From the NCBI GenBank assembly GCA_951406725.2, contig OX597831.1, positions 62,558,001-62,622,000 on the forward strand: DNA of 64,000 nucleotides. Direction: 5' to 3'. Below, in pieces: positions 1 through 64,000 of the stretch. The notes below the pieces were generated by a model. That model was not told the origin of the DNA and did no database searches. It saw only the letters and a list, made by a program, of their open reading frames with translations. Source of the DNA: Octopus vulgaris. Its lineage: Eukaryota. Position 1 is the first letter of the stretch. The number at the start of each line of letters is the position of its first letter. The translations under genes and the position numbers were made by a program.

Positions 1-361
1 GGATTTCAATATTTAGGATGACATTAATTAGCACAATTCCTTTGACGATATTACATCTCAGAAACCGGGATAATTCATTCTTAAACATTTATCAATTATA
101 AATATTTTTGGAAAAATCGTTGATGTATGTAAAGATTGTATTTCAATGAAACATACATTTTCTGTGAAAATAAATGTAAAAACAAAATTTAAAATTAAGC
201 ATAAAATGACGTTGAAATTATAGGTTATCAAATATTTTCTTTACATTGCGATATTTGCTATTAGTCGCAAAAATCACTAAAATATAACAAATTCTTTGTT
301 GCATGCACGGGAGATTTAAAGCCAAATAAATGTATTAAATGAAATTATTTCATTTCAAAGT

Positions 362-520
362 GGGCGTTGACACAGCTTTATGGTTAAGAGGTTCTATTCG
401 CAAGGAAGCAGTTTCCAGTTTTAGCCCATAGGGCAACACATTATGCAACTATTTTCAACCAAGCGTTCACGAAGACCTTGTACTATCTGGTACAAACGGA
501 ACACCGGTGTCACATGAAAC
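362..520 (+). mobile_element. Highly degraded SINE-A-like copy
   Basis: Residual tRNA-like head (ggcgttgacacagctttatggttaagagg) and body remnants colinear with intact copies at 3366 and 14032. Confidence 0.35.
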
Positions 521-1339
521 AAAAGACGTCCGTTTTCGAACTAATTTCCTTGGTATAATAATCTTGTAACGAGTTACACAAAGACTTCCTTGCCACTTTT
601 GCTGATTAAAACCCTTTGAAACAATGGTTGTCCAGTTAAAAACCCGAAAACAGAGCACGGTATAAGAAAAAAATATATCTAATTTTTTTCCCTGTTCAAA
701 AAGTAAAAACAAAAAGCGTTTCACACGCTGACCACAAACAAAAACCTATGATAACATGTTGCTATTATTGATGCATTTCTATTGTATTGGTTGCACAGCA
801 AAGGAAGCAGATGTTCTTTCATGCAGATAACAATCCTTTTTGCACATTATGTTTAACAATTGAGACTATTTGTATATTAACGGATTTCTGACTGATAAGA
901 AAGAAATTCAATGAATCAATAAGAATTCATTAAGAACGATCGCCCACTCACTGCTCACACACTCTATATAATTACTACCTTTCAAGGAAGAAAAGGGAAG
1001 GTGAATTCTTGTACAATTATTGATTCTTTTCGTTGGATTTCACTAATTTGTAATTACGAGGTTTACGTGATTGTATCTACATCGTACCTGACTGATACAC
1101 ATCTTAGCAAACCCGAACGAAACAATGTGATATCGAAAACAGTAATATATGACTTCGGATGTAAATACCCAAAGGCATGTAACGCGATATTACATCGATT
1201 CTGTTATCCCAACAACATATAATCAAGAAGCACCTGTAAAACCGAAAGACATTACCTCAAAATCCCTTAGTAAGCTAGTGTCGAATCACATATTTTTGAC
1301 ATCCTTGACTAACATGTTATTTTTTTCTAATTTATGATG

Positions 1340-1525
1340 GTCTCAGATTATGTCTCAAGGCCAGTAATTTCGTGGGAGGAGCTAAGTCAATTACAATGAC
1401 CCCAGCGTTCAGCTGGTACTTATTCTATCGACTTCGGCAGAATTTGAACTCAGAACATGAGGACGGACAAAGCGCCACTTTGCATTTAGCCCGGCGTACC
1501 AACAACTCTGCCAGGTCGGTGCCTT
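1340..1525 (-). mobile_element. SINE-B copy (tRNA head plus Meta/MESC-like core), internally deleted
   Basis: Reverse complement matches aaggcaccgacctggcagag...gttctgagttcaaattc...gatagaataagtaccag; diverged TSD tttctaa(t/c)tta..atg at ~1324 and ~1527. Confidence 0.7.
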
Positions 1526-2452
1526 GTTTCTAACTTACAATGAGAAGAAATAAGCAACAAAAACATATTCACAAGATATGGAAATTCCTTTGAGGATGTC
1601 ATTTAAACTCTATTGAATATGTCAATTTAAAAACTGTCGTTGTCTTAAATACTTCAGATGAGTTATTGGTGTTGCATATATTTCTGTGCCTTCTTAATCT
1701 TAATCTTTAGAGCATTTTGTGAGTGTATACAATATTTCATGCAATGCCAGGCAGTTCGAGCAACGAAATTCCATTTCTATTTAAATTGTACACTATCACA
1801 ATAGAAATAAAATTACAACCTCATCTACTTGGTCGTTTACATAATTCAGAACATTGTTTCCCCTATATTTTACGCATTCCTCGCATGTCTTTAAATGTAG
1901 GAATATGAATTCTAACGTTGATAAAAGTTGACTCTTCTCAAAGCTTATTGATGATTTAAATATTTCAAATTATTATATAACTGTAGAAATAACTATGGTA
2001 AATATAAACCATATACTGATTTTAAGATTCTTGATGGGAGCTCATATGGAAAGCTGACATGTTATTGATAAGGCCTCAAATGGCGATGGACGGACTTTGA
2101 TTAAAAAACAAATTGATTGTTTAACCAGCAGTTTAAACAAACGATCGATTAGTTAGTTTGTACCTGGTTAAAAATCTAACCAATCGAGTAATCATAAAGG
2201 AGAGAAACTGAACCAGTATGTGTGTTTACATGATTATTAGTGTAATGACCGTCCCTAAAATATTTAAAATGTGAACCCCTAGGTAAGATTAATATACTGA
2301 AACATTGTAATCTTAATGCTAAGGTTCAACTATGAGAATCAAATTCCATCTTATATAATGTCTTTTTAACTATTTGAGATTGCACAAGACAACGGAATAC
2401 AACTTCCCCAGTGCATTTTTTGCAAGGAAACTCTGGCATATGTTTCACTTAC

Positions 2453-2525
2453 CGAATCAGCAGGAATTGTTTTGGACTGAACTGGACTGGATATCTATCA
2501 TACGACAAGACCAATGGTTTCGCAA
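2453..2525 (-). other. Candidate spliced exon (73 nt), probably non-coding or UTR
   Basis: Minus strand: acceptor cctctcttttcttAG and donor GTaagt flank the segment; only one frame is open (AKPLVLSYDRYPVQFSPKQFLLI) and it is not recognised. Confidence 0.35.
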
Positions 2526-3365
2526 CTAAGAAAAGAGAGGCCAAAACTTTATCAAACTTCCACTTATGTCAATAGTGATATATACAACGGGGGAGCCATT
2601 ATCAGAAATGTATTTTATTCTCGGTGGATTCTGTAGTTGGTAACATAATCATATGAAAATAACTCTGAAAATTGAGTTGATATATTCGCGTGCTGTTTCC
2701 CCACCCCCTGTCAATCTCCGCCTAAAATCTGTTTAAAGAGAAAAACTTCTTGAGTAGGAAATCACCTATTTTAGAGCGAAATTGGATTTTCAATTTATAG
2801 TCATTATAGAAACGAAACAGAAGGGCACAAAAAATAACATGAAATTTTCCATTTACGTAATATGGTGAATGACAAGCAGTTTAACAAAAAGAAGATAAAT
2901 TTAAATATAGCAAAATTACAAGAAATAAAATATATAATCTTTGTGATTTTTTTTTTCTATTTATGGTAAATCTCATGTTAATTACTTTTGAGGGGAGCTA
3001 GCTAATTGAAATCCTAGCAAACAAAGTGCTAATATCTTACATTACTTGGTTTGCAGTATCTCGGTTAAGAAGTGAATTTCTAGTGAAACAGAGATTACTC
3101 AGCGTAAACTTGGTTCAAATATAACTAGATATACATTCCGTTCACGAATCATTCAGATGTAATGTTTGTGTGGGATTACCATTTGCAGATTTATGTACAT
3201 TCTGAAGTACCACAGCACAATGACAGTAATGTTATTTGAGCTTACAAAATTGTTCAATATCAATATTTTATTTTTACGTCTATTGTGTTCTCATAGAAAA
3301 TTGCTTCCTCAGTTGTACAATCGATATATTCTCAACCGAAACAAAATATTTTTTTCTTAAATATA

Positions 3366-3530
3366 GGCGCAGGAGTGGCTGTGTGGTAAGTAGCTTGCTA
3401 ACCAGCCACATGGTTCCGGGTTCAGTCCCACTGCGTGGCATCTTGGCCAAGTGTCTTCTGCTATAGCCCCGGGCCGACCAATGCTTTGTGAGTGGATTTG
3501 GTAGACGGAAACTGAAAGAAGCCTGTCGTA

Positions 3531-3573
<43 letters not shown>

Positions 3574-3790
3574 TTGTGTGTCTGTGTTTGTCCCCCTAGC
3601 ATTGCTTGACAACCGATGCTGGTGCGTTTACGTCCCCATCACTTAGCAGTTCGGCAAAAGAGACCGATAGAACAAGTACTGGGCTTACAAAGAATAAGTC
3701 CCGGGGTCGATTTGCTCGACTAAAAGGCGGTGCTCCAACATGGCCGCAGTCAAATGACTGAAACAAGTAAAAACAGTAAAAGAGTAAAAG
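3366..3790 (+). mobile_element. SINE-A full-length copy (tRNA head, CORE-like segment, internal (TA)n(TG)n)
   Basis: A box tggctgtgtgg, B box ggttcagtcc, CORE-like catcttggccaagtg, internal microsatellite, (gtaaaa)-type tail; near identical to copies at 14032, 49859 and 55932. Confidence 0.9.
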
Positions 3791-5403
3791 AAATATATAA
3801 ATACTATTCTGGATCAACATCATTGAGATTGGTCATTTCTCAATATTTCAAAACTGTTTTAGATGTATCTTTTATTATTACAGAACAACAAACATCGGGT
3901 TAAACTGGCTTAATGTACTGGAATGCATAGTTGTTATGTACGCAAATAATGAAAATTCCATTTCTACACTTGATTTCCTGTAAAATATTGAAATGATTAA
4001 ATAATACTTTCCAATTATAATCTGGAAAAATTCAATTAATTATATGCAGTCATTATATAATTCTGAGTCGGATATATTTTAAATTCATTTATTTTTATAA
4101 TTAAGAGTAGTAAATTGTCTAACGGTTTTTAATGGAGTAGATTTGGTTTTACTGTGTTTGAATTGGACAATGGCGCCTTTGCACTATATAATTTGTCTGT
4201 CTAAAATGACTTGTATACTTCGTCCTAGGAATGGTTCATATCCAGTTCTTAACTATCAATCCCAACACTCTACAAGTTTAATATTATGACCTGATTTTTG
4301 AGTACCGTCACCAGTGTCATCTCTGTTGGAGAGACGACTGAGTTCTGGGAGTAACCTCTTCCGTGCATTCCACTAGCTTAGAGGGTTCCGGAAGCGACCA
4401 TAGTTCCGTCACTTACTCCACTAACTATTTTATTTTATAAGAAACCGATGTGAGATTGTTATGTGAAATAGCGCAAGCTCCGTATTTGTGAAGAGTATGT
4501 TGTTTAATCTCTCCAGGCACGTGGGTGGTCATTCTTCTATAGATTTCTTAAAGATAAAGGTAAAGTCAATCCAATCTAATTTGAACTGTTAAACTAATAT
4601 ATCGCAGTATATTTTGTTCATTTTTCTACTGTCTATCTCCGTCGATTTCTCCCGCTGGGCACCTTCACGCCTTATTTGCAATCATTTTTAAAATTTCCCT
4701 TTAGCGTTTACTAAAGAGAGTAGAGAATGGAATTTTGAGATTGTTAAGAGAACATTTATTTTTTTACCTCTTAACTGTAGCCAATTCTCAGAGAGAAAGA
4801 CAGAATGAATGGGAAGTGGATCAGCTCCTTGTGATATCCATAAACGATAAAGTAGTGCCTCGGTGATATTTTACTACGTAACGCAGACCGGATCACATTC
4901 AAAATGTTATTCAACAATGGCAAAATTCTCTCATACGAAACATTACGTTTTTCGTTTCAAAAGCGTTTTTATAACTATTTGCCTCTGAAAATTCTAGAAC
5001 GGATTTCAGAATGCAGGGCTGGGAAATGCACCCCCTTGAATAGAATATATTCATTCTGCTTGATTAACGGGTTACCTTAGTTTGCTTGCCACACAATTCG
5101 GCGGCTTAGGAATGTTATGCGTTATGTAGGAGGTATTCCATCCAAGTTTCGTGGATCGCTATCTCAACAGCTCCTTTATAGGATCCAGTGGCTAAGGATA
5201 TCATCAAGTGCAACAACGTACGGTTTCGGTCCCTACTACTCCACCGTTTTAGATGTGCCCCCCGCCCTCTCGAAGGTGTCTTCAGGTCTGGTATTGAGTG
5301 CATTTTTTTCTGTTTCCTTCGCCTTTCGTTCTTTGGTTTCTTCGATACAGTGTCAATGAATATCAGTGAGCAAATGACCATGCTGCCAAATTACCCCTAA
5401 AAT

Positions 5404-5475
5404 ACTCACCGGTATGCTCAAGCAGCCAGCGCCATCTAACTGTCACGTAAAACAATCTAAGTTCAACTGACCAAT
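5404..5475 (-). promoter_or_regulatory. Candidate Pol II promoter and first-exon donor
   Basis: CCAAT at 5471-5475, tgtcacgt at 5441-5448, YY1-like cgccatct at 5430-5437, minus-strand donor GTGAGT at 5409-5404. Confidence 0.3.
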
Positions 5476-6435
5476 AGAGGGGAATGGCGTGTAGTTTTGG
5501 CCCGAGCTCTCTCTAGACCTACCTTCAAACAAAGTCGTGTTAGTTTCGGTTCCAGCAGCCAGAGCTGACTATCTGTCTGATGGTACAGGCCTTCGAACAA
5601 TATGTGTATGTGTGTGTGTATGCGTATAAGTGTGTGTATGTATGTATATTTAATCCTAGAAAAGATAACAAAAGCATACCATGCTTCAGAATAGAAAAGT
5701 TATGAAACGCATTCATGGAAACAGCGGTGCAGTCCATCATGTCTCAAAAAGCTACAGGTTGTTATAGTTTGAATTTGGAGACACCATGACATATTAATAT
5801 ATATATACAGTCTATCATATTTAGTGGACAAAATCAATAGAAGCAAAATCATCATCAAAAGTAGAGAAGATAATAAAGACATACGACCAAATTTCATAAA
5901 TAGAATATTTAGACATAGAGGAGAAATTACTTCGTGCACCGGTTTATCAAAAGACCTAAGGTTATCATGAGTATGCAAGATAAAATACAAGAAGCTGTGA
6001 TGTTTAAATAGTTTATTTCAAAGTAGTAAAATCCCTTCAAAGTGGAGAGTAAGTCCAAGATTAAAAGTAAATATATCAAACGTCGAATCACATCCACATA
6101 AATAACAATGCAATTAAACTAAGTAGAATGAATCAGACATTCAGCAAAAGTATATTAGAAAGCTTCAGTATAGTCATTCGAACAGTGAGAAACACTACAG
6201 AAATTTTCTTGAAATAGTAAATATACCATGAAATCAAAGAGTTGATGTTGTCACAAATAGGATGTTTTGTGCTCAAATGTTTTCTCTGTCGGCGTTCATA
6301 TTTGGTCACAAAGCATCAACGAGTAAAGTGTTGTCATAAAGGAGTTCGATAATCAAATGTGAAGCCTAAAATTTCTTCGAATCTAAATTTCAGATGGTGG
6401 ATGTGTATGTGTGTGTGTGCGCGTGCATGTGGGGC

Positions 6436-6588
6436 TCAGATAGTCGATTATATCTCATTTAGCGACCCCCGAAAAGCTGATGGATAAAGTTGACCCCAGC
6501 GAAATTCGGACTGAGAACGTAAAGCCGAAAGAAATAGCGCCGATCACTTTGTCCGGTATGCTAAGGATTCTGCCCGATCTCCCTGCCT
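6436..6588 (-). mobile_element. Degraded SINE-B copy
   Basis: Reverse complement: aaggcaggg...ggcagaatccttagcataccgg...ttacgttctcagtccgaatttcgctggggtcaacttt...ttcgggggtcg. Confidence 0.6.
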
Positions 6589-8710
6589 TTATATTCATAT
6601 TTCATATTTGTATATTTCACTTCCTTCGTTTTCATTTGATATTCTAAGAAAGGGAAAAATGTATTTCTCTTTTAGCTGTAAGTCCCCGTGTTTTATTCTT
6701 GCATTATTTGTTTCAAATTAAGGCTGTCAGGGAAAAATTCCTTCTGGCACTTTTTTTTTCTTAAAGGTAAATGAGCTGGTAGAATCTTTCGCACACTAGA
6801 CAAAATGCCTACGGGTTCATCGTGCAAAGACGGAGCATTTTTTCGACAGTCACCACGGAAGCGTTACTGAGGTATTTGAATGCTCTTCAATGGAGATTTT
6901 CTGCAGATATGTCAGGAACATTTCTTCTTCAGAACATATATTCAAGCTATTCCTGTCATCGTACAATGAGTTGTATGCTTCATTGAAAAGAAGCGTAATG
7001 TGACAAAAACATGTCCGATGTTTCTTTTACTTGCTAGAATAATGGTGATTATATTTCTCCATCTCATGCTTTTTCTAGTTTTTCTGTTTTTCAGATATTT
7101 CAGAATCGATCTGTTTTTCAGATTTCCCGAACATGCCACCCATAAACAGAAGATGGTTCAATGATAGGCCTTTCTTCCCACGTCGGTAATCCACCTTTAC
7201 TTTCCTAAGTGTCATAGTTATGGTGCAAATACAAACAGAAACGTAGAAAACGAGTCACCTTGGAAGATTATTGAATATTTAATCAAATCTGCTTAGTCTC
7301 ACCTGATGCAGTACTAGCCGTACCCACACTACCATGTAATAATCTCATACTTTCCTAAAGCTCAGGGTTGAAACCAACCCTATTTCCTCAGTCTAAATTT
7401 TAATACACGTGTATATAATTACATAATGATTTCGGTTTTGCTTTAATACATCACTTTCTTTTGTTATCAACCATAATTGAACTCCTTCAATCTTTCATTC
7501 GAATTAATTCACTTGTCTTGCACTTATTCTTATTCCTTGCTACAAGTATTTGTGTATGTTTGCGTTTTCAACGTATTACCGGTAAAATTACCAGAGCTCA
7601 ATTTGCAAAAATTAAAAGAAAAACACTTAAGATCACATAAGTCTTAAGAAAAGGTTATATAGAACCACCTGTCAGCGACATTGCTCACTTTGAATTGAAA
7701 AGCTCCAGCCGTGATCACTTTATGTCAATCACGCTGAGCAGCTTATGAATTTCTTCGCAATGTTCTATATACTAGTATACTAGTACTCCAACCAGCGGGA
7801 AATGGTAGAGGGGTTTTCTTAACAAAATCTCTCATCGTGTTTGTATATAGCTTTATATATTTCCCACAATATAAACTATTTCTATAGACAATTGAGATAA
7901 CCTACACAGCATATGCCTGCAGCCGCAAAAACCATGTATTCAATAGTAATCCCAGAGAAAGACATCTCATTTCTGGAACCTACTTCAGATGTCAAGATAA
8001 CATTCTATTTCTGCTGTTCTTAGTCCGAATGTTTTGTTTGTTCATACATAGAATTCATCTCGCCTTGGGTCTCATCGTCTTCACCTAAATTCTTCCAATC
8101 GCAGCTTAGTAGCTTACAGTTAATCTGGGTTAAATTATATATTCTTTCTTTATAACATCGCCTATTGCCCCAATGCATTTAAAATTAAACCTAGCATTAG
8201 CAAATTCTCTTTTCTTTCCCTATATCCATATTTATACACTTTATCACTCTCAATCATTTTGTCGCCGAGATGGTTGTTTAATTACATCTCGTTATCTATC
8301 ACCTAAGGGCAATATGATTGTTTCTTCAACTCTAATCTCATATTCGTCCAGCAATTAAAAAAATGTGTTGCTCCTATTTACGCCAGAAGCGTAGGAAAAG
8401 ATAAAAAAGAATTTAGGTATTAGTCACACATGTAAGATTAAAGGATATGCTTGCAACTTAAATGCACATGTTCTGGAAAAGAAATAAGCCTAACATATCT
8501 GCACCTGCAAAAGCTCTCTCATGAAGAACTTTCAGCTACCACAGCGACGCCTTTGTGATGACCGTCGAAAAAAATCACTTTTTCGAATGTAAACCATAAA
8601 GATTTTGTGACGTACTGCGCGTAAGACTACATTTTTCTTGAATTCGTTGAGGACAACTTGCTGTCTTTGATACATATCACCAGTAAAGGACAGGAAGTAT
8701 TATTATTATT

Positions 8711-8996
8711 ATATGTTTGACTTTTGCTTTATGTCTGTACAAGTTGGCTCCAAGTCTCACCCAGAGACCTCAAGAGGCAACAAGTTGGAAGTTCTGTGCC
8801 ATATATTTGGGGGTTTTTTTGTGTTTTTTTTGTGTTGTACTAGTGAATGTCTAATACATAAAAAAAATAAATAAAAAAAAGTTTGTTTTAAACCTTGGGA
8901 TTACATAGAGAGTATTTTGCGTAGGATATAAGCAGTTCCCATGAGCACTATCTTTTGAATTTCTGCCATTTTGGGGTTTCCTGGTATCTGAGTTAG

Positions 8997-8998
<2 letters not shown>
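8711..8998 (-). mobile_element. R4/Dong-like non-LTR retrotransposon 3' fragment
   Basis: Minus strand encodes LTQIPGNPKMAEIQKIVLMGTAYILRKILSM* (stop at 8903-8901), typical R4-clade C-terminus, then a 3' UTR ending in (TAA)n. Confidence 0.8.
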
Positions 8999-9200
<202 letters not shown>

Positions 9201-9330
9201 CTATGTTTGACTTTTGCTTTATATTTGCACAAGCTGGCTCCAAGTCTCACCCAGAGACTTTGGAAGTTCGTGTTGGTGTTATGCCTAGGGTGCCATATAT
9301 TTGGTTTTGTACTTAGTGTTGTACTAGGTT
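9201..9330 (-). mobile_element. R4/Dong-like 3' UTR fragment (same family as 8711-8998)
   Basis: atgtttgacttttgctttat...ggctccaagtctcacccagagac is shared with 8713-8770. Confidence 0.75.
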
Positions 9331-9351
9331 TATTATTATTATTACTATTAC

Positions 9352-9400
<49 letters not shown>

Positions 9401-9478
9401 TTTATTTTTATCTTTATTATTATTATTATTATTATTACTATTATTATTATTGTTTTTGTTGTTGTTGTTGTTGTTGTT
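9331..9478. repeat. (ATT)n/(GTT)n microsatellite
   Basis: Direct observation. Confidence 0.95.
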
Positions 9479-9539
9479 AAATGAGAGAGTAGTGCATGCC
9501 CGACACCCAGTACTGTTCATCACTAGCCCCATCACCACT

Positions 9540-10135
9540 TTTATATTTCGTCATCTGATAATTTCAAGCAACTTTCTATTGCACCATTTGTTGCACCTTT
9601 GTGCAGTTAGTTTGGTGTGCGCTGAAGTTAATGTTTTGGGTGGGATATCGTATTGCATCAGTATGTTTTGTTATGGGGTTTGGTGTGAGTCTTCTGTTGT
9701 TTTTGTGTTGTGCGTTGTTTGTGCAACGCAGATTGTATTCTTCTGTCGGGTATCGGCCTCCTATGGCACATGTGGGTTTTGTTCATTTTGTTGCGTATTT
9801 ACGGTATGGGTTTATTACGGTATGATTTTGGAGGGATGTTGCATACTAGTGAGTGTAAATCATAGATAAACCATTTCATAGTATTTATGGTTATCTGTCC
9901 ACTGTTCTTATTCATTTGTTTGGTTTTGTTATTGGTTCCTTTTTCCAGCTTTTACTTATTTAACTCAATACTGCCCATGGATGTGTTTCTTTCGTAGTTA
10001 TAATTATTATTCATGTATCATTGAGAGATCGAGAATAAATAGCAATGTGCATGTATAGAGAGAGGTCTACTATAAATATGACTCACAGGTTTGCAGTTTT
10101 CATATAGAAATATTGCAGTGTTTACATTTTTGCTC
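9540..10135 (-). mobile_element. Possible degraded N-terminal part of an R4-like ORF
   Basis: Minus-strand peptides QWTDN..., KLTAQRCN and LKLSDDEI resemble the R4/Dong N-terminal pattern; heavily disrupted. Confidence 0.3.
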
Positions 10136-10177
10136 ACATGTTGCTGTGGCGGTGCATCTGGATTAAGCTATATCTTG

Positions 10178-10228
<51 letters not shown>

Positions 10229-10349
10229 TCTAAACAAGAAAAATATTGCACTTTCCTGAGATGGCTTACTTTAAGACAGTTTTCTTTCATCGTTTCATTG
10301 TTTTTGCAGATTCTTAACTCCTGCTTCGTGATGGTTTCAGATTTGGTTC

Positions 10350-10660
<311 letters not shown>

Positions 10661-10675
10661 TTTATTTATTTATTT

Positions 10676-10925
10676 GACTCAGGTTGGGTCTCATCCATAG
10701 TAGCATTTATGTGTGTAGCGTATTACTACCTGTAACATTAGGTATCTACAAGATTTCAATAGACTTTCAAGCGCTTAGAGCACTCCTGATAATTTTCCCT
10801 GTCCCCAAGAGGCAAACCTTCTGTAGAAGCTCTACAAGACATTCTGTTTCAATGTCTTTCAGCCTTTTGTGATTATCTTTGTTTACAGTTTCCAATGCAG
10901 CAATTATTATAGGCACAACCTTTAC
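10676..10925 (-). mobile_element. R4/Dong-like 3' fragment, second family
   Basis: Minus strand encodes VKVVPIIIAALETVNKDNHKRLKDIETECLVELLQKVCLLGTGKIIRSALSA*. Confidence 0.8.
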
Positions 10926-10954
10926 AGTTTCCATTATAACGACAACCTTTACAG

Positions 10955-11030
<76 letters not shown>

Positions 11031-11033
<3 letters not shown>

Positions 11034-11173
11034 TAGTTTTATTTTTATAGTGTGCTTTCACTTCACTACCGAGCGCAGCTCTGTGTGCCTTGGGTATGTT
11101 CTGTGATCTGTTGTGATGCTCTGATGGTTACTGTATTGAAAATGTTTTGCGTAGGATGTGAGCAGTGCCTAGT
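11031..11173 (-). mobile_element. R4/Dong-like 3' fragment, third family
   Basis: Minus strand encodes LGTAHILRKTFSIQ* plus a distinct 3' UTR running into (TAA)n at 10957-11030. Confidence 0.75.
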
Positions 11174-11177
11174 TGTT

Positions 11178-11201
11178 AATATTATTATTATTATTATTAT
11201 T

Positions 11202-11232
<31 letters not shown>

Positions 11233-11328
11233 CTGTTGTTGTTGTTGTTGTTGTCGTTGTTGTTGCTGTTGTTGTTGTTGTTATTGTTCTCATCATCAAC
11301 ATTATCATTATCATTATCATCGTCGTCG

Positions 11329-11361
<33 letters not shown>

Positions 11362-11365
11362 ATAA
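11178..11365. repeat. Compound (ATT)n/(GTT)n/(CAT)n microsatellite
   Basis: Direct observation. Confidence 0.95.
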
Positions 11366-12100
11366 TTTGAAGTTGAAGGAAAAGAGGGAAAACGAGAAGT
11401 ACAAAAAGGAGAAGCAAAAGAATTTGATAGTATGCATCGTGAGAAAGAACAAGATGGAATACAAAGGGCCATAAAGCAGGGGAAGATAGATAGAAAGGAA
11501 AAAAAAATTGAAAGTGAAGAATAATTTTTCGACACTCACGGTGATAATTATGATCTGTTTTCAAAGAACATCTGTTGCAAAATGTGTTTCTATTGATTAA
11601 AATGACATGACAATCCGAGATAGGTTCTGATGAAAGGCATCACCATTTAGAACCCTGGAGATACTTGTAATTAATATTCTGCTACAGACATTTTCAATTT
11701 ATTCCCTTCCTAACAAGTCTTCGTAGCTGTTACAAACCATCACCGAATTTCAATATTCCTTCAGGGAACAACAGTTCAAAATTATCTCACTTAAATCTAA
11801 AAAAAATTGATATGCATACTTGCAAATGTTGAAGAGTTTCATCAATAAGCGAATCACGTGTTTGTCTGTGTTTATGGGTGTCGGGGCTGATCTCTACATA
11901 CTGGAATGCTCATGTGTAAATCTTCCACTGGCACGCATATATACTTATATATATATGTGTGAGTTGCAGAGAGGGTTGTCTGTGGAGTCATATTTTGACG
12001 CGAAAAGAAATTTGGCTGCTATTTCTAAATATTTTGGTATGTGGTAAAGGAACTTGTTGCTAAGCCCTTAATTATTGTTATAATTATATATAACTTCTTG

Positions 12101-12152
<52 letters not shown>

Positions 12153-12159
12153 TGTGTGT

Positions 12160-12200
<41 letters not shown>

Positions 12201-12434
12201 TGTGTGTGTGTAGTAAATTCCCCCAAAACAAAATGAAGAACAAATACAAGAAGAAAACAACAACTTGAGGACATCGCACATGGTAAGTATTAGCAGACGA
12301 ATAAGAGGGAGGTGAATTTCGATTATTACCACGTGCAGAGTTGTGATGCAAACGATATATATGTATAAAATAAAAGAAGGGAAATAGACGCAGTTTACAT
12401 AATTTTAATATATTTGTTAATATATTTCATAATT

Positions 12435-12829
12435 AAGACAGTGTGATGGCAGAAATGTTAGCACGCCGGGCAAATTGCTCAGCTGTATTTCGTCTGCCGC
12501 TACGTTCTGAGTTCAAATTCCGCCGAGGTCGACTTTGCCTTTCATCCTTTCGGGGTCGATTAAATAAGTGCCAGTTACGCACTGGGGTCGATATAATCGA
12601 CTTAATCCATTTGTCTTTGTTTGTTTGTCCCCTCTGTGTTTAGCCCCTTGTGGGTAGTAAAAAAATAGGTATTTCTTCTGTCTTTACGTTCTTAGTTCAA
12701 ATTCCACCGAGGTCTACTTTGCCTTTCATCTTTTTGGGTCGATAAATTAAGTACCAGTTGCGTACTGGGGTCGATCCTATAGACTGGCCCCTTCCCCCAA
12801 AATTTGGCCCTTGTGCCTAGAAGAAAAAG
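12435..12829 (+). mobile_element. Dimeric SINE-B (Meta/MESC-like core repeated twice, two different tails)
   Basis: Two copies of gttcaaattcc.ccgaggtc.actttgcctttcatc...ggtcgat; flanked by aatatatttcataatt (12419-12434) and aatatattttataagt (12830-12845). Confidence 0.85.
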
Positions 12830-13286
12830 AATATATTTTATAAGTGAAATACTATTGTGTTTGTCGATTGATTTCGCTAATCATGACATTGAAACTATCG
12901 TAGTTTCATATTTTCTAAAGAAGATTTTAGTCTATGTTCTTAAAAGAAAGTTTGTGAATGGATAAACAAGTAGAAAATATAAGGGGAGGTAATTGGCGAT
13001 CGCTATTATTCGGGACAGTGGAGTAAATTGTTCATGTGGGGGATAAACATATATACAATAACTCTAAAGCTAAAGGTAGTGAGATGAAAATTGTACAGTG
13101 ATGGATATGTGATCATGAATTAAAAGATATATTGAGACCAAAGTTTAGTTAGTCATTTATATTTAGACGCGTTCTGTACTTTTCGATACATAAATTTTCT
13201 TTATTTAAATGTTTTTGTACAGAAATTGTTTTTTTGCACTGGTAGATGGGGAAAACTGAGAAATTTGTTTCGATATTACCTGCACA

Positions 13287-13354
<68 letters not shown>

Positions 13355-13481
13355 CCTCTCTCTTCACTCAAAGGGATCTGGATGTACTTTGGGAAAAGGA
13401 TCTGTTCCTTGTGTGGTGTGGTTCTCTGTTTAAGTGCCATATTTTTCTGTCCTGTAGTGTCCACAACCTGAGCAAGTTATA

Positions 13482-13629
13482 ACGGGCTTCTTTCAGTTTA
13501 CGTCTGCCAAAGCTCCACTCACAAAGCTTTAGTGAAAGACACTTACCCCAAGGTTCCACGCAGTGGGACTGAACCCAGAACCATGTGGCTGGTAATCAAG
13601 CTACTTTCCACAAAGTCACTCCTGCACCT
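13482..13629 (-). mobile_element. SINE-A 5' half
   Basis: Reverse complement aggtgcaggagtgac...ggttcagtcccactgcgtgg...aactgaaagaagcccgt. Confidence 0.8.
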
Positions 13630-14031
13630 GTTTATTTTAATCTAGATATAGCAGATAATATGAGTTTTATCTAAATGCTGCTATACCAGCATTTATGTAG
13701 GCATATATGTAGTTACACTATATTCGTATGAATATATCTGTGAATGTATATTTATTGATTATATTTCGGTGCTAAATAAATGCAACGAATTCAAGAATAG
13801 ATTAAGTTAAAACTGCTTTGTCAGTTTGGAGAATTTAAATGATCTTTAGCTGATCTGATAAAAGCACTCACGTTAACTTTTTCGATGGTCATAACAGAAA
13901 GAAACGCAAGTGTGGACCTTACCCTTAAATGACCCACTTTTAAACACAGCTGACAGAAATTTCCTCGTGAAAAGCTATATCATTATCATTATTGGAACTC
14001 TCACAACCAAATCGTAATATAATCTGCTATA

Positions 14032-14455
14032 GGCGCAGGAGTAACTGTGTGGTAACTAGCTTGTTTACCAACCACATGGTTCCGGGTTCAGTCCCACTGC
14101 GTGGCACCTTGGGCAAGTGTCTTCTACTATAGCCTCGGGCCGACCAAAGCCTTGTGAGTGGATTTGGTAGACGGAAACTGAAAGAAGCCCGTTGTATATA
14201 TGCATATACATATATATATTTGTGTGTGTGTGTGTGTGTGTGTGCGTGTTTGTGTGTTTGTATTTGTCCTACAACATCGCTTGACAACCGGTGATAGTGT
14301 GTTTACGTCACCGTAACTTAGCGATTCGGCAAAAGAGACCAATAGAATAAGTACTAGGCGTACAAAGAATAAGTCCTGGGGTCGATTTCCTCGACTAAAG
14401 GTGGTGCTCCAGCATGGCCGTAGTCAAATGACTGAAACAAGTAAAAGAATAAAGT
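14032..14455 (+). mobile_element. SINE-A full-length copy
   Basis: Colinear with 3366-3790. Confidence 0.9.
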
Positions 14456-15749
14456 GAATAATGATATAGTATTGTTGGAGGGAAGAGTAAAGAGTAAAGC
14501 GTATACTTGACCAACATCTAGCTAACGACTTGGATTCTAGAAAATCAACCAAATTAGGTGGCCTTTAGGAAGTCTTCAACTGCGAACAAAGTGCAGAATA
14601 GAATTGAAGGTACCGAAAGAGTGAAATAATATGTAATTTTGTTGCTCAAACACCCAAGACATATTATTGGAAAAATACATTCTGGAGTCTTTTATTAAAT
14701 TTTGAGCACAACATGTCTGTACGTTATACAAGATCGTTAAAGAAAAATCATTCAAGTATATATAAAATCATTGAAGTTTATTTTCTTACATCTGAATGCA
14801 TTTTGAAAAGTACACGATAATATGATGACACTACAAAAAAAACAAAACAACTTAAATGTAAAATAATTCTTTATTGATCAATTTCCCAGAATTAAAGTGA
14901 AAGGAGTTTGAGAGATCTGACAATGGGAATGAAAAAGAAACGAGTGAGAAAATAGAACATTGCTGACGGCTGTGGTATAGATATAAGAATCAACAGTAAT
15001 ATAGTCTCGTGAATAATATAAAATCAACGGAAAATCTGATCATCAAATATTTTACAATATCTATTTAAGCAGTCTAGAAGGAGACGTACTGAATTGAATT
15101 AAGAATTGATTAATGAAAGATTATGTTTTATTGTTGTTCTGCAGACCTCCCGGAGATTTCTATTCAGAGAAAAAAATTATAATATTGCATATCAAATTAA
15201 ATATATAAATAACAATGCAAACGATGGCAAGTAAAATCAGACTATGACCGTTGTTATAGTTTGCAAATATAAGGGGAGGGATGAAAAAACTTCATATTTA
15301 CAATATGCATGAATACAATGGACCAAAGAATTAAATAAATCTGCATTCAATGAAGTTTAGTGATAACATTCAATTTTCTATTGAGAAATGGTAGAAATGC
15401 ATACAAGATAACTAAAATATTTTTTTTTAATGTGATGCTGACAGTAACATACCTTATCATTGTATAATCGTATACACATGCACACAGAAAAGTGTATAAC
15501 TTACAACTATCAAAAAAGTGAAAACCAAATATATTCTTCATTTTTTAGGCAAATGACTTATTATTTTTTGCTAAGCTTCAGTATATTTCCGTCGCACTAT
15601 TTTGGGTACGAGGTAGCAATTTACAGGTTTCATATCTCTTGCCTGTTTATAGGTATACAGAAACACGTAACTGTATGTACACATATCAATGGATCTTATA
15701 TATATGGAATCATATTCATGCTCTGATGAATACACACTCACACACACAC

Positions 15750-15827
<78 letters not shown>

Positions 15828-15952
15828 CGTTGCAATTTGATGAATATATCCACTCTACTGACAGATATACGAGTACAATTTTTTCAGACTTAGGGATTCT
15901 GAGACGGCTTACACACACATAGATATAAACATTTATATGTATAGATATAGAC

Positions 15953-16003
<51 letters not shown>

Positions 16004-16196
16004 TAGGTGAATGAATTATTCTAGCATGGAAAATTCGTTTAACCGATACCTGGGTAGCAAATTCACGTCGGAAAACACGGTTGAAGCGACCTGTCAAGGG
16101 TAGAAACTCCGGGTTCTTGTGTGGAAATTTGTGTGCTAGTTATATGAATAAATGAAAGAATGGAGTCGAACGAAGATTTTAACAAAATTCCTTTAC

Positions 16197-16275
16197 TCTC
16201 GACACATGTTTCGAAGACGGTATACTTTTAATTCCGAAGGAATAAATGGTGCATTATGCCATCTTCATAAGACGA
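16197..16275 (-). ncRNA. Degenerate type I hammerhead ribozyme motif (Penelope pseudo-LTR)
   Basis: Minus strand CTTATGA (one mismatch to CUGAUGA), stem II agatgg...ccgtct, then GAAAC-ATGT-GTC. Confidence 0.5.
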
Positions 16276-16734
16276 ACAAACTTTTTGATGATTGCCTACA
16301 TGGTGACCACAGTGATAATGAGTGTTTTTTTAAAAAATCCGTTATAAGCAATGACGTCAAAATTGGGTAGAAGGAGGGAGTAGTAAAAATAGGTAGGGAA
16401 AATATGTATGCTGTATGTATGGGGATGTGCGGGTGTGTGCTTGTGTTAATGAGTGCGAGTGTTTGTGTATGTGTATGAGTGTGTGTATATAACTGTATTT
16501 GTGTATGTGTGTGTGTGTTATTGTGTGTGTGTGGGAGACAAACGTCAAATATACTTAGTAGTAAGGTGTAAAATTTGTGTCTGTGTGTTTGATCGTGCGT
16601 GTTATAGAGAGGGAGAGAGAGATATATAAACATACGTCAAAGAAATTTAGTAGCAATGGAACATATAACGGAGCAGAAAGAAAGTTCGAAGGCATAGGAA
16701 AGAATTTGTCTACGGTAGTGGTGTGGACGTGAAG

Positions 16735-17760
16735 CTAATTGTTAAAACTAAAGTGGTTATCTATATTATTTATATGAGTGGTAAGTGTGTTTTGCCAATG
16801 CTTATATTTGTACGATTTTTTTATGAGTGTTTTTACTAGGGGAATCTTGGCGAAAAGGATATAAAAGAGTTCAGAATTACAAATGTTACAAAATTTTCTG
16901 CCCTTATCAAAAGGAAAGGATACAGACAATATAAACCAATCCAACTTGAAAGTTATATTGTTGTCTTTAAGACGCCAAACTAATTTACTCAGACCTGTAC
17001 TATGTCGTTTTTTCTTATCTCGGAAAGTCGAATAATGTTTGGAAATTCTCTTGGATAACTGAGACGTTGTCGTACCTATATAGTAGAAGACATCGGTACC
17101 GGAAATAATTCTACACTGGTAAATGGAATTCTTAACTTTGGAATTACTGGACAAAAATTTTAATCTGTTAGGGTTCTCCTCCGAGATCGAGACGGAGTTT
17201 TTATTGTTATGATTGTTGTTTTTATTACTACAAGCGTTAACAACTACACTATTTCTATTATTATTATTATTATTATTAATTGCACTACAACCAGCTATAT
17301 CCCCGACAATAGTACCGTTGTTGTTGTTACCATCAACATTCCCGTTGTTATCAACCCGACTAATACTATTATTAATATTACCATTGCTAACACTAACGCT
17401 GCTACGAATGCTGTTACTATCAATACTATTTAGATTATTATGATTGTATGATGGGTTGGAATTAGTAAGATTAATGTTGGAACCCCCGGGTGAAGAATCT
17501 TTGTTTAGCAGCTTGTTATTATGGGAAGCAATAATTTGCGAAAGATTCTTAGTGTTAGAGAATGCTATTCTTACCTTGTGTGAATTGATAATAAAACGAT
17601 ATCTAGAATTACTGGGAAAGTTCCTAGCAATGGCTTCACGGAACTGAAAGGGAAGGTTCGATTTGATTTGTTTTCCGAAAGGTATTACAAACTAGATACA
17701 GTTTTTTGTAGACTTTGAATTGTTCCTAGTGTTATTTATGACAGTAAGGGGAAAATTTCT
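16735..17760 (-). mobile_element. Penelope-like element 3' part: post-RT region, Asn-rich linker, C-terminal GIY-YIG endonuclease (pseudogenised)
   Basis: ORF 16735-17154 has SIY...YIG...R...H and LSKLVWRLK...CNIC; upstream minus-strand peptide KVRIAFSNTKNLSQIIASHNNKLL is typical of PLEs. Confidence 0.8.
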
Positions 17761-19610
17761 GTGTTGGAAATATACATATACATATACATACATGTATATA
17801 TCATACATTCTTACATACACACACACATACAAGCAGAAATACTCGGCTTTGCCCACGTTAAAGAGAATAATGAAATTTAAGATGGTCGTCTAGATTTCGC
17901 ACTTCCCAACCGCTACTACATGAGATACCAAGTTTGTACATTAGTAACTCTCTAAACCATGCCAGCATGGAACATAGACGTTAAGTGAAATGTTAAAAAA
18001 TTTGAAGTCTATAGGAATCTACTTTAGTGGTCATTCCTCTTATTAATTGTAATATAATTTTTAAATTTTCGGATTTCTTTTGAATATGCTAGACCACTTG
18101 TTTAAATTGATATTAATTAATTGATATCAATTTCTACGCTCATATAAAGTAAAATGTTCTTATAAAGTATGTTTTTATGTATACTTCACAATATATGGGC
18201 TTTGTTAAGAAGTGGTCATTACGAGCTAAATCGAACAATAAGGGAAATTATAGAAGGATCACATCTAGTTAATCAATACAAATTCCAAAGTATAATTTAA
18301 AACACACAACAAAATAAATGTGTATATGAATCAGTGAACAAGATTACATGTAAAAGTCATATGTGAAAACTATGCGTCATGTACTTTGGGTTCAGCTACC
18401 GAATTGAGGAGTGACAAATAAAGCGATAAAAATACAAGGTAAGGGCTTACAAAATGAACTGTTCGGATCGATTAAGAATTTGATATTTATACGAAATGTC
18501 TGATGAAAGTTCCAAATAGGTAGATAATTAGGTAGATAGATTTATATATATACAGATTCGGGTGAATTCGGTTAAAGGATATCTACGGCCGTTTCAGGGG
18601 TACAATAAACGTATAAATGGCGTTTTAAGTACTCCAAATACAGAAACATAATGCACCCTCTCATTAGTATGGTTTCCTTCGTGATGAAAGCCTACTTGGT
18701 AATAATTTGATAGAAATTGCCCTTCTAATTCGGTGTTTGGTACTGTCTTAAATGGCAATGAATTGTCCACAAAAATGACAACTTTTCCTCAGACGATTGA
18801 AGTTTTACAGCAGTATTGTACTAAAGCCATTCGCAAACGCACAAAATATTCCCGTCCTAATCCCGTCAATATTCTTTAAAATTTATTAAAAACATTACCG
18901 ATTTCATCAATGTTTCATACGGTATATATTTCGTTTAAACTGATGCAGGAATATACTTGGAAATGGTGGTGAGGAGAAAGGAAATTATATCTATGTATTT
19001 ATAGATAGAAAAGCTAAATCAGTTGAGCATCGTTCAATTCTGATAGAAGAAACTAATAAAAACTGGATTTAAATAAACAAAATATTCTACAACTTTACAC
19101 CAGAAATATCTGAAAGTTTCCCATTCCAGTACGTCGCAGCATCTACAATTTAACAAGAATATTTGTGTGCATTTCCGGTAGATGTTGTAAAAGTGTCAGT
19201 TATTCTCGGAAATCTTCGAATGAGCTGATGTAGTTTCCGTTTGGAAATGCCTTACAACAGACGGATATATAATATTCAGAGAGTAATTCCGAAATGTCAA
19301 TTATTTGATCAAACTACTGTGCAGAACGTAAGAGTTCTGAATGCTTCAGTTACAGCTAAAATTGATCGAACAGTTGATGTCATCTAAACTTCCCGACAAA
19401 CCCTGTATCGCAGTTATTATCTATTTTACTGTGCTAAAACCATAACCAGATTTCCGGTTGTGATAGTTTCGGTAATGTGTATCTAACAAATGCGTAAAGT
19501 GTAGGGACATACATGAGATGAAAGCATTACTCAAATGTACGCTACCACAGAAACAAATACTTATATGCACATCTGCAATACGTAGATACATACATACATA
19601 CGTGCATACA

Positions 19611-19646
<36 letters not shown>

Positions 19647-19737
19647 CTATATATACATACATACGTACGTATATAGATGCATGTGTGTGTGCATTTGTCT
19701 ATTTATATATATGCATGCATATGCATATATGTATGTT

Positions 19738-19781
<44 letters not shown>

Positions 19782-20884
19782 CATACATATATATACATAT
19801 ATACATATATATACATATATACATTGATATTTACACACACCACGTATGTATATATAAAACTATAAAAAATTTATAAATACTATGACATCGATCTTTATGT
19901 ATAAGTATCTATACGAAACGATATTAAGATAATCAGCATAGATATTGGAAGAGAATCAGAGATAGATCGATGGATGGTTAGCTAAAGAGATAGAGAGATG
20001 CATCGATCGATCGATAGATAGATAGATATATAGATAGATACTCACATATATTGCGCAACAAATATCTATGCAGATACATTTATTTAAAACAGTTTCCTTT
20101 GGGATATCTGCGTTTACATTTTAACATTGCCGTAACCTTCACGGCCTGACAATGCTGCAACACAGTCAATGCGTATATATATGTATACAGTGAGTGAGAA
20201 AATGATACATAGATAGATAGCTAGATAGATAGATAGACAGATATATGTGTATACATGGGTGTGTGTATGTATGTAGTTCTTTTTTTCTTACCTAGTTACC
20301 AAGGTACTTTTCACGACGGACTACTTATGCGCTTAAACGTTACGCATTCACACTGTGTACATCCTGACCATGATTTCCAGTGTGCAGTTCTACTAACATT
20401 CAAATATATTGTTATTATCATGCCCGAATCTAATGGAAACAAATCAGATAGTATTTTTTTATAGATGTTTGGTTGCATGCCATTCACCTTTCCATGAATG
20501 TTGTTGAAGCTCAATATAATGCGTTGCTTTTGATTGGGCGAAGTGTTTATCAATATCGTGAGTAAATCGGTTACTATGGATAAATCGATATAGTTATTGC
20601 AGCGAATCCACCCTCAGGGTAAGTACCCCTACCACACACGATATATCATATATTTAGCAGCTTCCTTTGCGTAGTTGTATGCATGCAAGCTTTCACTTAA
20701 AGACGCCTACAAACATGCATGACTATACTTCAAGTTACACAAATACGTATATAAGCACACTACCAGAAACGCAGGTTCATAGATTGTCGAACACAGGCTT
20801 TCCTTCTCCTTTGCACTTATGTTTATAAATAAATACCACCATATTATTTGTATCCGTTTATCTATTCTCGCCCACATCTTTCTC

Positions 20885-20946
<62 letters not shown>

Positions 20947-20966
20947 CACATAATTATATACATATG

Positions 20967-21010
<44 letters not shown>

Positions 21011-21165
21011 TATATTATACGGATATGTGTGAGAAGGAGAGAGAAATAGAGTGAGGGGGAGAGAGCGTATCTGTGCACAAATTGGAATAACGTTAAGATC
21101 AATGAACAGTGAATACTATTCATTATACATACATACGTACATATTATATACATATATATATATGC

Positions 21166-21272
<107 letters not shown>

Positions 21273-22531
21273 CATCAAAAACCAAGTGTATGAATGTAGG
21301 AAGATAGAGTAAAAGTGGCATCAGATGAGAAATAATGGTTTGTTGTATTAACGTCAAGTGAAAAATATACATAAATTTGGCATTTTTGTTTTAGTAGGTA
21401 AAATATTTACGACCGGAAACCGAAGTATATCAAAGAAAGTATAACGTGAAGTAAATTTTTATTTGTACAGGACAGGGTATGAAATGAATAGGGAACTACA
21501 AACACGTTTTCAAGCACGAAGTGTCAACTGTAAGCAAGATCAATTTTGCGAACGTGTTTTTCGTATTTTCTGTCACTTTTAGTTTGCTTATGTTGATGTT
21601 GTTTCTTGGACCCGGATCAGAATTAATCCCATAGATCTGAAATAAAATGTATTCAAGCTATTTCTTCTTAGAACATTTTGTCGCTCGTTTTTATATATCT
21701 TATAACTTGAACTTCGTCATTCAAAATGACGTTCCTTTACATTCTGGGGAAAAGCTGTCACTTTTGTGGACTATTCATTGCCATTTAAAACAGCAACCAA
21801 CCCCTCAAATGGTTCCTCAGCAGCTTGGTAGTATAATTGCCCCTTGCCCCCAAACCAGTCACGATCAAACGGACGTATTATGAAGATCTTTGCACAGTGT
21901 CCTTTTCTCTGTTTTAGCACACGTTTGCTCTGTGTTTTCCTCCTTTCCTAACACAATGTGGTGAGATTCAAGGAACGCTAGGCTACCATTTCTAGCATTT
22001 TGTGTAATCGAATAGATTGAATCTCTTTCTCTCGAACGTTTGGCCGATTATACGATGCCTACGTGTTTCGTGGGGTACCTGTAAGGGTCGGTTATTAATG
22101 AAATCAAAACAAATCCCATATATTTTTTAATGAAACGATTTAGAGGAAAGGTTTGAAGCTCAAATTGTTCCTGTATCTAATATGAAAGGAAGGAGGTGTG
22201 GGTACTTAGATATAGTTCAGAATATATGGAAAGCATGAAAGAGCTCAATTCTCCCCTATTCTGCCCCACAAAATTAAAAAAAAGCATCCAAATTAACTTC
22301 AATTTATTATGTTGAATGAAAATTTATAAACTTTAAAAGAAGACCTAGAGACTTCGAAACGGACAAATTCATGACGAATGAAGCAAATTTGATGCTCACT
22401 CGAGAGTACCCAGGTATAAAATGCTGGGTGCTGACTCAGATCATTGGAAGCTTAAGTCTTATAACAGAAAGCGTCAGAATAATAGCCAAATTTCGCCAGA
22501 GGTTTATTCTAATTTGTTTTCAATGATATAC

Positions 22532-22563
<32 letters not shown>

Positions 22564-23447
22564 ATCTGTGTGTGTTTGTGTAGCTTTGTGTGACTGTATG
22601 TGTGCGTGCGTTAGCCGCCGTCCCCAAATGTGTACATATGCTTATATGTATGGTGTAGGGATATATGTCCAATAGGGCCAATGCCTAAGCAAAAGACACC
22701 TGAATGCTCCCTAACTATCAACCCTCAAAGGTCAAAATTGGAGAGCAGTACACTTAACTGTATAGTATTGCTTTCTTTGCACTGCATCGTCTTCAGGATT
22801 ATGCTAATTCAAGCCACCTTAACTTGATTTGAACCATAGTTAGCATCTGATATGTGACACATTTTGCACCAGTACAGGAAACGAACTTTAGGTGGAAAGT
22901 GTGGGATTAGGGATGGAAAAGCTAAGTTTACTATAAAGAAATTTGTAGTGCACATCGTCAAGTTACAGGAAAACAAGAAGTAAAGGAAATAAATCCCGTG
23001 ACAATGAAATGATAGTGATGGAGCCCGGCAGAAGATACTATCAGAGATCTCAAGCTACAGCTTTGCACACAAGGGGATAAGAAGTAGATGGCCGTTCTGT
23101 GATACACATGTGTGTAATTTCATAGGTCGTGTCAAAAAAATATAACAGAAGTAAACAATAAAAAAGCAAGTCAAATATTTTTGTTTTTGTGTCAAACACC
23201 TTCAGGAGTGAAAACACATAAACGTTGTCTTCAAATTGAATAAAATGCTTGAACTTGTTAAAATTACGAATGTGGTCTTAAAAGTGTCTACGGTGACCAT
23301 GAAGGAATTATGCTACAGCAGTGAAATCATGCATGTGTTAATTTCAACACTTATTACTAAGTATATTCTCTCATTTTTCATAGGTAATTTGACATCTGAC
23401 TATTCAAAGAAAATTTCAAAAGTAACTAATAGCAACTAATCTTGAAA

Positions 23448-23595
23448 ATTGACAAAATTTGGTATCGTAATATTATCAAGTATTGGAAGAAAAAAGGGTT
23501 TCTCCGCCAAGGATATTCCTGATGACATGGTTGGTACATTAGCGAATGTCCCTTAGTGTTTAGCAACAGCTTAAGAATGGGCAGCTGAAGTTTTC
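23448..23595 (+). mobile_element. mariner transposase N-terminal (HTH) relic
   Basis: IDKIWYRNIIKYWKKKG / SAKDIPDDMVGTL...EWAAE with a frameshift and stops. Confidence 0.7.
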
Positions 23596-23696
23596 TAACT
23601 TGGATGATGTAGCATTCTGCTGTTTCGCTATAATTTCTGTTCTGTCAAATTTCTGTCTCTGTATACACACACACACACACACACACACAAATACAC

Positions 23697-23967
<271 letters not shown>

Positions 23968-24035
23968 CGAACAAAAGACCTGGTAATTCAATCCGCAAAC
24001 ATGACTCTGATTAGAGATGGATTTAAAGGACAATT

Positions 24036-24117
<82 letters not shown>

Positions 24118-24432
24118 ATTTCATTCGAAGCCTCACAGAAGCTGGCAGTGTTATTGTTTACCCTTGCCATATGTTAATATTAACATGGACACTAAGCTAC
24201 TGGTGTGATCGACAAATTACGCATTCGTTATTCATAGTATATAACAATGCAGCAATTCATGCGTTATACGATCAGATAGATGTCATTATTACGTGTTCAC
24301 ATAAGCTATCCGAGGGGAGATATTTCTCTCCAGACTATTTAGAGACACGGAAATCATGCCTCTGTTCAAATGTACTCGAACGAGTTTAGCATGATTTCAA
24401 ATATATATTTCTCTTTCTCTGCAAGAGTGAAT

Positions 24433-24562
<130 letters not shown>

Positions 24563-24734
24563 TGTGGTAAGATTCTCAAGAATTAATATAGTACCCAGTC
24601 AGTTAGGAGGGTAAATATATAACATAAGGTGGAAAATGCCTTAAGAAACACAGGTACCCAGGTTTCCCTGGTTGAAATGATAATTTACTTCACCATATAT
24701 TAAGTGTTTAAAAAGAAGGCAGGTTACGAAATGC

Positions 24735-24950
24735 GTACGATGCAATTGACGCTTCAAGAATCGAGCCCACTTACAAACAAGGCAGAGAGAAATTCAAGCG
24801 AGATAATTCTCTTTACAGTGAGTATAACTAAAAAAAATGATCTGGGAACTTAAAGACGAGAACATCCTCTAAAATCTGAAATAGAAGATCCCTTCACAGA
24901 AGGAATTCTATGTTAACGGATCAAACAGATGTTCTATATGTTCGCTTTTA
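24735..24950 (+). mobile_element. Penelope-like GIY-YIG C-terminal relic
   Basis: MIWELKDENIL*NLK*KIPSQKEFYVNGSNRCSICS from 24837 aligns with VWRLKDNNITFKLDWFILSVSFPFDKGRKFCNICN of the 16735 element. Confidence 0.65.
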
Positions 24951-24991
24951 AAAAACATAAAAACTGTACCTTTCAAAACACACACACACAC

Positions 24992-25065
<74 letters not shown>

Positions 25066-25070
<5 letters not shown>

Positions 25071-25240
25071 TTCCCCTTTCTGGATCTTTCCTTTTCCTAT
25101 GTTTCTGACGAAGAGCTCCGCTCGAAGCGTAAAACCCTCCTTCTTCCCTTCCTTCCTCAGCGTCCAATAATACTATATTTGTTCCACGTCCTCGCGTTGT
25201 TGTGTTTTCTCTTAGTTGTTTTCATGTTTGAATTAACTAT
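25066..25240 (+). mobile_element. HHR-bearing short repeat (PLE pseudo-LTR/retrozyme-like) with minimal type I hammerhead at 25101-25135
   Basis: gttt-CTGACGA-a-gagc-tcc-gctc-GAAG-CGT-A-aaac; the sister copy at ~23703 has intact GAAACGT; flanked by (TA)n. Confidence 0.75.
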
Positions 25241-25280
25241 ATATATACATATACAAGAGTTAAGGAATGAAGTAGATAAG

Positions 25281-25375
25281 ATCCGTGTTACATATGTTTC
25301 GTGGCGAGCGGAACCTCGGAAGTGGTAAATATCCAAGCGAGGTCTATACCGCAGGTTACTCTTCAGCCTAAGGAT
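25281..25375 (-). ncRNA. Type I hammerhead motif with long stem II
   Basis: Minus strand CTGAAGA (25366-25360), stem II containing gcgg/ccgc and gacctcg/cgaggtt, GAAAC-ATAT-GTA (25300-25289); stem I partly decayed. Confidence 0.55.
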
Positions 25376-25785
25376 ATTTTGATTTAAATCAAATAAAAAT
25401 TTATATTCCTTGTGTGTTAAAATTTACCTCCTAACGACACTGTAAACTTTCATTTAATCAAGATATATTTGGTTTGAGATTTGCCTATGGTTTACACTTT
25501 GCGAGGTTATTCACCACAATTAGAGTTTCCGCTCGCTATGAATCTTATGTAGCTCGGATCTTATTTACTCCGTTCCTTAACTGTTCTATTCTTATTCGCA
25601 TACCCGGCAAACCTGATTGTCTACTCTGAAATATTAAAAAAAATCCACAAGATTCCGTCTCGATAAACCACTATTTTCCCTGAAAGTTTTTTTCTTATAT
25701 TTACTACGGATGGCATGAAACTAACCTTCTTCCTTCACCTCGGTCATTGGAACTTGTATTCACATGCACATACACACATATATAA

Positions 25786-25839
<54 letters not shown>

Positions 25840-25855
25840 ATGTATGTTTGTATAC

Positions 25856-25911
<56 letters not shown>

Positions 25912-26632
25912 GCATGTATATATAGAGAATGTATGTATACATATAGAGAAAGAGAGGTAGAGAAGAAAAGTAACTAGAAAGAGATCGAGAGAGTGAATTG
26001 AAGAGAGAGGTACTTAGTTAAAGTTGATTTTTCTTTCTTTTACCTGTTACTTTTGTATTTGCTGTACGGTATTTCTTACGTAATTTAATTGCTACGACAT
26101 ACAATAAGCAATGTTTTGATGGAATATTGGCCATACCAAATATAAAATATAAATCAAGCTGAAATTTGAAATTCCCCTTTTATTATTTAATAACATTTGT
26201 TTTATATGCATTTCTCAAATTTCACTCGGTCGATACAAATAATAGTGGATTTATATTTTTCTTTATATATATTTCATACGTGAAGCAATAAATATTTAAC
26301 AACGAGCTGTATATTCTATTACAAATTTTTTTCAAAAAATGCACGAGTTCCTGAAATTGAACATTAAAACACATCTAATGCAGGGTTTTCTTTCTTCTGT
26401 TCTAAATTAAATTCTTCCCATACAAATTCGCATTCCTGTTATTACAAAGTAATGAATAGTTAGATACAGGGACAGTAAAATTGATACATTTAATTCCAGG
26501 GAAGACACTAATACATACGCAGATAGAAGAATATACATGCATGCTACAATATACTGTACTCGTCATGCGGAAATAGTATGAGAGCTAATGTGTGTGTCTG
26601 TGTGTAAACAAATAAGCATAGAAACATATATG

Positions 26633-26663
<31 letters not shown>

Positions 26664-26723
26664 GTACGTGTTTCTATATGTATAGAAACATACATATACA
26701 TACATATATGTACATCTTTATAC

Positions 26724-26783
<60 letters not shown>

Positions 26784-28011
26784 GTATATGTAAATGTATG
26801 TATGCATATATATATATATATAGAGATAGATGTATAAATATACATAGATAAGGATATATACACACACAAAAATATATATATACATACGTATATATATATA
26901 TATATACTGCTACATGGCATGCACAAGTATACGTAGATCAATACATACGGGCATACAGGCGGTTGCGTTTTTGTGTACGTGTGTTTTTTTATATGCGTGA
27001 ATGTGTGCAAGTAGATATATGAGGTTGTTGTTTTTCTATATGGGGAAATTGTATTTGTATCTTTGTATGTGCCACATTGCCATTGAAGATTCAAATTATT
27101 TTCTTTCATTTGAGATCAGTATCTTTCATAAAGCTGGAATAAAACCTGTGAAAATTTATTATAAGTTTACAGGAAATAGGAAATTATATGAGTAAATGAA
27201 GTAGAAAGGTAATCTGAATGCGTTTATAAACGTACTCTCTTAATATTACCTTCTCAACATCACAGAATATGGGAGATATTTCTCTCTTCACTTCATCTTC
27301 AGCTTTTAAATAATGAATCTTCAATGGAGCAAGTATAAGGGATGAAGCAATTTATTTATGCTAAAGCTTGACTTAAATTCGGGTACCAAATGGAGTGAGT
27401 AGGCGGAAAAAAGACCCTGAAATTGTATGAATCTTTTTCCTTTATACGCAGCCACGAACTTCTATTACTGTGTAGGTTTGAAACTAGATATATATATACA
27501 TTTTGCTTTTATTTCTCACCATTGCGCGCATTGTATGCCCTTCGGGGGACACAAGATTCCAAAAAGAAATAATATATTGGGAAACCTGCAATATTGTTGT
27601 CAATACATAGCATGTTAACATGACCTAGTTTTTACAGTATCAAACAAACAGCTAAATGCGTCAGCATTTTGTATATCCTTTCAATAACTTACTTTTTGTT
27701 AATAAAAGCTGAGCTCACATGAGCTGCCAAAATATACAAGAGATATATAGACATACTAATGTAGTAAGAATAGCATTCTACACTTGACTGTGATTTATTG
27801 AATTGTAAAGCTGAAAATCATTTCTCTCACGAGGAAGGCGGTTTTCTCTCTAGAACACCTTGTGCATATTTTTTTCGCTTAAACCATTATAGTTGCAGAG
27901 TATCACCAATGAAACAGACATTTAATATGTTGTCACAAGACAGGCTTTTTAAATATGACTTAAAATAGGTGTTTCTACCATACACATTTTATATACTTTT
28001 TATATCATATA

Positions 28012-28233
28012 TATGAGGGGGCGCTGAAAAGTTGCTGGGTGTAAGGTTTTTGTGAGAGGCGGGTTTGGAGGCCCAACCTCACCAGGTTTTTTACAGAGCT
28101 TAGAAAAACTGAAGGACCAATGCAATTAGTATGTCAATATGAGAGTTGAATATGTTGAATAAAATCATAATTAAGTGAACAACATGTATGTTTTTTTAAA
28201 GCAAAAACAGAAGCTGTTCAAGAAACCATCGTT
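28012..28233 (+). mobile_element. Internally deleted mariner element
   Basis: TA then tgagggggcgctgaaaagtt TIR-like start; transposase C-terminus LEKLKDQCN*YVNMRVEYVE*; decayed right end. Confidence 0.6.
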
Positions 28234-28350
28234 TCGTTATTTTTCCCTTATTGTGATCTTAATGTCATATTACCTAACCAGTCCCATCGTTCTACGTGTT
28301 CAAGTCCATAAATCTTTATGATTCCTGAAAGTAATCTCTCTCTCACTCCC

Positions 28351-28392
<42 letters not shown>

Positions 28393-28419
28393 AGTTATGT
28401 ATCTACATCTATATACACA

Positions 28420-28490
<71 letters not shown>

Positions 28491-28499
28491 GTGTTGTGT

Positions 28500-30410
28500 A
28501 TAAATTTCTTACCTAGAAGCATTCTAAGTATCCTAGGTGTCCCTAATAACACTGTTTTTGAGAGTTGCACTAAACAGGGTTTTATGCCTAATACCTCTGT
28601 CCATCTGTCCACAATTTTAGGGATAGTTCCCAATGGATTTATAACTACTAGGGTACATTTTATCCTCACTTTCGATAGTCTCTGTAAATCTACAGCTAGA
28701 TCCTGGTGCTTTGCGATTTTTTGTATACCTCTCACACTGACTTCTTCATCACTTGGGATTGCAAAGTCAATTATCTGGCACTTACAATTCTCTTTATCTA
28801 ATACTACTTAATCACGTCTTCTAGCTTCTATTACTCTGCCTGTCTCAGTTCCAAAGACCCACAACATCTCGTATTTCTCAATTTCTATTAATTTACAAGG
28901 TTCATGTTCATACCATTTATCAGTATGTTCGAATACTACAATAACTCCCACTGGATTACTCTCCATAGGTTGTCATGACCTATTTTGTATTGTTTCTGTG
29001 CCAGAATGCTACATTCACTTACAATATGAGTAACGCTTTCCTTTTATCATTTGCATAGCCTACATTGTAAATCTGCTTGGCTTTTGTTTATCTTGATTTT
29101 TATCCAATTAGTCCTTAATGCTTGATGCTAGGCCGCAACTAATAGACTTTATATCTTTTTCAGGCTTCCTTTCTGCAACCATGGCCATGTCTCACTACTA
29201 CAATTTGCTGCAACTATCTTCGGGAATCTTCCATGAAACGCCTTCTCCTGCCAGTCAAATGACATGTTCCTTTTTTCTAGTTTGGGTTTTTGGCTTCCCT
29301 ATGTCTTGCTGTGACTCTAGCAGCTTTTAATAAACTTTCTGCACTATTACCTACATAGGAGTCTATATCTACACTAGCTAGCTCAACTCAGTCTTCTACG
29401 ACATTAACCCTCTTCCACCTTCTCTTCTAGGAAAGTATAATCTTGTTGTTCCTTTCCTTGTATGGAGTCCTCCATTCATATTGAATTCCTTCTTAGTTCT
29501 TCTGTCTAGCTTTGCTAATTCAGAATTTGCCCAGTCTACAAAATCGGCTAAGTATCTGAGTAATGATCCTGCCCAAGTATTTACTGCCTTCACTAGATTC
29601 GCACGTTTTAGCCTTGTCTTAGTAGCTTCTTCACCCTTTTAATGTACTCCTCAATTTTCGTTTTCATTTCAATTGTTAATGCTCTGTCAGATGCTAATGC
29701 ACCTAGATACTAATAACTTTCTTTCTCTCCTTTCAATGATTTTAAAATCTGCTTATCTGATAATTGGACGCTTTTGCTGTTGATTATCTGTCTCCTTCTC
29801 ATGAATAATATTTCTCAGTTATCAATGCCAAATTCTGTCTTTGCTGGAGGGTCTTACAGCCTGTATTAATGAATGCCTTTTCCATTCTTACTAAAATGCT
29901 TCAGATCATCCATGTAGAGCAACTAGTTAATTTTTCTCTGACTATTTCTGAACTAATACCCTGCCTTTGCCTTCCTTAATACTAAACTGAAGTGGATTAA
30001 ACCTAAGACAGATACTAAACGGGATAACGAGTCGCCTTGGAAAATTCTTTTTTTGATATTAACTTTCCTTTAGACTGTGTCACCCGAGTAGAGATCTACT
30101 TACCCTTTATTTCATACTAAATTTAATCAATTCTCTTATGGCGTCTGATATACTGAATATACTCAAACATTCACTTATCCAAGAGTGTGGGATCATGTCT
30201 TAGGCTTTCTTATAAGCTCTCCAAGCTATTGTTAAATTTTTCTTTGTCGCTCTTACTTCATGTAGAACTGCTTTCTCTATGTATAATAGAACATGCGTTT
30301 CTCTAGCCTTCTTTCTGCAACCTTTCAGTTTTTTGTGGCAATAAATTTCGGTTGCCAAGGTTCTTGTAAATGCTTTCTGAGCACTTTCCTGTTAACAGCT
30401 TCCACACTAA
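28500..30410 (-). mobile_element. Degraded R4/Dong-like non-LTR retrotransposon (RT plus restriction-like endonuclease)
   Basis: IFQGDSLS and LLYMDDLK RT motifs; AVNTWA...LDRRTKK...RLYFPRREGGRGL; C-terminal KTVLLGTPRILR; many stops and frameshifts. Confidence 0.85.
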
Positions 30411-30429
30411 TGGTTCAGATTTTGGTGGG

Positions 30430-30640
30430 TCTTGACTGATATATGTATGTTTATTGGGACACTCATATCAACGGGGTGGCATCATTTTTTGTCCGAAGTA
30501 ATTCAATATAATGTCTGGCCTATTTGCATCTATCTTTCTGTCAGTTTGAATGGAGAAGCTCCAAAGGAGTGAGATGTAGTCCTTTTCAAGCTCTCGCGGT
30601 GGTGTGTTCCACCTCCAGGTTTTATCATGGAGCAGGTACC
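30430..30640 (-). mobile_element. Separate R4-like endonuclease-domain fragment
   Basis: LLWSFSIQTDRKIDANRPDII (RPD motif of restriction-like endonuclease). Confidence 0.75.
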
Positions 30641-30651
30641 TTAATATTACC

Positions 30652-30852
30652 ATATCAATAGCACGCCAGAAAGAATGCTGAGCAGTATTTCATCCACCTT
30701 TACTACCTGAGTTCGAAAACCGCCTATATCAGCTTTGCCTTTCATCCTTTAGGGATCGATAAGATAAATACCAACTGAACACTGGATTCGATGTAATAGA
30801 CTTATTCATCCCCTTAAATTGTTGACCGTGTGCCCAAATTTGAAACCAGTAT
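30652..30852 (+). mobile_element. SINE-B copy (older)
   Basis: ctttgcctttcatcctttagggatcgataag core; tail gtgtgcccaaatttgaaacc. Confidence 0.75.
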
Positions 30853-30895
30853 TTCTATATTGCTTGTATGGAAAAACGTGTTTTGCTGTTGTTGT

Positions 30896-31102
30896 TAAAG
30901 TAGCGAGCCAGCTTAATCATTAGCACGTCGGATTAAATACTTAGCGACATTTCATCTTTTTTTACGTTCTGAGTTCAAATTCAACCCAATTTGAAGATTC
31001 CATTCATTCTCTCAGGATTGATAAAATAAGTAGCAATGTAACCCTGGGGTGGACGTAATCGACTTAAAACTCTTGGCCTTGTATCAAAATTTGAAATCAT
31101 TA
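30896..31102 (+). mobile_element. SINE-B copy (older)
   Basis: ttacgttctgagttcaaattc B box; tail ggccttgtatcaaaatttgaaatc. Confidence 0.7.
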
Positions 31103-31217
31103 TTATTCTTATTGTTGTTCTTAATCTTCACATTATAAAAATTCAGGCTTTCCATTATTGGAAACAACAATCTATCTTCTCTTGCTGCTGCTGTTACTGC
31201 TGCTGGTGATAACGGTG

Positions 31218-31249
<32 letters not shown>

Positions 31250-31974
31250 GGTGGTGGTGGTGAGAGGATTATGTTATAGTCATCAAGTTGTTTTTTCCCC
31301 AGCGTTTATGCCTTGTTAATATTTTCACTGTTTTCTAGATTCAGACATCGATTTTACAAATATTTTTTTTAATTCAGACATGTTTAAATGCCTAATACCT
31401 GTTTTCAAAACTAGGAATTTTATTCAATTAATTATCGCAACATTCTAAAATAGAAATTATATCCAAATATTATTTCTGCATCTTGTTCGATTTCAATGTC
31501 ACTAGACCTTATCTCCAAGAAGTGCTTGGATTATATTCTAAACTATATTAAATCGATATTCTATAATGTTAACCAAATTCCATGAATTTGTTTCTAGAGA
31601 AAACAACTTGTTCTGAACATTATTTAAATACTTTCAGTCGTCCTTTTAATTCGCACTCCTGTGTAATGCCGTGAAAGGAACTGAGTAACAACTACTAAAA
31701 AAAATAATAGATATATAAAACAGAAGCAGTAAATATATTGTTAAATGATCACAACTGAAAGTGACATAGACAAACTTACTTTGCAGTGGGACACATTTTT
31801 CAGACACACAAATGTTAATTTGTTTTTATCTAAAACATCACCAACAAGAAGAGCAACTCTAACATTTATACCAACAATTGGATACAACGGAGAAATAACT
31901 AAGTAGATGCAGTTTTTACATTCGTTCCACTTTTAATCCAGAATGGAAATGAAGTTGCATTCATATTAATGTTA

Positions 31975-32092
31975 CTTTCAAATTTTTGCACAACTCCAGT
32001 AATTTCGGAGAAGGTGCTAAGTCGATTACAAAAACCCTAGTGTTCAAATAGTACTTATTTTATCAACCCCGAAAGGGGTCAGCAGAATTTCA
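31975..32092 (-). mobile_element. SINE-B 3' fragment
   Basis: Reverse complement ctttcggggttgataaaataagtac...gtaatcgacttag...ttgtgcaaaaatttgaaag. Confidence 0.6.
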
Positions 32093-32918
32093 ATATTAAA
32101 TTCTAATATTTGAATTCATTAAAAAAAAAATGAAGCAATATCAGTGCGTGTTTATATTTTTGCTAGTCTCAAGATCAGTTAAGAGTGGCTCTTTCAAACA
32201 TCTAACTTTGTGTATTATACCAACAAAAGTGCACAGTAAAAATCTCCGTCTATCCTACGTTCAGTACTAATAACATATTACTAATAAAGTATCTCACAGA
32301 GAAGCAGAAATTGAGCACGCAACACATGTTCATATATTTTCTTTTTTACTTTATTACATTTGTAAATGGGGCAACATAATAAAATAAATCAGTAATACAG
32401 CAAACAATACTGTGAGCAGGCTAGATGTCGATTATAAAAAGCAATATCGTTCTGCGATATATTGATTATATATTCCTTGATGTATATTGTTCTGATTACT
32501 CGATTCAACACACCAAGCATTTGGTTATATGTGTCATTCCTTTCTTTTTCTTCACTTATTCCAAAACTCTCGTTTCAGCCATCAGAATAAATTTTGATCA
32601 CGATATTCTTTGAAAACCATTTCGTGCATATTTTCTTTCTTTCCGTTGTTTTCCAGTACATGGCATTTCACATTTCAATATACTTTCGAATACCGGTGTG
32701 TTAATCTTTTCGGACTTAAAATATTTCTCTCGTCTTGTTGCAAGACAAGTCTTCCCTTATACGAAAATATGTTTTAATTTGCATACGTTTTAATTACTAC
32801 ATGAATCGGACACATTCTTTTAACACGCCTATTTCACTGGGCATACCCTAGTACTTTACTTTCAATTTGTGTTTTTTCATATCGTTAATACAAGAATATG
32901 AGAAGTATGTCAAGCGGT

Positions 32919-32949
<31 letters not shown>

Positions 32950-34395
32950 TTAGGCAGTATGTGTAAAAACGTACTGATAGGCTAAGTATGACGTCATTCG
33001 GCGTACAAGAGAATGTTAGTTGTTAATATGAAAATTTATATTTTAATCCATGGCGTTTAGTTTATGCCTAAATAATATATTTCAACTATACAAAGCATTG
33101 CAAACGTTGGAAAATTTATTTGTTGTTGTTAAAGTTTGAGAATGATAAATCTTAGTAAGTCAAGAATGGTGGATTTGGTTCCTATGAGTAAACTGAAATG
33201 TATAACTGTACATAACAATCTATCTATGTATCTATCCATCTCTCTTTCATATATCTACATATTTCTCTACATATGTTCTATGTGTGCGTGTGTATGTGTG
33301 TGTGTGTGATTCGTAAATGGATAAGTGCATATAAATACATATATCGGTTGGAATCAAAGACAAGTTGCATTTTTAACGATTAAATTGGCCTTACCGTAAA
33401 CTAAGCATTAATTTTCGCATTCTCCTTTTTTATTGCTGCTGATTACTTTATAGCAAATTGGTTAACTTCTTATCGAATCTACCATTTTAAAATAACTTTA
33501 GATCGGACCAATATCAGATACTGCATGTTGTAGCTATTCAAACGGCTCTCTTCAGCAATGGAACTGGCAAGAAATATTCGCTCTGCCTATGCAATAGGAG
33601 CTTTACCTGCCCGGTCATGCCAGCGGTGGTCTGGCCAGTTTCACTCGTGAAATTTATATTCGCAGACTCTCGTGAGTGTGGACGAGCAAATACTATCTAT
33701 AATGAGCTTCTGGAAAGCAAAGATGAGGAAAATCAAATGCAAACTTGACGAGAATTAGGAAAACAATTCAATTAACGTTACGCTTTTATCATAAAACACT
33801 CTCATGAACTAGGAAGTACGTCTAACAGTGTCTAAACATTATCGGTGAGCCACACATCATCTCATTGCTTTCAGGCTTAATAAAAGTATTGCTATTCGGT
33901 CGTCATTGAATATAAGACTTGCTATAAGACCGTTCCTGAGTAGAAATGCCAGACGTGATAAAAAGCGGGCTCTCTATAATTACATTCGACGAAAACGACA
34001 ATGGTGAGCACTCGATGAAAGCCGACAATCCATACCCAAACTTCACACGAAAAAGTTTTGCTCAGTATTTCGTGGGATATGAAGTATTGAGCTGAAGCGA
34101 AACAGTTAATGTGAAGAAGTATTGTCAAGTGGAAGCTTTAAACAATAATTTACAGAAAATGCTACCATATCTGTTCAATTGCTGCTTTTCCACGATAATA
34201 GAAGACTACATTTTGTCCAAATCAATCAGGAAAAGGCTATGATAATATATATATATAAATTGTACGTCATCATCCTTATTCTTCTGTCCATGCCACATAT
34301 GACTATCAACTTTACAAATCATTGCAAATTATATTCAAAGGAAAACTGAAAATTTTAAAGATGATATCAAGTTACACACACATATATATATATAA

Positions 34396-36786
34396 TTGCA
34401 ATCTTAATTCCCGACATATAAAAACCAAACCAGCCAATCCCACTCCATGGCACCCATTTGACAACATAAACTTCCACAAAGCGGACTGGGGAACAATCAG
34501 AAATAATCTGTCTTCCATCGACTGGTCTTTTACTCTCAATTCCTCTCATATTGAGACCGCGTGGCAGCACTTTGAAAACATTGTCACCTATACATGCTCT
34601 AAACACGCTCCCAAGAAATCTACTAACACAAACAGAAACCGGCTCCGTAAAAAGAAAAAAACACTCATCAGGCGCATCAAAAGACTCAACAAAAAAATCA
34701 ACCAATTAAAATATTCCCACACACAACATCCACATTCAACAACAATGAAAAGACTAGAGCTGGAAAAACTTCATCTGCAGACCAACATGAAAACCTCCAT
34801 TGAAAATCAAAGAGCTGTGGTGGAACAATGGGTAATCAAAAACATCAAACAGAACCCAAAAGTGTTCTATTCTTATGCAAATAAGCATAGAACCACTGTC
34901 TCACCCATTGGGCCATTGATTGATGATAACGGCATTCCCCAACACGATGCTAAAGAAATGGCAGAAATACTACAGAAACAATACTGCTCTGTCTTTAGTG
35001 TTCCCACTGATTTTGACGTAAGGGAAACGAACGAAGTTGACTCCCAACACAAAATCTCAGACATAACCTTCACTGCCACTGACATCGTAGCAGCAATAAA
35101 TGATGTCAAACATTACTCTGCTGTAGGCCCTGATAGATTTCCCGCTAGTCTCCTGAAGGAATGTAGATACCAACTTGCAGTCCCTCTGACCAACTCCTGG
35201 AGAAATTCGTTAGACGCAAGTTATATACCGAAACAGTTTCTATCCCAGTCGGTCATCCCGGTTTTCAAACAGGGAAACAGGTCCCTCGTAGTCAACTATC
35301 GCCCAATCTCACTCACCTCCCACATCATTAGTGTTTGAAAGAGTGTTAAGATCAAGGATAGCTGACTTCCTGGAGACCCACAAACTCCTAAATGCAAATC
35401 AGCATGGCTTTCGCTGTGGCAGGGAATGTCTAACACAGTTCTTACACCACATTGAAGATATACTCAAAGCCTTGGGAACAGGTTCGAACTCTGACGTCAT
35501 ATATCTTGACTTCAGTAAAGCGTTCGACAGGGTAGACCATAATATCCTACTCTCAAAATTGGCAAATGTTGGAATCCGTGGGAAAGTTCTACACTGGATT
35601 AAGTATTTCCTGGCGAATAGAACACAACATGTTGTAGTTGATGGAGTCCACTCAAACCCAGCAAAAGTCACCAGGGGTGTTCCTCAGGGGACTGTTTTGG
35701 GTCCGCTACTCTTCATAATTTACATAAGCAACCTTTCCAGTATCGTACAATATTGCAAAGTGAAAATATTTGCTGATGACACTAAACTCCAGCAAATCGT
35801 CAATGAAGAAGCAGACCGAACTCAACTCCAGTCTGATCTATATGCTGTGAGTCAATGGGCAGACAGAAACAAAATGCAACTGAATGAGGGAAAATTTGAG
35901 CTGATGCATTTTGGAAGAAATTCCTCACTAAAACAACCATACTCTCTTCCTTCAGGGGAACCGCTCACAGCCTCTAACAATATCAGAAACCTGGGTGTAA
36001 TTGTTGATGACGATCTCAGTTGGAGTGCACACATCAACAAGAAGGTCGATATAGCTCGTAGGATGAGTTCCTGGATCTTAAGAACTTTCCGGTCCAGAGA
36101 ACAAGGTGTCATCATACCACTTTTTCCTCCTTTGTACGGCCACACCTTGAATACTGCTGCCCACTGTGGTCTCCTCACACAAGACAAAACATCTCCAGAA
36201 TTGAGTCACCCCAGAGGGCACTCACTAAACGAATTGAAGGCATGGCTGCTCTCGATTATTGGGATCGCCTTAAAGCCTTGAAACTTTACTCCCTCCAGCG
36301 TCGCCGTGAGCGGTACATCATTTGTACGATGTGGAAAATATACCGCCAACTTTGCCCAAACGACCTAAACATTAGCTTCAAGGTTCATCCAAGACTGGGA
36401 ACACGGGCTATACGTCCCCTGCCCAATTCAAGATCACAACATACATGTACACTGCAACATAATTTCTTTTCCTCAACAGGCCCTGCCCTATTTAACATTG
36501 TCCCGAGGGAGATCAAAGAGGAAAAGGATCCCATCAACTTTAAACGGAGTCTCGATAGATTCCTTCAAAGAATACCAGATAAGCCACCCATAATTGGATA
36601 CAACTCACCCAACAAGAACTCACTACTTGAACAAAACTGGATACAACTCACCCAACAAGAACTCACTACTTGAACAAAACTTGACTTAAACAGGATTCGA
36701 ATAATCCTATCAGGTGGTGCTATTAAGTTAGACATGGCCTGGACCAATCTTTGGTCGAAACATATCTAAGTTTATCTAAGTCTAAG

Positions 36787-36788
<2 letters not shown>
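34396..36788 (+). mobile_element. 5'-truncated CR1-clade LINE (ORF2 RT, two frameshifts)
   Basis: NYRPISLTS, QHGFR, YLDFSKAFD, GVPQGTVLGP, FADD and LYSLQRRRERY across ORFs 34322-35338, 35331-36281 and 36242-36673; 3' tail of tctaagt tandem units; flanked by (TA)n. Confidence 0.93.
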
Positions 36789-36855
<67 letters not shown>

Positions 36856-36857
36856 AG

Positions 36858-36983
36858 ATAAAACTCTGAGTTTCGGATGCCAAGGTGGAAATCCACACCA
36901 CCATCTCTTCAGTTATTTGGCCAGATAACCGAAGAGATGGTGGTGTAGATTTCCACCTCGGCATCCGGAACTCAGAGTTTTAT
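36858..36983. repeat. 126-bp palindrome of two head-to-head type I hammerhead motifs
   Basis: Arms 36858-36920 and 36921-36983 are reverse complements at 58/63; the left arm on the minus strand reads ataa-CTGAAGA-gatg...catcc-GAA-act-cag-agt-T-ttat. Confidence 0.85.
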
Positions 36984-37070
36984 GTTGGCTACCGAATAAT
37001 TGTCACATATTTTTACAGATAAATTTCCCTCTATTTACATAATATTGAGTTTTTTTCCTTACCGTTTTTA

Positions 37071-37152
<82 letters not shown>

Positions 37153-37155
<3 letters not shown>

Positions 37156-37270
37156 TTCAAATTTACAGAAAACAAAAAGCAAAGGCAGATGCAGGAACAA
37201 CAAGCAGGTGTAATAGTTTAACACTCGAGAAGAATGGAAAAGTCTTTTCGACAGATAGAATTTAAGGAAA
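37153..37270 (-). mobile_element. Degraded short repeat related to 61835-61970
   Basis: atttac..aaacaaaa...acaacaa.cag.tg....agt.taac.ctcg.gaag...gaaaagt is colinear with the 61835 copy; sits between microsatellites. Confidence 0.5.
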
Positions 37271-37894
37271 AAGAGAGAGAGAGAGAGAGTGACAAAAAAA
37301 AAACGGAGAGAAGATACAACTGCGTAGGGATTAACGGTTCAACACGTGTGTATGTATTCGAGTGCGCGCTCGTGTAAAGATATATACGTGAGTCGGGGCG
37401 TGGGTGTGCATGTGCGCGCGTGTAAGCAAGACAGAGTATATATGTGACAGAATAAAAAGACGAGCTATTTCGTAAACTCTTCATCGTTGTGATATTCGCT
37501 CTGGTTGTGATATCCGCTCTGGTTCTCTGATTTCAAATTTATCCTCCGCATCGTTAAATTAACCTCCAATAATTTAATCCTGAAGTCAATTTTAGTTCAG
37601 AGTAAATAAAACACAGCTGTAACCTGCCAGACTTTTCCTTCCTCCCCTCTCTTGCTGTCACTCACTCTCTTTCTCTCTCTCCCCCTCTCTCCCCCTTCTT
37701 TCTCTCTCTCGTTCGATTCTCTTTTGAATTGTATCTTAATACATAGATCGAGACATGTCATATTGTCTAATGCTTACTGAGACTCAGAACTGCGTCTAAC
37801 TATAACGATCTTTGTGTAATACTCAGTGCATGTTGGATGATTTACATGAGTTGGAAGTCAGTTAATAAAACAAATGAGTCCTCATCGTCAAGAC

Positions 37895-37995
37895 TGGCAA
37901 ATAGACCTCCGTAATGCTATGATGGACCGTGAAGTCTGGCGTAGCATGGTAAATTCCATTGTCTCGACCACGGTCGAACAATGATGATGATGATG
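37895..37995 (+). mobile_element. RTE-clade LINE 3' end
   Basis: DLRNAMMDREVWRSMVNSIVSTTVEQ* (DR..WR motif) followed by a (GAT)n tail. Confidence 0.7.
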
Positions 37996-40883
37996 TTTTG
38001 ATAATGCATCTATACTTGTGTCAATGAAGACGACTTTATATAATTACCGACGTGCTAAAAATAGCAGCCACTATACTCTCAAGACACTGCTTTCTTATTC
38101 ACTATAGTACAAGGCGGAACCAATGTTTATAAGGAAAGTATGAGCCCTGATGCTCAATCGACCATTAGTGTGCTTCAATATTCCTGGATCTTGGTGAAAC
38201 GGCAGTAACACAAATCATGTATATGATTATATACACATTTGTATGAAAGGCAATGTATACATAAACCAAAACAGGGCGAATACCTGTAAAATTGTTAAAT
38301 TATTTATAGGTGCGTACTTTTTAAGCAACGCATGAGAAAAAATAATTAAATTCCCTTTTATATGATACGTACACTATTGATAATATTGTAATATTTCGAA
38401 TACAATGTTATATAGAAAACTTCTAAACCATATTCATGTTATATAAATGATCATTATTTAGTAAAAAAAAAAATCAGCCGCTATCAGTTGGTCATGTTTC
38501 TTACGTGTGTGTTTGCTATTAATGCAGTTTCTATTATCTTACTTGTTTGCAATTTTTTTAACGTTTTTTTGCGATTACATGGCAGTTACAAAATATCTTT
38601 GTAAAGGCTCACAAAAGAAAGCAGAGTATTTTCAACTAAAACCCATTTCCGGTATCTGGGGAAAATGATATAAAATAGAAAATCGAATATTTGAAACCTT
38701 TTGAGATAAATCACCAGATCGAGCATCCGATATATCCGAATGATGCTTTTTTTTTTTTAAATAGCTGTCTAGTATCTTTTCTGTGTTCTTTACATTTTAC
38801 TATCAACAACTCCCGCTCTTCGATATTTCGAAAGTTTTGTTATGCATTAAAAATCTAATCGAACATAGTCTGATTTCAGGTTTGCAAATTTATCGATATC
38901 TTGTTTGTTTCTATGATACGTTATTTCTCGTAGCAAAAGAAAATAATACATTTGATTTATCTCTAACAGATTTTATTGTGAGGACTTCCATTTTAATGTG
39001 ATCTTTATGGATTTAATAAATTCTAATGAATGGCTAGCTAAGGCAGTTTTATCTTAGTTATCTTTTTTATTCATCAGCCTCTTTCATTATTTGATTGCAG
39101 ATTGAACAGCTTCGAATTATTGCCTATTAAGTGAGATATAGTACTCATTTTAAATTAGAGTTTCATATGGGTACGTTAGAATAAGATAGCGCAATTTAAT
39201 CATGTTATGAAAAGATAAAATAATGCCAAATTTTGAAATATGGCATTTTATGTTTCAAGTACATTTAAGAATGGAAGAATTCGTTGAAAGCATTATTGAA
39301 AATAGAAGCGTTTTTGAACTGTTTGAGTGGGTTTGGCAATTTCAGTTGACTAAACTGCAAAAATTATGTTGAGGCCTTGGCAAAGACAATTATCATTTAT
39401 CACCTTCATCTCGTTGGTTTTTCTAGTAGCTAACATCATCACTACTGAGGACGCTTACATTATTATACTGCATTCATTCTGTTGCTTTGAATTGATAACA
39501 AACAAGCATCTACAATACTGACTACCACAATACCAGCTGTTATTTGTGTTGTTTGGAGCAGCATTTAAAATACAAAACATTATAAAATGTGGATGCAATC
39601 ACTATTCACGACAAGGGTACCTTTGATTTTGTCTTTGGATCACTACCAAAAGGAAGCTCAATAAAACAGCACATCATAAACGTTTACGACCCTTTCTCTA
39701 TATCAATCGCACTTAATTCATGCTGGACTTGTTTCATTAATTGTTATTTAGAGATAATATTCTTCATTAAACTTAAACCTTTGCATTGCACAGACTTGAC
39801 TCCATATAATTCCGTTATCAGTGAAACGGGCTTTAATTATATAAAACTTACCCCCAAAAGCGAACACACTATCGATAAATATTTCTATTACATCCCATTT
39901 ACTGCTAAATCTCTTTCGTAGATTTTGATGCTGCCTTACATCAAATATTTAACTTATAATTTAAATAACAATTATGTTGCTATTTAAAGCGAACTAATAT
40001 TTAATTCATTTCTTGCAACGACCATATTAAACCAATAAATATTGTAATAATTTTAGCGAAGTCAATGATAAATGATGCAACATCATTTATGATCCATGTT
40101 TATTAATGTTTATGATGATAATAACTCAGCATGCTCTGAAGATAATGATCAATACAGAATTTCTTTTATTAATTCTATATAGAAAACTTTGGACATTGAA
40201 TAATCTGAATGTAGGGTTATAATTTCGTAACAGAAGTTATGAAACTCTTCTGATATATGGTAGGTTACTTTAATTTCTTTGTCAGTTTTTGTTATCAGAT
40301 GTTTTTAAACAAGAATTTCACAGGACACATATAATTCATGCAAACTTTTATAATCATGAATGAACAGCACTGATAAAACAACATATAATGTTATTTTTAT
40401 TTCACTAGATGGTAGTTATAATGTATTAGTAATATTTCAATCAATTTTTCAAGGAAAATAAGAGTTTCCATGGCTGCTGCATGCAAATCTATGAAAAGTC
40501 CATTCACAAGTTTACTGCCCTGAATTTTTTAAGACGCCAAATTCTCTGTTGAAGGTGTTAAATATTTCAGCTTAAGAAGCACACTAGGTACATTATATTC
40601 ACATATTGAATACAGCGAGTGTAACAGAACCTGAATAAAAGAATGTTGATTCAACTTGTTTCTTCAAACTACAGCCTGTTTATGATTTAGTTACACATAC
40701 TACGACTGTAATCTACTGACAATATACAAATATATGTTTGGTGTACTAGGAATAACACTACATATAAAATTAGTAATTTGTTTCATATGTTTCTCGTAAT
40801 TTTGGAATCACTTGTAATCGGAAAAGCAATTTACATTCACGTGCACGTGTGCCTATGTATATGTATAAATGTCTGTTTGTTTC

Positions 40884-40944
<61 letters not shown>

Positions 40945-40947
<3 letters not shown>

Positions 40948-41145
40948 TGGAGGGAAATAAATATTCGTACATATCAAAATTCTTTATTTATTTAATTTCT
41001 AATGAATATAAATGGGATATACCAATACTATATTTGCATACACATGCATAAACTAAGAATATGCAAAAGAAACTAATAAATTATAGTAACTAAGTAATTT
41101 ATATACAATCATAAATATTTAGGGGTGAATATTGATTTCCCTCCA

Positions 41146-41148
<3 letters not shown>
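40945..41148. mobile_element. Tc1/mariner-type MITE
   Basis: TIRs agtggagggaaat(a/c)aatattc at 40946-40966 and 41127-41147 (20/21), embedded in (TA)n. Confidence 0.85.
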
Positions 41149-41200
<52 letters not shown>

Positions 41201-41717
41201 ACTATGTGAGTTTTTGTTCTCTTAGTACAGCTTTGAACATGCATTTGCTGTCAGGTAAAACAATATTACAATTACCCGGTTTGAATTGACAGGCTTGTAA
41301 TGAAAATATATTTGAACATTATACATGATTACAAATTTCGTAACTAAGATACAATTGACAAAGAAACTCGATTCAAGGAAATGCCAATTAGTTTGTAACA
41401 TTGCAAACATTGTTATTAATTTACAGTAAGGAGCAGCTATATTAATTATATATGATCAAACTTTTAGTCAAAAGCAATTTCATTCTCCTAAATATTATTC
41501 TAGTGTATATATCTTGAACCTTAATAGTTCATCTAATATATGAAAGGATATATCTCTAAAATAATTAGGGGTGGTAGAGTTCTATATTTAGGAGATGAGG
41601 AATTATATATATTAATTACATCTGATTGATATTCATCAGGTGCCTTGGGGAAATTTCGAACCTGGTTTCTCATTCCTAAGGTATTTTTCCATGTTCTTAT
41701 TGATATCATTATTATCC

Positions 41718-41791
41718 AGGCTACTGCGTGGAATCGAACTAGGAATCTTGGTTTTAGTAGCCCGCGCTCTTAACCACTACGCCATATGCCC
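41718..41791 (-). pseudogene. tRNA-like sequence (A and B boxes) downstream of Penelope ORF
   Basis: gggcataTGGCGTAGTGGttaagagcgcgggctactaaaaccaagattcctaGTTCGATTCCacgcagtagcct; stems imperfect, so not a bona fide tRNA. Confidence 0.65.
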
Positions 41792-41839
41792 GTGGGCAAT
41801 TACGGAATGAATTTTAGCTTATAAATTTAATATTTACCT

Positions 41840-42225
41840 ATACTTCCTTGATACCCGTTCCCTTATGCTATTCATATCTGCACTCGGTCTGCTTAGGAGG
41901 TTGTTGTGTCCTAGCATAGTGCTGCTTCTTTTAGTTTTCGTATTTTCCAGTGGTGTTCTCTGTCTATTATTTTAACTTCATTCCTCGGAGGAGATGGTCT
42001 CCATTTTTCCATACATGATCAGCTATACCCGATTTGTCAATATCTCTTCGTGTCACAGATTTTCGATGTTCCTCTACCCTTATTTTGAGGAGTTGGCTTG
42101 TCTCGCCTTTGTATAACCTACCACAACTGCATGGGATGGAGTACATGCAGCTTTTGGTCATATTCTCTTCTATTGGTTTTTTTACCCGAACGAGTTATTT
42201 GCGAATTGTTCTATTACTCTTGAAA
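41840..42225 (-). mobile_element. Penelope/Poseidon-like GIY-YIG endonuclease 3' fragment
   Basis: CMYSIPCSCGRLYKGETSQLLKIRVEEH...SGIADHVW, then after a frameshift EVKIIDREHHWKIRKLKEAA. Confidence 0.85.
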
Positions 42226-42894
42226 TAAACAATGTAAATAATTACGAGTGATGTTGAATATTCACTATTGCTAAAACTGCATTTCTGTATCCAATATTTT
42301 TTATGGCATAAGATTGGTTAAAATACTGTCTCATGAAAATAGGTGCTTTTTTAGTCTTTCACTTGATATTGAAAAGTAGATTATAAGAGACATACAAACT
42401 GTTCACAAAGATTTCGTTCATCTTCTCTATTTTCCTTTAGCTTACTTTGCCTTTTAATCCTTCATACTTGCAGCAAGAATTCCATTTATCTTATTAGGCT
42501 TTCTTCCCAATTTCATGGTTACCACGTCATTACTCAGAAAATAATTCTATTTTATTTTCCAAGTAGGAATTCACTTAATAACCATTCGATTTTTGTGCTA
42601 TAACAATATTCCTTGTCAATAAGTGGTCCTAATGGCGAGGTTTTCCACAACTCCTTGCTAGGAGACTAAGCCCTTAGCACTTAGGAGACTTCCTCAAGGG
42701 CATTTTCTGCAAATAAGTGAATGTAAGTTGTAAACTACCTGTATTATGATACGGAAATTGAAATATAAGTTGAGATATTAACTCTTGCTCGACTTGGTGA
42801 CAGTAGCCTTCAGGAACCAATGTAGAGATTGGAGGGTTGTATCTATAAATCGCTTCTTTGTTTTTGTGTTATACTTTGATTTATGTTAAGCCTC

Positions 42895-43490
42895 CATAAG
42901 ACGCTTGTAGTAGCTGCCATCAAAGAAGTCTTGAAATTTAATCTTCATATTCTATGGTTCCGATTCATTAAGGCATAAGGCCAGTTTTAGTTGTGAAATG
43001 GTTCGACATTCGATCTAAGTGTATCAAGTGTGTGTCTTGCGTGTCAGGAAAACTTTCTTATGGTTAGTAATATAGTTCATAAGCCATTGAAAATCACTGG
43101 TTTCTTCGAGATACCTTTTATTTGAAGTTTATGGTACTCATTTTGTTTTTTTTTAATTAGCAACGGATCTTCTTTGTCCGCAGCGTACGCCCGTGACATG
43201 AACATGTCATGTCCATAGCAGACTTGAGGAAATGAGAGGGGAAGCTCCTCAGCATTGGCGATGTCAGACAAATACAATCTTTGCAGACACCATGATATAT
43301 TTGGCGTGATATTTGGCCTGTGACCGAAAATTTACAAAAAAATACGCTCATTTCCTGAATGATTGCAGCTGATGGTGGAAGTAATCCAGTGGGAACATTT
43401 ATGTTTTGCACAAATCTTCATAGGCTTTTGCAAATGATTGCTATGGTATGCGCGTTCTTATGACGGATACCGTATTTCAACCAGATGTGT
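42895..43490 (-). pseudogene. Disrupted coding-like relic, possibly EnSpm/CACTA transposase
   Basis: Cys-containing segments (GVCKDC) followed by SQLKLAL...FQDFFDGSYYKRL, resembling the DxxDG..Y motif; weak. Confidence 0.3.
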
Positions 43491-45049
43491 AAAATTGATC
43501 TTCTATTAAATATCATGACAGAATCTAAAAATATAACAGGTGTCTCTTGCTTGTTCGTTCTTTAATACTCTGAGCTACTGGTAAGAGCAAAGACCCGTGG
43601 AAGCGTTTATCTGTCTTTACATTAGCTGTCTTGATTCCATCGTCGGTGGAATAAATATGAGCATAGATTTGTAGATTTGCAGATTTGTGCTGTTTTGCTA
43701 TCCCTCTCTTTCCCACACCTCTCATCTTCTCTCACTTCTTCTGTACTGTTCCTGAGACTCTTGTGTCACCAAAAACAAATTTGTAAATTTTAAAGATTAC
43801 AGGTTGCTAAAAGTGCAATTTCCCAGTTTTTCTGAGGTAGTTAAACCTGCAGTCAATGTACATGTTGCAATTACAGGGATAGTAAGCTTTCATTGTGTAT
43901 CCTTGCAAGAGAAGCATTATTGATATTACCTGCACCGGTCCAGCAAGCATATGAAGAACATACACGCTTATCCACGCGCAGCAAGTAAAGAATAAAAATT
44001 GCCTGGAATTATCAATGTTCAAGTAAAATTCAAACTCACTCCTTATTTCATTCCACGCAAAATTAATTTTGATTAAAACTTTGTGTCGCTTCGGAAGTGT
44101 GGATGTTGCATTTTATAATGCTAATGAAAACCTCAGGAAAATGAGGTTATAGCATGGAACTTAATCAGTAGTTCAGTAGTCTGACCACGTACATTTTATC
44201 ATGTAATGTGCTAATTACATGAGTTTAATACAATTTCAATGTTATATTTTCCTTTTATATATGTAATAATTTTAGTGGCTGTAGAATAACATTTGATAAA
44301 TTACTACTCTTTTAAATAATAAACACAGCAAATGTTCGAAGGTAAAATGTGAACGAGGTGTATATACAATTAGAAAATATTTTGCTTCTTTCAGTTCTTG
44401 TGATTTGTCTTTTTAATGGTACTTATTTTATAGACTAGGGGAACTGGTCTCCTTCTATCTTCGCTGTAATTGATGTTGCTGTGGTGTTTGCGTTCTGATA
44501 TTTTATTGAAATTATCCTTAAATGTTTTCAAACGTCTGACACGTACACTCACTTGACACAGCTATTATTTCACATTGACGTTGTTTGCTTCAAGCTACCA
44601 TTTACAAAATGTAGTCTGTTGTACAATGGTTGTGATTGATTAGTAGATTTCTCATTTATTACTAGTTGGTGTTCGTTTGTTGTTTACTTCATTATTTTTA
44701 TCATACACCTACTACTTTTTGGTACCACAGTTTTACACACTACCTGTAAAAACATATGCAAAGGGCATTATACATTTAATCATACGTTATACCATTAAGG
44801 AGGTGCATTCCAGAATTGTTGAGACTTACTGTCTTATTTTATCATAATTTTAGTATATCATTACTACACATGTGCCAATTTTCTGCATCCCAAATTGAAA
44901 AACATAGCTGCAACAGCTATTTGCACATGCCCTACTATATGTAGCTTGTCACTGCTGACTAGCTTGTAGAATATACTCGTAACACGAAGTCAATTTCGAA
45001 GTTTGCAATGCAATTAAGGTTTGTGTTAAACTGCGCAAAATCACGGGGC

Positions 45050-45290
45050 CAATCAATAACTTGTGAAAAAATTTCATAGACAGAAACTCTCTGGAAACAC
45101 GTCGCGTGTGTGTGTTTGTCTATGTGTGTGTGCGTATGTGACTTCTTTTACCTGGTGCTATTTTAGTAAGCCTCTGTAATCTACTGGTTCAGCAAGAGAG
45201 ACCGATGAAATAAGTACCAGACCTGAAAAATAAAAGTAGTGGTCTCGATACCCTAGCATCGCCGCACTTCAATAAATGCAATAAGTAAAA
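45050..45290 (+). mobile_element. Degraded SINE-A-like 3' part
   Basis: ggttcagcaagagagaccgatgaaataagtacc and cagcat-like/taagtaaaa tail remnants. Confidence 0.5.
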
Positions 45291-45435
45291 TATAGAAAAA
45301 AGAAACGAAAAATGTCTGATGGTAGTAAATTAATAGTAGTTGCTTTTTAAAGCTATCACAATCTCGACCCTACTTGAAATATTTAAGTTGTGTTTAATAT
45401 CGGTTTATTTTGCGGCGCTGTGATAATACTGATGT

Positions 45436-45610
45436 AAGGCAGCGAGTTGGCAGAATCGATGAAAGTGCTTAGAGGAGTTTTCTTATAGTTTACCATCAAA
45501 TTTCAAATACTTCTGAGTTCGGCGTTACCGTTCGTTTTTCGTTGCCGATAAAATAAGGAAGAGCCGAGCACTTGGATCGATATAATCAACTTTTCTATCC
45601 TCTTCCCACA
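45436..45610 (+). mobile_element. Degraded SINE-B copy
   Basis: aaggcagcgagttggcagaatcg head and ggatcgatataatcaactt remnant. Confidence 0.5.
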
Positions 45611-45745
45611 GGATGACTGCATGGGTGTACGCCAAGATTTCGAGCAATTATCACTATTGGTAGAGCGTGTGTATATGTGTGTGAGGCAGGGAGCGAGAGA
45701 GAGGCAACATTTTATAAACACGCTTTTTTGTCTATAACACACATA

Positions 45746-45832
<87 letters not shown>

Positions 45833-46553
45833 TCGTTGTTTTTTATATATCTCTCTAAGTATGTAGCTTATATCTGCTGATAAATTTATTGAAGTTCAAC
45901 ATAAAATATATCTTCGTATTGTTTCTATTACCGAAAATTTACTTGTAATTAAACAACTGATGCAATTAAATTGAAATTTTTTTCATTGCATTATAATTCA
46001 TTCTACTCATTAATATAGATTGTTCATTATTGTTTTTTTCTGGCAGTTCTATACTGCGTACTATCGGCAATTGACCCTTTCACATATTTTTGTATCAGTT
46101 TTTACTTTTGCTTTTAAACCGTTCATTTACTATTAATTTACTGTAACCAATAATTACAATTAAAATAAACTACATAACAATTTATTGTAATTTCTTCTCA
46201 TTAGTTTTAATGTGTTCACATCGTACGATACCATGTGAATTATTTCTCTTCAAATGTATTAAGTGCTAAAATTTTAAATTTGTAATACAACATTTTCTCT
46301 GTATTTTGTTAGTGCTTTCCTAATTTGAATAGTGTTTTCAAAAGCTATGGCCAATCCTCTATCTGGGTGTTCCTTTGAATTAATATTATCAGTTGTTTTT
46401 AGTAACAGTCTTCACTATCCCAATTATATTTTCATATATCGATTTTTCACATGAAAGCTGCGGATTTTCAATAGAATAACCCAGGAAATAAGTATGTTGT
46501 TTTGTAAATGATTTGGGGATTTCTTACACATACACCCACAACCACAGATATAT

Positions 46554-46593
<40 letters not shown>

Positions 46594-46625
46594 AGAGAGA
46601 GAGAGACGTGTGTGCATGTTATATG

Positions 46626-46687
<62 letters not shown>

Positions 46688-47539
46688 TCTCTCTCTTTCT
46701 CTCTCTCTCTATATATATATATTATACAAATAATATATAGATATATGCATATATGCATACATATATGCATACATATATGTACATACCAACATATATATGT
46801 ATACATACATGCATATATGAGTACAGGACATCAAAAAAACGTAGACAGAATGAGAAATGAGTCATGTAACACAAGAACAGAGAGAGTGAGAGAATATTTG
46901 CCTGTTCAATAATGGTCTAAATGCATTTACAACCACAAAACCTGTCTCCAGAAGTTGAATCTGGGAGAGATTACCTGTTCTATTACGTTTCTCTGGCCTT
47001 TTTGTTTCCTTTTTCATACTAGTTACTGAAACTACTTAACCTAAAACCAGGGAAAAAGATCTACTCCAACTGCTTTGGCTTCTTCGTACACAAGCATACT
47101 AAACTACAGCAAAAAGAAATTCTTCGAGGTGAGAAAAAGCCTATAATTAATCCATTCCTTCATCTATCACTTCGCCCATATGTCGTTTTCCATTCTCCTC
47201 CACTCCCCCCCCTATCTCTCTCTCTCTCTATTCTTGTGTTACATGAAAGGAATCATCTCTCAGATAATTATATGGAACCATTTCATTTGTTGACTCTATA
47301 CCTTCCACTTCTCTCTCCACAACCATCTTGTATCATATTTACCCTTTTATTTAATAATTCTTTCACCTAATGATTGCCTAAATGGTAAAATTCTAAAATC
47401 CACACACTCCCCTGCAACACTCTTTTACCCGTAACGTTGATAATTAGAGATTTATTGACTGAGTATCAAAAGCATTCCGTTCTTCGATTGGAATGTTAGA
47501 CGATGGCCACCGTCGCACCAAAACGACTCTTCTATGATA

Positions 47540-47737
47540 ATTCAAAACTTCCATGCTTCCTGAGATTCGCCAACACTACACCTGATTTTCTCCCCTCTAT
47601 ACACACGCAGGCATGTATCTGACTCATACACTGTTCGCTTTCCAGACATTTGTACATTACTGCATATAATTTATACGCACATTTTGACAAGTCGTGGTGC
47701 ACCTGAGCACTGTATACAATACTTTCATTATTATTAT
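47540..47737 (+). mobile_element. Probable LINE (CR1-like) 3' UTR fragment
   Basis: Short terminal peptide FKTSMLPEIRQHYT*, then a UTR-like stretch ending gtgcacctgagcac and an (ATT)n tail. Confidence 0.4.
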
Positions 47738-48528
47738 TTTTTTTATTCTGTTCATGATAGTCTATATATTTGCAAATTCAGGGGGTTTATATAAACCGAT
47801 CATTGTCTTATATATGAATTGGTAAATTTATTAAAAAAATTATTCTTTATATGTATGTGTACGACTGCCAGATAAAGTGGCATTAACAGACGCTACAACT
47901 TTGTGTGTGTGTGTGAGGGGGAAGGGACATGTGTGTGCCAGTGTGCATGCGTGCGTGCAGAAGTCTGTGTGTCATACTTATTTTGTGTGGATACTTTTAA
48001 CAACTTGCTTTAATATTCATTCTAGACTATTCTTGGGGAAATGATGACCAATTAGTGAATTGGAATCTTAATTACATAGTTAAAATCACTTTAAAATTAT
48101 GCATCAAATTAAGCACTTTCAAGTTTTTAATTTGCAGCCTAATTCTTATTTGACTCTTTAATTTACTTTAAGTTTATTTACATTGGTTTTATTTTCTGAC
48201 ATTATATTTTATAATTATAGTAATTCAGTTTTCTCTTCAGCATTGCTTTGTTTTCTGTTATCATTACTTGTGAAAGTAAAGAAGCCCGAAAAGCAGTAGA
48301 AGATATACAATACAGTCAGTTTATAATTCTGAATAAACCTCGATCATCTAATCAAAGAGAGATAAAACATAATCCCATACGGAGACCTGCAATCTAAAAA
48401 TGAGCAAAGCAAGATAAAAATGTTGCTGTAATGTGCACAAAGCACTTTGGAGTGGATCTTGTCTTTGAAATCTCCGTAGCATTTTTCTTTTGTCGTTTTA
48501 TTCATACTCCTCTGAGTATTCCTTGTAG

Positions 48529-48570
<42 letters not shown>

Positions 48571-48618
48571 GATATGTGTATATATATATGTATATATATA
48601 TATATGATATATATATAC

Positions 48619-48678
<60 letters not shown>

Positions 48679-49858
48679 TACACTCTTATGTTTCACTGAA
48701 ATCCAAGTTCACTTCTCAAAACCATCGGAATCTATGTGACAATGAAATGCTTTCAAAACCTAAGCTTCGTTGGGAAGGATACTCGATAGTAGAGCACTGA
48801 GGCATTACTAGACGCCTGCGCATGTGCGCTCTCTATTATCGATGCCCTTATATAGATGGTGTATTAGTGTTTGAAAAACAAGAAAAAATGCATGTCGGTT
48901 ACAAACAAACTGTCGTTGAAGCGTGGTTGCGACTTGTTAAATTGTCTAAGACTAAGTGCATAATTTTTGATCAGCTGAAGCAGGCAACATGATATATAAT
49001 CCTATGGGGAATTAGAAGCCCTAGGAATGCAAAGTTTGTTATCACCTGTGCCTTTTAAACGGCGTTAGATTTGTCATGCGTGAAGTAATGTTATTCATCA
49101 AACTGAAAGTAATATGACAGAAGATTTTATTCAGTATGATCTGTATGGCATAATATGTTATTCTGAGGGCTTGTTAAAACGTCAACTCAGAAGTCACAAT
49201 TAACAAGTTAAGTTAAACTGTCAATCTCCAGTAAGAGTTGGTCCTGGGGGATACGCGCATGGAGGCACACAAACATACACATACAAACACACAGGCACAA
49301 ACACACACAAATACACACGTGCTGGCACACACAAACATACATACAATAATATGATTCGGAGACATCTCACATAGATATCCGGTATCTGTATCAGATTACT
49401 AGGGTTTTTAATGATGTGAAACAGTGAAGATAAAAAACACAGAGGAGAGAAACATTTCACCATGTAAAATCAGAAAAAGTGAAGTGAACGAATATATGAT
49501 TAAATAAGAAGTTTGGAACATATCTGTCATCTATTGCATGATAACATTCTCTTCTGAATAAGTAACATCATCAAAGAAAAAAAATTGGTACTGAAGATTA
49601 CTTTAAAAAAATTTCAATACAATAATAAGCTTTTCTCGCATGTCTTGTAGTGACAGAAGAGAAAAAAAGCAATATTTTTATTCAACAAAGTTGTATGTTT
49701 TTTGCCTAATCACACTTCTGTTTAAAGTTTGAGAGGAACAACACAATAATCCATTCTTCAATATAATATTGATGTATTTTAATCATCGAATATGCGAATT
49801 TGCAGTAAACAAAACTCGCAATGAGACATACAAATATACGTATATACATACAATCACA

Positions 49859-50020
49859 GGCGCAGGAGTGGCTGTGTGGTAAGTAGCTTGCTTACCAACC
49901 ACACGGTTCCGGGTTCAGTCCCACTGTGTGGCATCTTGGGAAAGTGTCTTCTACTATAGCCTCGGGCAGACCAAAGCCTTGTGAGTGGATTTGGTAGACG
50001 GAAACTGAAAGAAGCCTGCC

Positions 50021-50086
<66 letters not shown>

Positions 50087-50303
50087 TTGTGTCTGTGTTT
50101 GTCCCCCCAACAACGCTTGACAACCGTTGATGGTATATTTACGTCCCCGTTACTTAGCGGTTCGGCAAAATAGACCGATAGAATAAGTACTAGGCTTACA
50201 ATGTATAAATCCTGGGGTCGATTTGCTCGACTAAAAAAAACACAAGCGGTGCTCCAGCATGGCTGCAGTCATATGACTGAAACAAGTAAAAGAGTAATAA
50301 GAG

Positions 50304-50305
<2 letters not shown>
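49859..50305 (+). mobile_element. SINE-A full-length copy
   Basis: Colinear with 3366-3790. Confidence 0.9.
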
Positions 50306-50348
<43 letters not shown>

Positions 50349-50353
50349 TTTAC

Positions 50354-50403
<50 letters not shown>

Positions 50404-50419
50404 TCTGTTAAAATTCACT

Positions 50420-50460
<41 letters not shown>

Positions 50461-50461
<1 letters not shown>

Positions 50462-50498
50462 CGAAGGAGTGGCTGTGTGGTAAGTAGCTTTGCTAACC
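50461..50498 (+). mobile_element. SINE-A 5' head fragment (A box), interrupted by Tx1 insertion
   Basis: gcgaaggagtggctgtgtggtaagtagctttgctaacc matches the first ~38 nt of SINE-A. Confidence 0.85.
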
Positions 50499-50887
50499 TC
50501 ACTGACTGAAGAGTGACTTTGCCTACCGTACTACGGTTTGGACGCGTTTTCTTCCCGGTAAGAATTTTGCTGTGTTGTTAATTGTTGAATTTCTACTACT
50601 GAAAATTTGTCTTTAAACGTTGCTGAACTGTCTTGTTCTCCGGTTTTACCGGGGAATAATTGGATAATTTCTTACCGTTGAACTGTTAGCCATTGCGGCT
50701 TTTTATTTACGTGACTATACATAGTCCTGCCAGACTATTTTCGTGCCCCTCCCCCGAATAGGGGTGGGAATTGGAATTTTTGAACTGCTTTTTTTAACTA
50801 CTTTGGAAGAAAAAAATTCTATAAGTTTCCCAGCTTTGTTGGAAACCAACATTCGTAATTTTTGTGTTCTCTAATTTCAACAGAATA

Positions 50888-52289
50888 ATGTCTGTTGAAA
50901 TTATTCACGAAAGTAGTGCTCTTGAGGAGAGCAATGTTAAAAAATGTTCTGCGGTAGCCGCAGTGGCTACCGAGAACATTGACATCGATGTCAATCAGCT
51001 CGTCGAGCTATTTAAAAGAATGCAAGAGGAGGGTGGTGATGTTAAAATATCACCCTCCGCCAGTATCGTGGAGACTGAGAAGCGGACCGTAGTGTTTAAA
51101 ACTTTCTGTCCACAAAGCAGAAGTTTCAAACACTTTGAAAAAAGCACCATCGAGAAATGCCTGTCCCCGATTTGGAAGGACATCGTGTACGTCGCCAGGG
51201 GACGGGCATATGGCACTGTGGATGTCCGCTTCTCGGGGGAAGAAATGGCCCGCGGGCATTCTGTGAACCCCCTAAAAACCAAGGAGGTGGTACTTTTTCC
51301 AGGCTATAGGGGACGCAGGACGTCCCGGATCAGGATTGTAGAAGCCCCGCCGGAAGTAGATCCGGTAGAGGTAGTGGCCGCCCTGTTATATAAAAGGGCG
51401 GAAAAAATAAAAATACTACAAGTAACATGCTCTGCCCCTCGATTTTGGCTCGGGCGTAACATTAATATATTAATTCAAGGAGCAGCGGAAGACCTGCAGC
51501 TCCTTCCTGAGAGGGTGCTCGTGGGTGAGAACGTAGCCCTCAGGGTACAGGTCGAAGGCCGAAAACCCACCTGTTACGCCTGCGGCAAAAAGGGCCACAT
51601 TCGTGTAGACTGTCCAGACAAGCAAAAGAAACCGCAGACACCAGGCCCCTCAGATAATAAAAAAGTCCCTACCCTTGCAAACACACCTACCCCTACAAAA
51701 ACAAAAAATCCCACTCCTGCTGTTACGGTTCCAACCCCAAAACAGACTGAAGAAAAAACCCAGCCCTCGCACTCACAAACCCCTACACTATTAAAATCTC
51801 CCACCCCCTAAAAACTGCGGCGCCTACCGAACAAACTATTGCCACCCCAGACGATACCATGGAGGTATCAGAGGGGGATTTACACCAGTTCGTAAAAGAA
51901 TTCGTGCAGCATCCCCGTCCACATCCCCTACAAAAAATAATAAAAACAAAGACACACCACAGACACGGAAAAAGAAATCCCGCTCAACTGGCCCAGAAAA
52001 AGAAGACAAAAAAGAAAATGAGCTCATATTAATTGAATTCGACACACAAGACAAATACATAAACGATATTGTGGTTCAGCATCAGTCAGCAAGACTGTAC
52101 AACAAATACAAAGATCGAAATAGACACGCGTGGATTGCGGAAACAACGTTCAAACAATTAAAAGACAGACACCCAAACGCCATCCGGCATATCGCGAACT
52201 TGCCGGACTATCTGAAGAAAGAGGAGAAAGAAGGGGCCCACAAACGTGTGGTGAGGTCGGCCCCCACCTCTCCAACGAAATGTAAGTAG
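50888..52289 (+). CDS. Tx1 ORF1 gag-like protein (frameshifted near 51804-51880)
   Basis: ATG at 50888; CYACGKKGHIRVDC zinc knuckle; Pro/Thr/Lys-rich region continues in another frame to the stop at 52289, 17 nt before ORF2. Confidence 0.8.
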
Positions 52290-52306
52290 AACTTTTACTT
52301 GTTGTA

Positions 52307-55300
52307 ATGGCTTCGCTTAACCTTGGTTGTTTAAATGTGCGTGGTCTGAGTTCGAAGTGGAAGCAGGCTTGTTTCCTCGACGACCTCAGATCACATGATA
52401 TACATGTGATGGTTGCTACAGAGACCAAGCTGGACAGCCTACAAACCTTCTCGCCTCTCCTGAATGGCTACGAGAAAATCATGTCTCCTGGCCAGACCGG
52501 AGGGCGAGGGGGCGTAGTGGTACTGATCCGTAAAGACTTGGCTCTACAGACAAGTACAGTCTATGTAGACCCAGAAGGTGGGCTGGTCGTCCTTGATGTG
52601 ACATACAGCAGTAAGGCCTTCAGGTTGATCGGACTCTATGCACCTTGTGCTAGAGGTTTCCAGACTGATTTTTATCGGCGCCTAGAGGGCTTTCTCGTGA
52701 CGTCGAAGAGTTTAGTAATATTAGGGGACTTTAATGCTATCGTTGACGTACACATCGATAGCGTTGGCTCGATCTATAGGAACGTGAACTCACGTCTCGT
52801 GGATCTGCTTAAGCGGTTTCAGCTGGCAGTTCGTTACAGACTTGACCATCCGAACGTCCCAGATTGGACCTGGATGAGTGGCGACGGAAGGTTCAAGTCT
52901 TATCTAGACAGGATAGTGATAAGAACTAGAGATAAGTCTAGTTTTAGTTGTCCACAGCTCGTCCAGGTGCCCTATACTGACCATAGAATGGTCGCGTGTA
53001 GACTGAACATAGATAGCACACTTAAGATAGGAACCGGCTACTGGAAGCTGAACAAGTCTATTTTGACACGCGAGGCATACCGTAGCCGGATTAAGGTGTT
53101 AGTGCAGAGGGCGTTAACCGGAGCCGTGGTTAATAACCGGTGGTGGTTCACCCTCAAAAGAGCCATTCGATTCGAGTCCATTAGATTTAGTAAACAACTA
53201 AGACTAGATAGGGCTAGAATAGAAGGGCAACTAGTTAAGAACTTAGAGGAGGCGTTGAGGTTGGGCTCTGCATCTCACATTTTAGCGGCGAGAACGGCAT
53301 TAGACCGTCACCTCAAAACCAAACATGAGGGATGTAGAGTCCGGGCTAAAGTACGAGCATTGGGCCGTGAGGGAATTAATGTTGCCGGATGGGCCCGTAC
53401 GATAGAAACACAGCGTGGAAACGATGCCACAATTGGGTCTCTTGTTGATGAAAACGGATGCACGATCAAGAAGTTGGACGAGATGTGTGAGGCACTTCAC
53501 AAGCACTTCGCCGAGTTGTTCGGGAGGTGCGGGACGCTGGATCATGGTGAGGCCCTTAGGGACTTCCTGTCTGGTGGCCCGCGCCTCTCGACACGAGAGG
53601 CTGAGTGCTGTGAAGGGCCAATCACAGCCGAGGAAGTAATCGAGGTGTTGGGCAAGTGCCCCGGGGAGAAGTCGCCGGGTCTCGATGGTCTGCCCTATGA
53701 ATTTTATAGAAGTATGCCAGACTTGTTCGGGCACCTGCTGGCTAGCGTCTACGCCAACTGGCAGCAGAATGGGAGAATTTCCAAGTCTGCGAGCCGGGGG
53801 GCGGTGACGTTGATCAGGAAGGACCCGAACAAGGGGGACGAGATAGGGAACTTCAGGCCCATAACTCTGTTAAACACAGAGTTAAAGATTCTGGCCAAGG
53901 TGCTAGCAAAAAGGTTGGCGCGGGTCGTGGACAAACTTGTTGGGGAAGCGCAAACGTGCGCTATCCCCGGCAGAACGATCGACGACAATCTCCACCTTAT
54001 ACGCTACTCCTTAGAGAGGGTGGGGAAGCTTTCTGGCGCAGGGGGAGCACTGGTACATTTAGACCAGTCCAAAGCATTTGATAGGGTCGACCATCGGTAC
54101 CTGGCGGCGGTCCTCGGAGAGGCTGGCCTAGGCCCGACCTTTCGAGGTTGGATCGCTGCTCTGTATAGCGACATCGAGTCTGTAGTCAAGGTGAACGGTT
54201 CCTTTTCGAAGCCGTTCAGGATCGAGCGTTCAGTTCGTCAAGGGTGTCCCCTGTCCTCGCTCCTATACTTATTGGCTCTTGAGCCTTTGCTGCGGAAGTT
54301 GGAGGCACTAGGGGGCGCGCCGCATGATCTATGGTGTGGAAGAGGAGCTACGGCGTATGCGGATGATACCTCCATCATCGTGGCAGACGAAGGCCAGCTT
54401 CCAGTGGTGGAAGAGGCCATCAAAAGCTACGAGGCGGTGGCAGGAGCAAAGGTTAACAAGGACAAGTCGGTCGGTTTGCAACTCGGCACCTGGAGGTGCA
54501 AGCCGATGCCGTCCAATAACGTCGTAGGGCGTTGGACGGAAGGTCCTGTTAAGCTGCTCGGAGTCTGGTTCGGGCCAGACCTCCAGATTGAGAAAAATTG
54601 GAGTGAGGTGGCCAACAAGGTGACCGCTCTAACCCAGACCTGGTCTGGGCGGGCGTTATCCCTGCTAGGGAAGGCGGAGGTGGTGCAGATGTTTATAGCA
54701 TCAGTAATCACCTACCGTCTGACCGTGGTGCCTTGCCCCGATTTGTGGCTGAACAAGTTGGAGAGAATCCTTTTCCGATTTTTGTGGAAAGGAGGAAAGC
54801 CACTTGTAAAGCGCTCTGTCTGCTGCCAGAAACCGCTAAAGGGTGGGCTAGGAATGCCTTGGCTGAGGACGCGAAAACTCGCGTTAAGGTTGAGGCACCT
54901 CTGGCTTTACCTGGATGGAGAGCAGGTGTGGTCACCGCACGTCCGGTTCTACCTTCCCCAGTTAACATCCCTAACGGACATCGGTGCATGGATCAAGCGG
55001 AGACCTAAACTGAGTGAATGGCATTTGGAGTGCCGTCAGGCGCTCCAGCTACTATCTCGGGTGGGCAACGCCGGCAACAGGAGTTCCACCACGGATTTCT
55101 ATAGCGGGTTAGTGGAGATTAAGTCCGAAGACGCCTTGGGGGAGACCCTGGGGCTACGATGAAAATCAGTTGGTCAACCTGTTCCGGAGGACGTTCGGGC
55201 CGGGGTATCTGCATAATTACCAGAAATCCCTGGCCTGGCAGTGTTTCCGTGCGGCTTTACCTGCTCGCGACAAGCTGTCAAGGCACGGTAGTGCCGTCTC

Positions 55301-55703
55301 GCCGACATGCCCGCGATGTGAGCAGGATAGGGAGACCGTCTCGCACGCATTTGTGGAGTGTCCGGAGTTATCGGGACTGATAGCTTTTGTTGAACAACTG
55401 TTGTCAGTGATGGGAAGAGTACAGCTTTCAGCTGAGTCTATCATCGAGATTGTGCCGCCCCCTTTCCTTAACAGGGAAAGAAAGGCTTGTTTTTTCTGTG
55501 TAGTAGCCATACTGAAAGAAACAGTATGGAAGACGCGTACGAAAGGTATAGTGACAGGCACCTTTGTCTCTGTTACCACCTTTGTCTTTAGTTACCACCT
55601 CAGTAGCAAAATCAGGCTGGAGAAGAGGTGTCTGTCACGAGATATGTTTGTGAAAAGATGGAAGCATGTGGCATACAAGATGGGTATGTTTGGCACCAGA
55701 TAA
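52307..55703 (+). CDS. Tx1 ORF2: AP endonuclease, reverse transcriptase, C-terminal zinc finger (one +1 frameshift near 55150)
   Basis: LNVRG, ETK, GDFN, LDR, TDH (APE); KSPGLDGLP, NFRPITLLN, LDQSKAFD, VRQGCPLS, YADD (RT); KGGLG; CPRCEQDRETVSHAFVEC. Confidence 0.92.
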
Positions 55704-55931
55704 GTGTGACCGGATCAGAAAGTAAAGGTTCTACCCGGATGGCTGGGTGTCCGTCCTTCGACATGATCATTAATATTTTTAAACATTGCCTTCGTAAAAT
55801 TCATTGTTTATAATCTTACCCGTAATTTCATTCGAAAATTGTAACTGTGTTAAGCTACTTCACCCTTTATATTTGTCTGTCCTTGTTTGTCCCCTCTTTG
55901 TAAATGCCTAAATGGCAAATTATATGAAATA

Positions 55932-56271
55932 AAGTAGCTTGCTAATCAACCACATGGTTCCGGGTTCAGTCCCACTGCGTGGCATCTTGGGCAAGTGTCT
56001 TCTGCTATAGCCTCGGGCCGACCAATGCCTTGTGAGTGGATTTGGTAGACGGAAACTGAAAGAAGCCCGTCGTATATATGTATATATATATATGTGTGTG
56101 TATGTGTTTGTGTCAGTGTTTTTCCCCCTAGCATTGCTTGACAACCGATGCTGGTGTGTTTACGTCCCCGTTACTTAGCGGTTCGGCAAAAGAGACCGAT
56201 AGAATAGGTACTGGCGGTGCTCCAGCATGGCCGCAGTCAAATGACTGAAACAAGTAAAAGAGTAAAAGAGA

Positions 56272-56272
<1 letters not shown>
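55932..56272 (+). mobile_element. Remainder of the interrupted SINE-A copy
   Basis: Resumes at aagtagcttgctaatcaaccacatggttccgggttcagtccc and runs to the gagtaaaa tail; ~50-bp internal deletion near 56211. Confidence 0.9.
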
Positions 56273-56333
<61 letters not shown>

Positions 56334-56841
56334 GTATATATAAATACATGTGCGCGCGCACTGTCTGGTGTACAGGAGATGAATAAGTGTAGCTACATAT
56401 TAATTACGATTTTCTGCATATCAATTTACGTTCCTGTCTGAACTTGTAGAACACCTTTTCATTGATTAAATAACACGTGTTTTTAAAATCTCAATGTCAG
56501 AGTTTATATATTCTAGCCAATGCATTATGAGATCAAAATAAAAATGTATGATTTCTTTACAACATTTGGCGGCTGTTGGAAAATTAATCAGGATCTAAAA
56601 TATCAAAAGAACCCATTCCCAGCGAAGAATTGCTACTGGCGACCTATCAAATAAGATTTTCTGAATCTTTCGAAGTTGTTCTAAGATTATTATGGTCATC
56701 TACAGTGAAATCAAAGAAAGAATAATACGACATTCATTCTTCTGTTTATTTGTTGGAAGTTAGGAGAAAAATTACTCACACGTACTTTCACACCTTCCTT
56801 TATGCACATTAACACGGTGACGCATTTTCATATACACATTC

Positions 56842-56886
<45 letters not shown>

Positions 56887-57024
56887 TACACATATATTTA
56901 TATATATGGCTAGATAGAGTAATACAGATGTATATCTATATACATATATAGATATACGTATATTATATATATACACACACTCACACACATATATTACATA
57001 GATGTGTGTAAGTGTGTATGTATA

Positions 57025-57130
<106 letters not shown>

Positions 57131-57600
57131 TATATAGATATATATATATATATATATATAGCGCCTAGATTCTCTATGGAGAGGAAAGAACATATACGTT
57201 TCACTCAAGAGGCATGATATGGCTAGGGCGCCAGTCATATAACACTTCAAATAGTAAATTGCCGTTACCTAATCAAGCAATGCTGCATAAGGAATCGCTG
57301 TCTCCAAAGAAGTATATTCACTTCGAATTGTAAACATTTTCTATTTTCTGGTTGTTCTCTCGTATGTTGGTGGATATCTTTACCAAAGAACCACTCCTTT
57401 GGAAAGTATGCAGACACTGAAAACCTGTAAAATTGTGACTTAAGCTTCTCGGAATGCGACATATCCTGCAAATGTTATTTTTATGACTTCAGGTGGGTAA
57501 CTGTAATTATAGACCGTACAAGAGAGTGAACTCAAAACTAAGTTTTCTTATACAAAACGCCCAGTCATCCAGAACATAATTATATACACGCACACACACA

Positions 57601-57985
57601 GAACCTCGCAGTACAAGTGCACCATTGTACGAGAAAATTGCTGTACGAGCCGAGGCTCATGTGTATTTTTGTCTTGAACTACTAGTGGAAATCCATATTA
57701 CGAGCGATTTTCATACAAGCGACCGTTAACTTAAATTTAAATCCATAAAACTTCTATACATTTCATACAACACCACCCCTATATTGCAGCGTATGCACAA
57801 ACAGGTGGTCTCTAATTTTAAGAAATTGTACACGAAACACCTGTTTCGTCCGTGATTTGAAGTCACCAGCGATACAAATCCAACCCTTTGTGAGATTTGG
57901 AAGGAGCACTACAACATTGCGAAATGCATGAGAACCATCAATTGATGGCCTGCCAGAGTATAACTAAGCTTCTGGCAAAACTTGA
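57601..57985 (+). mobile_element. Tigger/pogo DNA transposon relic
   Basis: gaacctcg...tacgag terminal-like repeats, then IKLLYISYNTTPILQRMHKQVVSNFKKLYTKHLF...EIWKEHYNI, matching the TIGD1-type NTT..LQPMDQ.VI.NFKKLY motif. Confidence 0.8.
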
Positions 57986-59099
57986 TGCAATATCTCTGTT
58001 CAATGTGTTCGGCTACCTTGCGGGAAAATGAAGATCCGACGAGCGCACATTACACGTCTGTACTCTAGATGTAACATCCCTGTACCGACGCGGACGACCG
58101 TTCTCGAAAAGGGTGGTGTAATCTCCTGCCCAAAGGATTTCACCTACGCTGCAATTGTTGTGGAGGGAAAATTAAAGACGCATGTCTGCTCATTTGGAGT
58201 CTGGTATTCAAAATTAGTGATTGATAATATAGTGATTGATAATTGCAAATAATATTCTCTCCTCAGTTGTTGCGCTTTCCAATCGTTCATTTTAATTTCA
58301 TCCATGCTGTTCATGAATATCGCATTTGTTCACATGGGATTATTGTCCATAGACATATAACTATTTATCAATACTCACATTTGATTTGCACACGCGTATT
58401 CTTTTATCGTCGTCTTTGAACTGTACAGAACCTGAAAGCCTTAGGAATTAGCTTAAACTATTTATATACCAGTTCTTTGCCTTAGTTAAACATTTTCTGA
58501 TATTAATTTGCATTACATTTATATCGTTCTAAGCGGTATTTTACAACTATATTTACGCGGAAATTATCGTCATTTAACTGATGTTAACATAGAAGTGTGA
58601 TGCTCACAAATGAGGCAGCCTCGTATTTTTTCTTGGAGACATTATCGAGTATAACATGGCGAATGTCAGTTCTAATTAGATCACAATAAATAAGAAGACA
58701 TAAGATGAATATACATTATTTGGAGCACTTCCTTAAGAATATATGAAACCATAGCTGCAAGAAAAATTACACTGAATTGCGTTTTATTAAAATCTATTCT
58801 GACCAATATAGTAAGTAATTGAAAAGCTATTCTAGATTTGTGACATGTATCTGCTATGGTCGCTTTCTAGAGAACGTAAGAATCGAAATTATATTAATAG
58901 ACAGTTAGAAAAGTAGGTTTGATGTTTCAAAGCATTTAAGTGTGATAGATCGGATTTCAGCTGCACAGGACCCAGCATTATGCTCCTGCGTATTGTGTTA
59001 ATATGTGGTATGATAGCCGGGTACACTACCGGAGCTTTCTGTGTTAGCCATATAATTCAATGAATCAATACATTGCACTACAATTATGTTGCACAACAA

Positions 59100-59147
<48 letters not shown>

Positions 59148-59316
59148 TTGTGTGTGTATGTGTGTATGCATGTATATATATATATATATATATGTGTGTA
59201 TATATATGTATATGTATATATATGTAGGTATATATGTATATATATATATTTATGTATATATGTATATATATATATATATGTATATATATGTGTATATGTA
59301 TATATATATATATGCA

Positions 59317-59348
<32 letters not shown>

Positions 59349-59420
59349 CATATACATATATATATATACATATATATATATACATATATATATAGAGAGA
59401 GAGAAAGAGAGAGAGAGAGA
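59100..59420. repeat. Compound (TA)n/(TG)n/(GA)n microsatellite
   Basis: Direct observation. Confidence 0.95.
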
Positions 59421-59494
59421 GTGAAAACTAATTTAGAGACGAACCACTATTCCACAACTCATTCAATGAAAAACGCGTCCAAAATCATGCTATG

Positions 59495-60020
59495 AGTCAC
59501 ATGCCAGACAAAATACTAATCTAAAATCTTAATAATATATAATATTGAACATTAAGATTATTACAATCATATAATATATAAGAACAAATACTTTTAAAAT
59601 CCCAGCGAATACCAAACAAAGAAACATTCATCATAAAAATAATCTAAAATCAAATAATTTTAGGAATTTGACCTGAGGAGCGACAGCTTTCGGGAGTAAA
59701 ATCATATTTCCTTTCTAATGAACTTGGAAATGGTTTTCTTATATGTTTTTAATTAGTCCTAATTCAGCCTAATGAAACGCGCGTAGTCAATGTACGAGTA
59801 ATTATTTTTACACATTATATTATTTTATTAAATTTTTTTTGTTCAATTTATAATTTATTTGATTATAGATTAATATTTTTGTGATGAATCTTTCTTTGTG
59901 TGGTATTCGCTGTGATATTAAGCGTATTTGCTCTTATATATTATATGATTGTAACAATCTTACTGTTCAATATTGTATACTATTAAACTCTTAGATTAGT
60001 AATTTCTATGGTATATACCT
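59495..60020. repeat. ~170-bp inverted repeats enclosing a hammerhead-like motif
   Basis: Arms ~59495-59668 and ~59845-60020 are reverse-complementary (e.g. acaatcatataatatataaga / tcttatatattatatgattgt); spacer holds ttgac-CTGAGGA...GAAAC-GCGC-GTA-gtcaa. Confidence 0.8.
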
Positions 60021-60647
60021 GTACAGACTAAGTTCTTACGAAATTCATTCGGGAATTTTAAGAATAAAATAAGTACAATAGGTAAATGTGACAGTGTAAT
60101 ACTAAAGAGATGCAATTCATAATATCGATGCAAAAATTCCCAACAAATCCGTTCGGCGGCTTAAAAGTATCAGAAGTTGACGAACATTTTTAAAATTCAT
60201 TTACGGTTGGATATAAAGAAAGAGAATATACTTCCGTAAGTTAAATCGTGATATTTGGAAATAAAGACTGTTAATAAAGAAGAGTGTATATATTCAATGT
60301 CCTTATATGTCAAATAAAGAAAGAAGTAAGCCGAAAGATCATCTTCCTATCAAGAGGTGAAAGTAGGTATGAAGTTACTTATTTATAAACTCAAAGATGA
60401 AACAAAATATGTGACTAAAACGCTGCCGATTGGGAAATGTAGCTTAGCTTCACGTGACAGTGTTCCTAAATGAATCACGTGATCGCTACAAGATGCCAAT
60501 GACATGTGATAACCTAACATAGGAGCTAAGCCGAAAGTCCACTAGTCATGGCCTTGTTATTCGTGCGTGCCTATGCTAAAACAATATTAAAAATAAAACA
60601 TTATACTTTCATCTTAAAGGTTAAAAAGACAATGATGATTGAATATA

Positions 60648-60874
60648 TATTTTTTATTACACACAAGGGGCTAAAAATAGAGGGGACAAAGAAGGACAGA
60701 CAAAGGTATTAAGTCGATTACATCGACCTCAGTGCGTAACTGGTACTTAATTTTTCGACCCCCAAAGGATGAAGGCAAAGTGAAGGCGGAATTTGAAATC
60801 AGAACGTAACTGCAGACGAAATACGGCTACGCATTTCTCCCGGCGTGCTAACGATTCTGCCAGCTGGCCGCCTT
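60648..60874 (-). mobile_element. SINE-B monomer with Tx1-like tail
   Basis: Full head aaggcggccagctggcagaatcgttagcacgccgg, Meta-like core, tail tttgtctgtccttctttgtcccctct; perfect 16-bp TSD atgatgattgaatata at 60632-60647 and 60875-60890. Confidence 0.9.
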
Positions 60875-61256
60875 ATGATGATTGAATATAAGAGGCACAG
60901 TACAGAAGAAAAGAATTATATTTTGCTAGCACGTGTAAACATTCCTGAGTTAAATCATTTCTGTTTCAAAGTATAACTGATTGCGCAATTATTTTGATCA
61001 CATGGAGCGTACATTAAATAATTTATATCTCACCAATTTGTATTTTGTTGAGTGATTTTCCTTTAGTATCTATTTATTTCTATGTTCATTTTATTTATTT
61101 TTTCTTATTTACTATGCAGTCAGTCTGTTATTTTGAGAAACGTTTTGTAACCAGGCCTTCGGAAGCCACTCATCATCAGTGAATTTGTGCCGTTAATGTG
61201 ATGTTTGGACATTTGCAAATCGACGCAGCTGAAAGTTTACGCTTAATATTTATGGT

Positions 61257-61286
61257 ACTTCGGGCCTTGTGCCTAGAGTAGAAAAG
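61257..61286 (+). mobile_element. ~30-bp SINE-B tail-only insertion
   Basis: ttcgggccttgtgcctagagtagaaaag matches the tail at ~12804-12829; TSD aatatttatggt at 61245-61256 and 61287-61298. Confidence 0.75.
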
Positions 61287-61745
61287 AATATTTATGGTTC
61301 CGAAACAAATAAGATGTTTACTATCAATACAAGTTACTCTTTATATGAGAAATTTGGCAAAACATATCAGGTTTCTGAAAAAATATCAGGGACTTTAAAA
61401 TAATTTTAAATATATTACCACGTACTAAACATTATACACACGATAATCACTGGTGTTGTCATAATACTTCTGAAGTAAAAACGTTTCTATTAATCTCTAC
61501 TTGTTCTAAGCGAAATACTCGTACATGTTAACTGATTAAAAAACAAAAAAATGGTTGGTTGCACAAGAACGCAGTCCAAACAATAAAATGGGTCACTTTG
61601 TGAACTTGCTCCGTATAATCAACATTTATTTATTCCATACGTAAATTTAATATATTTTGCTTCATTTTTTTTATCAGTGATAAAGATCGGTGCACATGAA
61701 GAATCACAGATTTGCTATGCGTTAAGATTCATACACATTTTATGT

Positions 61746-61776
<31 letters not shown>

Positions 61777-61834
61777 GCACACAATAAGCACTTAGATATA
61801 TACAGATTTATACAAATACATTTATATATATATA

Positions 61835-61968
61835 CATTTACGTAAACAAAAGACGAAGATAGGTGGTGTAGACAACAAACAGATGCATTAGTATAACGCT
61901 CGGGAAGTGAAAAGTATTTAACGTTTCGAGCCTACACAGAAAGGAAGACAAAAAGAAACAAGGAGAGA

Positions 61969-61970
<2 letters not shown>
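61835..61970 (-). mobile_element. Short repeat with partial hammerhead remnant (related to the 25066 family)
   Basis: Minus strand tttctgtgtaggctcGAAACGTTaaa; the 5' part of the HHR core is apparently deleted; flanked by (TA)n. Confidence 0.5.
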
Positions 61971-62030
<60 letters not shown>

Positions 62031-63094
62031 CAATCTATCTATTTATCTACCTATTTATCTATCTATCTACATACATGTGTGTGTATCTATATATGTATAT
62101 GTATGTGCGTCTGTGTGTGTTTGCCTGTATATATGTGTGTGTGAGTCCAAAGGAACGCTGCATCGAATTAAAATTCGTTTGTCGCTGTTGTCTCCAAAAA
62201 TCCGGCGAACTTTAGATTCACCCGTTTGAAATATCTTCCAAATCATGGTATAGTCTACCTAAATCGATATTACATAATTATCGATTTACAATGCAGTGCT
62301 GAATCTGTTTTTTTTTCTTTTTTTAATTTTCATTACATAATTTACGCTGCAAATGCAATCGCGAATGCATAAAACTAACATGGCCGCATATTTTCCCTTC
62401 CTTATAATGCAGATTTTGTGCTCAGTCAAATGGAATTTACATCCACAATTCGCTTCTATTCATTATTTCCTTTTTGGTAAACCGTAAAAAAATCGGAATC
62501 GGTGAGTCAGTCTTTATACCGTACTGAAATTAATTTCAACGCTAATCAAAAGTAACATAAACTATGAACATTTATATCTTTATTTAGTTATCTATTTATA
62601 TTACGGATATTTTATCCAGCAAAAATCAAAGCCCTAATATGCAGTCCCTAATACGCTTTCGATTTCCCATTTTGTGAAATCTACTTCCTACATGTGTTGG
62701 AAAGTGTGTATGCATTGTTTATGTTCTGTCCGTGTTTCTAATGTATTTATATTTGATTCGAGCTGTAGATGGTTTAAATATTCAAATAGATACAATGTGT
62801 TAAATAAGCTAAAATATCTTACCTAATTCTACGTCGTAAAACTGTTCATTACACACGACGCCAATTTGGGCAAAACGGGAATCATCCGTTCAAACTACGT
62901 CTGACAAGTTTTCGAATATATGAAAGATATTTTTGTAAATCTTCATATAAAATTCTACAAAGAAATACAATTCGAAAGTAATAATTCACGCTCAAAATAT
63001 TTTTTACATTATACAAATATGCAATAATATAAGAACAGGCAATCGACATCATTTACTTATACATACATAGACACATTCATACACACATGCATCT

Positions 63095-63310
<216 letters not shown>

Positions 63311-63819
63311 ACGCACGCATATTTATATATATCCACTTCAAGCTAGATGTGTAATATTTATGGTCCTCCATCTGCATTGTGATAAATAAAAGAAAAGAAA
63401 AAACTTGATACGATTGCATTCAGAACACAATTAATGAAGCATTAGAGCCTGGCAAACGTCGAGCTGCGCGTCAATAATAATATTTCATAAAGTCTTGCTA
63501 CAGATCTGTAGTTTTACATGTTAAAGGTTTTTATGTGCAGCCCACTCAAACTATACACCATGGCACCCATTCAATATTTCTCCCTCAAGCGAAATACAGA
63601 GACATATAACTGAGAATGTAATGCATATAATTATTTGATGTAAAACATGTAACACTAGTTTGCTAAGTGTAGCATAACATATTGATATGAGCCTTATATA
63701 ATACAAGACATTAATGCATGTGCAAGTATCCATGTAGTTGTGTATATATGCATACATGCAGTGTGTGTATACATAAATATATATATGGATGTATGCATAT
63801 ATACATATATATACACACT

Positions 63820-63868
<49 letters not shown>

Positions 63869-63934
63869 TTCTACCCCTATATGCATTTATATGAATATAT
63901 GCATGTATGTATATATGTATACATATATATATAT

Positions 63935-63984
<50 letters not shown>

Positions 63985-64000
63985 CACATATGTATATATA

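What the first reader, a model, noticed from the sequence alone, without database searches (positions are those of the whole stretch)
50461..55972. Full-length Tx1 inserted between the A and B boxes of a tRNA-derived SINE
Seen: SINE-A is split; the head with A box (50461-50498) lies left and the rest with B box (55963-55972) lies right, in the same orientation as the LINE, with duplicated target aagtagctt(t)gctaa(c/t)c (50482-50498; 55932-55947). Known: Tx1-clade endonucleases are often sequence-specific (Keno U2 snRNA, Mutsu 5S rRNA, Dewa tRNA spacers, Kibi/Koshi microsatellites, Tx1L in a DNA transposon). Inference: this family may target the anticodon-arm region of SINE-A or its parent tRNA, using an abundant SINE as a safe harbour and disabling its Pol III promoter. 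One insertion cannot establish specificity.
Basis: partly seen in the sequence, partly recalled or inferred. Interest (0 to 1): 0.75.

Follow-up and report, generated by a model that had tools for sequence, protein, structure and literature searches.

The report
Jumping gene aimed at SINE heads
A young family of long jumping genes (LINEs) and its enzyme-less passengers insert almost only at one exact base inside this animal genome's very common short repeat (a SINE), rebuild that landing site with their own front end, and carry a tail sequence complementary to it that likely base-pairs with it, which makes them a natural model for how such elements become site-specific.

Summary
Confirmed, and the scan found this before on other DNA of this genome. 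The 5.44-kb L1/Tx1-type LINE splits a tRNA-like SINE at GGT^AAGTAG, just 3' of the A box. Of 115 exact genomic matches to its 3' end, 111 continue into AAGTAG; chance is about 1e-4 or less per insertion. All 30 sampled 5' ends sit at the same base. Copies are 1.3% apart but sit in different SINE subfamilies, so this is not hitchhiking. Corrections: the left 'duplication' is partly an element-coded target mimic (23 of 24 copies); the true stagger, 16 bp, shows in truncated copies; tRNA genes are not the target (0 of 81 junctions). About 1,200 elements share the tail, many ORF1-only passengers, and about 90% use this site and often stack. A 9-nt tail motif antisense to the target (4 of 5,000 shuffles) switches with the target variant. 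Likely mechanism: sequence-specific nicking aided by RNA pairing. Tx1-clade membership was not tested by tree. No SINE-targeting Tx1 turned up in ten literature searches; Repbase was not available.

The parts
50461..50481 (+). SINE head left of the insertion, with A-box-like TGGCTGTGTGG (50470-50480); target-derived
   Evidence: heads vary among copies and have unique upstream flanks
50482..50499 (+). 5' junction: duplicated target start fused to the element-coded target mimic (ending GCTAACCT), with an extra T
   Evidence: 5' side reads CTAACCT in 23 of 24 copies whose target differs; extra-T form in 16 of 17 cases goes with a mismatched target
50500..50887 (+). 5' UTR of the LINE
   Evidence: (40 scored matches 97-100% identical)
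50888..52289 (+). ORF1 (zinc knuckle), broken near 51800 in this copy; 466 aa in natural copy L106
52307..55703 (+). ORF2: APE endonuclease, reverse transcriptase, zf-RVT; frame change near 55150 in this copy; 1133 aa in L106
55852..55860 (+). Tail motif AAGCTACTT, reverse complement of the first 9 target bases
   Evidence: 4 of 5,000 shuffles give any such 9-mer; predicted to pair with downstream target in read-through RNA
55872..55897 (+). Pyrimidine-rich tail stretch shared with a second SINE family (SINE-B)
   Evidence: exact shared stretch of 26-27 nt in 6 of 20 SINE-B loci, 9-24 nt in the rest
55905..55931 (+). Conserved 3' end: TGCC-N5-GGCA hairpin then RAAATA; AATAAA is completed by the first two target bases (55928-55933); no poly(A) tail
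   Evidence: 1,215 genomic matches, control 1
55932..55947 (+). Target site, right copy (16 bp)
55948..56263 (+). Rest of the SINE, with B-box-like GGTTCAGTCC (55963-55972)
49860..50295 (+). Intact neighbouring copy of the same SINE (empty-site reference)
   Evidence: head weakly like tRNA-Lys(TTT), z 6.6

Best explanation
This is a young L1/Tx1-type LINE that inserts at one fixed base (GGT^AAGTAG) of an abundant tRNA-like SINE, likely by target-primed reverse transcription from a sequence-specific nick. Shown: the fixed site, independent insertions, a 16-bp stagger, an element-coded 5' copy of the target, ORF1-only passengers at the same site, stacking, and a tail motif antisense to the target that switches with the target variant. 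Inferred steps: (1) the APE domain nicks the bottom strand at TT/AC, an L1-like step with extended specificity; (2) the poly(A) signal straddles the junction, so the RNA would end in about 15-20 bases of target, which can anneal to the nicked primer as reported for R1Bm and would fold back on the tail motif; (3) the top strand is cut 16 bp downstream and its overhang anneals to the copied 5' mimic, cleanly if the target matches and with trimming and an extra base if not; (4) the rebuilt site takes later insertions, giving arrays; (5) passengers with the same 3' hairpin borrow ORF2 in trans. The SINE serves as a dispersed, low-cost landing site.
For: 111 of 115 exact 3' ends continue AAGTAG; the queries held no SINE sequence. 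30 of 30 5' ends at the same base, 29 behind a SINE head, 1 behind a passenger. At least 92,400 SINE sites, 1.65e-5 per random insertion. 32 copies differ by 1.3% on average while flanking SINE bodies are of several subfamilies (CTAA 38, CTTA 21, TTTA 6, other 5 of 70). 16-bp duplications in 5'-truncated copies L264, L290, L221, L239. L290 sits in a non-SINE repeat sharing the first nine target bases. Mimic: 23 of 24, and extra-T form versus target mismatch p 2.5e-6; junction forms are scattered on the tree. Catalytic APE residues are invariant in 10 aligned proteins. 4 of 33 full-length copies have an unbroken ORF2. Tail motif versus target type in the 60 loci: AGCTTC with AAGAAG-type sites 9, with AAGTAG-type 1; AGCTAC-type with AAGTAG 35, with AAGAAG 1 (read by hand).
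Against: No biochemistry; nick positions are deduced and ambiguous by up to 2 bases of A-overlap. No RNA ends were seen. Fold z-scores are weak (-0.7 to -1.7). One passenger family (4 copies: L234, L237, L262 upstream, L303) lacks the motif yet hits both target types, so the motif is not needed to find the SINE. Copies in the motif table are related, and the tail tree is short and poorly resolved. 9 of 36 plain-form 5' junctions have mismatched targets and the GT form (6 copies) ignores the target. 2 of the 4 exceptions to the 111 were inspected: one is a 1-base shift still in the SINE, one a diverged copy off target.
Confidence: 0.85

Rival explanations
1. RNA-guided choice: the tail motif and the read-through bases pair with the two DNA strands of the target, and this pairing, not the protein, picks the variant.
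For: Motif and target switch together in passengers that encode no endonuclease, also at non-SINE sites (L223, L225, L227, L249 at AGAA-type sites; L232, L233, L242 at AAGTAG sites). Own target folds better than the one-base swap in 24 of 28 T-type loci and 9 of 14 distinct A-type loci (two duplicate rows dropped).
Against: An RNA-RNA stem plus different partner enzymes at different times explains the same table. The motif-less family still hits the SINE. Tx1L-EN alone nicks its target almost exclusively (PMC1950540, passage).
Confidence: 0.2
2. Tethering to Pol III machinery on the SINE promoter positions the insertion, as recalled for TRE5-A and Ty3 near tRNA genes.
For: The cut is one base after the A box; L239 lies at the same place in a related SINE-like head.
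Against: 0 of 81 junctions in tRNA genes; L290 lies in a non-SINE repeat with the same nine bases; the AAGAAG variant (6 of 37 unselected heads) is not used by this family (0 of 79).
Confidence: 0.07
3. Hitchhiking or chimera: one SINE+LINE unit was copied as a whole, or the SINE halves are the LINE's own ends.
For: Same orientation and register everywhere; two array units are identical, so some copies did arise by local duplication.
Against: SINE bodies belong to different subfamilies while the LINE is 98-99% alike; truncated copies use the same site with private variants on both sides (L264, L265); unrelated passenger bodies use the same base.
Confidence: 0.03
4. Random L1-like insertion followed by selection or chance.
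For: The deduced nick TT/AC resembles the L1 site TTTT/AA (PMC1950540, passage).
Against: Single-base precision at 96%; first six target bases invariant in 79 of 79 junctions that begin AAG; selection cannot choose one base of a neutral repeat.
Confidence: 0.01

Closest known systems
Tx1L in Tx1D (Xenopus laevis)
   Same: APE-type LINE inserted at a defined site inside another mobile element; endonuclease alone is highly specific (PMC1950540 and PMC4494074, passages)
   Different: Target is a non-autonomous piggyBac DNA transposon, not a SINE. The beta-hairpin loop here aligns without a gap to the L1 loop, whereas the Tx1L loop has a longer tip (PMC1950540, passage).
Crocodilian Tx1-Mar with SINEU passengers; Tx1-8_Crp, Tx1-4_AMi, Tx1-9_AMi (Kojima 2015, PMC4494074; section 15 and part 3 of 5 read)
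   Same: Tx1 families and their passengers share a target inside another transposon and are often in tandem
   Different: Targets are Mariner, Harbinger and LTR elements, described as preferred regions; here a SINE, one base, 96%. Passengers here are 2-kb ORF1-only elements.
Keno (U2), Mutsu (5S), Dewa (tRNA-Leu spacer), Kibi/Koshi (microsatellites)
   Same: Tx1-clade targeting of multicopy sequences (PMC3706591, PMC4494074, passages)
   Different: Targets are host RNA genes or microsatellites; here a selfish Pol III-type repeat, and tRNA genes are not hit
R1Bm / SART1Bm target annealing
   Same: RNA 3' sequence pairs with the nicked target; R1Bm needs downstream target sequence for accurate priming (PMC7265360, passages)
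   Different: Those are sense-strand matches in R1-clade elements; here there is also an antisense motif 30-80 nt upstream that switches with the target, and a 5' mimic
HAL1 (ORF1-only L1 derivatives; recalled, only a search listing seen)
   Same: Non-autonomous elements keeping ORF1 and a 3' tail
   Different: Here several families, about 30% identical to the LINE's ORF1, all site-specific

Membership tests
L1 group of non-LTR retrotransposons (L1 and Tx1 clades) | ORF2 with N-terminal APE endonuclease and non-LTR RT | tested here: met
   Pfam PF03372, PF00078; best solved relative human L1 ORF2p E 1e-66, R2 only 1e-19
L1 group of non-LTR retrotransposons (L1 and Tx1 clades) | Two ORFs, no LTRs, variable 5' truncation, target-site duplication | tested here: met
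Tx1 clade | RT groups with Tx1L, Keno, Mutsu and kin in a tree | not testable with these tools
   No named Tx1 reference among the 120 hits listed or the cluster members listed; Repbase not available
Tx1 clade | ORF1 with CCHC zinc knuckle and ORF2 with C-terminal zf-RVT (recalled as typical, not exclusive) | tested here: met
   PF00098 and PF13966
Tx1 clade | Target specificity by Kojima's criterion (over 20% of flanks in one sequence type, PMC4494074 methods passage) | tested here: met
   111 of 115
Tx1 clade | Endonuclease nicks the target specifically in vitro | not testable with these tools
   bench assay needed
tRNA-gene-targeting elements (Dewa-like) | Insertion in or beside real tRNA genes | tested here: not met
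   0 of 81 junctions; 8 or more mismatches in 20 to 35 sampled tRNAs
tRNA-derived SINE (the target) | Head with A and B boxes homologous to a tRNA | tested here: inconclusive
   A/B-box-like motifs present; best match tRNA-Lys(TTT), z 6.6 against shuffles; no Rfam tRNA or ARAGORN hit
tRNA-derived SINE (the target) | Short, dispersed, very abundant, simple-repeat tail | tested here: met
   92,400 head matches, 49,451 tail matches ending in AAAGAGT-type repeats
HAL1-like ORF1-only passengers | ORF1 homologue, no ORF2, shared 3' tail | tested here: met
   L141-L143: ORF1 hits at 27-31% identity, no ORF2 inside the 2-kb units; shared tail

The most novel reading that the evidence does not exclude
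The element's RNA helps choose the DNA target: a stem formed by the antisense tail motif and the read-through target bases opens and pairs with both DNA strands at the site, so changing one base of the tail retargets the same enzyme, a programmable, partly RNA-guided LINE that also rebuilds its own landing site.
Probability: 0.2. Interest if true: 0.88.

Novelty: new variant of a known kind. Interest (0 to 1): 0.62.

Why it matters
Site-specific LINEs are sought as gene-insertion tools, and APE-type ones are few. This one is young (1.3% apart, some intact ORF2), precise to one base, and comes with natural variants whose target and RNA tail change together, so the old question of how much of APE-LINE specificity is protein and how much is RNA pairing becomes testable by swapping one base. 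It also reverses the usual roles: a LINE uses a SINE as its habitat. The paired junctions give a rare genomic read-out of second-strand joining: a 16-base overhang annealing to an element-coded mimic.

Tried and rejected
Rfam and ARAGORN found no tRNA in the SINE head. Homologue searches gave no named Tx1 reference, so no clade tree was built. A single-sequence fold of the EN domain was unusable (pLDDT 39.6) and was not searched. Sequencing runs: no RNA holder listed; contigs of 4 runs cover the element but cannot show RNA ends or expression. The idea that the 5' junction forms are inherited was rejected (scattered on the tree). The idea that the targeted SINE inserts into its own head at this site was not supported by two patterns: 2 and 1 matches against 49,451 tails; other tail forms were not tried. 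PMC85248 (Tx1L endonuclease paper) is not held. The automatic motif classifier misread L205, L310, L235 and L248; counts given are corrected by hand and limited to the 60 loci, half of which were drawn from the rarer class with A at flank position 8. The repeat scan was swamped by microsatellites. Supplements of PMC13282606 (repeat library) and PMC4494074 (target figures) were not opened and could hold a description of this family.
Full report
Observation. The window shows a SINE head (50461-50481), a 5.45-kb insert and the rest of the SINE (55932-56263) on one strand. Both halves align in register to the intact copy at 49860-50295. The insert encodes ORF1 with a zinc knuckle and ORF2 with APE endonuclease, RT and zf-RVT. 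Both ORFs are broken in this copy; natural copy L106 has them whole, 466 and 1133 aa. The closest solved protein is human L1 ORF2p (E 1e-66). No named Tx1 reference came up, so the clade label rests on architecture and is likely, not shown. The organism is called octopus-like in earlier notes; I used that only as a literature lead.

Specificity. A 21-base query from the element's 3' end, with no SINE sequence, has 115 exact matches in G000; 111 continue into AAGTAG. I inspected 2 of the 4 exceptions: one is a one-base shift still in the SINE, one a diverged copy elsewhere. Of 81 distinct 3' junctions held, the script classed 70 as SINE body, 5 as the head of another element and 6 as other, of which one is a SINE body missed by the pattern. 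All 30 loci from the 5' search start at the same base, 29 behind a SINE head and 1 behind a passenger tail. These samples favour young copies.

Independent insertions. 32 full-length copies differ by 1.3% on average (0.13-2.4%), yet their SINE bodies belong to several subfamilies and their upstream flanks are unique. Truncated copies use the same site. The CTAA subfamily is modestly favoured: 38 of 70 against 33 of 100 listed intact SINEs (counted by eye; p 0.007; the control is only the first 3 Mb of one contig). The AAGAAG variant, 6 of 37 unselected heads, is never used by this family (0 of 79). tRNA genes are not hit, and the target is 8 or more changes in 20 from all 35 sampled tRNAs; the head resembles tRNA-Lys(TTT) weakly.

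Junction anatomy. 5'-truncated copies show the real stagger: 16 bp in L264 and L290, L221 and L239; others keep 1-10 bp or lose bases, often at short homologies. In full-length copies the left side is partly element-coded: it reads CTAACCT in 23 of 24 copies whose target differs there. Among 59 paired copies the extra-T form goes with a mismatched target 16 times of 17, the plain form 9 times of 36 (p 2.5e-6); a third form (6 copies) splits 3 and 3. The forms are scattered on the tree, so they arise at insertion. I infer that the top-strand overhang anneals to the copied mimic. The result is a rebuilt target upstream of every full copy. The window copy is an extra-T case with a mismatched target, which is why its two repeats differ.

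Passengers and stacking. The 3' hairpin-plus-RAAATA end has 1,164 + 51 matches, control 1 + 0. 91 of the first 100 listed continue within one change or a one-base shift of AAG(T/A)AGCT (by eye). Many are 2-kb elements with an ORF1 homologue about 30% identical and no ORF2, each with its own target-like head. 5 of 81 3' junctions run into another element's head and 7 of 59 5' ends follow another element's tail, against at most 1.3% expected from 1,215 elements on 92,400 sites. The C9 triple fits successive upstream insertion; the seven-unit C1 array, with two identical units, fits local duplication or repeated use of one template.

Tail motif. Note e1-8667107 led me to it; I tested it here. AAGCTACTT at 55852-55860 is the reverse complement of the first nine target bases; 4 of 5,000 dinucleotide shuffles of the 3' UTR hold any such 9-mer. 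In three families the predicted fold pairs the motif with downstream target bases, with weak z-scores. In the 60 loci, AGCTTC tails lie at AAGAAG-type sites 9 times, at AAGTAG-type once and elsewhere once; AGCTAC-type tails lie at AAGTAG-type sites 35 times, AAGAAG once, elsewhere 3 times; the rest have no readable motif (corrected by hand). The own target folds better than the one-base swap in 24 of 28 T-type and 9 of 14 distinct A-type loci. Copies are related; the tail tree suggests three or more switches but is weak. One family lacks the motif and hits both variants (4 copies). So pairing is likely; its partner (read-through RNA or target DNA) and its role in choosing the site are open.

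Mechanism. Best reading: target-primed reverse transcription from a specific nick at TT/AC; RNA that runs past the junction-spanning AATAAA into the target and anneals to the primer, as described for R1Bm (PMC7265360, passages); a second nick 16 bp on; joining through the 5' mimic. All enzymatic steps are inferred. L290, in a non-SINE repeat with the same nine bases, argues for sequence reading over tethering to Pol III factors.

Known systems. Tx1L targets a piggyBac derivative, and crocodilian Tx1 families target Mariner, Harbinger and LTR elements with SINEU passengers (PMC4494074: passages, section 15 whole, part 3 of 5). Tx1L-EN is specific alone (PMC1950540, passages). Keno, Mutsu and Dewa target RNA genes or spacers (PMC3706591, passages). 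The O. vulgaris repeat paper lists active L1-Tx1 but has no occurrence of 'target' or 'nested' (PMC13282606, passages). PMC4758252, PMC3747384 and PMC8869645 (passages) add nothing on a SINE target. Ten searches (listings seen) showed no SINE-targeting Tx1. Repbase, subscription journals and the supplements were not seen. TRE5-A, Ty3 and HAL1 are recalled.

Verdict. A real, well-supported site-specific LINE system with a target class I did not find in print: new variant of a known kind. Eight earlier notes of this scan describe it or its sister system on other pieces of this genome; they are not independent support. For the SINE studied here, self-insertion at the site was not supported; a second SINE does self-target. 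Interest 0.62; the RNA-guided reading has probability 0.2 and would merit 0.88.

Noticed in passing
L314-L333 (G000:C1); window 55872-55897: A second SINE (SINE-B, at least 31,845 tails) shares up to 27 exact bases of tail with this LINE. 26 of the 100 listed tails run into AGGTATTTCG (counted by eye), an inner site of the same SINE, some in 183-184-bp tandem runs; none runs into the site studied here. Likely a sister system, probably the self-targeting SINE of the earlier notes. 4 loci with ATACC in the tail all have GGTA-type flanks and 2 of the CGTTT loci have AAACG flanks, but others do not fit.
   Followed up: partly
G000:C1:223.69-223.71 Mb (L291-L293); C9:2.66-2.68 Mb (L294-L295); L296: Arrays at the site: seven ORF1-only units plus one LINE (units 0-15 substitutions apart, 47-58 from L141 and L143), three LINEs head to tail (25-49 apart, the 5'-most closest to the youngest clade), and a 3+1 passenger array.
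   Followed up: yes
L207, L209, L217, L298-L307: Passenger families that use the AAGAAG variant of the SINE, with heads that mimic that variant; no autonomous partner for them was found among these loci.
   Followed up: partly
L203; L232, L233; L239; L147: Off-site insertions: a second SINE position (AAGTGTCTT), (AGT)n microsatellites, a related SINE-like head with a 16-bp duplication, and a diverged copy at an unrelated site.
   Followed up: partly
window 34259-36673 (+) and 16735-17691 (-): A second RT-encoding element in pieces (RVT_1 E 4.5e-27) and an ORF with a weak GIY-YIG hit (E 0.0096, below cut-off); possibly Penelope-like remnants.
   Followed up: no
P0098, P0100 clusters: Distant fish homologues (29% identity, Coilia grayii) carry near-consecutive locus tags, suggesting a tandem array there too.
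   Followed up: no
window 3367-3772, 13485-13625, 14033-14448, 49860-50295: Four further copies of the target SINE in the window, none with an insertion at the site as far as the alignment shows.
   Followed up: partly
PMC13282606 Table 1: 421 recently active L1-Tx1 insertions in Octopus vulgaris cover 2,288,644 bp, 5,436 bp each, the length of full copies here (5,405-5,442 for those without large indels); a hint for the Tx1 label only.
   Followed up: no
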